Source: an uncultured archaeon (GTDB lineage: Archaea; Asgardarchaeota; Lokiarchaeia; Sigyniarchaeales; SOKP01). Taken from it: a stretch of 64,000 nucleotides of DNA. Position 1 is the first letter of the stretch; each line of letters opens with the position of its first letter. A program made the translations under genes and the position numbers. The stretch lies in assembly GCA_964486045.1 (NCBI GenBank), contig CAZALK010000001.1, forward strand, positions 488,242-552,241, in the 5' to 3' direction. Shown one piece after another: positions 1 through 64,000 of this stretch. Below the pieces are notes generated by a model. That model saw nothing but the letters and a program-made list of their open reading frames with translations, searched no databases and was not told the DNA's origin.

Positions 1-867
1 CATATTATTTGCATCATAATTAGGATTGTTTAATAATGGATTTGTCTCATCAACCGAGAGTTTTGGCATAAAACTTAGTAGTAAAATTAATGCAAAAATA
101 GCAGAAATTCCATTAATGGTAAAAGAACCCCCAATTTTGTCAAGATCGTCTCTATGTATAGCAATATTAGCAAGAAACATGCAAATGAATACATTTCTAT
201 CAAATCCTTCAGATACATAAGCATAACCCAGTTCGGGATCAATTGTTAAATATTTTTCTTCAAGTAATCCAATGATCTCATCCGGGAATGTGTAAAAAGT
301 ATAAATTTTTTCCTCGCTCTTCCTCACATCTTTTTTAATTAGGAGTTCTTTTGAAATGAGTCCAAAAATTTTCACCAATTCTTCAAGCTGATTTTTTACA
401 TAATGGCGAGGTTTATTAGGATCTCCAAACATAGCATAAAATTGATAATCAACAATGTGAAAATCATTTCTCTTGCTAAATGCTTCAACCATCCTATCTA
501 TTATTGGCCCTTGTGACCCTGATGCAATTGCTTTTGCCTTGGATGCGACAAATCCATTTAATAACTCATTTATAATGAAATCTTGCTCATGAGTTCTCGA
601 TTTTAAGATCATTTCAAATGCTTTTGAAAAAATTTTTGTGTTTGGGAAAAATGCATTTTGGATTTTTTCATTTATGGATTTTATAAAGATATCTCCATCG
701 TTTTTGGGAAAATGAAGCTTCATATTTGATAATCTTTGAATAAGGGCTGCTTTTGCCCCGGGGATATTTTCTACATCCCTTCTCTGCAATTCCTCAATTG
801 CTAAATCAAGTCCGTTTTCAAAGTCCTTCAATAATGTTTTCCATGCAGTATCTTGAATTTCCCCCAT
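1..867 (-). CDS. Hypothetical protein, partial (runs off the window edge)
   Basis: ATG at 865-867 (MGEIQDTAWKTLLKDFENG...), apparently open to position 1. Absent from the ORF track because there is no stop in the window. Co-oriented with the two genes upstream of it. Confidence 0.75.
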   Translation of the reverse strand, partial: MGEIQDTAWKTLLKDFENGLDLAIEELQRRDVENIPGAKAALIQRLSNMKLHFPKNDGDIFIKSINEKIQNAFFPNTKIFSKAFEMILKSRTHEQDFIINELLNGFVASKAKAIASGSQGPIIDRMVEAFSKRNDFHIVDYQFYAMFGDPNKPRHYVKNQLEELVKIFGLISKELLIKKDVRKSEEKIYTFYTFPDEIIGLLEEKYLTIDPELGYAYVSEGFDRNVFICMFLANIAIHRDDLDKIGGSFTINGISAIFALILLLSFMPKLSVDETNPLLNNPNYDANNM

Positions 868-892
868 AAAATTAACTCCTTTTTAATGCTTT

Positions 893-1861
893 TTAATTAG
901 AGACATCCCAATTTAATTCTATTGCTATAGTTTGAAGAATTTTTATAATATCGGCAATTTGCTTTTTATCATATATGTTCGGTGATGAAATTCCTCTTTG
1001 GGCTTTCCAACCCATCTGCGTACCCTCCCCCATTTCTCTTTGCCCAAATTTCAAGATATTACTAAGATCTCTTACCCACCAATAAAATCTTAGCCATTTT
1101 TTATTTGGATTGTCTTTTGAATAGATAATTACTGCTGCTTTCCATTCTCCCATCAACCACTTAACGGTTATACCGCTAACGGGTAGATAAAAATTTATTG
1201 GAAAATTTCCATGAAAATTTAAATCTATATCTGCTGAGTTAATATTAAAAATGGGCTGATTATAACCTTCTAAGATTACAATCTCACCACAATACTGACA
1301 TTCATAATGAGATTTTTTTTTATCCATTTTTTTTGAGCATTTAGGACAGGTTCTATTTTCTAATATTCTATATTTGATGATTTCTAGATTCCTCTCCTTT
1401 TCTAGCTTTTCTTTTGTTTTTTCCTCTTTTTTTCCGTAAGATCCGCTCCAATTCCAAATTTCATCAAAAGATTTATCAACCATCTTTAAGGCATAAATGG
1501 TATTAGCAAGAACATTTTTGTCATATATTTTAAACATACCTGTATGCTGTAAATTCTTCCACCAGGATAATCTAACATATTTCTCCTCTTTCAAATATGC
1601 ACTATGGCAAATTAATGCCGCAAATAATCGATTCTCAGTTTTATTTATGATTATTCCTTTTTCACAAATTTCAAATTGTTTATTTAAGCTTGCATTTTTA
1701 TGAAAATATTCCCCATCATAAAATTCTCCCAAATCTATTTTTATTTTTTCCTGCGCTTCAGCTTCTTCATCCTTCTCTTTAATAATTTTTTTACACTGAG
1801 GACACTGAAAAATACCAGCAACCAACGGCTCCATTTCAACATTACAAGATGGGCAATTCAA
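893..1861 (-). CDS. Zn-ribbon protein with internal duplication (two Zn ribbon + putative PC4-like units)
   Basis: CPSC..CPQC and CPKC..CQYC ribbons, each followed by a similar domain (KYVRLSWW...IYDK / KWLRFYWW...IYDK). Confidence 0.7.
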   Translation of the reverse strand: MNCPSCNVEMEPLVAGIFQCPQCKKIIKEKDEEAEAQEKIKIDLGEFYDGEYFHKNASLNKQFEICEKGIIINKTENRLFAALICHSAYLKEEKYVRLSWWKNLQHTGMFKIYDKNVLANTIYALKMVDKSFDEIWNWSGSYGKKEEKTKEKLEKERNLEIIKYRILENRTCPKCSKKMDKKKSHYECQYCGEIVILEGYNQPIFNINSADIDLNFHGNFPINFYLPVSGITVKWLMGEWKAAVIIYSKDNPNKKWLRFYWWVRDLSNILKFGQREMGEGTQMGWKAQRGISSPNIYDKKQIADIIKILQTIAIELNWDVSN

Positions 1862-1863
1862 AG

Positions 1864-2964
1864 TTAATCATCATCACTAGTTATTAATAATCTTTCATAA
1901 TCCAAATTTAATAATTTTATTTCTTTCTTTGTTAAATTTGAAATTTCTTTATTTATTTCTACCAACTCTTTTCTATGTTCGATCAATGAATTCTGAATAT
2001 TAGTTAATAAATTATTTTCATTGTAAGTAACTTTTTCGATAAATTCAAGGTATTTGAGTTTTTTTTTCTTTCCAGAATAATTCCTCTTTAATTCAATTAA
2101 TTCTTGCCCTATTTGTATCATTTGATATCGTGTTTTTAGTAGTGAATATAATTTAATATTCCATTGTTGAAGTATGACATTGTCTCTACTGATTTTGCCA
2201 AAATTAAATTTCTCTGGCAGCTCAACTTTTTCATCTCTAAGATAATTTAAAATCTCTTTATCTTCTGCAATAGCATTATTTATTTTTTTTAAAAGAGGTT
2301 TTGTGTTTAAAACAGGATCAAAGATCCTTATTAATTCATTAATCTCTTCTTCAATTTCTTTAAATCGCTGATAGAATCCCTCTATTGTAATTTCGATCTT
2401 TATGGCTTGATAAACATTCCCAAATTGATCCAAAATATAGTATAAATCATCGGAAAGTGCATAATCATGTTCGTCAATTTCATATATTAAGGAGTGTATA
2501 ACGCTACTTTTTTCACACCTTACACCCTTTAATCTGGTGAGAGCTAAATTAAAGTTTCTCCTTGTTAAAGACTTAAATTTCTTATTTATTATTAAATATA
2601 AAGTATCATCCGGAACGGATATCGTGTCATGCTCAATCGTTATGGTTTCCACTCCTAATTTGATAACGAAGTCATCATCTTTTTGATCAAATTCTCTTTT
2701 ACTTCGAATGTTTTTAATTAATCCCAGATCAATGTATACATCGATAAAATCTTCATCCCAAAAGTTCACTATATTATTTTTATAGATTTCGTCTATAACT
2801 AGAACCCTATCATAGGATTCTATGAGTTGTTTGTCGCTTAAGTCTTTTAATAAATCATTTCTTATAATATAAAGGAAAAGTAGAATATATCTCATTCCCA
2901 GATCATCCATGATATTATCTATTAATTTGGCATCATCATCCAATGTCAAACTTTTATGTTCCAT
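1864..2964 (-). CDS. Hypothetical protein with possible winged-helix region and C-terminal coiled coil
   Basis: 366-aa ORF with a heptad-rich C-terminal half; 2-nt gap to the next gene. Confidence 0.7.
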   Translation of the reverse strand: MEHKSLTLDDDAKLIDNIMDDLGMRYILLFLYIIRNDLLKDLSDKQLIESYDRVLVIDEIYKNNIVNFWDEDFIDVYIDLGLIKNIRSKREFDQKDDDFVIKLGVETITIEHDTISVPDDTLYLIINKKFKSLTRRNFNLALTRLKGVRCEKSSVIHSLIYEIDEHDYALSDDLYYILDQFGNVYQAIKIEITIEGFYQRFKEIEEEINELIRIFDPVLNTKPLLKKINNAIAEDKEILNYLRDEKVELPEKFNFGKISRDNVILQQWNIKLYSLLKTRYQMIQIGQELIELKRNYSGKKKKLKYLEFIEKVTYNENNLLTNIQNSLIEHRKELVEINKEISNLTKKEIKLLNLDYERLLITSDDD

Positions 2965-3175
2965 ACCTAAAATCCACTCATTATTATTTAATCTGTGAAA
3001 ACATTTCTGTAAAAAAGAGTATTTTAACTAATTATTCATTCCTAAAAAATTTTACTAAATTCTGTTTAATCTTTTCATTTAAAAGCAAAAATTTTTAGTC
3101 CTTGTTTCTGTATATTTAATTAGCAAATTTTAATTATAGTTTTATAAATAAAATCAATTTTTGGAGATTATTAGT

Positions 3176-3754
3176 ATGGGACGTCGTAAAAGAAAACAAG
3201 CTTCACCAAGAAGGGTGAAACGGGTGCCGAAAATTTTCACCTGCCCAGAATGTGGGGAGAAGAGTGTTAAAGTCACTGACATTAAGAAAAAAGGAGCTTT
3301 TGCTACAGTAAAATGCGGAAATTGTGGATTGACGAAGGAAGTGTTAGTAAATTCAATATCAGAACCCGTCGATGCATTTGGGGATTTTATAGATATATTT
3401 TATGCTGATCAAGAACTTCAAAGATTAGAAAAACGTATTATAAAATTCAAAGAAGATAATGCATTGGGAGAAATTATATTATCTTATTCAATCTTATCAG
3501 ATCTTTGTAAAGTTAAAGCCGCTATATTATTAGACGAAGAACCAATAGATATAGATGCAGTAAATAGCTGGAAAATGAAAGCTGAAGAATATAAACGACT
3601 GGAAAAGGGTGCATTATTAAAACTTGATTCTGAAGAACTAGAACGAGGAGTTCGAACAGATGAAGAATCCTTGTTTACAGAGAGTGAGACCAGAATAAAA
3701 AAAGGACGAAAAATTGAAGATACCTTTGACGATCCTGGGTTTTTAGAATTTTAA
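3176..3754 (+). CDS. elf1: Transcription elongation factor Elf1 with long C-terminal extension
   Basis: MGRRKRK...FTCPECG...VKCGNCG...EPVDAFGDFID Elf1 signature. ATG at 3176 is preferred over the TTG at 3161. Confidence 0.9.
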   Translation: MGRRKRKQASPRRVKRVPKIFTCPECGEKSVKVTDIKKKGAFATVKCGNCGLTKEVLVNSISEPVDAFGDFIDIFYADQELQRLEKRIIKFKEDNALGEIILSYSILSDLCKVKAAILLDEEPIDIDAVNSWKMKAEEYKRLEKGALLKLDSEELERGVRTDEESLFTESETRIKKGRKIEDTFDDPGFLEF

Positions 3755-4148
3755 ATTTTTAATAAAATTGTTTATCCTATTTTTTAGTGTTACAGTTCAG
3801 TTTATCAAGAATTGCGAAGAAATTTCTCTGGTGTAAGATAATTCTTTTTTATTTCAGAAGTTAAAGAGTCTCAAAGCTCTAATATATTTCAGATTAAATG
3901 GATAAATAGTCGCTTTTAATATAGGTTAGATTAAATTAAGTTAAGTTATCGAATTTTAGAAAAGGATTATTAGCTTTGGCACTTTTTGGGAGTAATTAAA
4001 ATATTTATTCTTCCAATATCTTTAGCTAAGGATGAATATTTTAATAAAACTTATGATTTTCAATAAAATTAAGTATTTAATATCTTAAATGGTAGAAAGA
4101 TCTCCAGATTTTCCCGAAATAAAAGGAAGTTGGACTAAATTTACCGGG

Positions 4149-4607
4149 TTAGCTTCCTTTGCGCTTAGCAAACAGGCTTTTTAATTCTCCCATGATAGCG
4201 CCTCTGAGTGAAACTGGATTTGCAGGGCGAGCAGGTGCGGGTGCAGGTCCTGGACCAGGTTTTGTACCTCCCGGGGGAGCACCCGGCGGAGGTGGTGCGG
4301 TTCTTGTTGGCCCTCCAGGCGGACCAGGTGGCGATCCGGGCGATCCTCCTGGTGCATCTGAGACAGCAGGACCAGCTGCTGCTGGTCTTGATTTAAGTGT
4401 AGTAATGTCTCTATTTACCGCAGTTAATTGGTTTTGCAAATTTGTGACCTTCGAATTGATATCTTGAATACTCACGTCTACCAAATCAGGTATTTTGAGT
4501 ATAATTTGCATTATTTTTTCAACAATATCTCCAAAAGCGCTTAATTTTTCTTCCATTGGGGCCTTTCTTGTACTCTCTAAAAAAGAGGAAAATTCTTCTG
4601 CACACAT
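4149..4607 (-). CDS. Coiled-coil + polyproline + C-terminal amphipathic basic helix protein (VASP/WH2-like candidate actin regulator)
   Basis: Heptad N-terminus; PPGPPGGP and APPPPGAPPGG tracts; terminal LRGAIMGELKSLFAKRK. Confidence 0.7.
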   Translation of the reverse strand: MCAEEFSSFLESTRKAPMEEKLSAFGDIVEKIMQIILKIPDLVDVSIQDINSKVTNLQNQLTAVNRDITTLKSRPAAAGPAVSDAPGGSPGSPPGPPGGPTRTAPPPPGAPPGGTKPGPGPAPAPARPANPVSLRGAIMGELKSLFAKRKGS

Positions 4608-4737
4608 ATTTCAAAACAATTTTATAATTTCAATTAAAATATTTCTATTAATTATATATATTTCTATTTAATAAATGTAAGTCTAAGGATAATAAGTCGA
4701 ATGTTATAAACAAATAAAAAAGAAGGGAGTAGCTTTA

Positions 4738-5361
4738 TTAGCTAAATTCTTTTATAGTATCTTTTAGTTTAAGCCAAAGAGCATCAATTTCTTCTCGTAC
4801 TTCCTTAAATTGATGAATTTTCTTAAGTAGGATATCACGGGCTCTATCAAAATCTCGTTGAACATCATTCAATTCTTGGTCAAGAATGTTTAATTTATCC
4901 CCATCAATTAGTTTATTTTTTGCTTTTTCAACATCTAGCGCTTTTTTAATCACAGTTGATCTTCTATTTGCGACATCAGATAACGCTTCCACGAATTCCT
5001 CCTTCTTAGCTACTAGATATTCTTTTTGAATGGCTATATCTTTAATTGCATTCAAATACGTATTATTTGCTTTAATATACTCATCATTCTGCTGAATTAT
5101 CTCTTTATATAACTGTACTTCTTCGTCTTTGATATTAGATCTATGCTCTCGAGCGAGAGTTTGCATTTGTTTTAACACATCCCTGAAAGTTCTATTCAGC
5201 ATTTCTCTTGTATTGTTAGTTTTTGAAATATTTTCAGCATATTTTTTTTGTGAATTGATCAAAGCACTTTGAGCTCTTGCTAGTTTCTTAAACTGGGAAA
5301 CGAGCTCCCTCTCAGCCCTTGCTAAGATTAATTCGTCTTCATGCGTAATTATAGGGCTCAT
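4738..5361 (-). CDS. All-helical coiled-coil protein, BAR-domain-like
   Basis: 207 aa, almost free of Pro and Gly; long helices with a basic tip segment (KKALDVEKAKNK). Size and pattern fit a stand-alone BAR domain. Confidence 0.55.
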   Translation of the reverse strand: MSPIITHEDELILARAERELVSQFKKLARAQSALINSQKKYAENISKTNNTREMLNRTFRDVLKQMQTLAREHRSNIKDEEVQLYKEIIQQNDEYIKANNTYLNAIKDIAIQKEYLVAKKEEFVEALSDVANRRSTVIKKALDVEKAKNKLIDGDKLNILDQELNDVQRDFDRARDILLKKIHQFKEVREEIDALWLKLKDTIKEFS

Positions 5362-5446
5362 ATATTAAATCTCCTACAATATGTACTTTTTTTAATTCTA
5401 TTGTTTAATATAAATCCTTCTGATAAAATAATAATGGAGCTTCAAT

Positions 5447-7174
5447 TTATAAATAATTATCCATCTTTTTCTGATCATTTTTAGTATTGTAAAATTTATT
5501 ATAGTCTATGTCTGGAATATTTGGTAATATCTGATTTGACAAGCTTTCGTATTGATTAATTATATACTCTTGCATTTTACTAGGAGGTATATAATATGGT
5601 ACTTGAATTAATGTGACATTATTTTGTTTACATAGATCTAATTTCATTAAATCATCTTCTTTTCTTTGTATGAGATCCTTTAAAGTCTGGTTAAAGTGTG
5701 TTACGGCACGATAATGTTGTTCTCCTTGTGCTTCAAAAGCCAGCTTTAAGTCTTTATTATAACCATCTAATTCCATTTGATTACCCCGAGAATTTATTAG
5801 CCAATTTGGTCGTTCCTTTGGAAATTCTTTTTGAAAAATTTCTTCGAAGAACTTCCTTGACAAGCTCTCAAATTTTCCTTGAGAACATTGAGGACACCAA
5901 TCACCTCTTATAAAGTTTGTTGGAGCGCTTTCAAATATATGGTTTTCACTACAGCGTATTTTTAACTTTTCATGTTGATTTTTGTAATCTTCTGGCATAG
6001 AAAGACATTTTCCACCTCTTTTTTCAATAAGTGTTTGAATATCCTGAAAAGACCCTCTTAGTTTTTCACCAATAACTTCGTAACTACATTTCCTACACCA
6101 TTTTCCTTGTTTTAAATTTTGAGCATTAATATTAAACTTATGACCTGCTTCGCATTCAATTTTGAATCTTGTTCTTTGATTGAAAAGTTTTTCTTTCGGA
6201 TCTTCATAGATAATTCCATTTAATTTACCACCTTTTTGAGTTATAATATTTTGATGTTCTGCTACCGAACCCCTCTGGTCATCTACTCGACTTTTTACAG
6301 CACATTTTGGACACCAAGTTTGGTTATGTATAACGGAATCTACACGAGTTTTCCATGAGTGTTTACATTTTCCACATTGGTATAATAATTTCGATTTGAT
6401 ACCTTTAAATTCTTCTGGAATTGATAAAATTTTTCCAGTCACTCCGGTTTTATCAATACCAACTTGCTTCACAATTTTTTTTAAATCTGTCAAAGTATAT
6501 TTTTTCATGAGATCTTTATATTCCTCTGCACCAATCAACTTTTTTATTCTAGATCTCATCGTTGTAATTCCAGGGACCTTTTGACCATTTTCTCGTAATT
6601 GATTTAGGACTATATTATAATTTCTATATTTCTTATAAAATTTTATCCAGTTTCTAACATCTTTTTCTGAATATTTCTTATTACCCAAATTAAGACTTTT
6701 AGTTTGAGATGGAATTATTTTTATTGTAGATCTTTGAGGTTCATTTTTTGTTTTCGTAATGGGTGAATATTTAATTCTGTTAATTCTGTTTTTAGATTTT
6801 TGGTTTGGATCGAATGTTGGTCATATAATTCTGTTTTTAGATCCATTTTTCGGATCGAGGGGAGATTTCGTGAGGGAGTTGCTGAGTTCTTTATTTGGCT
6901 GAGATGTGAGGTTAGTAATGGTATTTTTTGCATCTTTATTCATATCTGGTGGAGGTGGTTTAATGCTATTTTTAGTTTCTTGGTATGGTTTCGGTTTTTG
7001 ATTTTTAGTCTGCTGAATTTTCCCTGGTTGTGGTTTAGGGTTTTGATTAGGCGTTTGTTTCGGTTTCTGGTTAGCTGATTTTGAATTTTTTTCAGGGGTG
7101 GGTTTTGGGGGTTCGGGGTTAGCTTTTGGGCTCTGGCTAGGTTGAGATTTCGGACCTTTCGATTTGAAGCTCAT
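5447..7174 (-). pseudogene. Low-complexity leader + Zn-finger repeats + PD-(D/E)XK/Vsr-like endonuclease, with one in-frame TGA at 6821-6823 (a 413-aa C-terminal part could be expressed from TTG at 6688)
   Basis: ORFs 6821-7174 and 5447-6688 are in the same frame with no other stop between them. The TGA aligns to CGA (Arg) in paralogue 19497-22379. Three C..H...WCxxC fingers and a MELDGYN..LAFEAQGEQHY nuclease motif. Confidence 0.8.
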
Positions 7175-7250
7175 TTTATCATTTGAATTTTGTGAATTTT
7201 AACTATTTAAAAAAATGATAATTATACATTTATAAAAGAAAATTACCTCA
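6790..7250 (-). repeat. Diverged repeat copy A (promoter + 5' coding leader), shared with 19421-19890
   Basis: About 75 nt of upstream DNA aligns by eye with the upstream of 19497, and the coding start MSFKSKGPKS..PEPPKPTPEK is nearly identical. Orientation is inverted relative to copy B. Confidence 0.85.
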
Positions 7251-7379
7251 AAGATCAAAATTGGAATCATTCATTTTAAGAAAATGGAGTCTTCTGGATT
7301 TATGGGTGCATTTAATTTATAGGATTATTCCAGATATACTCCGTATCTCAAAGGTTTAATCTTTTTAAGGAAAGTTAGT

Positions 7380-8417
7380 CTAAATAGGGAAAATTGCAGT
7401 TAAAATATTATCTTTATAGTTTGCTTTGATAATTTTTGCCTGGATATCCTTTCCTATTAAATTTTTGAAATCAATAAATCGCTTATTTACGAGTAATTTT
7501 ATCCCTAAATTGTTATTGGTGATTTTGCCAATGTATTCATATTCCCAACGACCCGGAGATACAACCGTTAATCCTATGATGTCACCTTTTTTAAGTTCTA
7601 AGGATGCTGGGCTCTTACGTTTGTGAATATTGAAATCACGTGGCCCAAGTTTTAATTTTATATCGTATTTCTTTTCTAATCTAGATAATTGCTTATAAAA
7701 ATAATCCCAAGTTTTTGGTCTGATCTTTTTTAATTTCCTTCCCGTTTTATACATCAAATATTTTTGAATTCCAATTTGAAGATTACGATCTGAAATACCC
7801 CGTTGTCTCCTCTCAATGATGTAGTTAATAATTTCTTCTATATCTTTATCATTTACTCCAGGGAACCATACTGGTGCTATTAATACATTTATTTTGGATT
7901 CAATGAGAACGTCAATGTTTTCTAAGAGCGAAATCATTTTATAGTCCTTAGAATTACATAAGTAGTTTGCTGTTTCCTCAATTAAAGAATTTAAGCTAAT
8001 GTTGATTCGAGTAAGATTAACATTTTCTAAATCTTTTATAACTTCAGGATTCAAGAGTAATCCATTAGATTGCATGGAAATTGTCTCAATTCCTTCTATT
8101 TCCCAAAGCTTTTGGATTAATTCAAGTAATTTAGGATAAATTAATATTTCTCCATACGGGGAAAAATGGATTTCTATACCATGTCGTCCTTTAATTTCGA
8201 TTAACTCATCCACTTTCTCGATTAAATAATTTGGATCAATAATAAAGTTATTAGAATAATCCCCAGCACTCACAAAACAATATCTACATTTTAAATTGCA
8301 TAGTGTCAAAGGTTTGAGTTCTATAACATTTGTCCCACGATCGATTACACCAATAAAATCAACACCAAATAAAGGTATTCCTGAATTTTTATCGACATAT
8401 TTAACTGAAGTAGTCAT
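7380..8417 (-). CDS. Radical SAM protein with probable C-terminal TRAM-like domain
   Basis: CNLKCRYC motif; IPLFG..FIGVIDRGTNVIE N-terminus typical of a conserved archaeal family. Confidence 0.85.
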   Translation of the reverse strand: MTTSVKYVDKNSGIPLFGVDFIGVIDRGTNVIELKPLTLCNLKCRYCFVSAGDYSNNFIIDPNYLIEKVDELIEIKGRHGIEIHFSPYGEILIYPKLLELIQKLWEIEGIETISMQSNGLLLNPEVIKDLENVNLTRINISLNSLIEETANYLCNSKDYKMISLLENIDVLIESKINVLIAPVWFPGVNDKDIEEIINYIIERRQRGISDRNLQIGIQKYLMYKTGRKLKKIRPKTWDYFYKQLSRLEKKYDIKLKLGPRDFNIHKRKSPASLELKKGDIIGLTVVSPGRWEYEYIGKITNNNLGIKLLVNKRFIDFKNLIGKDIQAKIIKANYKDNILTAIFPI

Positions 8418-8423
8418 AATTAT

Positions 8424-9500
8424 CTACCGAGTTTTATATCTTAAAATCCCTACTATTGATCCTAAATTCACCAATTGTTCTCCAGCAATATTTTCAGTGC
8501 TCATAATATTTATTTCTCCACCAGAATTTTCAACATTTGATATAATTTCTTCAATTTTCAACTTTTTTTCTTTTGAGGCTCCACGAATAACCAAATCTGC
8601 AATTAAAAGCTGTTGAATAGCACCTCTTTCAGATGCTTCAGATACTTCGTCTATCCCTATTAAAACTAGATCGGCATCATTAGAAAATTGAGCGAAAATT
8701 TTCTCAATTTTCCCTGTTTCTTGTAAAATTTTAACTTCATTTTTTAATTTGGCTAATTCCTTAGATTTCAGCGTTTCAACAATAGCACTTTCGGTTCCAG
8801 AGGTAGCATGACATAGTTCAATTTTAGCGGTAATGGTTAAATTTGGTAGTTTCTTTAAATATTCCATAAAATGTTTATTAGTATTTCCAGGACCAGATAA
8901 GACTATTAAATCAATTTCATATGCTTTTAGATTTTCCATAACTACTTTCCCAATGTCTTCATAAAATTCATTCAGTGCCGTATTACGATAGGATTGTTTA
9001 TATCTTTTTCCAGGGATATGCTTTTTTATTGTTGCTATCCTATTATAGCTAAAATTAGTTATAATAGCAATAGTAGCTAGTCCCGTTTCAATTGCTACAA
9101 ATAGAATAATAAAATTGGTTTCAAACTTGGAGCTTTCTTTAAATCTTTGCAATTCATGCTTAGACCACGTTTCCTTGATAATATTGATTTTTTGCATTAT
9201 TTCGATATTAAATGTATGGTAGGTTCCATAACTGACAAAATCATCAGGACCTTCCATAATTTTTCCTTTCACTCTTAATCGATTTGAAAACTCATGAAAG
9301 GAAATAGTTTCAGCTTTCAACTTCAATCTCATTGTCTTTCTTTCACCCTTTGATCCCTCTCTCAACACAATCCTTCTCTGTGTACGAGCAGATATTTCAT
9401 CTCCCTCATTAATAATGTTGTAAAGTGTCCACAAATCATTCAGACTTTCAGGAGTAACCGTGATTTCTTTTTGTTTTTGGTTAAAATTATGAATTTTCAA
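8424..9500 (-). CDS. pelA: Pelota/Dom34 ribosome rescue factor
   Basis: PESLNDLWTLYNII, RLRVKGKI, YHTFNI, HIPGKR, QLVNLGSIVGILRY. Confidence 0.95.
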   Translation of the reverse strand: MKIHNFNQKQKEITVTPESLNDLWTLYNIINEGDEISARTQRRIVLREGSKGERKTMRLKLKAETISFHEFSNRLRVKGKIMEGPDDFVSYGTYHTFNIEIMQKINIIKETWSKHELQRFKESSKFETNFIILFVAIETGLATIAIITNFSYNRIATIKKHIPGKRYKQSYRNTALNEFYEDIGKVVMENLKAYEIDLIVLSGPGNTNKHFMEYLKKLPNLTITAKIELCHATSGTESAIVETLKSKELAKLKNEVKILQETGKIEKIFAQFSNDADLVLIGIDEVSEASERGAIQQLLIADLVIRGASKEKKLKIEEIISNVENSGGEINIMSTENIAGEQLVNLGSIVGILRYKTR

Positions 9501-9655
9501 GTCCTAAAATTAGCTCCTATAAAATTTCTCATTATTCGTTAGTTAGTATTAATTTACATTATAAAATAAGATTAATTTAATTAAAATCATGAAATACTAA
9601 TGCTAAAATAAAATAATTAAAAAAAAGAGAAAAAAATAATCTGTTTAACAAAAAA

Positions 9656-9811
9656 CTATTCTTTATTACCTAAAGCTTCTTTGACTTTCTCAAGTTCTTC
9701 CATACGTTTCTTTTTTTCTGTTTCCCTTTGCTGTAGTTCTGCATCATCAACTTTTTCGAGTGAGACACCTTTCTTAATTTCTTCTTGCATTTTCTTATCT
9801 ACTGGAGCCAC
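9656..9811 (-). CDS. 51-aa WH2/beta-thymosin-like small protein (not in the ORF track)
   Basis: GTG start after a purine-rich AAAGGGG; MAPVDKKMQEEIKKGVSLEKVDDAELQQRETEKKKRMEELEKVKEALGNKE-TAG; T-rich terminator-like tract follows on the minus strand. Confidence 0.75.
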   Translation of the reverse strand: MAPVDKKMQEEIKKGVSLEKVDDAELQQRETEKKKRMEELEKVKEALGNKE

Positions 9812-10048
9812 TTTTTATCAACCCCTTTTATTTTAAATTGATCTGAAATTATTAATATTTACACTTATTATAATAGAATTTATTTATAAGGTTTAGTAGA
9901 AGCTAAAATTAAAAAGGTAAAGCAAGAATAAAGGTTTAAATTAAAAAGATAATCTTTAGTTCAATAAATATTTATTTAATGATAAAAAAGGAATTACAAT
10001 TTTATAACCGTCAATAAAAATTAGAACAATAAAATCCAACCGATAAAT

Positions 10049-10534
10049 TTATTCATAATTTTCAATTACAAGCTCCATTACGTAAGAACCTTCTCCGGAT
10101 CGATAGTAGTTTTCTAATATCTTTGGATTTTTCTTAAATTTGAATTTTTCATAAAGATTGATTGCAGGAGTGTTGTTTACTTGAACATTAAGAACAATCA
10201 ATTTAATTTCTTCCATTTGTTTTATTTTCTCTAAAGTGTTCTTTAAAAGAAAAGACCCATATCCTTTGTTTTGAAACCTAGGTTTTATGAGAAAATTAAC
10301 AATGTTTACCCTATCAATCCTATCTTTAATAACTATTATAAAACCAACTAAAACTTTTTTGTGTGATTTTGTTTGAAGTTTTAAAAAGAGGATATTTCTC
10401 CCTTTTTTAGAATATTGAAAAAATTGATCCATTAATTCATTTGAAAATGCATTTTCCTTAAATACCTCCCTTTCAAGGGCCATAATTGTTTTGAAATCCT
10501 TGGAATTTATTTTCTCAATAATTTTTAAATCCAT
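10049..10534 (-). CDS. RimI/Ard1-like GNAT N-acetyltransferase
   Basis: FQNKGYGS motif A, LNVQVNN.PAINLYEKFKF, NYY. Confidence 0.85.
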   Translation of the reverse strand: MDLKIIEKINSKDFKTIMALEREVFKENAFSNELMDQFFQYSKKGRNILFLKLQTKSHKKVLVGFIIVIKDRIDRVNIVNFLIKPRFQNKGYGSFLLKNTLEKIKQMEEIKLIVLNVQVNNTPAINLYEKFKFKKNPKILENYYRSGEGSYVMELVIENYE

Positions 10535-11666
10535 ATTCTTGTTTAAATAATTTTATAGGTGTTTTTTCCGTTATTTGTTGATATTTTAGGTCTCTAAAAG
10601 GTGTTATTTCTACTACATAACCCTTAAGTTGAAAACTTTCAAATATGGAGACAAATTGGTTATCTACTGAAACATAAAAAGGTAATTTTATATTCTCTCC
10701 GTTATAAACCAACAATTTTTCATCCATTTTCATTCCAGATGAAAGAACATGATAAAATTTTACAAGATCCTTCTTGTTTCCTTCTAGTTGAGCAAAAATT
10801 AAAAGGCCTTCTTCTGTTATTACCTCAAATGGTAATTTAATGTTTTTAGCTCTTCGTAAGTATCTGTTTTTTAACTGAAAATAATCCTTTGCTGTTGTAG
10901 AGCAAAAGTGTATTTGAATAGAAATTAATTTATTCAGATTTTTAATTAAATCAAGGGCAAATTCTTGACTTTTATTCACCGATGCAATAGTGCCTTCTTT
11001 TAAATGGAAACCTCTTTGTTTTAAGGATTGGCTGTTAGGAAAACAGTATTCAAATTCGTTTAAATTTATGAAATCCACTCCTATTTTATCAATGAAAATA
11101 GCTAAATCTTGAAGATCTTTGAAAGCTTCCTCACTAGGAATGATTGGAACTTCAACTCCTACTTTTAATCCTTTATCCAAAGCGTATTCGATGTTTGACC
11201 AGTTTTGTTTATCAGGATGGAATCTAATTTCATCCAAACCAGCTGATACGAGTTCTTCTGCTATCTTTACATTAAAATTAATACCATTAGTGTAGAGGTG
11301 AATATGGAATTTACTACCTTTTTGACCTTTGATATTCTTAATATAGTCAAGAGATTTCGATAAATTTAATTTAGAAAGCGGTTCACCTCCAGTAATACTC
11401 ATCCCTTTTGCATCTATTTTGTTTATTTCTTCTAATAACTCCTCTTTTGACTTAATTTTTATTTCATTCGCGTATGTTATATCCTTATCCTTTCTTTCTG
11501 CTGATATAGGACAATACCAAGAACAATGATCTGGTCTTTGACAAATTCCATTTAAAAATAGCACGGCTTTTTGTCCTTTTAAGCATAATTTACAGCCTTT
11601 AGGAAGCTTTCTTCCTTTAATCAAATAATTATTTTCTTTAGTTTTAACAATTTTAACTTTGCTCAC
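10515..11666 (-). CDS. Radical SAM protein (archaeal PFL-activase-like family)
   Basis: LPKGCKLC..G.K.VLF..GIC...C..YC, ITGGEP, HLYTNG, GLDEIRFHP. Confidence 0.85.
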   Translation of the reverse strand: MSKVKIVKTKENNYLIKGRKLPKGCKLCLKGQKAVLFLNGICQRPDHCSWYCPISAERKDKDITYANEIKIKSKEELLEEINKIDAKGMSITGGEPLSKLNLSKSLDYIKNIKGQKGSKFHIHLYTNGINFNVKIAEELVSAGLDEIRFHPDKQNWSNIEYALDKGLKVGVEVPIIPSEEAFKDLQDLAIFIDKIGVDFINLNEFEYCFPNSQSLKQRGFHLKEGTIASVNKSQEFALDLIKNLNKLISIQIHFCSTTAKDYFQLKNRYLRRAKNIKLPFEVITEEGLLIFAQLEGNKKDLVKFYHVLSSGMKMDEKLLVYNGENIKLPFYVSVDNQFVSIFESFQLKGYVVEITPFRDLKYQQITEKTPIKLFKQEYGFKNY

Positions 11667-12370
11667 ACTTTATATAGTTTTTTTCGTATAATTGACTTTT
11701 TTTTGGCAAGAGTTTTTAAAACTTCTTCAATAGATTCGCTTAAATGGAGTTTTCTTTTTAAAAACACTCCAGTTTTCCCGAATTTCTCTCTTTTTAATAG
11801 AACTCTTTTACGTTCATTCACAATATCAACACTAACACCTACTTCTTTTGCCGCAATGGATTCGTTTCCAATAATTGAAACCTCTTCATGCCCATTTTGG
11901 TTTGGTCTAATTAAAACAAGCCTTTTATCTATTCCAGGCACCCTAACACCTGAATTTAGATCATCCATATTTAATTTTCCGCCAAAATTATAGAACTCAA
12001 TAATATTTTTTCCTAATTTCGATAATGGAATAGTTATACTTTCTAGTTCGCTTAAATGAATGTAAAGCTTGATAGAATCTAGGGGTGTTGCCATAATTAT
12101 TTCTCTAAAAGAATTTTCGAAGCCATTTTTATGTAGAATATACTCAACCTGAAACGATGGGATTTCTTGAATAAATATAATATCAATATCACTTGACTCA
12201 TTTACATCACCCCTAGCAACGCTTCCGTAAACAAATGGTTTAAGTCCCTCCTTAACAAAGATGTTTAATAGTTTTGATGCATTAGCTCTCTTATTTTTTA
12301 ATACAGTCCAGTTATGTTCCGAATACGTTATTGAATTATAATGAACTCTTAAAACATTTCGATTTTTCAT
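11663..12370 (-). CDS. Pol-beta superfamily nucleotidyltransferase
   Basis: YGSVARGDV..SSDIDI; RVPGIDKRL; GKTGVF. Confidence 0.85.
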   Translation of the reverse strand: MKNRNVLRVHYNSITYSEHNWTVLKNKRANASKLLNIFVKEGLKPFVYGSVARGDVNESSDIDIIFIQEIPSFQVEYILHKNGFENSFREIIMATPLDSIKLYIHLSELESITIPLSKLGKNIIEFYNFGGKLNMDDLNSGVRVPGIDKRLVLIRPNQNGHEEVSIIGNESIAAKEVGVSVDIVNERKRVLLKREKFGKTGVFLKRKLHLSESIEEVLKTLAKKKSIIRKKLYKV

Positions 12371-12373
12371 AAA

Positions 12374-13216
12374 TCAATCGGGATCTTTAGATTTAATTAA
12401 TTTTTTTTCTATAATATCAATAAGTATTCCTAACAGAATAGTTTCGTAATATTTAAATCCTCTATTGGATTTTTCAAATATAATTAGCTCTACTTTCTTC
12501 GCGTTTTTTTCTCCAAAATACTTCTCATATCGCTTAAGTTTTTTATTTTTAAAAATAAAGAATCGTCGTTTACTAAAAATATAAAACAATTGAGATTCTT
12601 GTTGTTGACCTTTAAAGATTTCTTGACGAACTCCTACATTTCTTTTACTTATTTTAGGATTAGGTAAGATTATCCCAACATTTTTAGAATCTGTAAAAAC
12701 TGCCCTGGTTAGGAAAAGTGAATCTGAAAAATTTAATAGAATGTAACTAGGATTAGAAATAAGATCTTTCTGTTCTAATTTATTTATTATTGATGAAATT
12801 AGAGGTTTGTACTCATCATTTATAGGTTCAGTTGATATCTTAGACTCTATATTTTGTCCAATTTTAATTTTTATAGTTATAACATTAAATCCATAGCTGC
12901 TTAAGCCCTCAGTTAAAATTCTTACCAATTTTTTCTTGAAAATTGTTCTTAAGATTATAATTACTTTATCGTCTGTGTTATTATCTTGAAGAGATGTGTT
13001 CTTAGTCAAATCCCAATATTTTGTACTAATAGCCCCACTTGTAACTTGTTCTTGTGTTTTATGAAAAGAGTGGCATTCAAGTGCTGTATTAGAAAAATTT
13101 AATCGCCATCGATGAGTTGATTTGAAAAATTTTACCCCGATCAATAGCAAAATCAATAAAATTATTATAATTGTATCAATAAAAACCCAATCTATACGTA
13201 TTGATAAGATTACCAT
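12374..13216 (-). CDS. N-terminally membrane-anchored protein, possibly a degenerate alpha/beta hydrolase
   Basis: Hydrophobic N-terminal helix; L..YGFNV and NFS segments at hydrolase-like positions. Confidence 0.55.
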   Translation of the reverse strand: MVILSIRIDWVFIDTIIIILLILLLIGVKFFKSTHRWRLNFSNTALECHSFHKTQEQVTSGAISTKYWDLTKNTSLQDNNTDDKVIIILRTIFKKKLVRILTEGLSSYGFNVITIKIKIGQNIESKISTEPINDEYKPLISSIINKLEQKDLISNPSYILLNFSDSLFLTRAVFTDSKNVGIILPNPKISKRNVGVRQEIFKGQQQESQLFYIFSKRRFFIFKNKKLKRYEKYFGEKNAKKVELIIFEKSNRGFKYYETILLGILIDIIEKKLIKSKDPD

Positions 13217-13240
13217 GATTTATGGAGAATTTTCTTTTAA

Positions 13241-13555
13241 TCAATCAACAACATCTTTAATCCAATTTAAATATTTTTGAGATCCTTTTTCTACTTTAAA
13301 TCCGATGCATTCAGGTATGTCATATGAATGGATTTCATTTATTTTCTGAATTATTGATTCGCTATTATCTTCTGTGGTTTTGATTAGTAATAAATGTTCA
13401 TTATCTTCTTGTATTTCCCCTTTCCATCGATACACTGAAGAAATATCTTTTATTATTTGTACACAAGCTGCTAGTCTGCTTTCAACAAGACTTCCGGCTA
13501 TTTTTTTCCCCTCCTCAATATTTGGGACGGTTACTGTGAATAGATAAAAATCCAT
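13241..13555 (-). CDS. cutA: Divalent cation tolerance protein CutA
   Basis: LVESRLAACVQI, SSVYRWKG, HSYDIPE. ATG at 13555 is preferred. Confidence 0.92.
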   Translation of the reverse strand: MDFYLFTVTVPNIEEGKKIAGSLVESRLAACVQIIKDISSVYRWKGEIQEDNEHLLLIKTTEDNSESIIQKINEIHSYDIPECIGFKVEKGSQKYLNWIKDVVD

Positions 13556-13675
13556 TTTAATTTTTCCTTTAATATATCTATTTTTGATTATGGTAATACT
13601 TGATATCAAATTATTTAAGATTTATTTCATTAAGAAATAAAAAATGTATTTATTATTCATTCACTTTTTTAAGAG

Positions 13676-16312
13676 TTGATAAGAATATTACAAAAAATTG
13701 AAAAGCTTTCATTAAATGGAACATGGGTTATAAAAAGTTTAGAGAAATCAATTAAAATATATGGTCAAGTTCCTGGAACTGTTTTTGAAGCTTTACTAGA
13801 AAATAAAATTATAGATGATCCTTTTTATGGTGAAAATGAGAAAGGAATGAAATGGGTGTATGAGTCTGATTGGCAGTATGAAATAGAATTTAGCTTAGAA
13901 CCAAATTTTCTAGAACATAAAAAAATATTATTGCGGTTTTATGGATTGGATACAATAGCAGAAGTGATTTTAAATGGTGAATCTATAGGTTCTGTAAATA
14001 ATATGTTTGTAAGATATGATTATGAAGTGAAGTCTAAATTAAGGGAAACAAATAATAAATTAGAAATCAAATTTAGAAGTCCAACTTCAAAAAGCCGTGA
14101 AGAAATAGAAAAAAATAGAATAATGTTAAATACTGGTTACGCAGCAATCCCTGGGATTCCGTATTTGAGGAAGGCACAATATTCATTCGGTTGGGATTGG
14201 GGACCTAAATTGCCAGATATCGGTATTTGGAAAACCGTTGAAATAATAGGATTCGATGAGATTAAAATCAAATCGGTTTTTCCGTTTACAAATCTCGAAT
14301 TTAACAAAAATCCTTTGAATATTAGTGATCCTAATGAATTTTCTACGATTGAGGTAAAAGCAGCAAGTATATTCATAGAAATTGAATTTGAATTAAGTAA
14401 TGAAAATATTTCGGACTTTTTTTACATAATAAAAGCCCAGTTAAAAGCGCCAAATGATGAGGTGTTTATTAAAGAAATCCCTCTGAGTAAGAAAAAGGAA
14501 ACATTTAGATTTGATATTGAAAATCCTTTTCTCTGGTGGACACACGATCTCGGGATTCCAAACCTCTATCAAATAGAAATTTTTATCTTAAAGGATGAAA
14601 TATTAGAAAGTGTAACTCAGCAGATAGGATTAAGATCTATTCAGCTTGTTAGAAAATCGGATAAGTGGGGGGAAACATTCTATTTTCTTCTAAATGGAAT
14701 TCCGCTCTTTACAAAAGGTGCAAATTGGATTCCAATAGATAGTTTTATTCCAAGGGGTAAGAAGCTAGGACTTTATTCTATGAATTTGAATTATGCCAAA
14801 AGAGCTAACATGAATATGATTCGTGTATGGGGCGGGGGGATTTATGAGGATGAAACCTTCTATAATTTGTGTGATGAATTGGGATTGTTAGTTTGGCAAG
14901 ATTTCCCATTCGCTTGCGCACTGTATCCTTATAATGCTGAATTTATTGAAAATGTAGAACAGGAAGCAATTCAAAACATAAAGAGATTAAGAAGACACAC
15001 TAGTCTTGCATTATGGTGTGGTAATAATGAAATTGAATCAATGTGGAAACGGGTCAATAATTCAAAAATTATAGAAAATAGTATAGAAAGGCTTAATTTT
15101 CTAACAAAATTTTATTTGAAAATCTTTGAAGATATCTTACCTCAATTGATTAAGAAATTTGACCCAACTCGGGCTTATTGGCCTAGTTCACCATCAAGTG
15201 GGTTTATTAGTGAAAAACTTGCAGGAGGGAGTTCAAATAATCCCAATATCGGTGATTCACACTACTGGGCAGTGTGGCATGGAAATTTGCCTTTCTCTGC
15301 TTATAAAAAGTTCAATTCTCGTTTTATGTCTGAATTCGGCTTTGAATCTTTTCCTTCCTTGAAAACTATTGAAAAATTTTGTCCCTTTGATCAATATAAT
15401 TTCAATTCCCCAAGTATGGAAAACCATCAGAAAAACTCCGCTGGCAATCAGAAAATTATGGATTATATGGATAAACGGTTTTCGATACCTGAGGAATTCG
15501 AACATCAAATATTTTTATCACAAATTACTCAAGCAGAAGCAATAGAATATGGTGTAGAGCATTGGAGACGAAATCGTAATGAATATCATTGTATGGGTTC
15601 TCTTTATTGGCAATTGAATGATTGCTGGCCTGTTGCAAGTTGGTCCTCACTGGATTACTATGGGAGGTGGAAAGCGCTTCACTATTTTGCAAAACGGTTT
15701 TACCAACCACTTTTCGCAAGTGTCCAAGAGAACCCTTTCCAAGTAGAATTTTGGGTATCAAATGATTTAAAAGAACCGTGTGAAATCGATTTAGACTGGA
15801 AAATACTAAATTCTGAAGGGGATATACTATTGAAAGGGATTAAATCTGCAAAGATTTTTCCATGTAGTTCTTCAAAACTCGAATCGGTGGATGTAAGTGG
15901 AATAAATATTGATGAAAAATCCATTCAAAATAATATCATATTCTATAAATTATTTCAAAGGGATAAACAAAAAAGATTAGTTTATAGCGGATTTCGTTTA
16001 TTTGATGCTCCTAAATTTTTTACCTTAAAAGATCCGAAAATATCGTACACATATGAAGAATTAATTGATGTAAAAAATAATAATAGCTGCTTTAGACTAA
16101 GATTAAAAGCACAGAATATCGCGTTATATGTCAACATCGACTCAGATTTAGTTGACATCATAACTACGGATAACTTCTTTTCAATGGAACCTAATGAAAC
16201 ATATACAATCGATATTGAAATCATAAGAACTGTAATGTCTACTACATCTTATTCGAATCAGAGGATTATTGACTCCTTCAAGATAAGATCGCTGTATGAT
16301 ATCTATAAATAA
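13676..16312 (+). CDS. Beta-mannosidase, glycoside hydrolase family 2
   Basis: [34 protein letters not shown] (acid/base), SEFG (nucleophile), YWQLND. Confidence 0.93.
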
Positions 16313-16403
16313 AAATTTACAGCTAAAAATTCTATTTTTTCTTTTATAAAGAAAAGACAGATCCATAATTAAAAAACAACTTAACAAAAAAAAGTGTTTA
16401 ATT

Positions 16404-16715
16404 ATGGATTTAGACACATATGTCTCAAGTGTTGAGGATGGGCTTGAATTCCTTATTGCATTCTTCTCGTTATTGGGATTAGCTTATACTTTTAATTTGA
16501 ACTCCTTCCATGAAATTTTCAGCTATATCTTCATATTTTTAGTGTATTATTTCTTTAAATACGGATTTAAAGGTATAAACTACTTCATACAAAATATCTC
16601 CTCAGATAAAATGAGACCACCTCGTTTTAAAAAGATCCATTATAGAGACTTAACTCGTCGAAGGAGAAAACCAATTCAATTTAGAAAATTAAAAAAATTT
16701 GAATATGAATATTAA
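16404..16715 (+). CDS. Small membrane protein (two hydrophobic segments, basic tail)
   Basis: 103-aa ORF immediately upstream of the ATPase gene. Confidence 0.55.
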   Translation: MDLDTYVSSVEDGLEFLIAFFSLLGLAYTFNLNSFHEIFSYIFIFLVYYFFKYGFKGINYFIQNISSDKMRPPRFKKIHYRDLTRRRRKPIQFRKLKKFEYEY

Positions 16716-16730
16716 AAAAAAGTTTTTAAA

Positions 16731-18752
16731 ATGGAAGCAGCTTATTGGTTAGTTAAAGTAATACTGTCACAAGGTCCCGCGAAACAAGAAAAAGAAACTT
16801 TCCTCGATTATGAGAATAAAAACAAAATTGAGATTGAAAAAACGTGGTTAAGCAATTTTTTCCAGAATGATACAGTGTATGGATTAGAACTTACTTCAAT
16901 AGGTAATAAAATTGTATGGGAATTCTTTGTTAAGGCCAGGACATATGAACAAGCAATTATACAAGGAAGCCTATTACTCAAATCATTAAAAATGAAGTTT
17001 CCGGGATTGTCTGGAACATATAAGGCGATTCCCATTACAATTGAATATTTTTCCAATCAAAATTCACTCCTTTATGAACTTGTATTACCTTCTCAAATAA
17101 TAAACAGAATCCGATTTTCCATTATAAAACAATTCATTCAAAATAGTAGAGATAACCCTAATAAGAACCGTATTTTAAGATTATTTATATCATGGCAAGA
17201 AGACGATTCTGTCTCTAATTCCAATAGTGCCCCATATGGTTTCTCGGAATTTGGAGACTTTAAAATCAAAATTTTTGTAAAGATTGATTTCAAAAATTTA
17301 CCATTTAAAAATAAGAAATCTGTAGATCCTCTACTACAAGCAGAACTTGATTTCCTTGTAATGAATATTTTAAATCTCAGAAGAGAAAGCGCTTATATAA
17401 AGGAAGTTTCCAGCAATATATTGAAAAGAATCTTAGAAGGAAAAGTTTTCTGGGTGAATCATAAACGGATACAAACTGGAAAAAGATATTACAAAATTAT
17501 GCACGAAATTCCGTTGATGATACAACCATCGTTCATTAGACCATATAATGGAGATTTTAATTTCTCTGGGCATTCTGGACTACCAAGACCATTTATTTTA
17601 GAGGATGAGAAAATTGTCGACTTGGATATTTCAGAGAATGATCAAAATTTTATTTGGTTCGGAAAAATGTTGCGACAAGGTGTCCCAACTGAAGATAACG
17701 CTTATTTTCATATAGATAACCTTTCACAAAGCTGTATTATCGCAGGTGAGACAGGAACAGGTAAAACTAACTGTGCAAGTATAATTGTTAATGAGATTAA
17801 TAGAAAAGCACCTCAAATTGGTATTTTAACCATAGGATTGTCAAAAAAAAATCAAGATATCTTTTTTAAACCTGATAAAATCATTAGGTATGGGGATGAA
17901 GAACTAAAAATTCCATATTTTGTTAAACCCAACTCGAACGTGATGACTTTGGAAAAATATGCCCAAGAAACTGCTATGTATTTAACTGCTGCTATCGGTT
18001 TGAAGGGTACTGCTACAACTTGTACTTACAATACTATGATGGCTTACAATGGTGCTAAAAATTGCCCTATGACCCCAACTGGATTGTTTGAATCGACACT
18101 CAACTATCTTGATCATCCCGAGCATAAATATCACGAAAAATTTCAGACTAATATTAAATCTGAGATATTAAATAATGTATTTGAACGATTTAATGACCCT
18201 ATTATTGAAAAAGTTCTCACGTTGACTCCTAAAATTCCTAAATGGTTTAAACAATGGCGAAATGGAGTAAACATCTATATTGACCTTACAGAAGCAAGTG
18301 TATGGTCGAAAATAATTGCATGTTTTGCCTTATTCCAAATGATAAAGACTCTTACTGCTGACCTCGACGTTCATACATTAAACAACCTGATTGTGATTGA
18401 TGAAATTAAACATCTTGGGGCAAAACCACTATCTACTCACCCATACGATGATTTTCGCATCGCTAAAGAACGTCTAGAAATTATCTTGAAAGAATTACTC
18501 GAAGAATTCCGAAGCAGAGGAATAGCTTTCCTTTTAATTGATACAGACCCTTCTACCTTGTTTAAGTCTATTTCCAAATCCCCAAGCTTAAAATTCGTGT
18601 TTAGACTCGACCTTGAGAGCGGAAAATGCTTCACGCCAGACCAAAAGGAATTAAAATATATAAAAAATCAAGTACATCGGCACGCGATATTTTTTAACGG
18701 TGCTACAGGTGAAGAGTTCATAATTAAAACGTTAAGAAATAGGATTAGATAA
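16731..18752 (+). CDS. HerA/FtsK/VirB4-superfamily ATPase
   Basis: Walker A GETGTGKT, Walker B IVIDE, EEFRSRG arginine-finger motif. Confidence 0.8.
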   Translation: MEAAYWLVKVILSQGPAKQEKETFLDYENKNKIEIEKTWLSNFFQNDTVYGLELTSIGNKIVWEFFVKARTYEQAIIQGSLLLKSLKMKFPGLSGTYKAIPITIEYFSNQNSLLYELVLPSQIINRIRFSIIKQFIQNSRDNPNKNRILRLFISWQEDDSVSNSNSAPYGFSEFGDFKIKIFVKIDFKNLPFKNKKSVDPLLQAELDFLVMNILNLRRESAYIKEVSSNILKRILEGKVFWVNHKRIQTGKRYYKIMHEIPLMIQPSFIRPYNGDFNFSGHSGLPRPFILEDEKIVDLDISENDQNFIWFGKMLRQGVPTEDNAYFHIDNLSQSCIIAGETGTGKTNCASIIVNEINRKAPQIGILTIGLSKKNQDIFFKPDKIIRYGDEELKIPYFVKPNSNVMTLEKYAQETAMYLTAAIGLKGTATTCTYNTMMAYNGAKNCPMTPTGLFESTLNYLDHPEHKYHEKFQTNIKSEILNNVFERFNDPIIEKVLTLTPKIPKWFKQWRNGVNIYIDLTEASVWSKIIACFALFQMIKTLTADLDVHTLNNLIVIDEIKHLGAKPLSTHPYDDFRIAKERLEIILKELLEEFRSRGIAFLLIDTDPSTLFKSISKSPSLKFVFRLDLESGKCFTPDQKELKYIKNQVHRHAIFFNGATGEEFIIKTLRNRIR

Positions 18753-18855
18753 CTATAGATGGGCTTATTTGGTTAAAAATTCAATAATTCTGAAATTTTC
18801 CTTTAAATACTTTTATTATAATATCTTAATAGTCAAGTTCTATGAGAGGATATAA

Positions 18856-19350
18856 ATGGAAAATCTTGGAAAAACCTTCTTAATGGTTATTGAACCTTAT
18901 GATTTTGATATGAAGCAGCAAAAAGTGTTTCATTCTGATTTTGGGTTTGTAATAGTGACCGCATCAGAATTTTTTAGAGATTCTATGATAAAACTCTGTA
19001 AAGAATGCCATAGTGTGCGAAAAAGGAACTTTGGTCCAAAAATTCTCACAAGTACTCGAAAACGTATGAGAGACTTTGTTAACAAATCAATAAAAACAGA
19101 ACGTGACTTATTAGAGTTAGTGGCAATGTTATTTGATATTGCTTACTATACTGCGGTATCTCATGATAAAAATGCTCATTTAAGGAAATTTATTGCGATT
19201 GAAGGAGCAACCCCTACATATTTTGGATTTGTAGGCTCAAAAGATTATAACAGTTTTGATATCATTAGCAAAATCCAAGAAAAAATTGGGAGCACGAAGG
19301 ATGGGAATGGGACAGGTTGTTGTTTTGAAATTTATCAAATTAAAAACTAA
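18856..19350 (+). CDS. Hypothetical protein
   Basis: 164-aa ORF with upstream GAGG. Confidence 0.65.
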   Translation: MENLGKTFLMVIEPYDFDMKQQKVFHSDFGFVIVTASEFFRDSMIKLCKECHSVRKRNFGPKILTSTRKRMRDFVNKSIKTERDLLELVAMLFDIAYYTAVSHDKNAHLRKFIAIEGATPTYFGFVGSKDYNSFDIISKIQEKIGSTKDGNGTGCCFEIYQIKN

Positions 19351-19420
19351 TAAAACATTAAAGGGATATTAGAAACAATTTAGACGAAACTTACACGCGG
19401 GGTTCTAAATAAGAGTGGGA

Positions 19421-19890
19421 TTGAAGAATTTTTCTTTATAAATGCTTATTTATCTTTATTTCAATTAGTTAAAATTTACAAAATTCACACGATAAAATGA
19501 GCTTCAAATCGAAAGGTCCGAAATCACATCCCAGCCACAGCCCTAAAGCTAAACCCGAACCGCCTAAACCCACCCCTGAAAAAGATTCAAAACCATCTAA
19601 CCAAAAACCGAACCAAAAGCCAAAACATAAACCTAATCAAAATTCTAAACCTCAACCAGGAAAAATTCGACAGGATAAAAATCAAAAACCAAAAACTAAC
19701 CCAAGTGAAAAATCTAAAAATAATATTAGCCCACCCCTCCTAGACCTGAATAACAATGCTAAAAAGATCATTACTAACCTCGCCTCTCAGCCAATTAAAG
19801 AACATACCACACCTCCTACAAAATCTCCCCTAGAACCGAATAAAGAATCTAAAAACAGAATAATCCGACCCGTTTTCAAACCGAATATGA
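19421..19890 (+). repeat. Diverged repeat copy B (promoter + 5' coding leader), shared with 6790-7250
   Basis: TTTATAAA at 19435-19442 is the same distance from the ATG as in copy A; shared coding leader. Confidence 0.85.
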
Positions 19891-22379
19891 TTCAAAATGG
19901 TAATAATAGAATTAAACGCCCTAACTTCAAACCGGATCAACATAAAGGATCTAAAAATATCATCTCCCGACTAATATTCGATCCAAATAAACCTTCCTCT
20001 AATAAAAATAAAATTTCTCGGCCAAATTTCATACCTAATGATGAAGCTAAGAATAAAATCATAAAATATACAATTGAATCAACAGGAAAACCTAAAAACA
20101 GAATTAATAGATACCAAATTGACTCGGGTAAAAACCAACAATATAATAATAAAATAAGGAGGATTCCATTCAAGCCAAATGATGAAATTAAAAACAATAC
20201 CGAAAGTACACCCGCCAGACCTAAGCATATCAAAAATAATAGTCAACCAGCAATAATAAAACCAACTACTACACCCCCCCAAATAACCAAAAACAAGATT
20301 ATTAAGACTGAACCCCTCACTCACCCGCAAAAAGAAACCAGGAAAAATATAGTTAAATCCAGATGGGCATTCCTTAACTACGATGCTCAAGGAAACCTAC
20401 TCTCGCGTGAAGTCAAAATGCAAAATGCTGTCAACCACTTCAACCGAGAAATCCTTCCCGAATTAATGAAAGATCCCGCCATCGCTAAAAAAATTAAAAA
20501 ATTACACACAGTCGGTTCAAACGACCTAGTTCGTAAAAATTATAGCGGATTCCTCAACGCCTTGAGCAGAGAACATAAAATTAAATGGAGTGAACTCAAA
20601 TCTACTATAAGTCCTATTAAAATTACCACACATTTAACCATGCTGAAAGGGAAAACCTCGCTCAAGCCTAAACATAAGACTAAATCCAAACCAGATCTTA
20701 ATTATGACTACTTTTCCATGAATTATGATGATAACCTAAATCCGCTTAACCGTGAACAAAAACTTCAAAAGGCAATCACAGTCTACAATCAAAAAATTTT
20801 ACCTGATCTCCAAAATGTTCCAGAAATTAAAGAAAAACTCGAAAATGGAAAGAGTGTAAGCTACCGAGACCTTGAAAATCAAGGGTATGGGAATTTTTAC
20901 GAGGCTTTAAATAGAAATGGCGTGAAGATCAGATGGAACGAATTCAAACAAGAAGCTGGCTATAAAGTTAACATTGATCACGAAAAATACAAGTTTCTTA
21001 ACTACGATCAGAATGGCAATAGAATTAACCCTGAGGAAAAATTAGTCATTGCCCTTGACCACTACAATAATATTATCGTACCAGACTTGATGAAAATCCC
21101 TGAAATCAAACAAAAGATTGAATCTGGATATCCTCCTGCCCTTGATGATTTGATTAAATACGGACATCCGGGATTCATCGCACCCCTCTCTCAAAAAGAA
21201 CCAAAAATCCATTATAACACCTTAATTGAAGCAGCAGGCCTTAAACCAAATGTGGATCACAATAAATATCGATTCTTAAATTACAATGAACAAGATACTC
21301 CTCATTCTTATCAAGACAAAATGGAAATTGCCAAGGAATTCTTCAGTAATATCATTGTCCCAAAGCTGATCGAGAAAGATTTAATTAGACCAGGGGAAAC
21401 TCCAGGTCTCAGGGAAATGGTCAAGGGTGGATTCAGTGGATTTTTTCCTTCTCTCGCCTTTAAAGAACAGAAAATTGATTACAATGATCTAATTCAAGCA
21501 GTAGGTCTCGACCCAAATATTACTCATGGTCGTTGGGATTTCATCAAATATGACCATAACGGAAATATTCTCTCGAAGGAAGAAAAACTCGCCAACGCTG
21601 CTGATTATTTTAACACAATTGTTTACCCCGATTTAATTAACAAGGATGCTGTTAAGCAAGGAGAAGCCCCGACTTCCCTTGATCTACAGGATTATAAGCA
21701 TGAGGATTTTCTCAGTGCCTTGCGTGGTAAAGAACCTAAAGTTTCATTTAACCGTTTAATTGAGCATGCGGGATTCACCCCACATGATTTTAATACTTTA
21801 TCTACAATAGGCACTAATTTTCATTGGACCGCAGAAAAAATTTTTTTGGAACATACCAGAAATCAAAATTGCACTTCTTTCTATGAAGTTAGAGGAAATG
21901 GTGACAATTCAATTGTAGTTGATAAAAATTTTAAAAATTTATCCAATGGTGCGGATCTTCTTGCTCAATTACGTCCAAATATTAAGATTATTAATTTTGA
22001 TTATTTTCTCAGTAACTCAGAAAAAAGTAAAACTGATCATAGCCAAAGAAACTACCAAGGTGAAGAAGTAGCGCTTTGTCTTATCCCTCTAAATGCTAAT
22101 GAACCGCAAGACATAGATCAAGACATTCCTCATAGTAATAATGTTTTAGTTTTAAATCCTAAAGGTTTCGCCGCTTTCCTGGGATATAAAGATGGAATTT
22201 ACGATAAATTTATGGAAAGTGTCCAATTAGCGAGAATAGCCATGTACGATGAGGAGGCAAAAGAGATATTATATGAAATGAGAGTAGAAGCTTATGATGC
22301 CCTAAAAAGCAATGAAAACGATTTAAATTACTCGACAAAAGAATTTAAAAAGTTCCGCGATACACAAAAAGAAACTTAA
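19497..22379 (+). CDS. Low-complexity leader + five ~90-aa helical repeats + C-terminal PD-(D/E)XK-like domain
   Basis: P/K/N/Q-rich N-terminus with KNRI.RP.F.P repeats; five (W/Y)xF(L/I)NYD..G...EK...A...F...I.P.L units; GTNFH..AE...FYE..GD...INFDY C-terminus. Confidence 0.75.
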   Translation: MSFKSKGPKSHPSHSPKAKPEPPKPTPEKDSKPSNQKPNQKPKHKPNQNSKPQPGKIRQDKNQKPKTNPSEKSKNNISPPLLDLNNNAKKIITNLASQPIKEHTTPPTKSPLEPNKESKNRIIRPVFKPNMIQNGNNRIKRPNFKPDQHKGSKNIISRLIFDPNKPSSNKNKISRPNFIPNDEAKNKIIKYTIESTGKPKNRINRYQIDSGKNQQYNNKIRRIPFKPNDEIKNNTESTPARPKHIKNNSQPAIIKPTTTPPQITKNKIIKTEPLTHPQKETRKNIVKSRWAFLNYDAQGNLLSREVKMQNAVNHFNREILPELMKDPAIAKKIKKLHTVGSNDLVRKNYSGFLNALSREHKIKWSELKSTISPIKITTHLTMLKGKTSLKPKHKTKSKPDLNYDYFSMNYDDNLNPLNREQKLQKAITVYNQKILPDLQNVPEIKEKLENGKSVSYRDLENQGYGNFYEALNRNGVKIRWNEFKQEAGYKVNIDHEKYKFLNYDQNGNRINPEEKLVIALDHYNNIIVPDLMKIPEIKQKIESGYPPALDDLIKYGHPGFIAPLSQKEPKIHYNTLIEAAGLKPNVDHNKYRFLNYNEQDTPHSYQDKMEIAKEFFSNIIVPKLIEKDLIRPGETPGLREMVKGGFSGFFPSLAFKEQKIDYNDLIQAVGLDPNITHGRWDFIKYDHNGNILSKEEKLANAADYFNTIVYPDLINKDAVKQGEAPTSLDLQDYKHEDFLSALRGKEPKVSFNRLIEHAGFTPHDFNTLSTIGTNFHWTAEKIFLEHTRNQNCTSFYEVRGNGDNSIVVDKNFKNLSNGADLLAQLRPNIKIINFDYFLSNSEKSKTDHSQRNYQGEEVALCLIPLNANEPQDIDQDIPHSNNVLVLNPKGFAAFLGYKDGIYDKFMESVQLARIAMYDEEAKEILYEMRVEAYDALKSNENDLNYSTKEFKKFRDTQKET

Positions 22380-22561
22380 GATGAGAATAGAATTAATTAT
22401 AAATATGAATTGTTTTACTATTTATTACAAGAACTTATATTTATAACAATTAAAAGAGTTAATTTTAGTAAAAATATAATTTATATCGAACTTAATAATA
22501 TGGTTGTTTATGATGTTTGATCGTAAAGGAAATTATTGGAATTACCAATTAAAGCTAGGAG

Positions 22562-23356
22562 GTGCGAGAAATTCTCCATAATTTTTACTTGATACACCAG
22601 CATATCTCCCCGGAGATTCTCCGTTGAGTGTTAACGGGTATCTGTTTAATACATAGAAATTATGGCACCATCGAATTCAATCAGGATTTAGTGAGTGGCT
22701 TTCTAACCGCCCTTAAGGACTTTAGTGTTGAGTTTTCCAAGGGTAGCGGAGAACTCAAGGTTATAGGTTGTAGATAGATTTTATCTATTAATAAAGACAT
22801 GCAGATATTTTATCTGCTTTTAGTCTTTAAGGAGGGTGTCTTATGTACAGCTGCTGCTGATAAAAATGATGATGCCAAGATTACCCATAAAGCACTAACT
22901 GATATTATTGACAAATTCGTAGGAAAGTTCGGTGATCAGCTTGAGAATTGGTCTGGTGATGTACGTATTTTTCGAGACTTTGAGAGCATAATCGACGATG
23001 TCCTGAAAGTAGGTAAGGTTGCGGAGATCCAGCTAAAGATCCCGATACTCAAAATTTTCAAGAAGGATTTCATCAAGTCGCAGAAGCGCATTGCGAAGAA
23101 GGGGCTGGTGCTTTCGGAGGCGGATTTGCGAGAGGTGAAGGATGTGAAACCGGAGTGGGCTGCCAAGCGCTTACCGAAACAGGTTATAGCGACCGGAATT
23201 TTAGATGCGGTGGAGTTTGATATCGCGCATTTAGCGGACGGATTTCACACGCTTTCGGATATCGCGGAAGAGTCGGGTCACCCAGTGCCAGAGATTCAGA
23301 AGATTATGGACAATTTAGACAAGTTAGAGCTTCTTTCGTTTGTAGAGATAAAGTAA
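22562..23356 (+). CDS. Longin-like domain + C-terminal winged-helix protein, interrupted by two candidate 30-nt BHB introns (22605-22634 and 22767-22796)
   Basis: Spliced frame MREILHNFYLIHQHTGICLIHRNYGTIEFNQDLVSGFLTALKDFSVEFSKGSGELKVIDMQIFYLL... joins ORF 22799-23356. DLVSGFLTAL..F is typical of Asgard longins. The start (GTG 22562, overlapping GGAGG) is uncertain. Confidence 0.75.
22605..22634 (+). other. Candidate mRNA intron 1 (strict BHB)
   Basis: Central helix AGCA(22599-602)/UGUU(22629-32); bulges UA|U and AA|C; inner stems CUC/GAG and CGGAG/CUCCG; outer CC/GG and GAUAC/GUAUC; in-frame TGA at 22625-27. Confidence 0.75.
22767..22796 (+). other. Candidate mRNA intron 2 (relaxed BHB)
   Basis: Central helix UUAU(22761-64)/AUAA(22791-94); bulges AG|G and AG|A; inner stem GUAGAUA/UAUCUAU; in-frame TAG at 22775-77; ligation gives GTT ATA GAC ATG (VIDM). 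Confidence 0.7.
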
Positions 23357-23406
23357 TTTTATTCTTTCTTTTTATATTAGACCATTTCTATAATGAAGAG
23401 TTTAGC

Positions 23407-23560
23407 CTATTCTTGAAAAATAATATCTTCAATTCGCTTCAAAAGCTGTTTTCCAAGCTTGGTGGGATAGACTTGTTTGAGCCATGTTGAGGTACGCCTC
23501 AATAGATTATCTCTTTCCTAGTGATTTAAGCGCTTTATTCATTAGCAGGCATACCACTCC
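23407..23560 (-). pseudogene. Degraded winged-helix (MarR-like) remnant
   Basis: MNKALKSL followed, after a 1-nt frameshift, by ERDNLLRRTSTWLKQVYPTKLGKQLLKRIEDIIFQE-stop. Confidence 0.35.
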
Positions 23561-23812
23561 TTTTAATTTTTTTAAATAATCCTGAGATATCTCCAATTTC
23601 TTTTTTTTTATTTTTTTAAATCTTTATATTTTATCTCTTTTCAAATCACAGCATATATACCAACCTAAATAATTATGAAGCATTAAGAGTAAAAGTAAAA
23701 AAAAATATCATAAAACAAGATGAAAAGTAAGATTAAAGTATATAATAAATTTTATGACGTTATAGAATTAAATGAATAAATTTTTGAAAACTAACTGATT
23801 TATAACGATAAG

Positions 23813-25285
23813 ATGAATGTTAATAAAGTTGAGGAGAATATTTATGAGATTCCTCCAAAAACATTGATGACCCGGATTCAAGGCAATATAGAGAAATTCC
23901 AAATGAACGTTCCTGTTAGAATTTATGCTAATAGCTATATATTAGAAAAAATCAAGGGAGATCGTACATTAGATCAAATAAGTAATGTTGCATGCTTACC
24001 AGGGGTACAAAAACACGTTATTGCATTATCCGATGCACATCAAGGATATGGTTTCTGTATTGGTGGAGTTGCTGGAACTGAAGCTGAGACAGGAATGATT
24101 TCTCCAGGAGGAGTTGGTTATGATATAAACTGCGGTGTGAGATTATTAAGGACAAATTTATTTCTCACCGATATTAAAAGTCTTTTACCTGAATTATTAG
24201 AGAATATTTATAGAAGTATCCCTTCTGGATTAGGGTCAAAAGGTAAATTAAATATTAGTTATTCTGACTTAGATAATGTTTTAAATAATGGAGTGAAATG
24301 GGCATTAGATAAGGGGTATGCTATTGATAAGGATGTTGACCATCTAGAGGAAAACGGGTGTCTAAAAAATGCGGATGCCACCTTAGTTTCACAGAAGGCA
24401 AAACAAAGAGGCATTAAGCAACTTGGTTCTTTAGGAAGCGGGAATCATTTTCTTGAAATACAAAGAGTAGATCAAATTTACAATAAAGCTATTGCGAAAA
24501 AATTAGGAATTTTCGAGAAAAACCAGATTAATATAATGGTTCATACGGGAAGTAGAGCATTAGGTCATCAAGTTTGTACAGATAGCCTGCGTACTATTGA
24601 AAAGGCGATGAAAACATATAAAATTAAAGTACCTGATAGGGAACTAGCCTGTGTACCAGCAGATACACCTGAAGCAGAAAATTACCTACAACAGATGGCA
24701 TGTGCTGCTAATTTTGGTTTTACAAATCGTCAGTTGATAACTCATTGGTTGAGAGAATCTTTTCAAAATGCATTTAATAAAGACATCGATGCATTAGATA
24801 TGCATATGATTTATGGTGTATGCCATAACATTCTAAAAATAGAAGAACATGATGTGAATGGAAAAAGAATGAATTTAAACATCCATCGTAAAGGTGCAAC
24901 AAGAGCTTTCCCTCCAGGACACCCTGATATACCTCAAGATTATAAAGACATTGGTCAACCTGTCTTGATTCCTGGAACCATGGGATCGGGTTCATACTTA
25001 TGTGTTGGTAAACCAAGGGCAATGGAGCTTTCTTTCGGATCAACCGCTCATGGCTCAGGTCGTTTAATGTCTCGATCGAAAGCCGTTAAACAATATTGGG
25101 GTGCTAAAGTAAAAGAGGATCTGGGAAAGAAAGGAATTTTAGTAAAAAGCGCTTCATTGAAGGTCCTCGCAGAAGAAAGCCCAGGTGCTTATAAAGATAT
25201 TGATCAAGTTGTTCAAGTTAGTCATAATCTTGGAATAGTTGAAAAAATCGTAAGATTTGTACCGGTAGGGGTTGTTAAAGGATAA
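23813..25285 (+). CDS. rtcB: tRNA-splicing RNA ligase RtcB
   Basis: DAHQGYGF, GVGYDINCG, LGSGNHFLE, HTGSR, HRKGAT, HGSGR, EESPGAYK. Confidence 0.97.
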   Translation: MNVNKVEENIYEIPPKTLMTRIQGNIEKFQMNVPVRIYANSYILEKIKGDRTLDQISNVACLPGVQKHVIALSDAHQGYGFCIGGVAGTEAETGMISPGGVGYDINCGVRLLRTNLFLTDIKSLLPELLENIYRSIPSGLGSKGKLNISYSDLDNVLNNGVKWALDKGYAIDKDVDHLEENGCLKNADATLVSQKAKQRGIKQLGSLGSGNHFLEIQRVDQIYNKAIAKKLGIFEKNQINIMVHTGSRALGHQVCTDSLRTIEKAMKTYKIKVPDRELACVPADTPEAENYLQQMACAANFGFTNRQLITHWLRESFQNAFNKDIDALDMHMIYGVCHNILKIEEHDVNGKRMNLNIHRKGATRAFPPGHPDIPQDYKDIGQPVLIPGTMGSGSYLCVGKPRAMELSFGSTAHGSGRLMSRSKAVKQYWGAKVKEDLGKKGILVKSASLKVLAEESPGAYKDIDQVVQVSHNLGIVEKIVRFVPVGVVKG

Positions 25286-25300
25286 TAATCAAAAAAAATA

Positions 25301-25738
25301 TTAAATATCAAAGACAATTCTAATCTCGACCTTGTCCTTTTTTTCTTCAATATTCATGAAAGAATAAGTAATTGCTTTAACTTCTGTCCCAATTTCATGT
25401 TTATTTCTATCAAATTGTTCTCCTTTCGCTATTGCAAATAATTTAAAATTTTCTTCAATCTTCAGTATTGATTTAACAGATACATAACTAAAAACTAAAT
25501 CTTCTACATCAAATATAAAGAGAAATTCAGATAGGAAGTCAAAGCATAGTGCATATTTATCTTCGGAGATAATTTCAATCTTTTTCTCGATTTTAGGCAT
25601 AACTTTTTTCAAGTTAGGAGTAATAGTAGTCATTAAGCTTAAAGCTGTTTGAGAAAACGCGTCTTCTAGGTTTTTTCCCCAACTTTTGACACTTACATCA
25701 GCAGTGTGGTCCATAAACTCAAATCCGGAGCCATTCAT
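25301..25738 (-). CDS. Archease (RtcB cofactor)
   Basis: DHTADV, EVKAITY, terminal VFDI. Confidence 0.95.
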   Translation of the reverse strand: MNGSGFEFMDHTADVSVKSWGKNLEDAFSQTALSLMTTITPNLKKVMPKIEKKIEIISEDKYALCFDFLSEFLFIFDVEDLVFSYVSVKSILKIEENFKLFAIAKGEQFDRNKHEIGTEVKAITYSFMNIEEKKDKVEIRIVFDI

Positions 25739-25834
25739 CTTTGTGCTTGTTAATTTCTAAAATCGATTATTAAAATATTGGCTTAATGATTAAATTTCTT
25801 TGTACTTTAAATTTTTTCGTTAAGAAATTGTAAC

Positions 25835-26338
25835 ATGGGTTTTTACACTATCTTAGATGATTTATATTTTTATCAAATGTTATCATTTGTGAGAAAATAT
25901 TCTAATTTTGAACTTAAGTTGGGTAAGTATTTCTATAATAAAACAAAAGGAATATGTCCAGAATTTATAATTGTAATTGAAAAATTTATCTTTTTTTTTG
26001 TAAAAAATGAGAGCTATTTCATTTCTAAAATTTATTTAGACTCTATGAGAAGGGAAATTAAACCTAAAAAAGTCTAAATATTTAGAGTTGAGAATGTTTT
26101 TATAAATCTCCTGTTCAGCTTTTTTCCGGATCTGTATATCCATGATATAAAAATAGAAAAAGATAAGTCCTCAGGGATAAGAGAAATTTCAATGTATTTT
26201 TTAACTTATAAAGACAGGGGTATCGCCATTGGGAGAAAAGGAGAATATATTAAAAGTTTAAACGAGTTATGTCGAAAATTCTTAGTTCTTGAAAATAGAA
26301 TAACCCCTCTTGAAATTAAATGTAAAACGGTAGAATAA
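25835..26338 (+). pseudogene. Divergent NusA-like KH protein with an in-frame TAA at 26075-26077
   Basis: The frame continues past the TAA: IFRVENVFINLLFSFFPD...DRGIAIGRKGEYIK (KH GxxG) to TAA at 26336-38. Confidence 0.7.
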
Positions 26339-26343
26339 TAATT

Positions 26344-27114
26344 TTAGTAGGGTACAGACTTCAATCCTACTAAGAAAGCCACAATATTTGCGATTAAACT
26401 TACGGCAGGTGTAAGTAATATCAAGAAAATGAGAATGTAAATGTCTGGTAATAAAAATAATTCCGGAGAGATAAATCCAGGAATAGATACAAAAAGAATT
26501 GCTAATAAAGCATAATCTAACTGGTCTACAATCCAAAATGGTGCACCACTCTTAATATCGAATCTTCTTTTAAGAAAAGAGCCTACTAAATCACCAAATA
26601 CAGCCCCATATGATGCAAGAATAATTCTTATTAGTAACACTAAAAAATTTAATGGGATATCACCGCCAATAAAGTAATATTGAAATATATTTGTATCATT
26701 GTACAGAATGTATTGTCCTTCTGCTGAAGCTTGGATTATAATATCTTCAATTGGCTGCCAAAGAATGAAAAAAAGTAGAAAAATAATGAAGGAAATAGGT
26801 ATGCCAATATATAATGGCCCTTTTAAACCTTTAACTGTTTTATGATCTCCCAATATTCTTCTTCCATCTCTAAAAAGTTTCCCTCCATCAATTGGGCGTC
26901 CCCCACCAGTGATAACCATTGAGGCGTTTGAAATATAGGCTGGAACAAAAAGTAGAAGTGAGAAAATTAATAAACTAACCCAATCTGCCCATGAAAAAAT
27001 AATTGAAATAACTATGAAATTTATAAAAATTAAGAAGATGAAAAACAAAGCTAGAAATATCGCGATTTTTTTATTTCTTTTTTCCATTTCGTTTAATTTT
27101 TCGTCTGCTAGCAA
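26344..27114 (-). CDS. carS: CDP-archaeol synthase
   Basis: PAYISN, RPIDGG..DGRRILGDHKT, GDLVGSFLKRR, VDQLDY; multiple transmembrane helices. Confidence 0.92.
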   Translation of the reverse strand: MLADEKLNEMEKRNKKIAIFLALFFIFLIFINFIVISIIFSWADWVSLLIFSLLLFVPAYISNASMVITGGGRPIDGGKLFRDGRRILGDHKTVKGLKGPLYIGIPISFIIFLLFFILWQPIEDIIIQASAEGQYILYNDTNIFQYYFIGGDIPLNFLVLLIRIILASYGAVFGDLVGSFLKRRFDIKSGAPFWIVDQLDYALLAILFVSIPGFISPELFLLPDIYILIFLILLTPAVSLIANIVAFLVGLKSVPY

Positions 27115-27351
27115 GTTTCCTTATCTCTAGTTAGTGAATATTATTGTAAAATTAGATAATTAAACCAATTATTGATTAAATTAAATTATTTGCAATAATG
27201 TTTCTATCAATAAGATCTTAATATATATTGCTTGATAAATAATATTCTTTTAAAGTAGCGACATTAATAAAGTAACGTACTGAAAATATTACTCAAAATT
27301 AGATATTAAACCTTTAACATCTTTTTATTAAATTAAAGATTAATAAATAAT

Positions 27352-27402
27352 TTTATAAATACAGTAGAAATATATTTTGTAGTATAATATTTCGAGTGGA
27401 AA
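27352..27402 (+). promoter_or_regulatory. TATA box plus two mini-ORB-like elements upstream of cdc6 (candidate origin or autoregulatory site)
   Basis: TTTATAAA at about 27352; ATACAGTAGAAA (27359-70) and TTCGAGTGGAAA (27391-402) resemble the TTCCAGTGGAAA ORB core. Confidence 0.4.
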
Positions 27403-27424
27403 TTATTCTTTGAAAAGCTAGTCG

Positions 27425-28744
27425 ATGGTGTTATGGTTGTTGAAAAATGAAAATAATAATTACAAATTTAGTATTGAGAAATTTTACAAGAATTACCTCA
27501 AAGGACCGAAGATTTTCAATAATCGAGATGCTTTAGAACCCTCTTATATCCCACATGAATTACCTCATCGAGATGTTCAAATTAAAGACATTGCTGAAAA
27601 AACTGCTTGCGCTTTACTTGGCGACGCTCCTCCAAGCTTTTTATGTTATGGTCAGACGGGAACCGGTAAAACTGCAACTATTAGATATATAAGCCAAAAA
27701 TTAGGGCAACAAAACACGGAGATTAAACCCTGGTGGATATATATCAACTGTAATGTTGTTGCCACACCATATCGCATTTTAGCACATATATACAATACTA
27801 TCTCAAGAGAAGAGAAAATCCCACCAACAGGTCTTCCCAAAGATGTAATCTTTAAGAAATTATTGGGTTTATTAGATTCCAAAGTGAAGAATTCAATTTG
27901 TTTCTTGGTATTAGATGAGATAGATATTTTAATAGAGAAAAAAGGAGGAAACGAAATACTCTATGACTTAACAAGATTGAATGAAAACTTGGATGAGTGT
28001 AAAACTAGCTTAATAGGTATTTCGAATAAATTGAAGTTTAAAAGAAGCTTAGATCCGAGAATTTTATCCAGTTTAGGAGAGGAATATATAGTATTTCCCT
28101 CCTATGATGCAAGTGAACTTAGAGATATCCTTAACAAAAGAGCAAAAATAGCTTTTCACGAAAACGTTTTAAAAGAGGATATAATACCTTTATGTGCAGC
28201 TATCGCTGCTAAAGAGCATGGGGATGCTAGAAAAGCATTACAATTGTTAAGAAAAGCAGGAGAATTAGCTGAAAGAGCTCAAAGTAAAAGTGTAAACTCT
28301 AAATATGTTGAAAGAGCTCAAGATGATTTAGAAAAAGATCATATTATGGAATATATTAAAGGTATGCCACTTCAAGCTCAACTAGTTCTAACAGCTGTAT
28401 TTTTAATTTCCAAATTTAGTCGAGATCATATAATAATTTCAGGTGATATTTATGAGGTACATTCTGAAATAAAAAGTTTTATCCCAGGTTTAAGACAGTT
28501 AACTAAACGAAGAATTAGCGATTACATAAATGAACTTGCTTTATCTGGTATAATTTCTGCTGTAGTTAAATCAATGGGTCATTATGGAAGAACTAAAATC
28601 ATTAAATTAGACATTGGATTAGATATAATTGAAAAGGTCCTTTCCGAAATTGATAAAATTCAGGCAATATTAAATCATAAACCAACCTTATTACAAACAG
28701 ATAAAGTTAAATTAAAAAATAATATATTTAAAAAGTTAATCTAA
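27425..28744 (+). CDS. cdc6: Orc1/Cdc6 replication initiator
   Basis: GQTGTGKT, YINC, VLDEID, LDPRILS, HGDARKAL; C-terminal winged helix with G.YGRT. Confidence 0.95.
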   Translation: MVLWLLKNENNNYKFSIEKFYKNYLKGPKIFNNRDALEPSYIPHELPHRDVQIKDIAEKTACALLGDAPPSFLCYGQTGTGKTATIRYISQKLGQQNTEIKPWWIYINCNVVATPYRILAHIYNTISREEKIPPTGLPKDVIFKKLLGLLDSKVKNSICFLVLDEIDILIEKKGGNEILYDLTRLNENLDECKTSLIGISNKLKFKRSLDPRILSSLGEEYIVFPSYDASELRDILNKRAKIAFHENVLKEDIIPLCAAIAAKEHGDARKALQLLRKAGELAERAQSKSVNSKYVERAQDDLEKDHIMEYIKGMPLQAQLVLTAVFLISKFSRDHIIISGDIYEVHSEIKSFIPGLRQLTKRRISDYINELALSGIISAVVKSMGHYGRTKIIKLDIGLDIIEKVLSEIDKIQAILNHKPTLLQTDKVKLKNNIFKKLI

Positions 28745-29427
28745 GGATTAAAGCTCCAATTTTCAAGGTTTTCTGATAAAGTCTTAAGAAATTGCTCAGT
28801 TGAAGCCTTATGACTATCTCTCAGCATCAAAAAGAACTTAGCTAAATGCTTGCAGAATTGTTTATTTTTACTTCTTCTTTCTTCAAAATCATGACAGTTA
28901 TGTTTTATAAATTTTTTGTTTACATCCATTTCAATTACATAAGGGTCTTCTTTCGATCCGGAAACTGTTGCCTTAATAAATCCTTTGTCAAAATCGAGTT
29001 CTTTTATATTAAAAGCCTTGTTCGTAATTCTTGCAGCTCTATTTAAGGTTTCTTTTTCTACAAGAGATTTAAGATGTCCACCAAAATTTGTGGATTTCCC
29101 CTTCTCAATAGTTGCTTTTAATTGAAAAATCTTCTTTATTGAATTAACGTTCTGTCTAATCTCATTTTTTCTGGTTTTTTGCCAATCTTCTAATTCTGTA
29201 TCTAAGGATTTTGATAAGATTAGATCTCTTTTTCCAGTTACAAATAGTAGTTTATCGTCTATACATGAATTTATAAACTCAAATGCTTTATTCGGAGGTA
29301 GTAAAAAGAGATCGTAGGATATTTTGAATAAAAGGTTTTTTAATGAAATTATAGGTAAATCAATTATTTTCCAAATGTACAACAATAATAATTTTGGTTC
29401 ATTTATTGGAGGATCTGCAAAATTCAT
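28741..29427 (-). CDS. SWIM zinc-finger protein
   Basis: ATVSGS...Y; HNCHDF...FCKHL SWIM motif. Confidence 0.75.
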   Translation of the reverse strand: MNFADPPINEPKLLLLYIWKIIDLPIISLKNLLFKISYDLFLLPPNKAFEFINSCIDDKLLFVTGKRDLILSKSLDTELEDWQKTRKNEIRQNVNSIKKIFQLKATIEKGKSTNFGGHLKSLVEKETLNRAARITNKAFNIKELDFDKGFIKATVSGSKEDPYVIEMDVNKKFIKHNCHDFEERRSKNKQFCKHLAKFFLMLRDSHKASTEQFLKTLSENLENWSFNP

Positions 29428-29466
29428 GGATTATTGTCGTTTCTTATATTTGATTAAATAGAATTA

Positions 29467-31266
29467 TTAAACACTACTTTTTAAGTCTAGCTGTGTTCCT
29501 TTTAACGTATCCAAATCAACTATAGACAAAACTCCTGGCGTAGGATGGATTCCTAATGATTTCATAAAATCTGTTTGGCTTTGAAAACAACCCGAGTTAA
29601 CTAATAGAATCCTATTGTATGATCCCATACCATTAATATGAATATGTCCTGTGTGAAAAATATCCGGAATTTTATCAATTGTCAGCCAATCTTTACTAAT
29701 TGGGGCAATTTGGGTCTTTTTTCCAAAAATCGGGGCTAAATGACGACATTTTAAAATCTCTTTCATGGTTTCAACAGGTTTATCATTGTTTAAACCGGGG
29801 ATCAACATATTAAAATCGAGCATACTATCACCATGAAAAACCAATGTATTTACTCCATGAGTTTGAACTAATGCTGGATTGCCGATACATGTTATGTCCA
29901 TGTTTATTAGTTCCCCTGAATATTTTTTTGGTACAGCTGGTCGAGGTAATGCATTTCTTACAGGTTCATGATTTCCGGAACTATAAATAATTTTTATATA
30001 TTCAGGGATTTCTGAAAGCAATTCTGTTGCTCTACTAAACTGTTTATAAATATTGGAAATATCAAGGTCGCTTTTTTGTGTAGGATAAATTCCAATACCA
30101 TCAACTAAGTCACCATTGATTATAATATATTTAATTTTTCCGGCACGCTCTTTTTGTGCTTTATTCCCAATTCTTCCATTTAAAAGATCAATAAATCTAT
30201 TCCATAATTTTGATTCAAATTCTCTACTACCTATATGAATATCTGAGATGAGTGCAAGAGATAATGGTTCATGAGATTTATTTGGTTCAAAATCTCTTTG
30301 CACATCAATTTTTGTTATATAATTTCCATAAATTATACTATTTTTACGCTTATCTCCTGGATTATATGTGCCTTTGACGAATACCATCTGATCGCTAAGA
30401 ATTCTCTCAGCAATTTTTATATTTAAATTATCTTGATTTTCAGAGCCGTTTCTGATGATTACATTAATTAATCCAGTAAGATCTTCTATTGTTATAAAAT
30501 AGTTTCCGTTTTTAGTTTTTCGAATAATAGTTACAAGTCCTATAACGGAGACCTCTACTTTGCTTGATAACCTTAAAATATTGATAATGTTGTCTGCCGT
30601 TTGAACTTCTATTCTTTTTCTCATTAACTTGCGGAGTCTATTAAATTTATTAAATGTTAAATCATAAAATTCTTTATAATCTCCATTTGTGAACAATTTT
30701 CCAGTAGGATCTTTTAAAATCTCTATTAAAATATCATACTCTTTTGCAATTGGAGTGAAGGCAGTAGTTGATTTAGGATTTTCTATTGATTTAATGTCTA
30801 TCTCCTTTTTTTCTTCTAAATTATGAAATATATCATTATTTTCTATTTTAGAGAGGGGAAATGTTGAAAAACTTTCTTTAATTTTTTCATTGGGATAAAT
30901 TTTTTTATCACTGTTAATATTCAAATCAATTTCGTTAGTGGTAGAATCTACCGATGTCGTTGTTTGATGTATTACACTTTTATCATTTTTTCCCATTTCC
31001 TCTTCTGTAGAATAAGATTCTTGATTAATTAGTTTTCTTTTTAATACTCTCTTGATTTCTTCATTTGAGATTTTAGCTAAAATATTTTCAGTTAAGTGAC
31101 TCTTAAAGCTAGCAATAAAGCTTGAATCTTTTATTATTATGTTTGTCTTCTTAAGAGGATCATCCAAATTTAATATAAATTCTAGAAGAGAAGGTGTGAT
31201 ATTTATCCCTGAATTTACTAGTTTTCTTAAGATGATTTTTTTGTCCTTATTATTCTTAACGTTCAA
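29467..31266 (-). CDS. polB: DNA polymerase D small (proofreading) subunit DP1
   Basis: OB fold (IEDLTG), SDIHIGS, GDLVDG, GNHE, FHG, HLAP, TGHIH. Confidence 0.95.
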   Translation of the reverse strand: MNVKNNKDKKIILRKLVNSGINITPSLLEFILNLDDPLKKTNIIIKDSSFIASFKSHLTENILAKISNEEIKRVLKRKLINQESYSTEEEMGKNDKSVIHQTTTSVDSTTNEIDLNINSDKKIYPNEKIKESFSTFPLSKIENNDIFHNLEEKKEIDIKSIENPKSTTAFTPIAKEYDILIEILKDPTGKLFTNGDYKEFYDLTFNKFNRLRKLMRKRIEVQTADNIINILRLSSKVEVSVIGLVTIIRKTKNGNYFITIEDLTGLINVIIRNGSENQDNLNIKIAERILSDQMVFVKGTYNPGDKRKNSIIYGNYITKIDVQRDFEPNKSHEPLSLALISDIHIGSREFESKLWNRFIDLLNGRIGNKAQKERAGKIKYIIINGDLVDGIGIYPTQKSDLDISNIYKQFSRATELLSEIPEYIKIIYSSGNHEPVRNALPRPAVPKKYSGELINMDITCIGNPALVQTHGVNTLVFHGDSMLDFNMLIPGLNNDKPVETMKEILKCRHLAPIFGKKTQIAPISKDWLTIDKIPDIFHTGHIHINGMGSYNRILLVNSGCFQSQTDFMKSLGIHPTPGVLSIVDLDTLKGTQLDLKSSV

Positions 31267-31507
31267 GATTTTCCATTTAAATATTGATTGATTTCTATTA
31301 GGAAAAATGAAATTTAATTATTTATTATTAATGAAAAAATATTTTTACCTTTTATATCACGAGAGAGTAATAAATTAGCATTCTCTTTGCACTTATTAAT
31401 GAAATAGCAGATTAATAATTGAATTTAATTTATGGTATGATATACCTATAATGACTTATGCAAAATTTATTATATAACCCCAAAAATATTTTCTATTAAA
31501 ATTTATC

Positions 31508-34500
31508 ATGGTAAAGACTACTAAAGAAATGGGAGAGTATTTTACTAAAATTCAAAGTCAAGTAGATCAATGTTACAACATAGCTGAAGAAGCAAGGAGC
31601 AAGGGCCTTGATCCTGAAATTTATGTAGAATGTCCTCAGGCAAAAGATCTTGCTGGAAGAGTCGAAAAGCTAGTGGGTCCCGAAGGAATAGCAAAAGTAA
31701 TAAGAGAGTTAAAGAAAAACGGATTAAATGATGATGAGATCGTATTTCAAGTAGTGACTGATATATTAGATAAAAAAATAGGTAATATAGAAACCTTAGA
31801 AGAACAAGTAGAAAGAGCTATAAGAGCAGGATTAGCGATAAAAACAATGGGAGTGGTTAGCGCCCCCCTTGAGGGAATTTCCAGGATATTAATCCGAAAA
31901 GATCAGATGGGAAAAAGTTATATTTCACTATACTTTGCTGGCCCAATTAGAGCAGCAGGTGGAACTACAGCAGCCTTATGTGTGCTAATTGCTGATTATG
32001 TTAGAAAAAAATCAAATATCCCCAAATATGAGGCTACGGAGGCTGAAATTGGTAGATATGTTGAAGAAGTGAAACTCTATGACAGAAATGTACATCTACA
32101 ATATCCTTCATCAAATCGTGAAATAAGGTATGCAGTTAAAAATTTACCTATTGAAATAAACGGTGATTCGACAGAAGTAGAAGAAGTATCTGCATTTCGA
32201 GACTTGCCAAGAATAGAGACTAATCGTATAAGAGGAGGGGCATGCCTTGTTTTAAACGATGGAATCTTATTAAAAGCTCCGAAATTATTTAAAATTGCTA
32301 AATCTATGAATTTGGAAGGTTGGGATTGGTTAGCTGATTTGAAAAAAATAGCGCAGAAAGAAGAATCTGAAAAAAGTCATTCACAAATTGGTAAGAATGA
32401 AAAAGTACAACAAAAACCAATTATCCCTAATTTTAAATATGTTGCTGATATTATAGGGGGTCGAGCTGTTTTTAGTCATCCTTCTGAAATTGGGGGACAT
32501 CGAATAAGATACGGACGATCTCGAAACACAGGGCTTGCAGCAGGAGGTATGCACCCTGCTACAATGGGAATCTTAGATGATTTTGTAGCTATCGGTACAC
32601 AACTTAGAATTGAAAGACCTGGAAAGAGTACAAGTATTTGTCCTGTAAGTAGTATAGAAACTCCGATTGTAAAATTAAGAAACGGAGACGTTATAAAAGT
32701 TTCAACATATAAGATGGCTAAAAAAGTGTTTAAGGATTTAGAAGAAATATTATTCTTAGGAGATATTCTTTTTGGGTTTGGAGAATTTGCTGAGAACAAT
32801 CATAAATTAATCCCCTCTGGATATGTGGAGGAGTGGTGGGTGTTAGAATTAAAAAATGCCGTAACAGATCAACTAATTAGTGATTCTAGGTTAAAAGAAT
32901 TAATAGAAAATCCATTTAATCTTAAACCTACAGCTAAAGAAGCAATAAGGATATCTAAGGATTTGAATATACCATTGCATCCAGCTTTTACTGATTTTTG
33001 GGGAAATATTACAACTAAGGAACTATATAAACTTCGAGATGCTTTTCTCGTGGGATTTTCAGATTTAGGAAATAAAATAGTTTTAGATAATGATCCCCCT
33101 ATTAAAAAAATTCTTGAGAAAGCCTTTATCACTCATAAAATCGTTGATGACAAAATTTATTTCAACGAAGCTATGAATTTTGTGTATACAGAAATTTTTG
33201 GACTTAATAATAAAAAGAAAATAAAACCTACAAGTCATGATAACGTCTTTTCGTATTTTACTAAAATTTCTTCATTAAGAGTTAAGAATAAAGCTCCATA
33301 TTTCATTGGGTCTAGAATGGGGAGGCCAGAAAAATCAGAGAGGAAAAGTATGAAGGGAGTTCATACCTTATTCCCCTTAAGTAATAAGGTAGGGCGTTCC
33401 CGATCAGTTGAAAAGGCAATAGAACTTCAGAGAGTAAAAATTGATGTGTGTCGGAAAAAATGTCCAAAATGTGGAACAACGAGTATATTTAATAGATGTC
33501 CTGAATGTTTTACCCATACTGAACTTGGTTCAATATGTGAGAAATGCAAAAGAATCTATCCTCCTAGCGGTTCAAGTGATGTTAGAAAGTGTCCTCAGTG
33601 TAATGAAAGATTAAAGTCATCTAGTGAGGCAATTTTTAATATAAAGAATTATGTGAATTCAATTTTAGGTTCATTTCAAATGTCAATCCCTAAACAATTA
33701 AAGGGAATTTATGGTTTAACAAATCAGTTTAAAGTTCCTGAACCGCTAGAAAAAGGGATCTTGAGGGCTAAAAACAAAGTATTAGTTTATAAAACTGCTG
33801 AAATAAGATATGATGCCACAGATATTCCGTTATCACATTTTAAACCAAAAGAAATAGGGATATCCATTTTAAAATTAAAAGAGCTGGGATATTCCAATGA
33901 TTATAAAGGAAATCCTATACGTGATTTAGAACAAATTATAGAATTAAGAGTTCAAGATGTAATTCTTTCAGATGATTGTGCTAAATATTTTATCAAAGTA
34001 GCAAATTTTCTAGATGAGGAACTAGAAAGATTCTATAACATGGATAGTTTTTATAATATTACTAATATTAATGACCTAATTGGGCATTTGGTTGTTGGGA
34101 TAGCACCTCACACTAGTGCTGGCATAATTGGAAGGATTATTGGATTCAGTCCTGCAAGAGCGATTTATGCACACCCCTTCTGGCATGCTGCGAAGCGAAG
34201 AAATTGCGATGGAGATGAGGATGGGATTATGTTATTGTTGGATCCTCTCTTAAATTTTTCAAGACATTATTTGCCTAATAAAATAGGGGGAAGAATGGAT
34301 GCAACCTTAGTTATTTCTTCCATTTTAGATCCAAATGAGGTGGATGTTGAAGCTCATAATGTAGATATTTTGTATAGTTATCCATTAGAATTTTATGAAG
34401 CCACTGAAACTTATTCAATGCCTTCTGCACTTGGAAAAGTAATGAAATTAGTAAAACATCGGCTTGGAACCCCCTATCAATATGAAAATCTCGGTTTTAA

Positions 34501-34963
34501 TATTCCCACAGATAATATTAATGAAGGTCCAAAAACTACTGCATATAAATTATACGAATCTATGGATGACAAATTAGGAGCTCAGTTACATCTGGCTAAC
34601 TTAATTAGGGCAGTTAATGCTAGAAATGTGGCAGAAAAAATACTTTCGACACATTTTAACCCAGATATTTTAGGTAATTTAAGAAAATTCAGTATGCAGG
34701 AATTTAGATGCGTTAAATGTAATGCAAAATATAGAAGACCACCGATTTCGAATGCAGGAAAATGTCCTGCATGTGGGGGTAAAATAATATTAACTGTTAA
34801 TCCTGGGGGGATATCAAAATATATTCCTAGGGCTTTGAAACTTTGCAAGGAGTTTAATTTAGATGAATATACTATCCAAAGAATGGAACTAATCGAGGAA
34901 TATGTTGAGAGCTTAACTAATAATCCAAAGATCAAACAGCATCAGTTAGCTGATTTTTTCTAA
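31508..34963 (+). CDS. polC: DNA polymerase D large subunit DP2
   Basis: YFAGPIRAAGGT, RYGRSRNTG, HAAKRRNCDGDED, C-terminal Zn finger, PIP-like QLADFF. Confidence 0.97.
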   Translation: MVKTTKEMGEYFTKIQSQVDQCYNIAEEARSKGLDPEIYVECPQAKDLAGRVEKLVGPEGIAKVIRELKKNGLNDDEIVFQVVTDILDKKIGNIETLEEQVERAIRAGLAIKTMGVVSAPLEGISRILIRKDQMGKSYISLYFAGPIRAAGGTTAALCVLIADYVRKKSNIPKYEATEAEIGRYVEEVKLYDRNVHLQYPSSNREIRYAVKNLPIEINGDSTEVEEVSAFRDLPRIETNRIRGGACLVLNDGILLKAPKLFKIAKSMNLEGWDWLADLKKIAQKEESEKSHSQIGKNEKVQQKPIIPNFKYVADIIGGRAVFSHPSEIGGHRIRYGRSRNTGLAAGGMHPATMGILDDFVAIGTQLRIERPGKSTSICPVSSIETPIVKLRNGDVIKVSTYKMAKKVFKDLEEILFLGDILFGFGEFAENNHKLIPSGYVEEWWVLELKNAVTDQLISDSRLKELIENPFNLKPTAKEAIRISKDLNIPLHPAFTDFWGNITTKELYKLRDAFLVGFSDLGNKIVLDNDPPIKKILEKAFITHKIVDDKIYFNEAMNFVYTEIFGLNNKKKIKPTSHDNVFSYFTKISSLRVKNKAPYFIGSRMGRPEKSERKSMKGVHTLFPLSNKVGRSRSVEKAIELQRVKIDVCRKKCPKCGTTSIFNRCPECFTHTELGSICEKCKRIYPPSGSSDVRKCPQCNERLKSSSEAIFNIKNYVNSILGSFQMSIPKQLKGIYGLTNQFKVPEPLEKGILRAKNKVLVYKTAEIRYDATDIPLSHFKPKEIGISILKLKELGYSNDYKGNPIRDLEQIIELRVQDVILSDDCAKYFIKVANFLDEELERFYNMDSFYNITNINDLIGHLVVGIAPHTSAGIIGRIIGFSPARAIYAHPFWHAAKRRNCDGDEDGIMLLLDPLLNFSRHYLPNKIGGRMDATLVISSILDPNEVDVEAHNVDILYSYPLEFYEATETYSMPSALGKVMKLVKHRLGTPYQYENLGFNIPTDNINEGPKTTAYKLYESMDDKLGAQLHLANLIRAVNARNVAEKILSTHFNPDILGNLRKFSMQEFRCVKCNAKYRRPPISNAGKCPACGGKIILTVNPGGISKYIPRALKLCKEFNLDEYTIQRMELIEEYVESLTNNPKIKQHQLADFF

Positions 34964-36163
34964 TTATTCAACTCTTGAGTCAATAGATCTAAGTGCTTGA
35001 TAACAAATTGCTAAGCATCCATTTAGATTTTCAGATGTATATTTATCAGGTGTATCTCTTAATGAATGAATATATTTCGAATCTTTACCTGAATGAAAAA
35101 GGACCACTTGAAATTTTTTTCTTGCTCTCCTGGCGCATCTTCTAAAAATAGTATGATCGCTTTTTGGTTCAACTACTTTATTGTACCTAGTTATTGGGAT
35201 GTTTAATGAGTTTGCGGTTGCTTCTAAAATATTATTTAAATCATTATTTAATCTTCTTCTTAAGGGCAATCCAACTTTATCTAAAAGTCCAATATAAGTT
35301 CTTACCATATCAATATTAATGTTGAAAGACTTATTGAGATCGTACTCCTCATTCAAACGGATAAAATGGTCAGAACAGAATTTTTTTGAGCCTTTTAACC
35401 CCCATTCCTCAGCACCAGTCCAAATAAAGTATAAATCGATTTTATCTAGTGGATTCTTTTTAAATAATTTAGCTAATTCAATCAATATCGCAACGCCGCT
35501 TGCATTATCAATTGAACTCGATGATGATTTTTCATTAAAAACGAGATACAGTATTGGAATTGATGTTACTACCCCGATTAAGGATAAAATAGATATAATT
35601 ATGACGATATTATTAGGGAGTGAATCCACATTAAATAAATCTAGTGTTAGCCATATGGAAAGAACGAAAATAATACAAATGTAAAAACCGATGATTAATC
35701 TATATATCTGAAACATTAAAACTTGAATACGAAACGATATGTTTGCTGAAATAGAATCATAATGTACTGAGAAGATAACCACAGGTCTTTTATCACCTCT
35801 TTCCATTGAGGGTATTTTTGCAAAAATATTCTTAGAAGATTCTTTTTTTATTAAGGTCATCTGTCGCGTCCTTTCAAAAGAAAGTTTTAAAACTACATAG
35901 AGTATCAAAATTAAAAATAGACGTGAAAGAAGCAAGTAAGTCACAACTATTAAATAACTTACTCTCATAAGTATTCTAGTTGGACCAGTCCAATGGAAAT
36001 ACTCATACTGAGAATCCAGATTCACCGAATTCAATTCTTTTTCTATATAATCAATAGCTTTTGTTTCTCCTATAGTTGATGCGGCTCTGTTAAAGGCTAA
36101 TGATTCGACATGCTTTTTTGTTGAGAGCTCCTTTTCTAATAACAAACTTGTAATAGAAATCAC
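34964..36163 (-). CDS. Membrane-bound M28 family metallopeptidase
   Basis: HYDS, DNASG, GAEEWG, NIDM, SDH, IHS..D; transmembrane inserts. Confidence 0.85.
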   Translation of the reverse strand: MISITSLLLEKELSTKKHVESLAFNRAASTIGETKAIDYIEKELNSVNLDSQYEYFHWTGPTRILMRVSYLIVVTYLLLSRLFLILILYVVLKLSFERTRQMTLIKKESSKNIFAKIPSMERGDKRPVVIFSVHYDSISANISFRIQVLMFQIYRLIIGFYICIIFVLSIWLTLDLFNVDSLPNNIVIIISILSLIGVVTSIPILYLVFNEKSSSSSIDNASGVAILIELAKLFKKNPLDKIDLYFIWTGAEEWGLKGSKKFCSDHFIRLNEEYDLNKSFNINIDMVRTYIGLLDKVGLPLRRRLNNDLNNILEATANSLNIPITRYNKVVEPKSDHTIFRRCARRARKKFQVVLFHSGKDSKYIHSLRDTPDKYTSENLNGCLAICYQALRSIDSRVE

Positions 36164-36266
36164 ATTACGTTTTAATAAATTAATTTTTTGTATTTAATGA
36201 TCATTATTAAATCCGATTAATCTTGAGCATTATGTTACGCAATATGTTAACAATTATTTCTAGGCA

Positions 36267-36381
36267 TGCAGGAGGTGGGATTCGAACCCACGAAGACCTA
36301 CGTCACTAGAGCCTCGGTAACGCCATAATCGCATATCTACGAAATATTCTAGCGCCTTAGACCAGGCTTGGCAACTCCTGC
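36267..36381 (-). tRNA. tRNA-Leu (GAG) with 30-nt intron at 30/31 (36319-36348)
   Basis: GCAGGAG acceptor stem, long variable arm, GTTCGAATC T loop. BHB helix CGCU/GGCG gives a mature arm CTAGA-CCGAGGC-TCTAG. Confidence 0.85.
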
Positions 36382-36731
36382 GAAATTAAATGATTTTTTA
36401 AATTAGGTCAATTATCTAGAGATATTGAATGAAGATATTGTAATTAATTTTAACAATTTTTTTCCTCTAATATCATTGATCGATTTTATTGATTATGAAA
36501 CCAATTAGAATATAAACCTATGAAGTTGGGGGAGGAAAAGACAATTTTATTTCGAATTATATTATTATGCATCAAAATTTCATTTCCTTTTAAGTGAAGG
36601 CTGTAATAATATAATTTTTTAAAAGTGTTTTGGTTTTCTATAAATTTTTAAGATAAACTTGTTATATTAAATAATAAATTTTAATCATTTAATGATATTC
36701 TTAAAAACAACATACAAAGGTTATAAAATAC

Positions 36732-37745
36732 ATGTCTGTTGATCGAAATAAACTCGAAGCAATGTTGAAATGGTATAGGCAAGATGTTGGAAAACACTTA
36801 ATTGCGGCTATTATCGTAAACAGAGAAGGTTTGGTAATGTCCGCAGTAAAAGGAGAATCTAAGGCAGAAATAGAGGAGGATGTAATAGCAGGTGTTAGTG
36901 CCTTAGTAGAACCCGTTCTAACCAGAATCACCGAAGAGTTTAGTTCTGGCGCTTTTGGAACGGGAACTTTCGACACAGAAGAACATCGAATTATTTTTTG
37001 TGAAGCTGGCCCTGAGGCAATTTTTGTCACTGTCTTAGATTCTATTGCCATGGTTGACCCCATTTTTCCATATGCATACTTAGCTGCTGAGAAAATTGCA
37101 CGAATTTTTGATGGTAGAACTGTAAGCCCAGTTATACCAAAATTCTTTCACGATCTAAGCACTCAAAACATTGAAAGGAAAGTAGATAAGCTTCAAAAGA
37201 TTAAGATTGAATCGGGAGAATACGCGTACAAGTTAATATTGGGAGGAGAGGGGGGTGTAGGTAAAACCAGTATGGTTCATCGATTTGTTGAAAACTCTTT
37301 TCTAACTGATTATAAATCTACAATTGGCACTTCAATTATGAAGAAAGAATGTGAATTTGAGGGATTAGAATCAAAAGTGCGTTTTGTTATGTGGGATTTG
37401 GCAGGTCAAGCTCAATTTAAGCGTGTAAGACAATCGTATATATCAAAAGCGGAAGCAGGAGTTCTAGTTTATGATGTTACTCGTAAGGAGACTTTCGATA
37501 GTGTAGAAAGTTGGCATAAGGAGATTACGGGTGTTTCACCAACGATTTCTTTAGTTTTAGTTGGAAACAAAATAGATTTAACTGAAGATCGAGTCGTATC
37601 TACTGAAGAGGGAGAAGAAATTTCAAAAAAGCTCAATCTTTCCTATATAGAAACTTCTGCTAAAACAGGTGAGAATATTAATGATGCCTTTAAAATGCTT
37701 GCATTACAGATGATAAAGAAATATATCGTCACTGAGGAAGTGTGA
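36732..37745 (+). CDS. Roadblock/LC7 domain fused to a Rab-like small GTPase
   Basis: AAIIVNREGLVMS roadblock N-terminus; GEGGVGKT, STIG, WDLAGQ, GNKID, ETSAK. Confidence 0.9.
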   Translation: MSVDRNKLEAMLKWYRQDVGKHLIAAIIVNREGLVMSAVKGESKAEIEEDVIAGVSALVEPVLTRITEEFSSGAFGTGTFDTEEHRIIFCEAGPEAIFVTVLDSIAMVDPIFPYAYLAAEKIARIFDGRTVSPVIPKFFHDLSTQNIERKVDKLQKIKIESGEYAYKLILGGEGGVGKTSMVHRFVENSFLTDYKSTIGTSIMKKECEFEGLESKVRFVMWDLAGQAQFKRVRQSYISKAEAGVLVYDVTRKETFDSVESWHKEITGVSPTISLVLVGNKIDLTEDRVVSTEEGEEISKKLNLSYIETSAKTGENINDAFKMLALQMIKKYIVTEEV

Positions 37746-37749
37746 TTAA

Positions 37750-37850
37750 AGCCTCTGGGGGGAATTGAACCCCCGGCCTACAGATTACGAATCTTTAACA
37801 TTTACGTCAAAATGATATTAAATGTTGCTCTACCGCTAAGCCACAGAGGC
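37750..37850 (-). tRNA. tRNA-Thr (CGT) with 29-nt intron at 28/29 (37795-37823)
   Basis: GCCTCTG/CAGAGGC acceptor stem; BHB helix AGCA/UGUU; mature arm ACAGA-TTCGTAA-TCTGT. Confidence 0.9.
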
Positions 37851-38158
37851 ATGAAAATATTATAACTTAAAATCAATATATTGAAGGATCCTACAAAAAA
37901 AAGTTTTTGTCTTCATCATATTATTTAGATTTAAATCTATTCTACATACTAATTTCTATCTAAAAATGGAAGAAGAGAAATTTGTGTCAATGCAATTTTT
38001 TTTTAGCTTTGGTATTTTAAGGGCTATATCTATATTTGTTCTATACTTATTACATTATCAAAGGATAAGTTTAGCGTTTCGAAAACAAGATAGGGATAAA
38101 TATTAGTGATTACTATATTTTAAACATAAATAAGTTATGAAATGATAAATTTAATCTA

Positions 38159-39178
38159 ATGAAGAACGATTCTAAGATAAGTAATATCGGAGAAATTAAT
38201 TTAATAAAAATTATTGAGGAATTTGTCTTCAAAAAAACTGGTAAAGCTTTACTGAGTGATGACTCCTTTTTTTTCAACCTTGATGAGGTTAAAAGGGGGA
38301 ATTTCTTAGTTTTGAACTCAGATATGCTTGTCTCAACTACTGATGTACCACCTAAAATGAGTTTTTATCAGATTGGGCAGAAATCAGTTGTTATGAATTT
38401 GAGTGATTTATTAGTCAAAGGTGTTAAACCGCGGGGATTAATTATATCTTTAGGGTTACCTAAGGATCTAAAGAAAGGAGAATTCATTGCTATAATAAAA
38501 GGAATTATTGACTCTTCATTAGAATTTGATATTGAATATATTGGGGGAGATATTAACGAAACAAAAGAACTTATTATAAATCCTACAGTGTTTGGTTCGA
38601 AATCATCTTCATGTATAATTTATCGTAGGGGAATCAACGTTGGTGATACTTTAGCTGCTAATGGAAAATTCGGTTTAACTGGTGTTGGTTTCGACATTCT
38701 CTTAAATAGAGGTGGGGGTTTTGAAGACTTTCCAAAGTACAAAAGATCTATTAAGAGCGTCTTGGAACCTAAAATTTCAGGGGTGGAAGCGCAAATATTA
38801 TCAGATAAGCAGTTAGCTACTTCGAGTATAGATTCTTCAGATGGTTTTTCAAAACTGTTATTTGATTTACTGAAATCGAATCCAAATTTAGGGTTTGAAA
38901 TCGACTTTAATGAAAATTTAATTGAATCTGAAGCAAGAACCTATTCTCAAGAATTTAATATTTCCTTGGAAGATCTTATATTTAACGGGGGTGAGGAATA
39001 TATTCATTTTTTTACAATACCAGCAAATAAGTTTTCTAAGGCTAAAAGAGTAGTTCAAACACATGGTGGAAGAATATTCAAAATTGGCAAGGTAACATCA
39101 GAAGAAGGTATATTTATCTTAAAAGAGAACATAAGAAGCGAATTAAAAAGTAATGGATATGAACATTTTAACAATTAG
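38159..39178 (+). CDS. thiL: Thiamine-monophosphate kinase
   Basis: GEINLI, DD, SDML, NLSDL..KG..P, IGGD, IDSSDG, GGEEY. Confidence 0.9.
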   Translation: MKNDSKISNIGEINLIKIIEEFVFKKTGKALLSDDSFFFNLDEVKRGNFLVLNSDMLVSTTDVPPKMSFYQIGQKSVVMNLSDLLVKGVKPRGLIISLGLPKDLKKGEFIAIIKGIIDSSLEFDIEYIGGDINETKELIINPTVFGSKSSSCIIYRRGINVGDTLAANGKFGLTGVGFDILLNRGGGFEDFPKYKRSIKSVLEPKISGVEAQILSDKQLATSSIDSSDGFSKLLFDLLKSNPNLGFEIDFNENLIESEARTYSQEFNISLEDLIFNGGEEYIHFFTIPANKFSKAKRVVQTHGGRIFKIGKVTSEEGIFILKENIRSELKSNGYEHFNN

Positions 39179-39307
39179 GTCAAAGTAATAATACAATGAT
39201 GGTAAATAATTCAAAAACAATAGAAGAGACACCTTATACAATAAAATTTTTATATAATAGTTGATTTATTGTAAGTACAATCTTTACCTATACTCTATTA
39301 TATGTAT

Positions 39308-39411
39308 GGGCTATTGGCGCAGGCAGGTAGCGCAACAGGCTTTTAACCTGAAATTTATGAGATTAACTCTCCTGAAAAGGAAGGTCGGGGGTTCGATTCC
39401 CCTATAGCCCG
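39308..39411 (+). tRNA. tRNA-Lys (TTT) with 30-nt intron at 44/45 (39353-39382)
   Basis: GGGCTAT/ATAGCCC acceptor stem, CTTTTAA anticodon loop; relaxed BHB CCUG/AAGG with inner UUUA/UGAA and GAG/CUC. Confidence 0.85.
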
Positions 39412-39529
39412 TAATTACTCAATGTCATTCAAAAAGATCAATCTAATTTCTAAATATTCTATTTTTAAGAAATATTTATGAAATTACAAAATTTATAATG
39501 CATAATAACTCTTCTTTCTGTTTTTTAGT

Positions 39530-40534
39530 ATGGAAAATACGCAATATAAATTACCCTCTGACGAACCTGAGCAATTATTGTTGAAATCGCAAGATAATAC
39601 TAATCCAAATTATGGATGTGAACCAAAAAAGAGGAGCATTGACCAATTACTGCAGTATGGAGTAGTAAATTTAGATAAACCAAGTGGTCCTACTAGCCAT
39701 GAAATTGTGTCATGGGTTCGAAAAATATTAGGAATCCCAAATGCGGGTCATGGGGGAACCTTAGATCCCAAGGTTACAGGTATTTTACCCTGTGCTCTTG
39801 GAAGAGCTACAAGGGTTTTATCAGCATTATTGAATGCCGGTAAGGAGTATGTCGGTATACTTTACTTACATTCTCCAGAAAAATTAACACGCATTGAAAA
39901 AATATTTAAATTATTCACAGGGAAAATATATCAAAGACCTCCATTAATATCATCTGTAGCAAGAAGACTAAGAGTTAGAGAAATATACTATAGTCAAGTT
40001 CTTGAGGTAAACAATAATCATGTTTTGTTTAGAATAGGATGTGAAGCAGGTACTTATATACGGAAATTTTGCTTCGATATTGGAGAAGCCCTTTGTTCAG
40101 GAGCTCATATGTTAGAACTTAGAAGAACAAGAGTAGGAAATTTTAATGAAAATTCTAACCTTGTTACACTCCAAAATTTAAAAGATGCACTTACAATTTA
40201 TCAAATGGAAAACAATGATTATTATTTGAGAAAACTTATACTACCTATGGAAAAAATAGTGTCGCATTTACCAAAAATTTATATTCGAGACACGGCAGTT
40301 GATGCAATTTGCCATGGAGCGGATTTAGCTTCAGCAGGTATATGTTACATTGATGCTAGAATCAAAAATAATTTCTTAGTTGCATTAATGACTATGAAAA
40401 AGGAATTAATCGGATTTGGCACTTCTTTAAAGAATGCTTTGCAAATGTATAAAGCCAAATCAGGAATTCTAGTAAAAACAAATAAGGTTTTTATGGAGAG
40501 AGGTATATACCCACGTTGGAATGAAAAAAAATAG
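39530..40534 (+). CDS. cbf5: H/ACA pseudouridine synthase Cbf5
   Basis: LDKPSGPTSH, GHGGTLDPKVTG, KEY, YQRPP, CEAGTYIR; PUA domain. Confidence 0.95.
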   Translation: MENTQYKLPSDEPEQLLLKSQDNTNPNYGCEPKKRSIDQLLQYGVVNLDKPSGPTSHEIVSWVRKILGIPNAGHGGTLDPKVTGILPCALGRATRVLSALLNAGKEYVGILYLHSPEKLTRIEKIFKLFTGKIYQRPPLISSVARRLRVREIYYSQVLEVNNNHVLFRIGCEAGTYIRKFCFDIGEALCSGAHMLELRRTRVGNFNENSNLVTLQNLKDALTIYQMENNDYYLRKLILPMEKIVSHLPKIYIRDTAVDAICHGADLASAGICYIDARIKNNFLVALMTMKKELIGFGTSLKNALQMYKAKSGILVKTNKVFMERGIYPRWNEKK

Positions 40535-40564
40535 AGAAAATATTCAAAAGTTTTTTTTTTTAAT

Positions 40565-41197
40565 ATGAATAATAAAAATGAACACTATTCTACTGAATTT
40601 CCCAATGTAAAAGTAAAAATCCTAACAATTTCAGAAAGTTTGAGAAGACATCTATATATTTTTAAAACCGTGACGGGAGTATTTTCTTTTAGTAAAATAG
40701 ATTTGGGTACGAAAATCTTAATCAAACATATGGTTATTCCTGAGGAGTCAAGTGTATTACTTGATTTAGGGTGTGGTTATGGACCCATTGGCATGGTTCT
40801 AGGGTATGAATCTCCAGAAAGCCTTGTATTTTTAGTGGACATTAATAAACATGCAATTTGGTGTGCAAAAGAAAATATCAAGATAAACTTACCGAATACT
40901 AGAAATATCCGAATATTCTCTGGCAATTATTTTGAACCTATAAAATCAAAGAATCTAAAATTTGATGGAATTTTCATGAATCCCCCTCTACGACAAGGAA
41001 GAAAAGAGTTTTTAAACATAATAAACAATATTCCTGATTATTTGAAACCAAAAGGATCTTTTCAATTTGTAATAAAAAAGAAAATGGGAGCACCTTATGT
41101 TTTAAATTATCTTAAAAATAAGATACCATCTTATAAAGTTGATATCTTATGTAAAAGAAGTGGATATTGGGTTTTTCGATATTTCCAAGAAAATTAA
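40565..41197 (+). CDS. RsmC-like class I SAM methyltransferase
   Basis: GVFS..KIDLGT, LDLGCGYGPIG, NPP. Confidence 0.88.
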   Translation: MNNKNEHYSTEFPNVKVKILTISESLRRHLYIFKTVTGVFSFSKIDLGTKILIKHMVIPEESSVLLDLGCGYGPIGMVLGYESPESLVFLVDINKHAIWCAKENIKINLPNTRNIRIFSGNYFEPIKSKNLKFDGIFMNPPLRQGRKEFLNIINNIPDYLKPKGSFQFVIKKKMGAPYVLNYLKNKIPSYKVDILCKRSGYWVFRYFQEN

Positions 41198-41305
41198 AAA
41201 TAATAATTATATTCGTTAATTTTTTGAAAATGATGAAAAATGGAAAAATTTTTTAGAATAGATTGATTTCAATAATTATAAATCGATTTATAAGAGGATT
41301 TTTCC

Positions 41306-41563
41306 TTGACTAAGAAGAAAAAAATTGATATCTTATTACATAAATTTGTCCCTCAACATCTTCTTTTAACTAAAGAAGAAACTGACCAACTCTTAGAAAG
41401 ATACAAAATAGATGTAACAGATTTACCTCAAATGTTTGAAAAGGATCCTGTTGCAATTGCTATAGGGGCAAAAGAAGGAGATATTGTAAAAATAATCCGA
41501 GATTCACATACAACAGTTAAGTATATTGACTATTATCGTTATGTGAAAAAGGAAAAAGCTTAA
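41306..41563 (+). CDS. rpoH: RNA polymerase subunit Rpo5 (H)
   Basis: HKFVPQH, LP....DPVA..IGAK.GDIVKIIR, YYR.V. Confidence 0.95.
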   Translation: MTKKKKIDILLHKFVPQHLLLTKEETDQLLERYKIDVTDLPQMFEKDPVAIAIGAKEGDIVKIIRDSHTTVKYIDYYRYVKKEKA

Positions 41564-41616
41564 TATGATTTTACAATAAAAATATTTATAAAATTCTTTA
41601 TATGGAATGATTAACA

Positions 41617-44600
41617 TTGAGTTCAGAAAAGTTATCAAATGAAGATAAATGGATTGTTTTAAAAAGTTTATTTGATGAAAAAGGTTTAGTTCGCCAGCAT
41701 TTAGATTCATATAATGGTTTCATTGAATACGAAATGCAAGCGATAGTTGATGAGTCAGGGGAAGTTATCCCTGATATTCCCGGTTTTAAAATAAAATTTG
41801 GCAAAATCAAGGTAGGAATGCCTAAAGTGAGAGAAGCCGATGGTGCTACTATGGAGATCACCCCTATTGAAGCAAGAATACGGGAATTGAGTTATGCCGC
41901 CGATATTATATTAGAAATGACCCCGATTACGATAGATGAACGAACACAGAGAGAAGAAGCTGAAGAAACTCTTGATATATACATTGGGAAAATCCCAATA
42001 ATGTTAAAAAGTTGCCGATGCCCATTAGAGAGTTTATCCGAACAAGAATTAATTAACAAGGGAGAGGATCCACTCGATCCTGGAGGATATTTCATTATAA
42101 ATGGGACAGAACGAGTGCTTGTAACCCAGGAAGATTTAGCACCTAATAGAATATTAGCAGAAGAAGCAAGTAGAAGCTCCAGTGCTACTCATCAAGCAAA
42201 AGTCTTCTCAACTAGGAGTGGTTTTAGAGCCCCTGTTACTATTGAGAGAAAAAAGGATGGTAACCTACGAGTTTCATTTCCTTCCGTTCCTGGTAAAATT
42301 CCTTTGGCCATTCTTATGAGAGCTTTAGGATTACACTCAGATAGAGAGATTTTTGAAGCGATATCTGAAAATGAGGAAATCCAAAAGGAACTAATACCAG
42401 TAATAGATGTTGCTTCAGAAATTCAAGTTCTCAAAGATCCCGAAAAATCCCAACAAAATGCTCTTGATTATATAGGAAAAAGGGTTGCGATTGGACAAAC
42501 AAAAGACTATCGTATTAGGAGAGCTCTTCAGGTTTTAGATAGGTATTTATTACCCCATATTGGCAACAATGAAGAAGATAGGATCAAGAAAGCATATTAT
42601 TTAGGCCAGATGGCACAAAAAGTAATGGAACTTGCTCAAGGATTAAGAGAACCAGATGATAAAGATCACTACGCGAATAAAAGATTAAAACTAGCAGGAG
42701 AATTATTTACCTCCCTATTTAGAGTCGCTTTTTTGAATCTTGTAAAAGATATTAAATATCAATTAGAGAGGACTGCAGTTCGAGGGAGAGCTCCAAACAT
42801 TAAAACTGCAGTTCGAGCGGATGTAATCACAGAGAGAATTAGACATGCGTTAGCAACTGGGAACTGGGTTGGAGGTAAAGCAGGTGTGAGTCAATTACTA
42901 AATAGGACTAACCATGTTGGAACATTAAGTCATTTAAGAAGAGTTATTTCTCCATTAAGTCGAAGTCAACCTCATTTTGAAGCGAGAGACTTGCACCCAA
43001 CTCAATGGGGGAAGATTTGTCCGGCAGAAACCCCTGAAGGACCAAACTGTGGTCTAGTTAAGAATCTTGGATTAGCCTCAATAATTTCTGTTGGAACTGA
43101 TGAGAGAATAATTGAAAATATTCTAATCGATTTAGGAGTCATCCCAATAAATGAAGTAAAGAATGTTAAAGGAGAAAAGGTAAAAGTATTTCTAAATGGA
43201 AAACTTGTTGGTGTTCATCAACAGCATAACCCTTTTATAAAACAACTTAGAGAAAAAAGAAGAAAAGGAGAAATAGGACAGCATGTAAACCTTGGATTTT
43301 ACTATGACTCAAAAGAGATTCAAATTAATTGTGATGCTGGAAGAGCTACGAGACCACTTTTTGTATTAAAAAATAAAAAACTATTGATTGTTAAGGATGA
43401 TATCGAAAAATTAAAACATGATAAATATAAATGGTCAGATTTAGTTTTAAAAGGTGTAATTGAATATTTAGACGCTGAAGAAGAAGAAAACGCGTATATA
43501 GCCATGTTTGAAGAAGATTTAACAGCAGAACATACTCATTTAGAAATCTCACCTGCTGCTATTCTTGGTATTTGCGCATCTATCATTCCTTTTCCAGAAC
43601 ATAATCAATCACCAAGAAATACTTATGAAGCCGGGATGGTTAAACAAGCTTTAGGCTTATTCGCCGCAAACATGCATCTAAGACTTGACACAAGAGGCCA
43701 TACATTACATTATCCTCAACAAGCATTAGTAAAAACAAGCCCAATGGAGATAATAGGAATCAATAAACGCCCAGCAGGACAGAATTTTATAATTGCGATG
43801 ATGAGTTTTGAAGGATTTAATATTGAAGATGCTATAATTATTAATAAAGCCTCAATTGAGAGAGGACTTGCTCGTAGCCACTTTTTTAGAACATATGATG
43901 CCGAGGAAAGGAAGTATCCGGGGGGAGAAGTTGATAAGTTTGAGATTCCTGAAAGAGGAGTTAGAGGATTTAAATCTGCAGAATCATATCGCCTTTTATC
44001 GGAAGAAGATGGAATAATTGAACCTGAAACCCAAGTAAATGGAGGAGATGTTCTAATTGGAAGAACTTCACCACCAAGATTTATTAAATCTTATGAAGAA
44101 TTTGAGCTCATGCAACCAAATAGAAGAGAAACCTCGAAGAATATGAGACATAATGAGAAAGGAATCGTAGATACAGTGATAATTTCCGAAACTGTTGATG
44201 GAAATAAATTAGTTAAGATTAAAGCAAGAGACTTAAGAATTCCAGAATTGGGAGATAAATTTTCTTCTCGTCATGGTCAAAAAGGAGTACTTGGATTAGT
44301 AGTAGAACAATCCGATATGCCATTCACCTCATCGGGTGTAATTCCGGATATTATAGTAAATCCACATGCGATGCCGTCAAGAATGACTTTAGGACAATTG
44401 TTTGAGGGTATAAGTGGTAAAATTGCGTGTGTTAACGGAAAACTAGGTGATGCTACCGCATTTGAATGGACAGACATTACAATACTTCAAGAGCATTTAG
44501 TGGATGCAGGATTTGAATTTAATGGGAGAGAGGTTATGTATAATGGGATAACTGGTGAAAAATATGAAGCTGGTATTTATTGTGCTCCCATATATTATCA

Positions 44601-44988
44601 GAAACTTTATCATTTAGTTGCTGATAAACTCCATGCTAGAGCTCGCGGACCTGTTCAAATATTAACTAGACAACCCACAGAAGGAAGGGCTAGAGAAGGA
44701 GGTTTAAGATTCGGTGAGATGGAGAGAGATTGCCTTGTCGGTCATGGTTCAGCTCTACTTCTAAAAGAAAGATTATTAGATGAATCGGATCGAACTGTAA
44801 TATTAGTTTGTGAAAAATGTGGACTTTTAGCTGTTTATGATAGAAATCGTGATAAACGTTACTGTCCTGTCTGTGGAGAAGGGACAATCATTTCAAAGGT
44901 GGTTTGTTCTTACGCGTTTAAATTACTATTGCAAGAAATGATGAGTTTAGGACTTGCTCCAAGACTTAAATTAAAAGAAAAAATATAA
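41617..44988 (+). CDS. rpoB: RNA polymerase subunit Rpo2 (B, unsplit)
   Basis: GGYFIING.ER, CPAETPEG, GDKFSSRHGQKG, RFGEMERD, C-terminal Zn ribbon. Confidence 0.98.
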   Translation: MSSEKLSNEDKWIVLKSLFDEKGLVRQHLDSYNGFIEYEMQAIVDESGEVIPDIPGFKIKFGKIKVGMPKVREADGATMEITPIEARIRELSYAADIILEMTPITIDERTQREEAEETLDIYIGKIPIMLKSCRCPLESLSEQELINKGEDPLDPGGYFIINGTERVLVTQEDLAPNRILAEEASRSSSATHQAKVFSTRSGFRAPVTIERKKDGNLRVSFPSVPGKIPLAILMRALGLHSDREIFEAISENEEIQKELIPVIDVASEIQVLKDPEKSQQNALDYIGKRVAIGQTKDYRIRRALQVLDRYLLPHIGNNEEDRIKKAYYLGQMAQKVMELAQGLREPDDKDHYANKRLKLAGELFTSLFRVAFLNLVKDIKYQLERTAVRGRAPNIKTAVRADVITERIRHALATGNWVGGKAGVSQLLNRTNHVGTLSHLRRVISPLSRSQPHFEARDLHPTQWGKICPAETPEGPNCGLVKNLGLASIISVGTDERIIENILIDLGVIPINEVKNVKGEKVKVFLNGKLVGVHQQHNPFIKQLREKRRKGEIGQHVNLGFYYDSKEIQINCDAGRATRPLFVLKNKKLLIVKDDIEKLKHDKYKWSDLVLKGVIEYLDAEEEENAYIAMFEEDLTAEHTHLEISPAAILGICASIIPFPEHNQSPRNTYEAGMVKQALGLFAANMHLRLDTRGHTLHYPQQALVKTSPMEIIGINKRPAGQNFIIAMMSFEGFNIEDAIIINKASIERGLARSHFFRTYDAEERKYPGGEVDKFEIPERGVRGFKSAESYRLLSEEDGIIEPETQVNGGDVLIGRTSPPRFIKSYEEFELMQPNRRETSKNMRHNEKGIVDTVIISETVDGNKLVKIKARDLRIPELGDKFSSRHGQKGVLGLVVEQSDMPFTSSGVIPDIIVNPHAMPSRMTLGQLFEGISGKIACVNGKLGDATAFEWTDITILQEHLVDAGFEFNGREVMYNGITGEKYEAGIYCAPIYYQKLYHLVADKLHARARGPVQILTRQPTEGRAREGGLRFGEMERDCLVGHGSALLLKERLLDESDRTVILVCEKCGLLAVYDRNRDKRYCPVCGEGTIISKVVCSYAFKLLLQEMMSLGLAPRLKLKEKI

Positions 44989-45123
44989 AACAATATTTTT
45001 TTTTTAAAATTCAAACACTACTGACTTATTTGCTTAAGAAATTTGAAATTTATTACAAAATTTCATACTTTATGATTAATAAAAAGAAAAAAATAAGTTA
45101 TAATTTTTAATTATTTACTATTA

Positions 45124-45549
45124 TTAATTTAATACGAATCCAAGAAAGTTAGCAAGTCCTGGTATCAGAGTATATAATAGGAATAAAACAAACAATGTGA
45201 GTAATGAAATCCATAACGCTTTATCCCAAGCAACGTCTAAAAGAAATTTAACAAGTACCAATATAATAAGAAAACCAATTATTGGTATTAAAAGTGTTAA
45301 ATAATTACCATCACTCCATGGGATATTATCAAAAACTCCAAATACAGAACCTATTGCACCTAAAACTAATGGAATCACAAGTACACATATGAAAGCCAAC
45401 AGAATAATTAAAAACTTTTTGTCTGAGGCTTTAGTCTTCGAAACAATAAGCAATACAGCAATATAAAGAATTAGTGTTACTATTACTGTTGCTAAAATGA
45501 GCCATAATACAAAAAAAAGTGGATCCCCTTGAAATAATTGAAATAACAT
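45124..45549 (-). CDS. Four-transmembrane membrane protein
   Basis: Four hydrophobic helices. Confidence 0.75.
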   Translation of the reverse strand: MLFQLFQGDPLFFVLWLILATVIVTLILYIAVLLIVSKTKASDKKFLIILLAFICVLVIPLVLGAIGSVFGVFDNIPWSDGNYLTLLIPIIGFLIILVLVKFLLDVAWDKALWISLLTLFVLFLLYTLIPGLANFLGFVLN

Positions 45550-45668
45550 TTTGCTCTCCTTTATTTTAATGAATTAACTTATGAAATTTTAATTATGAAA
45601 TGTAAGCTTTTCTTCTTTTTTAAATATTAAGTTTATAAAGTAAGTATTCCCACGTTTAGCTGAGAGAA

Positions 45669-45869
45669 TTAAATACCAAAATTTAGCAAGAAGAAGTGAA
45701 TGGAGAATCCGATAAATATCGCAGATATTAAAATATTAATAACTGATAGTCGAACGGATTTCTCTCTCCCATATCTAGTATAAATTACCAAAACTATTAA
45801 AGCGATTAATCCGATAAAAAGAAAAATCCACGCTAAAACCCATAATGTTAAAGAAGGAAATTCAGCCAT
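45669..45869 (-). CDS. Small two-transmembrane protein
   Basis: Two hydrophobic helices separated by YTRYGREKS. Confidence 0.65.
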   Translation of the reverse strand: MAEFPSLTLWVLAWIFLFIGLIALIVLVIYTRYGREKSVRLSVINILISAIFIGFSIHFFLLNFGI

Positions 45870-46022
45870 TTGCGGTAGTATATCAATTTTTTTTCTTGTA
45901 TTTTAAAGTTATGAATTATTTTTTTTTAATTTTATGATTAATAAAATTTAAAACTATTTTCTTTTGATATTTAATAAACAAAACTAATAATAATTTTCAA
46001 TAAAATTGCTTCAATAATAAAA

Positions 46023-46799
46023 ATGCATTTTCTTAAAAAATTAACAGAATCTCCAGTTTTGGAAGATCCAGCACAAAAACATATTGATGTTCATCGTCAT
46101 TTTTATCGATACTCAAAAGGAGAATTTATTGGCCCGGCGCTAAAAATAACAAAATCTAGTGCCCGTATAACTTTAAAGGGGAGTCACGAATATGAGGATC
46201 TAATTCTTGAAGTAGCTACTAACACTATTTCTGAAGATGATGTCGAAATAAAAGGGACTTTAATATCAGGGAGTGACATCAGTAATTTGATTACTAATTT
46301 AGGATTTGATTGGAATTTAAAAAAATCGACTGGGAAGACAAAGAATTATAAAGCAAATATTTTGAGTAAAACTAGTAAAGGAACACTTTTAGAAAGCATT
46401 GATGCTTTTAGAAAAACTAGTTATTATTTGATTTCTTTCAATCTAAATCCTTTATGTAAAGTAACGACAAAAAAGAAAATTCCTCAACCTTCTAAAAAAA
46501 AAGTAGAGGATGATGACCTAACCAAGAGAATCGGATTCTGCACTGGTATTATCAATAATAGCGAGAAGAACTTGAGTATGCTAACTAATTTAACTTTGCA
46601 TGACTTTGTGTCAGAAATTCCCCAAAAATGGAAAAAGATCATAATCTTGAATAATTATAAAATAACTGATATTATCCTACCTGACCATATAGATAATTGG
46701 GGATTAAAACGGATACTAGCAATTAGGAAAGGCAAACTCTTTCGTTCAATGGATATTGATGGTGAAGTATTAGAAAAACAATATTCCTTTTCCGTCTAA
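46023..46799 (+). CDS. Conserved archaeal hypothetical protein
   Basis: VHRHFYRYSKGEFIGPA N-terminus; 258 aa. Confidence 0.7.
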   Translation: MHFLKKLTESPVLEDPAQKHIDVHRHFYRYSKGEFIGPALKITKSSARITLKGSHEYEDLILEVATNTISEDDVEIKGTLISGSDISNLITNLGFDWNLKKSTGKTKNYKANILSKTSKGTLLESIDAFRKTSYYLISFNLNPLCKVTTKKKIPQPSKKKVEDDDLTKRIGFCTGIINNSEKNLSMLTNLTLHDFVSEIPQKWKKIIILNNYKITDIILPDHIDNWGLKRILAIRKGKLFRSMDIDGEVLEKQYSFSV

Positions 46800-46896
46800 T
46801 ATAGAATTATTAGTTTTCTTATTAATTTTTAAAAAAATTTAATTTCAATAAAAGATATTTATTTATCAATTTAAAACTATGAACTGAACGAGGTAA

Positions 46897-47478
46897 ATGT
46901 ACATTAAAGAATTAAATCCCCCGTTAAAAAGTCTTCTATACATAATTGGTGGGGAGATCGCGATTTATGTGGGAGTAGAACTCTTAAATTCTGAATCTAA
47001 AAACATAACCGATGAGGATATTACAGAAAATATTAAAGAAAAGATTGAAGGTAAGGATATTGATTTTGAACCCAACGATAAAGAAATTTTAAAATTAAAT
47101 TCCGTGCGAAAAACGCTCTATAAATTGTATTCTGAAAAATTAGCTCAATTTAGACGCATACGAGATAAATCTACGGGATGGTTTATTTATTACTGGTGGC
47201 ATGAATTCGATTTGCTCGAAGAAATTCTTATCGAAAAAAAAAAAAGGTTAGATGCCAAATTAAGAGAGAGATTAAGTTTTGAAGAGAATAATTATTTTTT
47301 CTATTGCACCTCTTGTCAAAATAAAAATAAAAAATATAATTTTGATGAAGCTTTTGAGCTTAACTTTAGATGCCCTGATTGTGGAAACCCCTTAGAAGCT
47401 CAAGATAACAAGAAAATTATTGATTTCTTAAAAAGTAGGATCGCTTTGAGTCAGAAAATCAAAATCTCAATAGATTAA
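46897..47478 (+). CDS. tfe: Transcription factor E alpha subunit
   Basis: TDE, LNSVRKTLYKLY, TGWFIYYW, C..C...FDEAFELNFRCPDCG. Confidence 0.93.
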   Translation: MYIKELNPPLKSLLYIIGGEIAIYVGVELLNSESKNITDEDITENIKEKIEGKDIDFEPNDKEILKLNSVRKTLYKLYSEKLAQFRRIRDKSTGWFIYYWWHEFDLLEEILIEKKKRLDAKLRERLSFEENNYFFYCTSCQNKNKKYNFDEAFELNFRCPDCGNPLEAQDNKKIIDFLKSRIALSQKIKISID

Positions 47479-47551
47479 ATGAGGGCAGTAAGGTTAAAAT
47501 TTTGTTGTTTATTTAAACATAAGAAATTATAAGTTAATTTTAAGTTATTTC

Positions 47552-49576
47552 ATGAATCGAAAAAATCGTCTTGGTACATGTACAAAAGATTGTTATGGGG
47601 CTTGTGTGTTTAATGGATTATGGAATGATGACGCTCAAGAAAAAAAGTTCTTGAGTGCTGACCCTTTAAGGACTCATCCTTTTACTAATGGATTTTTCTG
47701 TCCTAAGTATAAACGAAGACAAGATTTATTATATCATTCAAAACGCATAAAAAAACCATTACTTAGAAATGGAATAAAACCTAAAAATAGTTTTAAAATT
47801 ATCTCGTCTAACAGAGCATTAGACATAATAGTCAAAGAAGTAACAGAAATTAAAGAACATGGGGATCCAAAATCAATTATTGGCGCATTTTATTCTGGAA
47901 ATTCAGGATTAATATCAATGTATTCACCTCTTAGATTTTTTTCAAAGTTGGGAGCTACAATAACTAATGGCGGTATCTGCAATGAAGGAGGATGCGCAGG
48001 ATTAACAAAATTATTTGGTACGCATTCAGTGTCCAATCCCTTTCAAATAAATGATCCCGCTACTAGCTTAATTGTGGTTTGGGGGAGTAATCTTTCAGAG
48101 AGTAATATTCATGCCTACTTTTTGTTGAAACAAGCTATAAAAAATAAAACCAAGTTGGTAGTTATTGATTCTCGATTCACTCAAATCGCAAAGAAATCAG
48201 ATTGTTTTCTTCATATCTTCCCTGGAACTGAACATTTATTAGCTAAACTATTAATCAACGCGCTTTTTAAGCGGAATGAACACGATCTTAAATTCTTAAA
48301 AGAGAATGTTGATCATTATTTATCAATATTTTCAAAATTAGATGACTTAGATGAAAAAGCATTAATATCTCAAATTGGTATTAATTTTAACTTATATCAG
48401 GAGTTTGTTGATCTATTAGTTGAACATAAACATCATACACTATTCATGATCGGTTATGGAGTTCAGAAGGATTTTTATGGTGGAAGAATAGTTCAATCCA
48501 TAGTATCGATTCAAATCTTACTTGGAAATCTTGCCAAACGAGGAACGGGTATAATTTACTCTCAGAGTGACTTCATAAACCCTACTCTCAAGCCAATTTT
48601 AGAATATATTACTCAATCTACACTCCATTCTAGTTTAAATGAAATTCCTGTAATTAAACTTGGTGATGCTTTATCTTCCGGGGATTATAAAATATTATTT
48701 GTATACAATTTTAATCCAGCAAGCGCTCTACCTAATCAAAACGCATTCAGGGAAGCTCTTTTAATGAAAGATTTATTTGTAGTAGTATTAGATATGTTTT
48801 TAAACGAAACAACTAAATATGCCGATGTTGTAATTCCAGCAAAATTTGATCTAGAATTATATGATATAATCAAGCCATATTATATACCAAGTTTATCCAT
48901 AAACATTGGGGGGCCTTGTCCTTATCTAGATTGCATGTCGAATTATGAATTTTTTCAACAATTAGCCCAAAGAATTGGGTATGAAAATTCACCAGTTTTC
49001 AAAGAAACACAAGAGATAATATTCAATAAGTCTCTAGATCTGCTACCATCTACGATTAGTAATAATCTTCTTGCTAATGGTTATCATTTGTTATTTAGCC
49101 AAGAACAGATTCCCTTTAGTGATCTTGAATTTCCTACTCCAAATCACAAAATTCAAGTTAGAAATTTAAGTTTTGATTTTGGTAAAGATTTTTTATTTCT
49201 GAAATTAAACCGTAAATCAGATGAATTCATCTTAATTTCACCTTCCCACCCTCACCTTTTGCATTCTCAATTAGGTCGATTAAATACTAAATATTGTAAA
49301 GATTTTAACAAAATTTTTTTAACTCCTGAAGATATTGGCATACTGGAACTAAAAGTGGGAGATGATGTAGTAGTATCGAATGAGTATGGCTCTGACCATT
49401 ATAATCTAGCAGAATTCAAGACTTTAAAACCTGGAACTGCCCTTATTTATTCAGGGGGTGCTTCGCCTAATGAAGAAAGGCCGAATGTGAACCTCTTTAC
49501 CCCAGATGTTCCTGAGGAGTTAGGTCAATCAGGATCCTATTACTCTACTATAATCAAAGTTCGAAAAATAAACTAA
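47552..49576 (+). CDS. Molybdopterin-dependent oxidoreductase, DMSO reductase family
   Basis: CTKDCYGAC...FCPK Fe-S motif, WGSN, VVIDSR.T..AK, NETTKYADVVIPA. Confidence 0.88.
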   Translation: MNRKNRLGTCTKDCYGACVFNGLWNDDAQEKKFLSADPLRTHPFTNGFFCPKYKRRQDLLYHSKRIKKPLLRNGIKPKNSFKIISSNRALDIIVKEVTEIKEHGDPKSIIGAFYSGNSGLISMYSPLRFFSKLGATITNGGICNEGGCAGLTKLFGTHSVSNPFQINDPATSLIVVWGSNLSESNIHAYFLLKQAIKNKTKLVVIDSRFTQIAKKSDCFLHIFPGTEHLLAKLLINALFKRNEHDLKFLKENVDHYLSIFSKLDDLDEKALISQIGINFNLYQEFVDLLVEHKHHTLFMIGYGVQKDFYGGRIVQSIVSIQILLGNLAKRGTGIIYSQSDFINPTLKPILEYITQSTLHSSLNEIPVIKLGDALSSGDYKILFVYNFNPASALPNQNAFREALLMKDLFVVVLDMFLNETTKYADVVIPAKFDLELYDIIKPYYIPSLSINIGGPCPYLDCMSNYEFFQQLAQRIGYENSPVFKETQEIIFNKSLDLLPSTISNNLLANGYHLLFSQEQIPFSDLEFPTPNHKIQVRNLSFDFGKDFLFLKLNRKSDEFILISPSHPHLLHSQLGRLNTKYCKDFNKIFLTPEDIGILELKVGDDVVVSNEYGSDHYNLAEFKTLKPGTALIYSGGASPNEERPNVNLFTPDVPEELGQSGSYYSTIIKVRKIN

Positions 49577-49638
49577 AAAAAGAGAATGCATCAAAACTGA
49601 TATGTGGATTAACGGCATGTAATGAATATAATTTATAT

Positions 49639-50187
49639 TCATATATCTGAGTCTTTCCTCTTTTTTTTTATAAAAGCAATATCTCCTAAGGAACCTCCTG
49701 ATGATTTTTTCATGAATTTATTCTCTTGAATATTGAAACCCATCTCATCTGGTTTTGTTAATAATTGTATTTTGTAAATTTTTTGAATTTTTTTAGCGAG
49801 CTTGACCGTCGGTTCAGCTTTTCCATTTTCGATTCTTCTAATTAAGGATGGTTTTTCATTCAATTTCTGAGCAAACTGATCTTGGTTCAGACCAAGGCTA
49901 TTTCTAGCATTTCTAACTCTTTTAGCATAATCTGAAACAATTTCTAATTCTCCAATAGTCTGAGATTTAATTATGTGTCTTTTGGGTGCAGAATAAGGTT
50001 TTTTTTTAACTGGGTTCTTTCCATAAGTATAAGATGCTGGTTTATGGATTTTCGTTCCATGCTGAGCACAATTATGACAAACGGTAATTCTAGCACCCTC
50101 TAAGATAACTTTTTGACCTTTTCCCCAAATTAAGCTTCCACATATTTGGCATTCCTTATCATTCTCAACAGAGGTAGGTTTTGGCAT
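49639..50187 (-). CDS. mbf1: Archaeal multiprotein bridging factor 1
   Basis: CQICG..VCHNC Zn ribbon; HTH (LNQDQFAQKLNEKPSLIRRIENG); SLGD. Confidence 0.92.
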   Translation of the reverse strand: MPKPTSVENDKECQICGSLIWGKGQKVILEGARITVCHNCAQHGTKIHKPASYTYGKNPVKKKPYSAPKRHIIKSQTIGELEIVSDYAKRVRNARNSLGLNQDQFAQKLNEKPSLIRRIENGKAEPTVKLAKKIQKIYKIQLLTKPDEMGFNIQENKFMKKSSGGSLGDIAFIKKKRKDSDI

Positions 50188-50431
50188 TAGCTCATCTCGA
50201 GAGAAATTAATAAATGATTCTTCCTTTACTAAGAGATATTGACAGAGAACTCTTATAATTTATGGTTTTTATCCCATTATATATTATAATCAATAAATTT
50301 TTTAAAAATCATGATTTTTAACAAATAGAAGATAAGTAACCTTAAATTTATATGAATAAAAGTTTATTATAGATTTAAAGTACTTATACAAGATTTTATT
50401 TATAAATGAGAAAAGAAGGAGCATATGGTTT

Positions 50432-51640
50432 TTGACTACAACAAAGGAAAAGAAAAAGAGGGAAGAGACAAAAGATGGGGAGTATCTAATTACATATACT
50501 CGACATCTGGAAAAAAGATTAAGAAATTTAGAAACTGAAAAACAACTTTTGGATGCTGAAAGACTTAGATTAGAACAAGAACTCCACAGTTTAAGAAATG
50601 AAATTGATCGGTTAAGGGAACCCCCTTTAGTTTCTGCAACTATAATTGACTTCATAGATGATAAAGGAAGAGCAATAGTAAAAAGCTCAACTGGTCCAAG
50701 CTTTGTTGTAAATGCAAGCAGAAAAGTAAAGAATGAAAAATTAACCCCAGGAATGAGGGTGGCTTTAAATCAAAGAACGTTTGCAATTATGGAAGTATTA
50801 CCTACAAAACTGGATCCTTTTGTTAAAGGGATGGAAGTAATTGATTCAATTCCAGATATCTCCTACCCTGATGTTGGAGGTTTGAAGGATCAATTACAAG
50901 AAGTTAGGGAAACTGTCGAATTACCCCTTAAAAAACCAGAACTTTTCGAAAGGATTGGTATTGAGCCTCCTAAAGGTGTTTTATTATACGGACCTCCGGG
51001 TACAGGAAAAACCCTATTAGCAAAAGCTGTTGCCCATGAAACGGAAGCTACATTTATACGGATTATTGGGTCTGAATTGGTACAAAAATTCATAGGTGAA
51101 GGAGCTCGATTAGTAAGGGAAATTTTTAATATGGCAAAAGAAAAAGCCCCAACAATATTGTTTATTGATGAATTGGATGCCATTGGCTCTCAAAGATTAA
51201 AAATCGCCACATCGGGAGATAGAGAAGTTCAGAGAACTTTAATGCAACTATTAAGTGAATTAGACGGTTTTGAAATGAGAGGAGATGTTAAAATAATTGG
51301 TGCAACAAACAGGGTTGATATATTAGATCCCGCGTTGTTAAGACCAGGAAGATTTGATAGAATGATCGAGTTTCCGATACCAAATGAAGAAGCAAGAAAA
51401 GCTATTTTTAAGATTCATACTAGAAGATTAAATGTTGAAGAAAAAATTGACATTAACAAACTAGTAAGTTTAACTGAAGGTGCGACTGGAGCGGATATAA
51501 AAGCAATCGCCACTGAAGCGGGTATGTTTGCAATTAGAAAAGAGGCAGAGAAAATAATTAGTAAAGATTTCATTGATGCTATTGATAAAGTTATGAAAAA
51601 AGTTAGAGACCAATGTGTTGATTCACGACTATACTCATAA
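50432..51640 (+). CDS. pan: Proteasome-activating nucleotidase
   Basis: N-terminal coiled coil and OB fold, [23 protein letters not shown]; C-terminal HbYX (LYS). Confidence 0.96.
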
Positions 51641-51701
51641 TAATTAGAGATTAAAACTTATTTATACTTTTATTACTTCTTTTAATTTTAATAATTTTTA
51701 G

Positions 51702-52205
51702 TTGCTATCACTAATGGAAAACAAACTTTTACTAGGCTTAAGACAAGCTAAAGCGATTACAGATTATCAATTTGGACAAGATATTACAAATTTACTCTTT
51801 AAAAATATAGAAAAAATCCTTATTAAGAGATCCCCTGCTACTCAAAAAATGCGATATATTTTTTTAGAAAATAATTTAATACTTACACTACGACCTAATA
51901 ATGGTTTCTTTACGTTAAGTATGCATTCGGCTCATATTATTATAAAAAATATAGCACCACCAAAGTTGAGAGTTATTGTTTTAAATGAGATTTCAGAGTT
52001 TATCAAAAAAGGTAGGAATGTTTTCTGTAAACACGTAATTGATGTTGATAGGAACTTAAGACCCTTAGATGAAGTTATTGTAGTTAATCAAGACGATGAA
52101 ATATTAGCTATTGGGCGGTTGAAATTGCCAATAACTTATATCATTTCATTTTCAAGAGGAGTTGCAGTAAAAGTTCGGAAAGGAGTTAATAAATTAAAAA
52201 TTTAA
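51702..52205 (+). CDS. PUA-domain RNA-binding protein (archaeosine TGT C-terminus-like)
   Basis: DYQFG, GRNVFCKHV, RGVAVKVR. Confidence 0.8.
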   Translation: MLSLMENKLLLGLRQAKAITDYQFGQDITNLLFKNIEKILIKRSPATQKMRYIFLENNLILTLRPNNGFFTLSMHSAHIIIKNIAPPKLRVIVLNEISEFIKKGRNVFCKHVIDVDRNLRPLDEVIVVNQDDEILAIGRLKLPITYIISFSRGVAVKVRKGVNKLKI

Positions 52206-52247
52206 ATTGCAATTAATTATATATTTATATAATAAATACTCTCGAAA

Positions 52248-52739
52248 GTGAAAATCTTGGTAAAGTTACCAAAAGAAATGCAAGATAAAGTGAAAAGTAA
52301 ACCTAAACGCTCTCAAACTGTCAAAAAAAGAGAAGGTGCTCAATTCGGATCAAGGCAGATGAGGAGAAGAATGCAACAACAAGGTGTTGAGATGGACCAA
52401 ATTGAGGCAACTAGAGTTATAATCGAAGGAACAGAGAAAACTTTGGTACTAGAACAACCCGAAGTTATCCTCATGAAACAAGCAGGTCAGGAGATATATC
52501 AAGTAATAGGACAAGCAGAAGAACATAATTCAGATGCTATAACCATCATGTCTGATCATGAATCTGAAGGTGGAGATGTATTAGAATCTACAGAAATTAA
52601 ACCTACTATAACTGAGAATGATATTATGTTAGTTGCCACTCAAGCAAATGTAGATAAAAAAGAAGCGGAAGTTATACTAAATGAATGTAATGGAGATATT
52701 GCGAAAGCAATATTATTTTTAAAAAATAGAATAAAATAA
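52248..52739 (+). CDS. nac: Nascent polypeptide-associated complex protein
   Basis: RQMRRRMQQQGVEM, VII, YQVIG; UBA-like DIMLVA.QA...GDIAKAIL. Confidence 0.9.
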   Translation: MKILVKLPKEMQDKVKSKPKRSQTVKKREGAQFGSRQMRRRMQQQGVEMDQIEATRVIIEGTEKTLVLEQPEVILMKQAGQEIYQVIGQAEEHNSDAITIMSDHESEGGDVLESTEIKPTITENDIMLVATQANVDKKEAEVILNECNGDIAKAILFLKNRIK

Positions 52740-52824
52740 AGTCACTTCTTCTGGATCAAGAAATAATAAAAAATAAGAATCATCAAATTTTTAATATTAA
52801 AAAAGAAGACTAATTGATTAAGAA

Positions 52825-53178
52825 ATGTCAAAAGTTAGAAGAAAACAGATCACCCGTAAGAGGGTAATTTCGGAATTAGATATCAAATTTGAAAAAATAA
52901 TCCAATTTTCCGGTTGGATGTTTTTATTGGCCCTGGGAGCTTTTATGGGTGTATGGGTACTCCTTGACGACATTTTAAGTATTTTAAACTTAAGTTTAGA
53001 TGAGATGACTTTTAGCTTCATCATTTTTACTGGCACAAATTCAGCCGTTAGCTTTGGAATAGCTTCAAAAATAAAAGGAGACCCAGATAAAAAAAGAAGT
53101 TATTTTCTTGATTGGTTATTGGGGGAATTTCTTCTGTGTATGTTCGCTATCTTCGCAGTTGCAGCTTATCAATGGTGA
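52825..53178 (+). CDS. Membrane protein (three transmembrane helices)
   Basis: Three hydrophobic segments. Confidence 0.7.
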   Translation: MSKVRRKQITRKRVISELDIKFEKIIQFSGWMFLLALGAFMGVWVLLDDILSILNLSLDEMTFSFIIFTGTNSAVSFGIASKIKGDPDKKRSYFLDWLLGEFLLCMFAIFAVAAYQW

Positions 53179-53227
53179 AATTTGATTTCTTATTCCATCT
53201 ATTAAAATTTATTAATAATTGTTCAAA

Positions 53228-53581
53228 TTATTTATAGTCTTCTCTTGAAGGGTTAAATACATCGATTACTTCAGAGTTTTCCAGCACCAACGCACCATGT
53301 TTTTCATTTGAATCGAAAAAATAACTATCCCCCTCTGAAGCAATAAATTCATAATTTTCGGTAATGAATTTTAGTTTACCTTTAATGATATAGCCGATTT
53401 GGGATTCATTATGATTATGTAAAGGAATCTCTGCATTTTCTTCAAGATCAAAATGACACAACATAAGGTTGTTATCATATGTTAATGTTTTTCGATAAAC
53501 TCCTTCAAAGACTTTGATGGATTGAACATCTTCTTTATTCTTGACATTTGTGGGCATAATAAATTTACTCAAAGAATTCAA
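53228..53581 (-). CDS. Cupin domain protein
   Basis: PLHNH.ESQ.GY..KG, GDSY....EKHG, DVFNP.REDY. Confidence 0.88.
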   Translation of the reverse strand: MNSLSKFIMPTNVKNKEDVQSIKVFEGVYRKTLTYDNNLMLCHFDLEENAEIPLHNHNESQIGYIIKGKLKFITENYEFIASEGDSYFFDSNEKHGALVLENSEVIDVFNPSREDYK

Positions 53582-53984
53582 ATTGATAAATTTTTTGTTT
53601 AAATGTCGATATACCTATATTTTTTTAGATTGATTATTAATTAACTCAATAAAAAACCCTAGTGTCTACGACAAAATTTGTTAATGTTGGTAATAAATGA
53701 AATCAAAAATTAGAAATCAACCAGACTCTGAATAATTATGTAATTTTCTCTAACTTAAGTAAACAGAAAAGGAGAATGTAAATAATTGGTTAATAAAATA
53801 AGTTTAAATTGGAAAAACAAATAAATTTTTATATCAAAAGAGGTAAATTTATTAACGATAATAAAGAATTAATAATTCTCTTAATTCTACTCATAATCCC
53901 GACATAAAATTGGATTTTAAAATATCGTAAATCGTAGTAGTTTATTGTTAATGTTTATCAAAAATTGAAAAGAGATGGTTAATA

Positions 53985-56120
53985 GTGGTATTGGGAACAG
54001 ATCCAAAAATGTTAAATGAAAAAGAAAATAAAAAAATTAGGCGAAAATATTTAACAAAATTATTACCTCAAGTTTTTAGAACTGAAGGTGATGTTGTAGC
54101 TTTTGACACAGCTAAAATCGAACAGAGTCTTATGAGAGAGACGGATTTAGATCAAAGGACTGCTGATAGAATAACTGAGCTTGTAGTTAGGAGAATCATT
54201 TCATCCGGAATAAAATTTTTATCTGGACCTCATATTAGAGAAATTGTTTGTTCAATTTTGTCAGAACAACACTACGTAGAGGAACGGAAGATATATACTA
54301 GAATAGGTATGCCGTTAATGGATTATGAAGAAATTTTGGAATACGGAGTTGATGAAAACGCAAATCAAGATATGAATCCGGAAAGTATCCATCATTGGGC
54401 TGCAAATAGGATATCAGACGAATATGCGTTATTAAGAATTTTAGACTCAGAAGAAGCTCATGCTCATTTATTTGGCGATATTCATATCCATATGCTCCGT
54501 TATTTTGATTTACGCCCATTTTGTCAAGAATGGGACCCACGGATGATTCTTCAACATGGTTTACCACCGGTAGAAAGTTGGGCTCATTGTAATAAATCAG
54601 GTCCAGCCGGTAGCTTACGAGTTGCTGTAACACACTTAGCCAAATGGCTAGGGATTATCCAAGGTGAATTCAGTGGAGGGCAAGGTTATGATTATATAAC
54701 CACATTTTTAGCTCCATATGCACATGGTATTTCCAAGAGAGAAATAGAGCAATCTATGCAATGTTTAATATTTGAAACTAATCAAATTTTCGCTGCAAGA
54801 GGTGGACAAGTGCCTTTTACTTCAATTTCCTGCACCCCAACCGTACCTGAGGGATTATTAAATATTCCAGCAGTTGGGCCTAAGGGAAAGGTTGTCGGGA
54901 AATATCGGGATTATCTAGATGAATGTCTCGAACTTTTTGATGCCTTAACTGATGTATATATCAAAGGTGATCATAATGGGAAGCTCTTTGCATTCCCGAA
55001 ACATGAAATAAAGATGAAAAAAGAATGGATTCAAGAATTTGAACCATCCTATTTAAAAGTTATGGAAGAATCAGCCACAATGGGAACGCCATATTTTCTT
55101 AATATGTGTCCCGAATGGATGCCAGATGAGATTCATAGTCAATGTTGTAGAAAGTTTTTAAGTGGAAATCAAATAATTGAGCAGTGTAACCTAGATCCAG
55201 AGAAGAGGAAGAATGTCAATATATGGGAAAACTACGTAACAATTGGTTCATTACAATCCGTAAGCCTAAATCTACCTAGGTATGCTTACCTATCTGAAAA
55301 TGAAGAGGATTATTTTACCTTGTTAGATAATAAAATGGAGCTTTCTGCCAGAATTTTAAGAAAAAAATGGAATTTAATAGAAAAACGGTTAAAAACAGGT
55401 CATTTACCCTTATGTAGTGGAAAAATTAATGGTAGACCAATTTTTAATATCAATAATCAAAATCTTTCAATTGGTTTTACTGGGTTAAATGAAGCTGTAA
55501 AAAGTTTAACTGGGTATGAATTACATGAAGATCATACCTCATTTGAACTTGGAAAAAGAATTTTAACGTACTTGGTTGCAAAATGCAATACTATGACAGA
55601 AAGAGATAAGAAATATTATTCACTATGGGAACAACCCTCAGAATCCACAGCCAATCGTTTAGCTAAATTGGATTTAAAACATTTTCCAACAAAAGCTATT
55701 CCTCAATCATATGGTGATTCTGCATATTATACTAATTCAGATCATTTTAGATATGATGCAGATATATCTTTATCAGAGAGAATTAAAAAACAGGGAGAAT
55801 TCCACCCGATAGTTAACGGTGGAGTTATTACTCACATTTGGTTGGGTGAACAAAAGCCGGATATATACGGTTTATGGGAGTTGACAAAAAATATCTGCTT
55901 AAATACTAATACTGCTTATTTTGCGTATACTTCTGATTTTATTTATTGTCCTTCGTGTAGAAAAATGATTAGAGGTGCCCAATTTCATTGTCCAAGATGT
56001 TATTCTAAAGATGTAAAAGTATATTCAAGAGTGACAGGTTATTATAGTGAAGTAAATAGATATAATCCGGGTAAAAAGGCAGAATGGGTAGCCCGTAGAC
56101 GAGAATCCCTTTTTCACTAG
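53985..56120 (+). CDS. nrdD: Class III (anaerobic) ribonucleoside-triphosphate reductase with ATP cone
   Basis: N-terminal ATP cone, HLFGDIHIH, SGGQG, QCCR, YYTNS, CxxC..CxxC, glycyl-radical YSRVTGY. Confidence 0.93.
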   Translation: MVLGTDPKMLNEKENKKIRRKYLTKLLPQVFRTEGDVVAFDTAKIEQSLMRETDLDQRTADRITELVVRRIISSGIKFLSGPHIREIVCSILSEQHYVEERKIYTRIGMPLMDYEEILEYGVDENANQDMNPESIHHWAANRISDEYALLRILDSEEAHAHLFGDIHIHMLRYFDLRPFCQEWDPRMILQHGLPPVESWAHCNKSGPAGSLRVAVTHLAKWLGIIQGEFSGGQGYDYITTFLAPYAHGISKREIEQSMQCLIFETNQIFAARGGQVPFTSISCTPTVPEGLLNIPAVGPKGKVVGKYRDYLDECLELFDALTDVYIKGDHNGKLFAFPKHEIKMKKEWIQEFEPSYLKVMEESATMGTPYFLNMCPEWMPDEIHSQCCRKFLSGNQIIEQCNLDPEKRKNVNIWENYVTIGSLQSVSLNLPRYAYLSENEEDYFTLLDNKMELSARILRKKWNLIEKRLKTGHLPLCSGKINGRPIFNINNQNLSIGFTGLNEAVKSLTGYELHEDHTSFELGKRILTYLVAKCNTMTERDKKYYSLWEQPSESTANRLAKLDLKHFPTKAIPQSYGDSAYYTNSDHFRYDADISLSERIKKQGEFHPIVNGGVITHIWLGEQKPDIYGLWELTKNICLNTNTAYFAYTSDFIYCPSCRKMIRGAQFHCPRCYSKDVKVYSRVTGYYSEVNRYNPGKKAEWVARRRESLFH

Positions 56121-56166
56121 CTTTTTATTTTCTATTCTTTAAATACAACCCAGTACTATTTCATAT

Positions 56167-56484
56167 ATGGTAAAAATGAATTCAATAATAGAAATTCAAG
56201 AAAAAGCTGATAGGTGGATCCACGAGCATGGTGGATATTGGTCACCTTTATCAATGGTTTGTGCTGTTATGGAAGAATTAGGGGAGGTTGCCAGAGAGAT
56301 TAATTCACTTGAAGGGTACAAACCTAAAAAATCTGGGAAATTTAATTCAAATTTAGGGGAAGAATTAGCGGATCTTCTCTTTTCTATAATTTGCATCGCA
56401 AATCATTATAAGATAGATTTAGGAGAAGAGATAAGTAAAATTTTTGATAAATATTCTTATAGAGATTCAATCCGATTTTGTTAA
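56167..56484 (+). CDS. MazG-like nucleotide pyrophosphohydrolase
   Basis: GYWSP, EELGEVAREIN, EELADLLF. Confidence 0.88.
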   Translation: MVKMNSIIEIQEKADRWIHEHGGYWSPLSMVCAVMEELGEVAREINSLEGYKPKKSGKFNSNLGEELADLLFSIICIANHYKIDLGEEISKIFDKYSYRDSIRFC

Positions 56485-56667
56485 TTTAATTTATTTTTTC
56501 CTTTTCTAATATAATTCTTTTTTTCCATAGATCTAATAACGTTTCTAATGATGTTTTATGCCTTAAATAATATTATCTATGAAAAAATATATTTAGTAAT
56601 TTTTACTATTTAATATTTAGAATAAATTTATTTGGGAGTTTAATTTCATAAAGTTTGATTTTATAAT

Positions 56668-57447
56668 ATGGGGAAGGATAAAAAAGCACTAGGGATAAAA
56701 ACAACTAGATATTTTACAAAAAATTGTTCTAAATGTGGTTTCGAATATCCTAATTGGTTTACTAACTGTCCAAAATGCGGAACAGCTTGGGATGAATTGG
56801 AGGCAAAAGCATTTACTTTAACAACTGAAACACAAAAGAAGACTATTAAAATTGTAGTAAAGATAACAGAAGAAGATTTCCATAGAGCAATTCTAAGCGT
56901 AAATTTAATTTTTAGTGCTGACCAAGGAAAATCATGGTATCAGATGGTAATGGACTCAAAAATTGCCTATTATATCGCTGAAATCGCTGAAGTCCCAGCT
57001 GGTTCAATAATTGTCTATTATATAGAGGTTCATTTAGAAAATGGAGAGAAAATAATCGAAAACAACGATAACAAGTATTTCTATTATAAAGTAGGTGTTT
57101 CAGTTGGAGAACCCGAAGAAAAACCGTCTGAACTTGAAAGAAATGAATTAAAAGGAAAAATTAAGGATAAAGAAATTAGACCTCAAACATACGCTAAAGA
57201 TCCCGCTATATCTCAAATTCCCACTCCTCACATTACTCGAAAGATGATAAAACCCTCTACAGAGGTACCTCAAGAGCCTATTAAATCTGCTACCTTGAAT
57301 AATAACCCAAAATCCTCTTCAAGCAATTTGACGATTTTTGGACAACCTCAGACTACAATTGATCCTGAATTGAAGATTTGTACTCATTGTAACTCTAAAA
57401 TTAAGAAGATGTGGAGTACGTGTCCCATATGCGGAAAAGATCTTTAA
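56668..57447 (+). CDS. Double Zn-ribbon protein with central beta-sandwich-like domain and Pro-rich linker
   Basis: CSKC..CPKC N-terminus, YYIEV..ENN..KYFYY core, CTHC..CPIC C-terminus. Confidence 0.75.
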   Translation: MGKDKKALGIKTTRYFTKNCSKCGFEYPNWFTNCPKCGTAWDELEAKAFTLTTETQKKTIKIVVKITEEDFHRAILSVNLIFSADQGKSWYQMVMDSKIAYYIAEIAEVPAGSIIVYYIEVHLENGEKIIENNDNKYFYYKVGVSVGEPEEKPSELERNELKGKIKDKEIRPQTYAKDPAISQIPTPHITRKMIKPSTEVPQEPIKSATLNNNPKSSSSNLTIFGQPQTTIDPELKICTHCNSKIKKMWSTCPICGKDL

Positions 57448-57492
57448 GTTACTGAAGAAAGATTTTAGATACTAATCATTTTTTGTAATTAT

Positions 57493-59184
57493 TTATAATT
57501 CACTTCCACATTTATTACAGAAAGCATAATCAGAAGACAACATAGCTCCACAATTTTTACAAATTATCAATTCTTTTTTATCTGATGAGGATTTTTTGCT
57601 TTTTGTTGATGATTGAATTGGAGTGAAGGAACTGGGTTTAGTATTTATATCTGCGGTGTTTGGGATTATCCTCAATTTACTTTTTTCCTGATTTTGTGTT
57701 TTTACCGTTTTACTAAATGGAACAAAGGAAGACGATTGAATTTTTTCAGTTTCATCATCTTTTTGTGCCAAGGCTTGAAAGAGAGAGGGAGTCTTCGGTG
57801 TTTCACCAAAAGAAGTAGGTTTGGGAGTTGGCTGGGAGACGGTAGCTTCAGAGGATATAGATTTTTCTTTTTTCTCTTTTTTTGGTTTCTCTTTCTTTTC
57901 TTTTTTAGCTTTTTTCATTTCCTCTATTAATTTCTGTTGTCGTTCTTTATCTTCCTGAATTTTCTTTTCTTTCTCATCCTTCTTCTTTTGTTTCTCTATT
58001 TTCTTTTTATTCTTCTTGGAATAACTTGGTTCGAGTGTATGGTCTACTGATGAATCAGATTTAGCAGGAACTCGTTGGCTAGATGTTAAGAATGGAGTAG
58101 GTACCGCATTATTCCCTTCTGAAGTATGCAATGATTGATCTATTTGAAATCCTTCTGGAGTTGGTGCAGGAACTGGGATGTTTGAAGTAAAAGGAGCAGC
58201 TTTTGGTATATAAGTTTCTTTACTAGACGATGTGAAAGGTTTGGGAGGAGATTCAATGTTCTGACTAACAAGGTCCTCAGATTCTTCTTCGGCTAATATA
58301 GCGTCGGGAGTTTTAAATTCAAATTCGGTAAATGTCTTTGGTCTTTCCTCTATTTTAGGTTCAGGTATGGGTATTTCAGGTTCAGATTCTGACTCAAAGG
58401 GAGGGTGAAGGCTTGGTTGCACGAGATTCGGCGGTTCTGGAACTGGAGGAGCAGAATAATCATATTCAGGTTCGGGTTCAAATGAATTTGATGGTTCCGG
58501 ATTCACAGTTGAAATAGGTTCTGGAACAGGTGGTGCTGAATATTCAACATCAGTTTGAATTTGAGGTGATGAATCCTCATATGTTTCAGAAGTATTAGGA
58601 GAAATCTGTCCAGGATTGAAAACAATACGATTTGATAAAAGTTGATCAGGTACCCCAGATCCTATCATTAAACAAGCAAGAATATAAAAGCAATCACCAA
58701 CCCCTTCACCTGTTTTGGCTGATGTCTCCATGTAGTATAGATTAAAATTATGGGTGAAAGTGTTTATTTCTTCTAAAGAAACTGCTCTTTGATCAATTAA
58801 ATCACTCTTATTCCCAACAAGTAATAACGGTATCTCATTTTTTACATTTGCTCTAATTTCCTCAATCCATTGAGGAAGATGTTCAAAACTTGATGAATTT
58901 GTTAAGTCAAATATTAATAATGCTCCTAACGACCCTCTATAATACATTGGCCTAATAGAGCTAAAGCGTTCTTGTCCACCTGTATCCCATATTTGTAATT
59001 TAGACCGAATAGTTCCTTCATCAGAATCTATAGAAATAGTTTTGACGTGAAAATCCACACCAATTGTCATTTTATAATCCTCTGTAAAAAAGCCCTTACT
59101 AAACCGAAGGGTTAGGGCGGTTTTTCCAACCCCTCCATCTCCTACAACGATAGATTTAAAAAGATAGTCGTATTCTTCAGCCAT
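57493..59184 (-). CDS. Rab-like GTPase with long Pro/Glu/Ser-rich tail, Lys/Glu coil and terminal Zn ribbon
   Basis: GDGGVGKT, TIGVDF, KLQIWDTGGQERF, YYRG, GNKSD, ETSAK; C-terminal CKNC..CNKC. Confidence 0.9.
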   Translation of the reverse strand: MAEEYDYLFKSIVVGDGGVGKTALTLRFSKGFFTEDYKMTIGVDFHVKTISIDSDEGTIRSKLQIWDTGGQERFSSIRPMYYRGSLGALLIFDLTNSSSFEHLPQWIEEIRANVKNEIPLLLVGNKSDLIDQRAVSLEEINTFTHNFNLYYMETSAKTGEGVGDCFYILACLMIGSGVPDQLLSNRIVFNPGQISPNTSETYEDSSPQIQTDVEYSAPPVPEPISTVNPEPSNSFEPEPEYDYSAPPVPEPPNLVQPSLHPPFESESEPEIPIPEPKIEERPKTFTEFEFKTPDAILAEEESEDLVSQNIESPPKPFTSSSKETYIPKAAPFTSNIPVPAPTPEGFQIDQSLHTSEGNNAVPTPFLTSSQRVPAKSDSSVDHTLEPSYSKKNKKKIEKQKKKDEKEKKIQEDKERQQKLIEEMKKAKKEKKEKPKKEKKEKSISSEATVSQPTPKPTSFGETPKTPSLFQALAQKDDETEKIQSSSFVPFSKTVKTQNQEKSKLRIIPNTADINTKPSSFTPIQSSTKSKKSSSDKKELIICKNCGAMLSSDYAFCNKCGSEL

Positions 59185-59604
59185 TACATGTCAACTGTTT
59201 GCGTTTCACATTAAGCTATTTCTAAAAATTTTCTAAAATGTACAAGCTTATATATATAATTACTATAAATACAAATTTATAATTTTATTTATATCTATAA
59301 AACCGTATTCCGTTATAATAATTATAATTCAATGAGTTATCGAGTAATATTATTTTTGTAATTGATGTGTCAGAGAAATAACATAGAATATGAGAAGAAA
59401 TAAAAAGAGGTTCTACTCTTTAAGAAATTCTGTATGTGATGAAATAGGAAAAACCAAAATAATTACTTGAATAATAAAATTATTGAAATGAAAGAGCGTT
59501 TCATAAATTTACAATCTGATTTCTTTTATCATTTATTATTTCTAGATAAGATTTTTTATAAAGCATTCATATATTTTTTTACATGTTTCAGAAGATGATT
59601 TAAT

Positions 59605-60633
59605 ATGGTAGAAGCGAAAGATATTGATTTTTATTCATTAGGATTTAATTTTATAGCTACGAAATCTATGTTTATTTCTGATTATAAAGATGGGAGTTGG
59701 GATGAGGGTAGATTAGTACCCTTTGGAAATTTTGAAATTTCTCCAGCAGCCTGTGTATTAAATTATGGACAAGGTATTTTTGAAGGTATGAAAGCTTTAA
59801 AAGCAAAATCGGGAGAAATTACATTATTCAGACCTGAAGAAAATGGAAAGAGGTTAAATAAAAGTGGCTCAAGGCTGTTAATGCCTCAGTATCATGTAAA
59901 TAAATTTGTCGAGGCTGTAAGAAAAGTGGTTAAGGCTAATTATGAATATATTCCACCCTATGATAGTGGGGGGGCACTATATGTTCGGCCTTTATTAATT
60001 GGGAACCAGGCAATTTTAGGGGTTGCACCTGCAGAGGAGTATAAATTTTTAATTTTTACTGTCCCCGTTGGACCTTATTTTCCTGAAGGATTCAAAGGAA
60101 TAAATTTAGAAATTTCAAAAAAATATATAAGAGCTGCACCAGGTGGTACAGGATCAGCTAAAACTTGTTGTAATTATGCAGGGACGATGTTACCTGCAAA
60201 GGAAACCAAATCACGGGGATTTGCTCAAATAATTTATTTAGATGCAATAAACAAGGAATATATTGAAGAAGTTGGAACTGCTAATTTTTTTGCGATTATA
60301 AATGATAAGCTTATAACACCCAGAAAAACGGGAACTATTTTGGAAGGAGTAACTCGAGATTCAGTAATAGAGCTTGCATCGAGAAAACTTGGAATTGAAG
60401 TTGAAGAACGAGATATAACCTATAAGGAAATATTTCAAGAAAGTTGTACTGAAGCCTTCTGCACTGGTACTGCGGCTGTTATAACACCAATCGCTTCAGT
60501 TTCTTTAGAAAATCAAAAGCGGGTTTATAATAACAGTGAACCTGGTGAACTTACCACAAAAATATATAAGTTATTAACGGGAATTCAGTATTTGGATATT
60601 GAAGATGAATTTGGGTGGGTAACTAAAATATAA
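59605..60633 (+). CDS. ilvE: Branched-chain amino acid aminotransferase
   Basis: LNYGQGIFEGMKA, YVRP, AK...NYA, EEVGTANFF, ILEGVTRDS, GTAAVITP. Confidence 0.93.
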   Translation: MVEAKDIDFYSLGFNFIATKSMFISDYKDGSWDEGRLVPFGNFEISPAACVLNYGQGIFEGMKALKAKSGEITLFRPEENGKRLNKSGSRLLMPQYHVNKFVEAVRKVVKANYEYIPPYDSGGALYVRPLLIGNQAILGVAPAEEYKFLIFTVPVGPYFPEGFKGINLEISKKYIRAAPGGTGSAKTCCNYAGTMLPAKETKSRGFAQIIYLDAINKEYIEEVGTANFFAIINDKLITPRKTGTILEGVTRDSVIELASRKLGIEVEERDITYKEIFQESCTEAFCTGTAAVITPIASVSLENQKRVYNNSEPGELTTKIYKLLTGIQYLDIEDEFGWVTKI

Positions 60634-61159
60634 TTATTTTCTTTTGTATATGGTTTGAGATATTCTCTATTAACCTATAAAAAGCTTTTTTAATATTTAG
60701 ACCGGTTTTTGATGATATTTTTAAATACCCAATCACATTTTTATTTTTCCTTCTAATTTCTGTCACATAATCATCGAAGACATTAATTTCATAAGGATCA
60801 ACTTTATCCGTTTTGGATCCTAATATTAACGTAGGTATTTCTCCATATGTATTTAATTTCTTAATCCATTCTTCAACGTTTCGAACTGTATTGAAACGTG
60901 ATAAATCAAACATTACAAATGCTGCAAGTGACCCATCTACAAAATCATATAATAACTTTTTAAATTGATTCTGACCTGCAAAATCCCATATTATAAAATT
61001 ATATTCAGATCCATTAATGTAAACATCTTTTGAAAAAAAATTTACACCTTTGGTTAAACCATTATTCACAATGAAATTATCGTTTATTAATCGGTTAAGA
61101 AATGAGGTTTTCCCTACTCCTCCATCCCCAGAGACAATGACTTTAATCGTGTGTTTCAT
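60623..61159 (-). CDS. Small Ras/Rab/Roc-like GTPase
   Basis: GDGGVGKT, TKGVNF, WDFAGQ, GSKTD, ISSK. Confidence 0.88.
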   Translation of the reverse strand: MKHTIKVIVSGDGGVGKTSFLNRLINDNFIVNNGLTKGVNFFSKDVYINGSEYNFIIWDFAGQNQFKKLLYDFVDGSLAAFVMFDLSRFNTVRNVEEWIKKLNTYGEIPTLILGSKTDKVDPYEINVFDDYVTEIRRKNKNVIGYLKISSKTGLNIKKAFYRLIENISNHIQKKIIIF

Positions 61160-61459
61160 TTTATTATATGAAATTTTGTTTTTAATTTAAAAAAGTACGA
61201 TAAATTTTGTTTTGAATTTTTCTCCTTAATCTAATAGAAATTCTATAGCCAATCTTAGCTTTTGGACCTGATTTGATGATAAAGATCCCAGAGACAGAAC
61301 GAATTGATTTCATTGATTAATTCTTAAGAGAGATAATGTAAATTGAGAAAGAGTTAAGATATTGACTAATTCATAAATTTATTTTGTTCCTCTTAATGTA
61401 ACAATTTAAGATTAGGATTCGCCTAAATAACGTGTAATATTTTAACGGCAAAAAAAACC

Positions 61460-61678
61460 ATGCCAAATTCTTTAAATATCATTAGGTTATTTCTTAAAAA
61501 GTGTGTTGGTTGTGGGACATGCGTGGAATTATGCCCAAAATCTGCTATTCCAAGCTCATTAATTGGCTTTATTTCATCACTTGCAAAAATAAATGAGAAT
61601 AAATGTGACGGTTGTGGGAAATGTGTTCAAGCTTGCCCTCACGGGGCATTAATTGTTCTCAAAAGAGATTCAATCTGA
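61460..61678 (+). CDS. 2x[4Fe-4S] ferredoxin
   Basis: CVGCGTCVELCP and CDGCGKCVQACP. Confidence 0.9.
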   Translation: MPNSLNIIRLFLKKCVGCGTCVELCPKSAIPSSLIGFISSLAKINENKCDGCGKCVQACPHGALIVLKRDSI

Positions 61679-61949
61679 GATATTATTCGATTTAGAATTC
61701 TTTCTGAGAATCTTAGCTAAAAAGTTGTTCTTAAATGTTTTTAATATTTCGGGTTCAGATATATTTGATTTTGAGATAATATTATTTATGTAATACAATA
61801 CTTTGATTAGAAAGATTTATTAAGATTAGAAACGAAAAAGTTTAGTAATTAGCCTTTAATAGAGAGATTTTTAAATTGAAAATGAACATATATTTCTGAA
61901 ATTTTTTAATTGAAAACTCATCAGCTATAAAAAGCTAATTAATTGTCAA

Positions 61950-63154
61950 ATTGCTGGAACTGGACTTTTAAATCCTCTACTTGATAGGTTATGAATTTAT
62001 CGCTTGATTTTTATGATTCTATTACAAGCGAACTTGTACAAAAATTATGATACAATTGGAAAATGGAAGGGAAAAATGGTTGCTAATACTTTTGCGCCCC
62101 CAGTCGGGAGTCGACCCATGCTCCGTGCGCTAAAAGGATTAATAAAATCTCAATTAATGCCTTATCCTTTTCCTGTTGCCATGACGTTCACAATAACATA
62201 TAACTGTCAATGTAAATGCGTTATTGTAGTGCTGGAAGGCATGATAACAAAGATAGGAAAGAATTATCTACAGAAGAAACGAAAAAACTAATAAATGATG
62301 CTCAAAAATTAGGGGTAACTATAATTGCCTTCACAGGAGGAGAACCGACACTAAGGAAGGATCTTTTTGAGCTTATTACTCACGTAAACAAAAAAAAAGC
62401 GATGCCTGTAATGTTTACAAGTGGTCAATTCCTTACACATGAAAATGTAGAAAAATTGTCTGAAGCAGGACTTTATTCGTCATTTTTAAGTATTGATTCT
62501 CCTAATCCTGAGGAACATAACAAATTAAGAGGCATGCCGGGATTATTTGAAACTGCAATTGAGGGGATTAAGAAAGTGAAATCAACAGGGATTTTCGCAG
62601 GACTTTCTTCTTACGCTACCCGCTCGGGAACAGAAAAAGGAGTTTATAAAAAAATTCACGAGCTAGGTATCAACCTTGGTCTTCATAATATAATCTATTT
62701 TGATTGTGTGCCTACAGGAAATATGCTAAAGGATACAAGTGAGATGTTAACACCTGAATTGCATGAGGAAATCCATAACTATTCTGCTGAAGTATTTAAA
62801 AATAAGATTGTTCCACCTCTTTCATCGCAAGCTTGGCTAAATTCTGTGAAAGCATTTCTTTCTGGAATAGGATGTTTGGCTGCAAATATTCAATATTATG
62901 CTTCTGCTTATGGAGAGATTTCTCCATGTGATTTCTCTCCTCTTTCATTTGGGAATATTCGGAAAGAATCATTAAAAAAAATATAGATGAGGATGGTAAA
63001 ACATCCTGCATTCAATCATCGGAGTCCTTTCTGTAGAATGCAAAACAAGGAATTCAGACATTTCTATATTTATCCCATCCCCGATGACACAAACCTCCCA
63101 TATTCTATAAAAAACCTTCCTAGCGTAGACTACCGGAAAGTAAAAATAGATTAA
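61950..63154 (+). pseudogene. Degraded radical SAM/SPASM protein
   Basis: CxxxCxxC motif broken by a 1-nt deletion near 62222 (NCQCKCV|CSA); in-frame TAG at 62984-86 with the frame continuing to 63154; a further TGA near 61992. The 5' boundary is approximate. Confidence 0.8.
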
Positions 63155-63207
63155 GTTAATTATACTTAGTAGTTTCAATAATTTTATCCTACAATAATCT
63201 TACGTTG

Positions 63208-63999
63208 TTAAAGATTGATCTTAAGGAAATTAAGACTGGTTTCATAATTACGGGAAACTTTGAACTTCTTTCCAACTAATTCTTGATGGCTTAGGTTTTC
63301 TAATGTTTTAGAGTCTTCTTTTAACACTGCTAATGTACGTGAACCATTTTCAAGAACTCCAATAACAATTCCCAAATCTGGTTTTCCATCTCGTTTATAA
63401 GTAATAGTATAGGCTTCAATAGTAAGGATACCATTTGGTTCTTCAACAGGTTTAGGAAGTTCTTCACCTTCAATTTCTTGTTGCACTTCTGAAAGTTTAT
63501 CAGTGCACCATGGTCTTATAAGGGGTGTTTTCCCATAAATTACTACAGATTGTTTGGTATTCCATCCCCCGTTTGCTATTTGCATTATTTTTAAAGATGG
63601 AGACTTACGAATTAGATCTACAGCTGTTATTGCTGGATGTAATGAATAATTATTCCCAGGTCCTCCAAAAAAAGGCATTCTTCCAGTAATAATAAGGGGG
63701 CGTGGGTCTTTTTCCTTTATATTTAATGCATTACGAATAATCTGTACCATTGAAGGAAAGCAACTATAAAAATCAAATAGATCAATATCCTCAATTTTAA
63801 GTCCAGCCTGAGCAAGTGATAAACGGGATGCATGTTTTACAGCAGGAGATTTGATCAAGCTTGGTCGTTGAGTTATGTTAAATATATTATGTAAATCTCC
63901 TCCTCCCATTAAATAAATCCATTTAGAAGGTTCAATGTTTAATTCTTCAGCAAATTCTTGAGAGGTTATTATTATCGCACCTGATTGATCAATAAAAGG
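63208..63999 (-). CDS. Thiolase-like (acetyl-CoA acetyltransferase family) protein, C-terminal part; the gene starts beyond the window
   Basis: Frame open to the window edge (..IDQSGAIII..); DFYSCFP, TG.MPFFGGPGNNYS, ANGG. Confidence 0.85.
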   Translation of the reverse strand, partial: PFIDQSGAIIITSQEFAEELNIEPSKWIYLMGGGDLHNIFNITQRPSLIKSPAVKHASRLSLAQAGLKIEDIDLFDFYSCFPSMVQIIRNALNIKEKDPRPLIITGRMPFFGGPGNNYSLHPAITAVDLIRKSPSLKIMQIANGGWNTKQSVVIYGKTPLIRPWCTDKLSEVQQEIEGEELPKPVEEPNGILTIEAYTITYKRDGKPDLGIVIGVLENGSRTLAVLKEDSKTLENLSHQELVGKKFKVSRNYETSLNFLKINL

Positions 64000-64000
64000 A

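Follow-up and report, generated by a model that had tools for sequence, protein, structure and literature searches.

Here we describe a gene of an uncultured lokiarchaeon whose product, P0001, belongs to an undescribed family of Asgard archaea, the closest relatives of eukaryotes, in which a coiled coil is joined by a low-complexity linker to a C-terminal amphipathic helix. The gene lies in the window, by which we mean the whole stretch of 64,000 nucleotides that was analysed. Over the Asgard classes sampled no part of the family is as well conserved as the terminal helix, whereas the linker is not conserved, a pattern to be expected if the helix docks on a strongly conserved partner; the actins of these Asgard genomes share 72-100% identity. 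Judging from the sequences, we favour a trimeric adaptor whose helices would dock in a groove of Lokiactin or of an actin-related protein (Arp) and cluster filament ends at membranes, a proposal to which we give slightly less than an even chance, while an actin role of whatever kind for the family appears somewhat more probable than its absence. In a literature search that left most subscription journals outside its coverage we found no paper on the family, and none naming those of its accessions that we tried or linking Asgards with WASH, WAVE, CCDC53 or stand-alone WH2 proteins.

Reading of the minus strand from 4607 to 4149 gives an open frame of 152 codons, and the plus strand is interrupted by stops. 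The frame has 205 homologs of similar length (E ≤ 0.01), all of them labelled "hypothetical protein" and all from Lokiarchaeia-type genomes, and its GC content is 47% against 17-25% in the flanks, on account of which we consider P0001 a real gene. A first-pass annotation made from the letters, which gave no strand, had described a coiled coil, Gly/Pro tracts and a terminal motif, and every motif that it quoted was found in this frame: PPGPPGGP at residues 93-100, APPPPGAPPGG at residues 104-114 and RGAIMGELKSLFAKRK at residues 135-150. Database searches with P0001 added little, as Pfam returned generic coil matches only, structure searches with the monomer in Foldseek and ESM Atlas gave nothing informative, and the ESM Atlas feature search found only unnamed Asgard clusters.

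Table 1. Coordinates of the features discussed (positions in the window unless a locus or contig is named)
Feature	Position	Strand	Remarks
P0001 gene, 152 aa	4149..4607	-	Single copy in genome; undescribed pan-Asgard coil-linker-helix family
Short N-terminal helix, residues 2-14, AEEF motif	4566..4604	-	Conserved in the stand-alone protein
Long helix of residues 18-73; probably a parallel trimeric coiled coil	4389..4556	-	Homologous to f7 coil; weakly resembles CCDC53/Brk1
Disordered Pro/Gly/Ala linker, residues 74-126	4230..4388	-	Both length and sequence vary
Terminal motif and amphipathic basic helix, residues 127-150	4158..4229	-	Near-invariant; presumed docking element
BAR-fold gene, 207 aa	4738..5361	-	130 bp upstream, co-oriented; possible membrane partner
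f7 long ortholog	L308:1501-2436	+	Further loci L310-L337
f7 long ortholog	L309:1501-2457	-	
GTPase with coil and helix tail, this genome	G000 C13:124732-125979		E 5e-8

The three-part anatomy was upheld by an AlphaFold2 model built on 105 diverse sequences, in which the helices 2-14, 18-73 and 134-151 are predicted at high confidence and the linker is disordered, the global confidence of the monomer model being low (pTM 0.42). The core of the terminal helix reads R-x-x-I/L-M-x-E-L-K-x-L-F-x-K-R. The first-pass annotation had itself named an unconserved terminal helix as what would tell against its reading, and residues 127-149 turned out to be near-invariant in 120 close homologs, with 100% identity at L134, R135, G136, A137, I138, E141, L142, K143 and F146 and 99% at R149, and to be held across Asgard classes. 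In the same homologs much of residues 3-44 is also near-invariant and the linker is variable. Between classes the coil diverges (mean column identity 21%), and E-L-K-x-L-F is retained. The longest proline run in P0001 is four residues, and many close homologs have longer ones; runs of at least four prolines occur in 112 of the 120 close homologs versus 25 of 91 diverse representatives, GPPPPP is present in one of the 91, and the long orthologs described below, which we call f7, have runs of just 1-2. Polyproline is therefore outside the common plan of the family and is conserved only in Lokiarchaeia.

That plan (coil, low-complexity linker and terminal helix with the core E-L-K-x-L-F-x-K/R) recurs everywhere the family occurs. 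A profile made from Loki members only matched in 165 of 301 Asgard genomes and a profile of the terminal helix alone in 192 of 251, a few of these being weak or fused copies. The family is usually single-copy, and of the Asgard classes searched almost all, Hodarchaeales and Heimdallarchaeia among them, contain it, with members such as WEU40005.1 of Odinarchaeum yellowstonii, PWI49591.1 and MHA2365055.1 (Hodarchaeales), MHA1721475.1 (Baldrarchaeia), MHA1615783.1 (Njordarchaeales) and WP_287584566.1 (Borrarchaeum). A search over 1.84 billion representatives yielded family members and generic coils, no eukaryotic homolog being recognised among the best 150. Viral contigs held no relative of P0001, and a shorter family variant that we examined was surrounded by cellular genes.

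Several variations on this architecture were observed. The stand-alone gene is tandemly duplicated in two genomes of one class (L034/L104 and L035), where the copies could form heterotrimers. In one Loki member (L033:5999-6475, minus strand) the helix is followed by eleven consecutive aspartates, which make up an acidic tail resembling an A region, and longer low-complexity proteins (L097:1063-2361, L112:1099-2115, L278, L279) carry several family-like helix copies. In the family f16, genes of 110-120 aa with coil and prolines and without the terminal helix (L050:5964-6329, L284:1492-1824, L292:1423-1753) directly follow a Rab-like GTPase and in L050 precede TFE and ESCRT-I/II genes. Proteins with a coil, a Pro-rich stretch or both and a C-terminal zinc ribbon (L267:830-1309, plus strand; G000 C15:11053-12051), the ribbon resembling the tail of the Loki two-domain gelsolin, are perhaps a second family of cytoskeletal adaptors.

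The N-terminal coil of P0001 likely forms a trimer, since its profile matches in PDB sequence searches are dominated by trimeric coils and several of its core positions are rich in Ile/Val. Among the trimeric coils known, those of CCDC53 and Brk1 deserve attention, as both form homotrimers and contribute one strand each to the WASH and WAVE complexes, respectively (10.64898/2026.09.18.752629). Pfam CCDC53 (PF10152) is the top match of one f7 ortholog at 25.5 bits, against a cut-off of 24.6, and this gathering score is passed neither by P0001 nor by the others; the score of that ortholog falls to 13.8 bits when its coil is taken alone, and only two of 21 f7 coils match. Five of the 16 CCDC53 matches in 61 Asgard genomes, the best included, belong to this family, and HSBP1 recurs with similarly weak matches. 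When structure alone was searched, Brk1/HSPC300 had the top identities (24% and 18%, the others reaching at most 13%) among 50 rows of long helices, and a WAVE chain appeared only among the generic helix rows; no Brk1, Abi, WAVE or WASH was among the PDB sequence matches listed for the coil profiles. Homology of the coil to CCDC53/Brk1 is possible, and the similarity is inseparable from that of generic trimeric coils.

A broader profile recovered genes that earlier profiles had missed, namely long orthologs of about 270-320 aa in 27 of the 31 genomes of the Heimdallarchaeia family f7. One of these genomes is a closed record of 3,081,793 bp, in which UJG40964.1 is the neighbouring gene and which we take to be that of Ca. 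Heimdallarchaeum aukensis. The f7 coil is homologous to the family coil by HHalign (95.4%, E 1.8e-8), and f7 coils score 13-26 bits with the family profile against at most 4 for reversed and shuffled controls, so that we consider the long proteins probable orthologs of P0001; the family helix profile gives only 1-10 bits on the f7 helices. After the Pro/Ala/Gly linker these proteins have short helices, two or three of them, with L-x-K-(V/A) at the end of each (22 of 22); the last of these motifs reads LKKV (5/22), LTKV (15/22) or LTKI (2/22), a pattern with zero matches in the 1.36 million residues of the open reading frames of the present genome. The repeats are followed by a charged spacer, a family-type helix of consensus ALNxEVKDALAKRK (22 of 22), an acidic stretch that contains Phe in 19 of the 22, and at the end a second family-type helix with an acidic terminus. 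In Baldrarchaeia orthologs a different helix with LKP(T/A/V) stands immediately before the terminal helix, weakly in register with the f7 repeat (E 0.0026, probability 11%). The f7 and Baldrarchaeia repeats were not detected by the Pfam WH2 and thymosin profiles, and PDB profile searches with them returned no WH2 protein. The sequence L-basic-basic-T/V, including LKKV, is a published WH2 signature (PMC9433394), and WH2, connector and acidic region is the order that defines the WCA domains of the WASP family (PMC10330494). The f7 orthologs are plausibly WCA-like in layout, the basis being the order of the parts and the signature without a significant profile match.

Coil and helix are also found outside the stand-alone protein. 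They are a portable module, which Arf/Rag-like GTPases of about 410-490 aa and a HEAT-repeat protein carry as their tail. An LRR protein of this genome and a Rab-like GTPase have the helix only, and each of the two elements is found without the other. In the present genome the helix profile detects only P0001, the LRR protein and the GTPase. The module is absent from the five gelsolin-domain proteins of this genome, and no gelsolin with it was found among the best 150 representatives. The GTPases (L107, L109, L113-L115, L276, L277 and that of this genome) comprise at least two Arf/Rag-like subfamilies and have an N-terminal domain of no known type.

Next to the P0001 gene lies a second gene of interest, for which a model of three long helices (pLDDT 91.9) was obtained. 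The top Foldseek rows of this model are nearly all BAR domains (TM 0.63 to arfaptin-2; best E 0.009), and by this predicted three-helix fold we assign it as a BAR domain. The gene has no Pfam annotation, is single-copy, and is conserved across the taxonomic family and in a sister family; it adjoins the P0001 gene in 76 of 76 family-level loci, where most of the block is equally syntenic, and in one genome of the sister family it is still adjacent with the order reversed. No BAR-fold gene was seen near the coil-linker-helix gene in other classes, and none outside the order. Neighbourhoods of the coil-linker-helix gene differ between classes and most are without an ESCRT gene; a link to an ESCRT operon was considered and dropped, being sporadic only, with the L050 match beside ESCRT-I/II genes lacking the helix. 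Elsewhere in the window, a gene at 3161-3754 (plus strand) encodes an Elf1 transcription-elongation zinc ribbon that is extended at its C-terminus by 115 residues, and at 5447-7174 (minus strand) the radical SAM and BAR genes are separated by an insertion, probably mobile and present in just 11 of 80 related loci, that consists of a Zn-finger repeat nuclease-like gene and a frame rich in Pro, Lys and Asn. The genome encodes Lokiactin and four other full-length actin-family proteins, and the P0001 gene is not near the actin gene. In the text of a published Lokiactin co-immunoprecipitation study, one ARF GTPase is enriched, two BAR proteins are detected and no P0001-type protein is named (PMC13716822).

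Placing these results into the adaptor model that we favour, three copies of P0001 would trimerise through the N-terminal coil, each of them with a flexible Pro-rich arm that bears a single amphipathic basic helix, of the class of the WH2 helix, the WASP C-region and the VASP FAB. The docking site of this helix would be the hydrophobic groove of Lokiactin or that of an Asgard actin-related protein, and the trimer, by gathering several actin subunits or filament ends, would promote nucleation, tethering or bundling. Arf-like GTPases that bear the coil may co-assemble with P0001 through it, and the BAR neighbour may place P0001 on curved membrane. Such an adaptor would need no profilin-polyproline delivery. 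Several indirect lines suggest a link to actin, namely the WCA-like layout of the f7 orthologs, the BAR-fold neighbour, the fusions to Arf-like GTPases and a weak match to the WH2 of Cordon-bleu. The short form, with one helix per chain, could tether, bundle or weakly nucleate, and the f7 form with its repeats would be the better nucleator.

A more far-reaching version of this model, which we consider rather unlikely, is that the family is the Asgard forerunner of WAVE/WASH. The homotrimer would in that case have given rise to the three coil strands of the eukaryotic complexes and their WCA, such that the strands of WAVE or WASH, Abi or FAM21, and Brk1 or CCDC53 would descend from one protein, and the f7 protein, controlled by Arf-like GTPases and BAR proteins, would serve Lokiactin or an Asgard Arp as a nucleation-promoting factor.

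The helix could instead dock on a partner other than actin, for instance the MIT domain of Vps4 in the manner of MIM1, the BAR protein, a roadblock/longin domain or a small GTPase, the family being then an adaptor of trafficking or ESCRT function. The spacing L-x-x-E-L-x-x-L of the helix resembles that of the MIM1 helix; like a portable tag, the helix is also present in proteins of Rab-like, LRR and HEAT type; ESCRT genes lie within about 6 kb of two distant loci (L036 and L047); and genes of small-GTPase type lie near many loci of the family. We nevertheless find such a partner unlikely, as the neighbourhoods vary between classes and mostly lack ESCRT genes, the proteins of this genome that carry the helix are as few as three, and a non-actin partner would leave the helix and LKKV repeats and the acidic segment of f7 unexplained.

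Alternatively the helix could bind its own coil, either folding back in autoinhibition or cross-linking trimers into a scaffold, in which case the role would be structural with no conserved external partner. That coil and helix move together into GTPases and the HEAT protein, and that within Lokiarchaeia conservation of the coil in its first half equals that of the helix, would agree with this; however, the two also occur separately, and between classes the coil diverges while E-L-K-x-L-F stays, making this alternative improbable. The monomer model, at its pTM of 0.42, neither demonstrates nor rules out a contact between helix and coil.

The first-pass annotation had proposed a VASP-like processive elongator in which polyproline recruits profilin-actin, the helix holds F-actin and the coil oligomerises, and this is the least probable of the explanations considered here. 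In its favour are the proline runs of the close homologs and the end of Thor-type orthologs, GG(L/M)MGELKxLLAARRKK, which we take to be close to the FAB segment of VASP/Mena. Against it, P0001 has no EVH1 and no G-actin-binding WH2 motif between its prolines and its helix, its coil is N-terminal and trimer-like, and polyproline is scarce among the diverse and f7 members and not conserved outside Lokiarchaeia. Some Heimdall and Thor profilins bind the polyproline of VASP weakly, which would suit an elongator of this kind, whereas those of Loki and Odin are reported not to bind polyproline (PMC8410842); as polyproline is richest precisely in the Loki members, delivery through profilin becomes less likely. 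The Pfam profilin profile gave no match in this genome or in the controls and is therefore uninformative on this point.

New in this analysis are the f7 long form, the weak but recurrent CCDC53/Brk1 coil matches, the BAR-fold neighbour and the Arf-like GTPase tails. If the family is ancestral to WAVE/WASH, it fills the gap of the missing Asgard nucleation factor, and if the WCA-like form of f7 is functional, the origin of WAVE/WASH-type nucleation moves before eukaryogenesis. If it does not bind actin, it is still an unannotated and near-universal Asgard protein with a portable docking helix that small GTPases use. Being short, soluble, usually single-copy and near-universal, the family offers a concrete candidate for a factor that starts, tethers or elongates Asgard actin filaments, accessible as a 25-residue peptide or a protein of 150-300 residues.

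Comparison with known actin regulators places P0001 outside the established families. Like Ena/VASP proteins, it has an oligomerising coil, a proline-rich stretch and an amphipathic helix with a basic end, the last presumably resembling the VASP FAB. P0001 is not, however, a member of the Ena/VASP family: no EVH1 (WH1) was matched by Pfam and the model consists of three helices only, the P0001 coil is N-terminal and best matched by trimers, unlike the C-terminal tetramerising coil of Ena/VASP, and no VASP chain was among the PDB matches of the helix profiles. The stretch from residue 74 to residue 126 is purely Pro/Gly/Ala, with no WH2-like motif or WH2 match, the helix ends in LFAKRK without an LKKT-type motif, the WH2 profile PF02205 misses the family in 61 genomes and the thymosin profile fails to detect its terminal helix. 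In the PDB the first helix profile matched a single natural protein, the WH2 of Cordon-bleu (4JHD_C), and this match is not significant (E 4.2, and 6.7 in a further search). P0001 likewise has no WCA domain, possessing one helix, no WH2 signature and no acidic tail, and none of the nine weak hits of WASH_WAHD (PF11945) in Asgard genomes is to the family. The family falls outside the WH2 and WASP families by membership and plausibly works like Ena/VASP, WH2 and WASP proteins.

Both the layout and the weak profile matches point to WAVE, WASH, CCDC53 and Brk1 rather than to VASP. WAVE/SCAR and WASH share with P0001 an N-terminal coil strand, a Pro-rich arm and a C-terminal helix of actin-binding type, and with f7 plausibly also the order of WH2-like repeats, connector-like helix and acidic segment, although f7 has repeats of less than canonical WH2 length and a Phe in its acidic segment. 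CCDC53 (WASHC3), Brk1 and HSBP1 are, like members of this family, small proteins built on a coil of roughly 55-65 residues, theirs being homotrimeric; Brk1 differs in being a coil and nothing else, and the C-terminal domain of CCDC53 has no match in the P0001 family. To our knowledge, neither an Arp2/3 complex nor Sra1 or Nap1 has been established in Asgards. In the Asgard 2DGel gelsolins the WH2 signature L-basic-basic-T/V lies between gelsolin domains (PMC9433394), and P0001 lacks this signature whereas some of the long orthologs have it. An archaeal parallel is arcadin-2 of Pyrobaculum, which binds the groove of crenactin through a C-terminal helix that is conserved although its linker is not (PMC5173319). 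Arcadin-2 is unlike P0001 in being a depolymeriser encoded in the crenactin cluster, and it provides the precedent that an archaeal terminal helix borne on a variable linker can bind the groove of an actin homolog.

What the first reader, a model, noticed from the sequence alone, without database searches (positions are those of the whole stretch)
22562..23356. Two BHB (tRNA-type) introns inside a protein-coding, eukaryote-like longin gene
Seen: the reading frame is broken by two 30-nt inserts, each with an in-frame stop (TGA 22625, TAG 22775). Each folds into a 4-bp helix flanked by 3-nt bulges (AGCA/UGUU, the same central helix as the tRNA-Thr intron in this window, and UUAU/AUAA). Cutting after the second nucleotide of each bulge, as EndA does, removes exactly 22605-22634 and 22767-22796 and gives a seamless 244-aa protein (..LIHQHTGICLIHRNY.. 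and ..ELKVIDMQIFY..). Established: EndA/RtcB splice BHB introns in archaeal tRNA and rRNA, and mRNA examples are rare (crenarchaeal cbf5). Inference: multi-intron mRNA splicing in an Asgard archaeon, in a trafficking-type signature gene that gene callers would truncate. Similar introns may be hidden in other apparent pseudogenes.
Basis: partly seen in the sequence, partly recalled or inferred. Interest (0 to 1): 0.95.

Follow-up and report, generated by a model that had tools for sequence, protein, structure and literature searches.

The report
Two tRNA-type mini-introns in an Asgard gene
A conserved Asgard-archaeal protein gene next to the RNA ligase gene rtcB is broken by two 30-base inserts shaped like tRNA introns, so the protein can almost certainly be made only after the message is cut and re-joined, which the literature I searched documents in archaea only for cbf5.

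Summary
The frame 22562-23356 (+) is interrupted by exactly 22605-22634 and 22767-22796, each 30 nt with an in-frame stop.

- **Homologues:** intronless homologues of about 241 aa, up to 97% identical, gap exactly at both inserts.
- **Structure:** insert 1 folds by free energy alone into a canonical helix-bulge-helix-bulge-helix. Insert 2 is a relaxed, AU-rich version.
- **Conservation:** among 80 species-level Promethearchaeota genomes, 13 more carry a homologous 30-nt insert at site 2 and three at site 1, all with in-frame stops.
- **Covariation:** compensatory changes keep the helices, and the exon bases of the central helix are fixed only in insert-bearing genes (14/14 vs 5/67).
- **Selection:** exons are under strong purifying selection, so this is not a pseudogene.
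- **Enzymes:** the genome encodes two EndA-type subunits, one RtcB (directly downstream) and archease.
- **Other genes:** the same genome has similar inserts elsewhere, including its only RNA polymerase A' gene.

Best reading (0.85): EndA/RtcB-spliced mRNA introns. No RNA evidence could be obtained. The N-terminal domain has a longin fold and the C-terminus is a winged helix; a trafficking role is not shown. Earlier notes of this scan report similar introns in this and other archaeal genomes.

The parts
22562..22604 (+). Exon 1 (14 codons plus 1 base). The start codon is uncertain: GTG 22562 directly abuts a GGAGG, and close homologues start with ATG/TTG at the position of ATT 22571.
22605..22634 (+). 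Intron 1, 30 nt, with in-frame TGA 22625-22627. Internal hairpin h': 22606-22608/22626-22628 and 22611-22615/22619-22623.
   Evidence: The gap in A1 matches exactly. The MFE structure is the hBHBh' motif at -16.4 kcal/mol. The same site is occupied in L001-L003, with 5 compensated pairs.
22591..22642 (+). BHB motif 1. Outer helix h: 22591-22595/22638-22642 and 22597-22598/22636-22637. Central helix H: 22599-22602/22629-22632. Bulges: 22603-22605 and 22633-22635. Predicted cuts: after 22604 and after 22634.
22635..22766 (+). Exon 2 (44 codons)
22767..22796 (+). Intron 2, 30 nt, with in-frame TAG 22775-22777. Hairpin h': 22768-22776/22782-22790 (9 positions, one U.U mismatch), loop 22777-22781.
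   Evidence: The gap in A1 matches exactly. A homologous 30-nt insert sits at the same site in 13 other species and in one further metagenome contig. 92% of cells are paired and 6 pairs have changes on both sides.
22758..22800 (+). BHB motif 2 (relaxed). H: 22761-22764/22791-22794. Bulges: 22765-22767 and 22795-22797. Weak outer helix: 22760/22798 and 22758/22800 only. Predicted cuts: after 22766 and after 22796.
22797..23356 (+). Exon 3 (186 codons plus stop). It covers the rest of the longin-fold domain and the C-terminal winged helix-turn-helix. Gene callers report only this part, from ATG 22799.
23813..25285 (+). rtcB, the only RNA 3'-phosphate ligase gene of the genome and the presumed exon ligase. 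It lies directly downstream in 69 of 80 related loci.
25301..25738 (-). Archease (RtcB activator), convergent with rtcB.
   Evidence: ORF. Pfam Archease is on record at the same position in the close relative L095.

Best explanation
The gene encodes a 244-aa (or 241-aa) protein with a longin-fold domain and a winged helix. Its pre-mRNA carries two 30-nt bulge-helix-bulge introns. At each site exon and intron bases pair into a 4-bp helix flanked by two 3-nt bulges, supported by an intron hairpin and an exon-exon helix. The heteromeric tRNA-splicing endonuclease (two EndA-type genes in this genome) would cut between the second and third base of each bulge, after 22604 and 22634, and after 22766 and 22796. 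RtcB, with archease, would join the exons and probably circularise the introns. Unspliced message ends at the stop codon inside the first intron.

Shown: the inserts, their exact borders, the motif, its conservation and covariation, selection on the exons, and the presence of the enzymes. Inferred: that cutting and joining happen in the cell, and which enzymes do it.
For: 1. Borders: 12 aligned homologues gap exactly at both inserts and are 76-97% identical elsewhere. A DNA alignment with close intronless relatives shows clean 30-nt presence/absence.
2. Structure: for intron 1 the unconstrained minimum-energy fold is the full hBHBh' motif.
3. Cut rule: cutting after the second bulge base reproduces the junction required by the protein. 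This is the rule reported for the cbf5 introns (PMC2738675).
4. Conservation: 13 of 80 other species genomes carry a homologous 30-nt insert at site 2 and three at site 1, all with in-frame stops.
5. Covariation, intron 2: 92% of cells paired against 30-52% for slid partners, and 6 pairs changed on both sides; 0 of 500 shuffles reach the observed pairing, both-sided-change or covariation measures (34 of 500 reach the count of further pair types).
6. Covariation, intron 1: 89% paired, 5 compensated pairs.
7. Exon constraint: the exon strand of the central helix (TTATAG) is present in 14/14 intron-bearing genes against 5/67 intronless ones, Fisher p = 6e-12.
8. Selection: between intron-bearing genes pN is 0.07-0.18 while synonymous sites are saturated (pS 0.68-0.92). 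The intron alignment still has 86% mean column identity.
9. Single copy: the genome has only this orthologue; paralogues are 24-33% identical.
10. Enzymes: there are two EndA-domain ORFs of about 200 aa. One has the Tyr/His/Lys residues I recognise, from my own knowledge, as the EndA catalytic triad; the other lacks the His. This fits the (alpha-beta)2 type reported for Asgard archaea, which tolerates relaxed motifs (PMC5829648). There is one rtcB and an archease.
11. Same genome, other genes: 27-30-nt stop-containing inserts with the same geometry lie inside single Pfam matches of RNA polymerase A', BcrAD_BadFG, Thiolase_N and AIRS. The RNA polymerase A' gene is the only copy in a 99%-complete genome and contains a TAA.
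Against: - No transcript evidence: no RNA run was listed, and no spliced-junction sequence was found.
- Intron 2's full BHB structure is not favoured by nearest-neighbour energies (+0.2 kcal/mol against an MFE of -6.2). Its folds are no more stable than shuffles (z -0.6 and +0.4). Its outer helix is only two non-adjacent pairs.
- Intron 1 in L001-L003 has an A.G mismatch in the 4-bp helix.
- The scattered distribution on the gene tree (12 changes for intron 2) requires many precise losses or gains.
- My genome-wide motif statistics gave only a modest signal, a peak at length 30. A cut-offset control showed no enrichment.
Confidence: 0.85

Rival explanations
1. The gene is a pseudogene: two small insertions with stop codons inactivated it, and the hairpin shape reflects whatever was inserted.
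For: Each insert has an in-frame stop. Many close relatives lack the inserts.
Against: The same inserts persist in 13 other species whose synonymous sites are saturated, while the exons stay under strong purifying selection with no other stop or frameshift. The inserts themselves covary to keep a structure. Exon synonymous sites that pair with the intron are fixed. The genome has no second copy. An essential single-copy gene, RNA polymerase A', carries the same kind of insert.
Confidence: 0.02
2. The inserts stay in the mRNA and are skipped or read through during translation, as in the 50-nt ribosome hop of phage T4 gene 60.
For: A short in-frame insert with a hairpin and an early stop resembles a bypass element. 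Nothing here measures RNA or protein.
Against: Bypassing as I recall it for T4 gene 60 needs matching take-off and landing codons. CAU before intron 1 and AUA before intron 2 have no matching codon at the 3' ends of the inserts. The conserved features are those of the endonuclease substrate: a 4-bp helix, two 3-nt bulges and an exon-exon helix with covariation, including exon synonymous sites. All three stop codons occur in such inserts in this genome, which excludes a reassigned codon. Ten extra residues inside the conserved GHFGH|IELA stretch of RNA polymerase A' would be hard to tolerate.
Confidence: 0.04
3. The motifs are endonuclease cleavage sites used mainly to destroy or throttle the message. 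Exon joining would be rare or conditional, making this a regulatory switch rather than constitutive splicing.
For: The gene sits beside rtcB and archease in 69/80 loci and ends in a DNA-binding-type winged helix. Intron 2's motif is weak, which could make splicing inefficient.
Against: Exons downstream of both introns are as conserved in intron-bearing species as in intronless ones, so full-length protein must be made. Most species manage without the introns. Similar introns sit in housekeeping genes.
Confidence: 0.07

Closest known systems
BHB intron in cbf5 pre-mRNA of Crenarchaeota (Watanabe 2002; Yoshinari 2006; Yokobori 2009, PMC2738675)
   Same: Both are short, ORF-less introns in a protein-coding gene with a BHB or relaxed BHB motif. 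In both, the predicted cuts lie between the second and third bulge bases. The host has a hetero-oligomeric splicing endonuclease. Distribution among relatives is patchy, implying gain and loss.
   Different: Here there are two introns in one gene, in a different phylum (Promethearchaeota/Asgard) and an unrelated gene. Both are exactly 30 nt and in frame, each with a stop. Intron 2 is kept across at least 14 species with saturated synonymous sites. It belongs to a set that also hits RNA polymerase A' and metabolic genes in the same genome. For cbf5, cDNA evidence exists; here it does not.
Archaeal tRNA and rRNA BHB introns, including the heavily interrupted tRNA genes of Asgard archaea (bioRxiv 10.64898/2026.10.13.758758)
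   Same: The motif, the presumed enzymes (EndA, RtcB, archease) and the size range are the same. The window's own tRNA-Thr has a 29-nt intron with the same AGCA/UGUU helix.
   Different: The host RNA is a translated message, so splicing must restore a reading frame and compete with ribosomes. In that preprint 'mRNA' does not occur and 'protein-coding' occurs once, only for neighbouring genes.
IRE1/RtcB unconventional splicing of XBP1/HAC1 mRNA in eukaryotes
   Same: From my own knowledge of the pathway, not tested here: spliceosome-independent removal of a very short intron from an mRNA by a protein endonuclease that recognises RNA structure, followed by RtcB-type ligation in animals.
   Different: The endonuclease (IRE1) and substrate (two stem-loops) are different. 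That splicing is stress-regulated and shifts the frame. No homology of the introns is implied.

Membership tests
Archaeal BHB (EndA-type) intron | Two 3-nt bulges on opposite strands separated by a 4-bp helix | tested here: met
   Intron 1: present in the unconstrained MFE fold. Intron 2: present by direct pairing; the 4-bp helix is paired in 100% of cells across 14 sequences.
Archaeal BHB (EndA-type) intron | Flanking helices h (exon-exon) and h' (intron-intron), as in the canonical hBHBh' form | tested here: inconclusive
   Intron 1 meets it: h has 7 bp with one bulged A, and h' has 3+5 bp. Intron 2 has a 9-position h' hairpin with one mismatch but only two non-adjacent h pairs. That is the relaxed form said to need the (alpha-beta)2 or epsilon2 enzyme.
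Archaeal BHB (EndA-type) intron | Cutting between bulge bases 2 and 3 gives the functional junction | tested here: met
   The predicted junctions equal the junctions in intronless orthologues for both introns and for the copies in 13 other species. The rule is as in PMC2738675.
Archaeal BHB (EndA-type) intron | The structure is maintained in evolution (covariation) | tested here: met
   exon-side constraint
Archaeal BHB (EndA-type) intron | The host encodes the splicing endonuclease and an RtcB-type ligase | tested here: met
   Two PF01974 genes above the cut-off; one RtcB at E 4.7e-167; archease.
Archaeal BHB (EndA-type) intron | The intron is absent from the mature RNA (spliced junction, circular intron) | not testable with these tools
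   No RNA run was listed. No spliced-junction match was found in metagenome contigs.
Longin domain proteins | Sequence match to Pfam Longin (PF13774) above the gathering score | tested here: not met
   E 0.0088, 16.4 bits against a cut-off of 26.2. Two distant relatives score similarly below threshold.
Longin domain proteins | The beta-beta-alpha-beta-beta-beta-alpha-alpha fold | tested here: met
   The AF2 model of residues 1-135 has pLDDT 90 and this order of elements. The best Foldseek matches are AP-complex sigma and mu N-terminal domains, TRAPP subunits, Mon1-Ccz1 and Sec22b, with TM 0.55-0.72. Roadblock/LAMTOR proteins rank slightly lower.

The most novel reading that the evidence does not exclude
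The gene may encode a regulator or partner of the neighbouring rtcB-archease pair. It has a winged helix and keeps this synteny in 69/80 species. In the intron-bearing lineages its message can only be completed by the EndA/RtcB pathway itself. Production of the protein would then report the cell's RNA-ligation capacity, forming a feedback loop. This would be one visible part of a lineage-wide population of ancient, gained-and-lost micro-introns in Asgard mRNAs.
Probability: 0.12. Interest if true: 0.85.

Novelty: new member of a known kind. Interest (0 to 1): 0.78.

Why it matters
In the literature I could search, protein-dependent (BHB) splicing of archaeal mRNAs rests essentially on one gene, cbf5 of Crenarchaeota. 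Here a different gene, in the closest prokaryotic relatives of eukaryotes, carries two such introns. One of them has been kept across many species.

The same genome has similar introns in its only RNA polymerase A' gene and in several enzymes. That points to split protein genes as a regular feature of these genomes, with three consequences:
- **Annotation:** gene callers truncate these genes or drop them as pseudogenes.
- **Gene expression:** in a cell without a nucleus, splicing has to outrun or exclude ribosomes.
- **Intron evolution:** a tractable, non-spliceosomal system of intron gain and loss exists in Asgard archaea.

The claim is directly testable with RT-PCR or small-RNA sequencing on existing enrichment cultures.

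Tried and rejected
- **Spliced junctions:** exact 30-nt junction searches in metagenome contigs found nothing for either junction.
- **Spliced products in the databases:** no fetched protein is identical to the spliced product of any intron-bearing locus.
- **Motif-only genome scan:** the scan (4-bp helix, h at least 2, h' at least 3 up to 8) shows no peak at any length against local shuffles.
- **ORF joining:** adding an ORF-joining test left a large background from ordinary gene junctions.
- **Cut-offset control:** a 5x5 matrix of cut offsets, with and without a codon-usage filter, showed no excess for the true geometry. I therefore give no genome-wide count. The only statistical signal is a peak at length 30 among ORF-joining hits with long hairpins: 16 against 3-6 at neighbouring lengths 28-34.
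- **tRNA detection:** ARAGORN found no tRNA in the window; Rfam found two intron-containing ones.
- **Structure and sequence searches:**
  - The full-length AF2 model from a shallow alignment was poor (pLDDT 55) and was not used.
  - A profile search of PDB sequences gave only chance-level hits.
  - The Atlas feature search returned only uncharacterised Asgard clusters.
- **RNAalifold:** on intron 2 it chose another register for the outer pairs. I kept the BHB register because it alone fits the protein junction and the slid-partner control.
- **Mobile repeat:** neither intron has another full-length copy in the genome, so a repeated mobile element is rejected.

Full report
**What is in the sequence.** On the + strand a single frame runs from GTG 22562 to TAA 23354-23356. 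It is interrupted only by TGA 22625-22627 and TAG 22775-22777. ORF listing splits it into pieces of 21, 49 and 185 aa. I translated it with the two stops read through (P0001) and searched a 5.8-billion-protein collection. That returned 431 relatives, nearly all 241-245 aa, named by their sources as hypothetical proteins of Promethearchaeota, Thor-, Hermod- or Hodarchaeota MAGs.

Against 12 of these relatives the window's protein is 76-97% identical. It has two 10-residue blocks that no homologue has, encoded by 22605-22634 and 22767-22796. Removing them gives HQH|TGICL and KVI|DMQ, as in the homologues. A DNA alignment with a 97%-identical intronless relative (L095), with L005, and with the intron-bearing L001 shows clean 30-nt presence/absence. 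Each border can slide by one base without changing the product.

**The RNA motif.** For intron 1, the unconstrained minimum-energy fold of 22590-22645 is exactly helix-bulge-helix-bulge-helix:
- outer helix GAUAC.CC / GG.GUAUC;
- central helix AGCA/UGUU;
- bulges UAU and AAC;
- an intron hairpin.

Its energy is -16.4 kcal/mol, although the z-score against shuffles is only -1.6 to -1.7.

Intron 2 is AU-rich. Its central helix is UUAU/AUAA, its bulges are AGG and AGA, and its hairpin has 9 positions with one U.U mismatch. Only two non-adjacent outer pairs form. By nearest-neighbour energies this full structure is not favoured (+0.2 against an MFE of -6.2), so it is a relaxed motif.

In both introns the bulges lie 3' of each strand of the 4-bp helix. 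Cutting between bulge bases 2 and 3 gives the required junctions. This is the rule reported for the cbf5 introns (PMC2738675). Motifs of comparable strictness occur about 2.5-3e-4 times per position and length in this genome. Two of them falling exactly on independently defined borders is therefore not chance.

**Comparative evidence.** A scan of one genome per prokaryotic species returned 80 loci with this gene. tblastn with an intronless protein showed extra DNA in 13 of them:
- All 13 have a 30-nt insert at the intron-2 site (L001, L002, L003, L011, L012, L014, L016, L023, L047, L053, L063, L066, L078).
- L001-L003 also have a 30-nt insert at the intron-1 site.
- L063 has a different 33-nt BHB-like insert 6 nt further downstream.
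- Every insert has an in-frame stop.
- A further metagenome contig (L081) begins inside an intron-2 copy.

On the 14-sequence alignment of intron 2 (A2), the BHB structure has 92% of cells paired, against 30-52% when partners are slid. Six pairs changed on both sides. None of 500 shuffles reaches the observed pairing, both-sided-change or covariation measures (34 of 500 reach the count of further pair types). One covarying pair joins a Lys third position in exon 2 to an Asp third position in exon 3. For intron 1 (4 sequences), 89% of cells are paired with five compensated pairs, although L001-L003 have an A.G in the central helix.

The exon strand of the central helix of intron 2 (TTATAG, the Val-Ile codons) is present in 14/14 intron-bearing genes. 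It occurs in only 5/67 intronless ones, which use many synonymous alternatives (Fisher p = 6e-12).

Between intron-bearing genes, synonymous sites are saturated (pS 0.68-0.92) while pN is 0.07-0.18. Yet the intron alignment keeps 86% mean column identity. The exons are therefore under purifying selection and the introns themselves are constrained. That excludes a pseudogene.

On a gene tree of 81 proteins, intron 2 is scattered and needs 12 changes. The window's nearest relatives, L004 and L005, lack both introns. This is a weakly resolved single-gene tree, so I conclude only that there were several precise losses and/or gains.

**The machinery.** The genome (5.18 Mb, 45 contigs, 99% complete, 7.8% contamination) has two EndA-domain genes above the Pfam cut-off. 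Both are ORFs of about 200 aa. One has the Tyr/His/Lys residues I recognise, from my own knowledge, as the EndA catalytic triad; the other lacks the His. This fits the (alpha-beta)2 enzyme reported for Asgard archaea and linked to relaxed motifs and to pre-mRNA splicing (PMC5829648; PMC2738675).

There is a single rtcB, directly downstream of this gene (23813-25285). A convergent archease follows (25301-25738). rtcB lies downstream in 69 of 80 related loci whether or not the introns are present.

**Not an isolated case.** Earlier first-stage notes of this scan list many candidate BHB introns in this genome, and follow-up reports describe similar introns in other archaeal genomes. I treated these as leads only.

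My own scan picked out candidates by ORF joining and a long hairpin. Read-through translations of ten were scanned against Pfam. In four of them a single domain match runs across a 27-30-nt stop-containing insert:
- RNA_pol_Rpb1_1, residues 10-330 against profile 2-312;
- BcrAD_BadFG;
- Thiolase_N;
- AIRS.

Two more have the insert between adjacent domains. The RNA polymerase A' gene is the only match in the genome and contains a TAA. An essential single-copy gene with such an insert is strong indirect evidence that these inserts are removed. TGA, TAG and TAA all occur in the inserts, so a changed genetic code is excluded.

I could not produce a reliable genome-wide count. Motif-only scans show no peak. 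ORF-joining tests are swamped by ordinary gene junctions. Only a peak at length 30 among long-hairpin hits stands out.

**The protein.** Pfam gives only sub-threshold hits: HTH_47 at the C-terminus and Longin at residues 74-127 of the read-through product. A profile search of 1.8 billion representatives found 696 relatives of the N-terminal ~130 residues. Some are fused to Ras-family GTPase or TIR domains.

With that diverse alignment, AlphaFold2 gives a confident model of residues 1-135 (pLDDT 90) with the order beta-beta-alpha-beta-beta-beta-alpha-alpha. Its best PDB matches are eukaryotic longin-type domains: AP-complex sigma and mu, TRAPP, Mon1-Ccz1 and Sec22b, with TM 0.55-0.72. Roadblock/LAMTOR proteins rank just behind. 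'Longin-fold' is therefore justified. A trafficking role is not shown, and the conserved neighbourhood points instead to rtcB and archease.

**Rivals.**
- **Pseudogene:** excluded by the evidence above.
- **Translational bypass or read-through:** this cannot be excluded without RNA or protein data, but it does not explain conservation of the exact endonuclease substrate, including exon-exon and exon-intron pairs. No matching take-off and landing codons exist.
- **Mainly regulatory cleavage:** this is possible as a refinement. Intron 2 is a weak substrate and the gene neighbours rtcB. Still, full-length protein must be made in intron-bearing species.

**Literature.** Six full-text searches turned up no description of BHB introns in Asgard protein-coding genes. 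I also read or term-searched six papers. They included a 2026 review of non-canonical splicing and a 2026 preprint on Asgard tRNA introns. The documented precedent is cbf5 in Crenarchaeota. Subscription journals are not covered, so earlier work cannot be ruled out.

**Verdict.** In mechanism it is a new member of a known kind (BHB pre-mRNA intron). It is notable for three reasons: two introns in one gene, deep conservation, and membership in a wider set that includes essential genes in an Asgard genome.

Noticed in passing
L048:3760-3788 (another Promethearchaeota/Thorarchaeota-labelled MAG): In this relative the rtcB gene itself is split by a 29-nt insert with perfect BHB geometry (TTGG/CCAA, bulges AUA and AAA, 9-bp hairpin) inside the GGVGY|DINCG motif. 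The ligase message would need ligation to be completed.
   Followed up: partly
G000 C13:44101-44130 (locus L089/L094): The only RNA polymerase A' (Rpb1 domain 1) gene of this genome has a 30-nt BHB-type insert with a TAA inside GHFGH|IELA. One Pfam match spans it.
   Followed up: partly
G000 C7:54809-54835, C3:186175-186204, C5:195271-195300, C1:759271-759300, and the insert at about residues 181-190 of the minus-strand gene C7:185714-187294 (L088): Further 27-30-nt stop-containing inserts with BHB geometry lie in a BcrAD/BadFG ATPase, a thiolase, two AIR-synthase-family genes (one selD-like) and a glycosyl transferase family 3 gene. Pfam domains continue across or on both sides of them.
   Followed up: partly
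L063:2544-2576: A different 33-nt BHB-like insert (CCGG/CCUG, bulges UAA and AAU) sits 6 nt downstream of the intron-1 site in the same gene of another species. This suggests an independent gain close by.
   Followed up: no
window 22562-25738 and 69 of 80 related loci: Conserved gene order: longin-fold/winged-helix gene, then rtcB, then convergent archease. A functional link such as regulator or partner is possible but untested.
   Followed up: partly
window 37750-37850 (-) and 39308-39411 (+): Two tRNA genes of 101 and 104 nt were found by Rfam but missed by ARAGORN. The first (anticodon CGU, Thr) has a 29-nt insert in the D-arm region bounded by AGCA/UGUU. The second (anticodon UUU, Lys) also carries extra sequence.
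   Followed up: partly
window 19497-22379 (+): The 960-aa ORF upstream has no Pfam match. It has a low-complexity Lys/Pro/Asn-rich N-terminal third, followed by about six repeats of a ~60-residue module (..F.NYD..GN....EK...A...N..I.P.L..).
   Followed up: no
window 22555-22573: The start codon is unclear. GTG 22562 is fused to a GGAGG, whereas close relatives start with ATG or TTG at the position of ATT 22571.
   Followed up: no
L069 (DATKTW010000134.1): A contig labelled Candidatus Nanopelagicaceae bacterium (Actinomycetota) carries this Asgard gene and an archaeal-type rtcB. It is probably a mis-binned contig.
   Followed up: no
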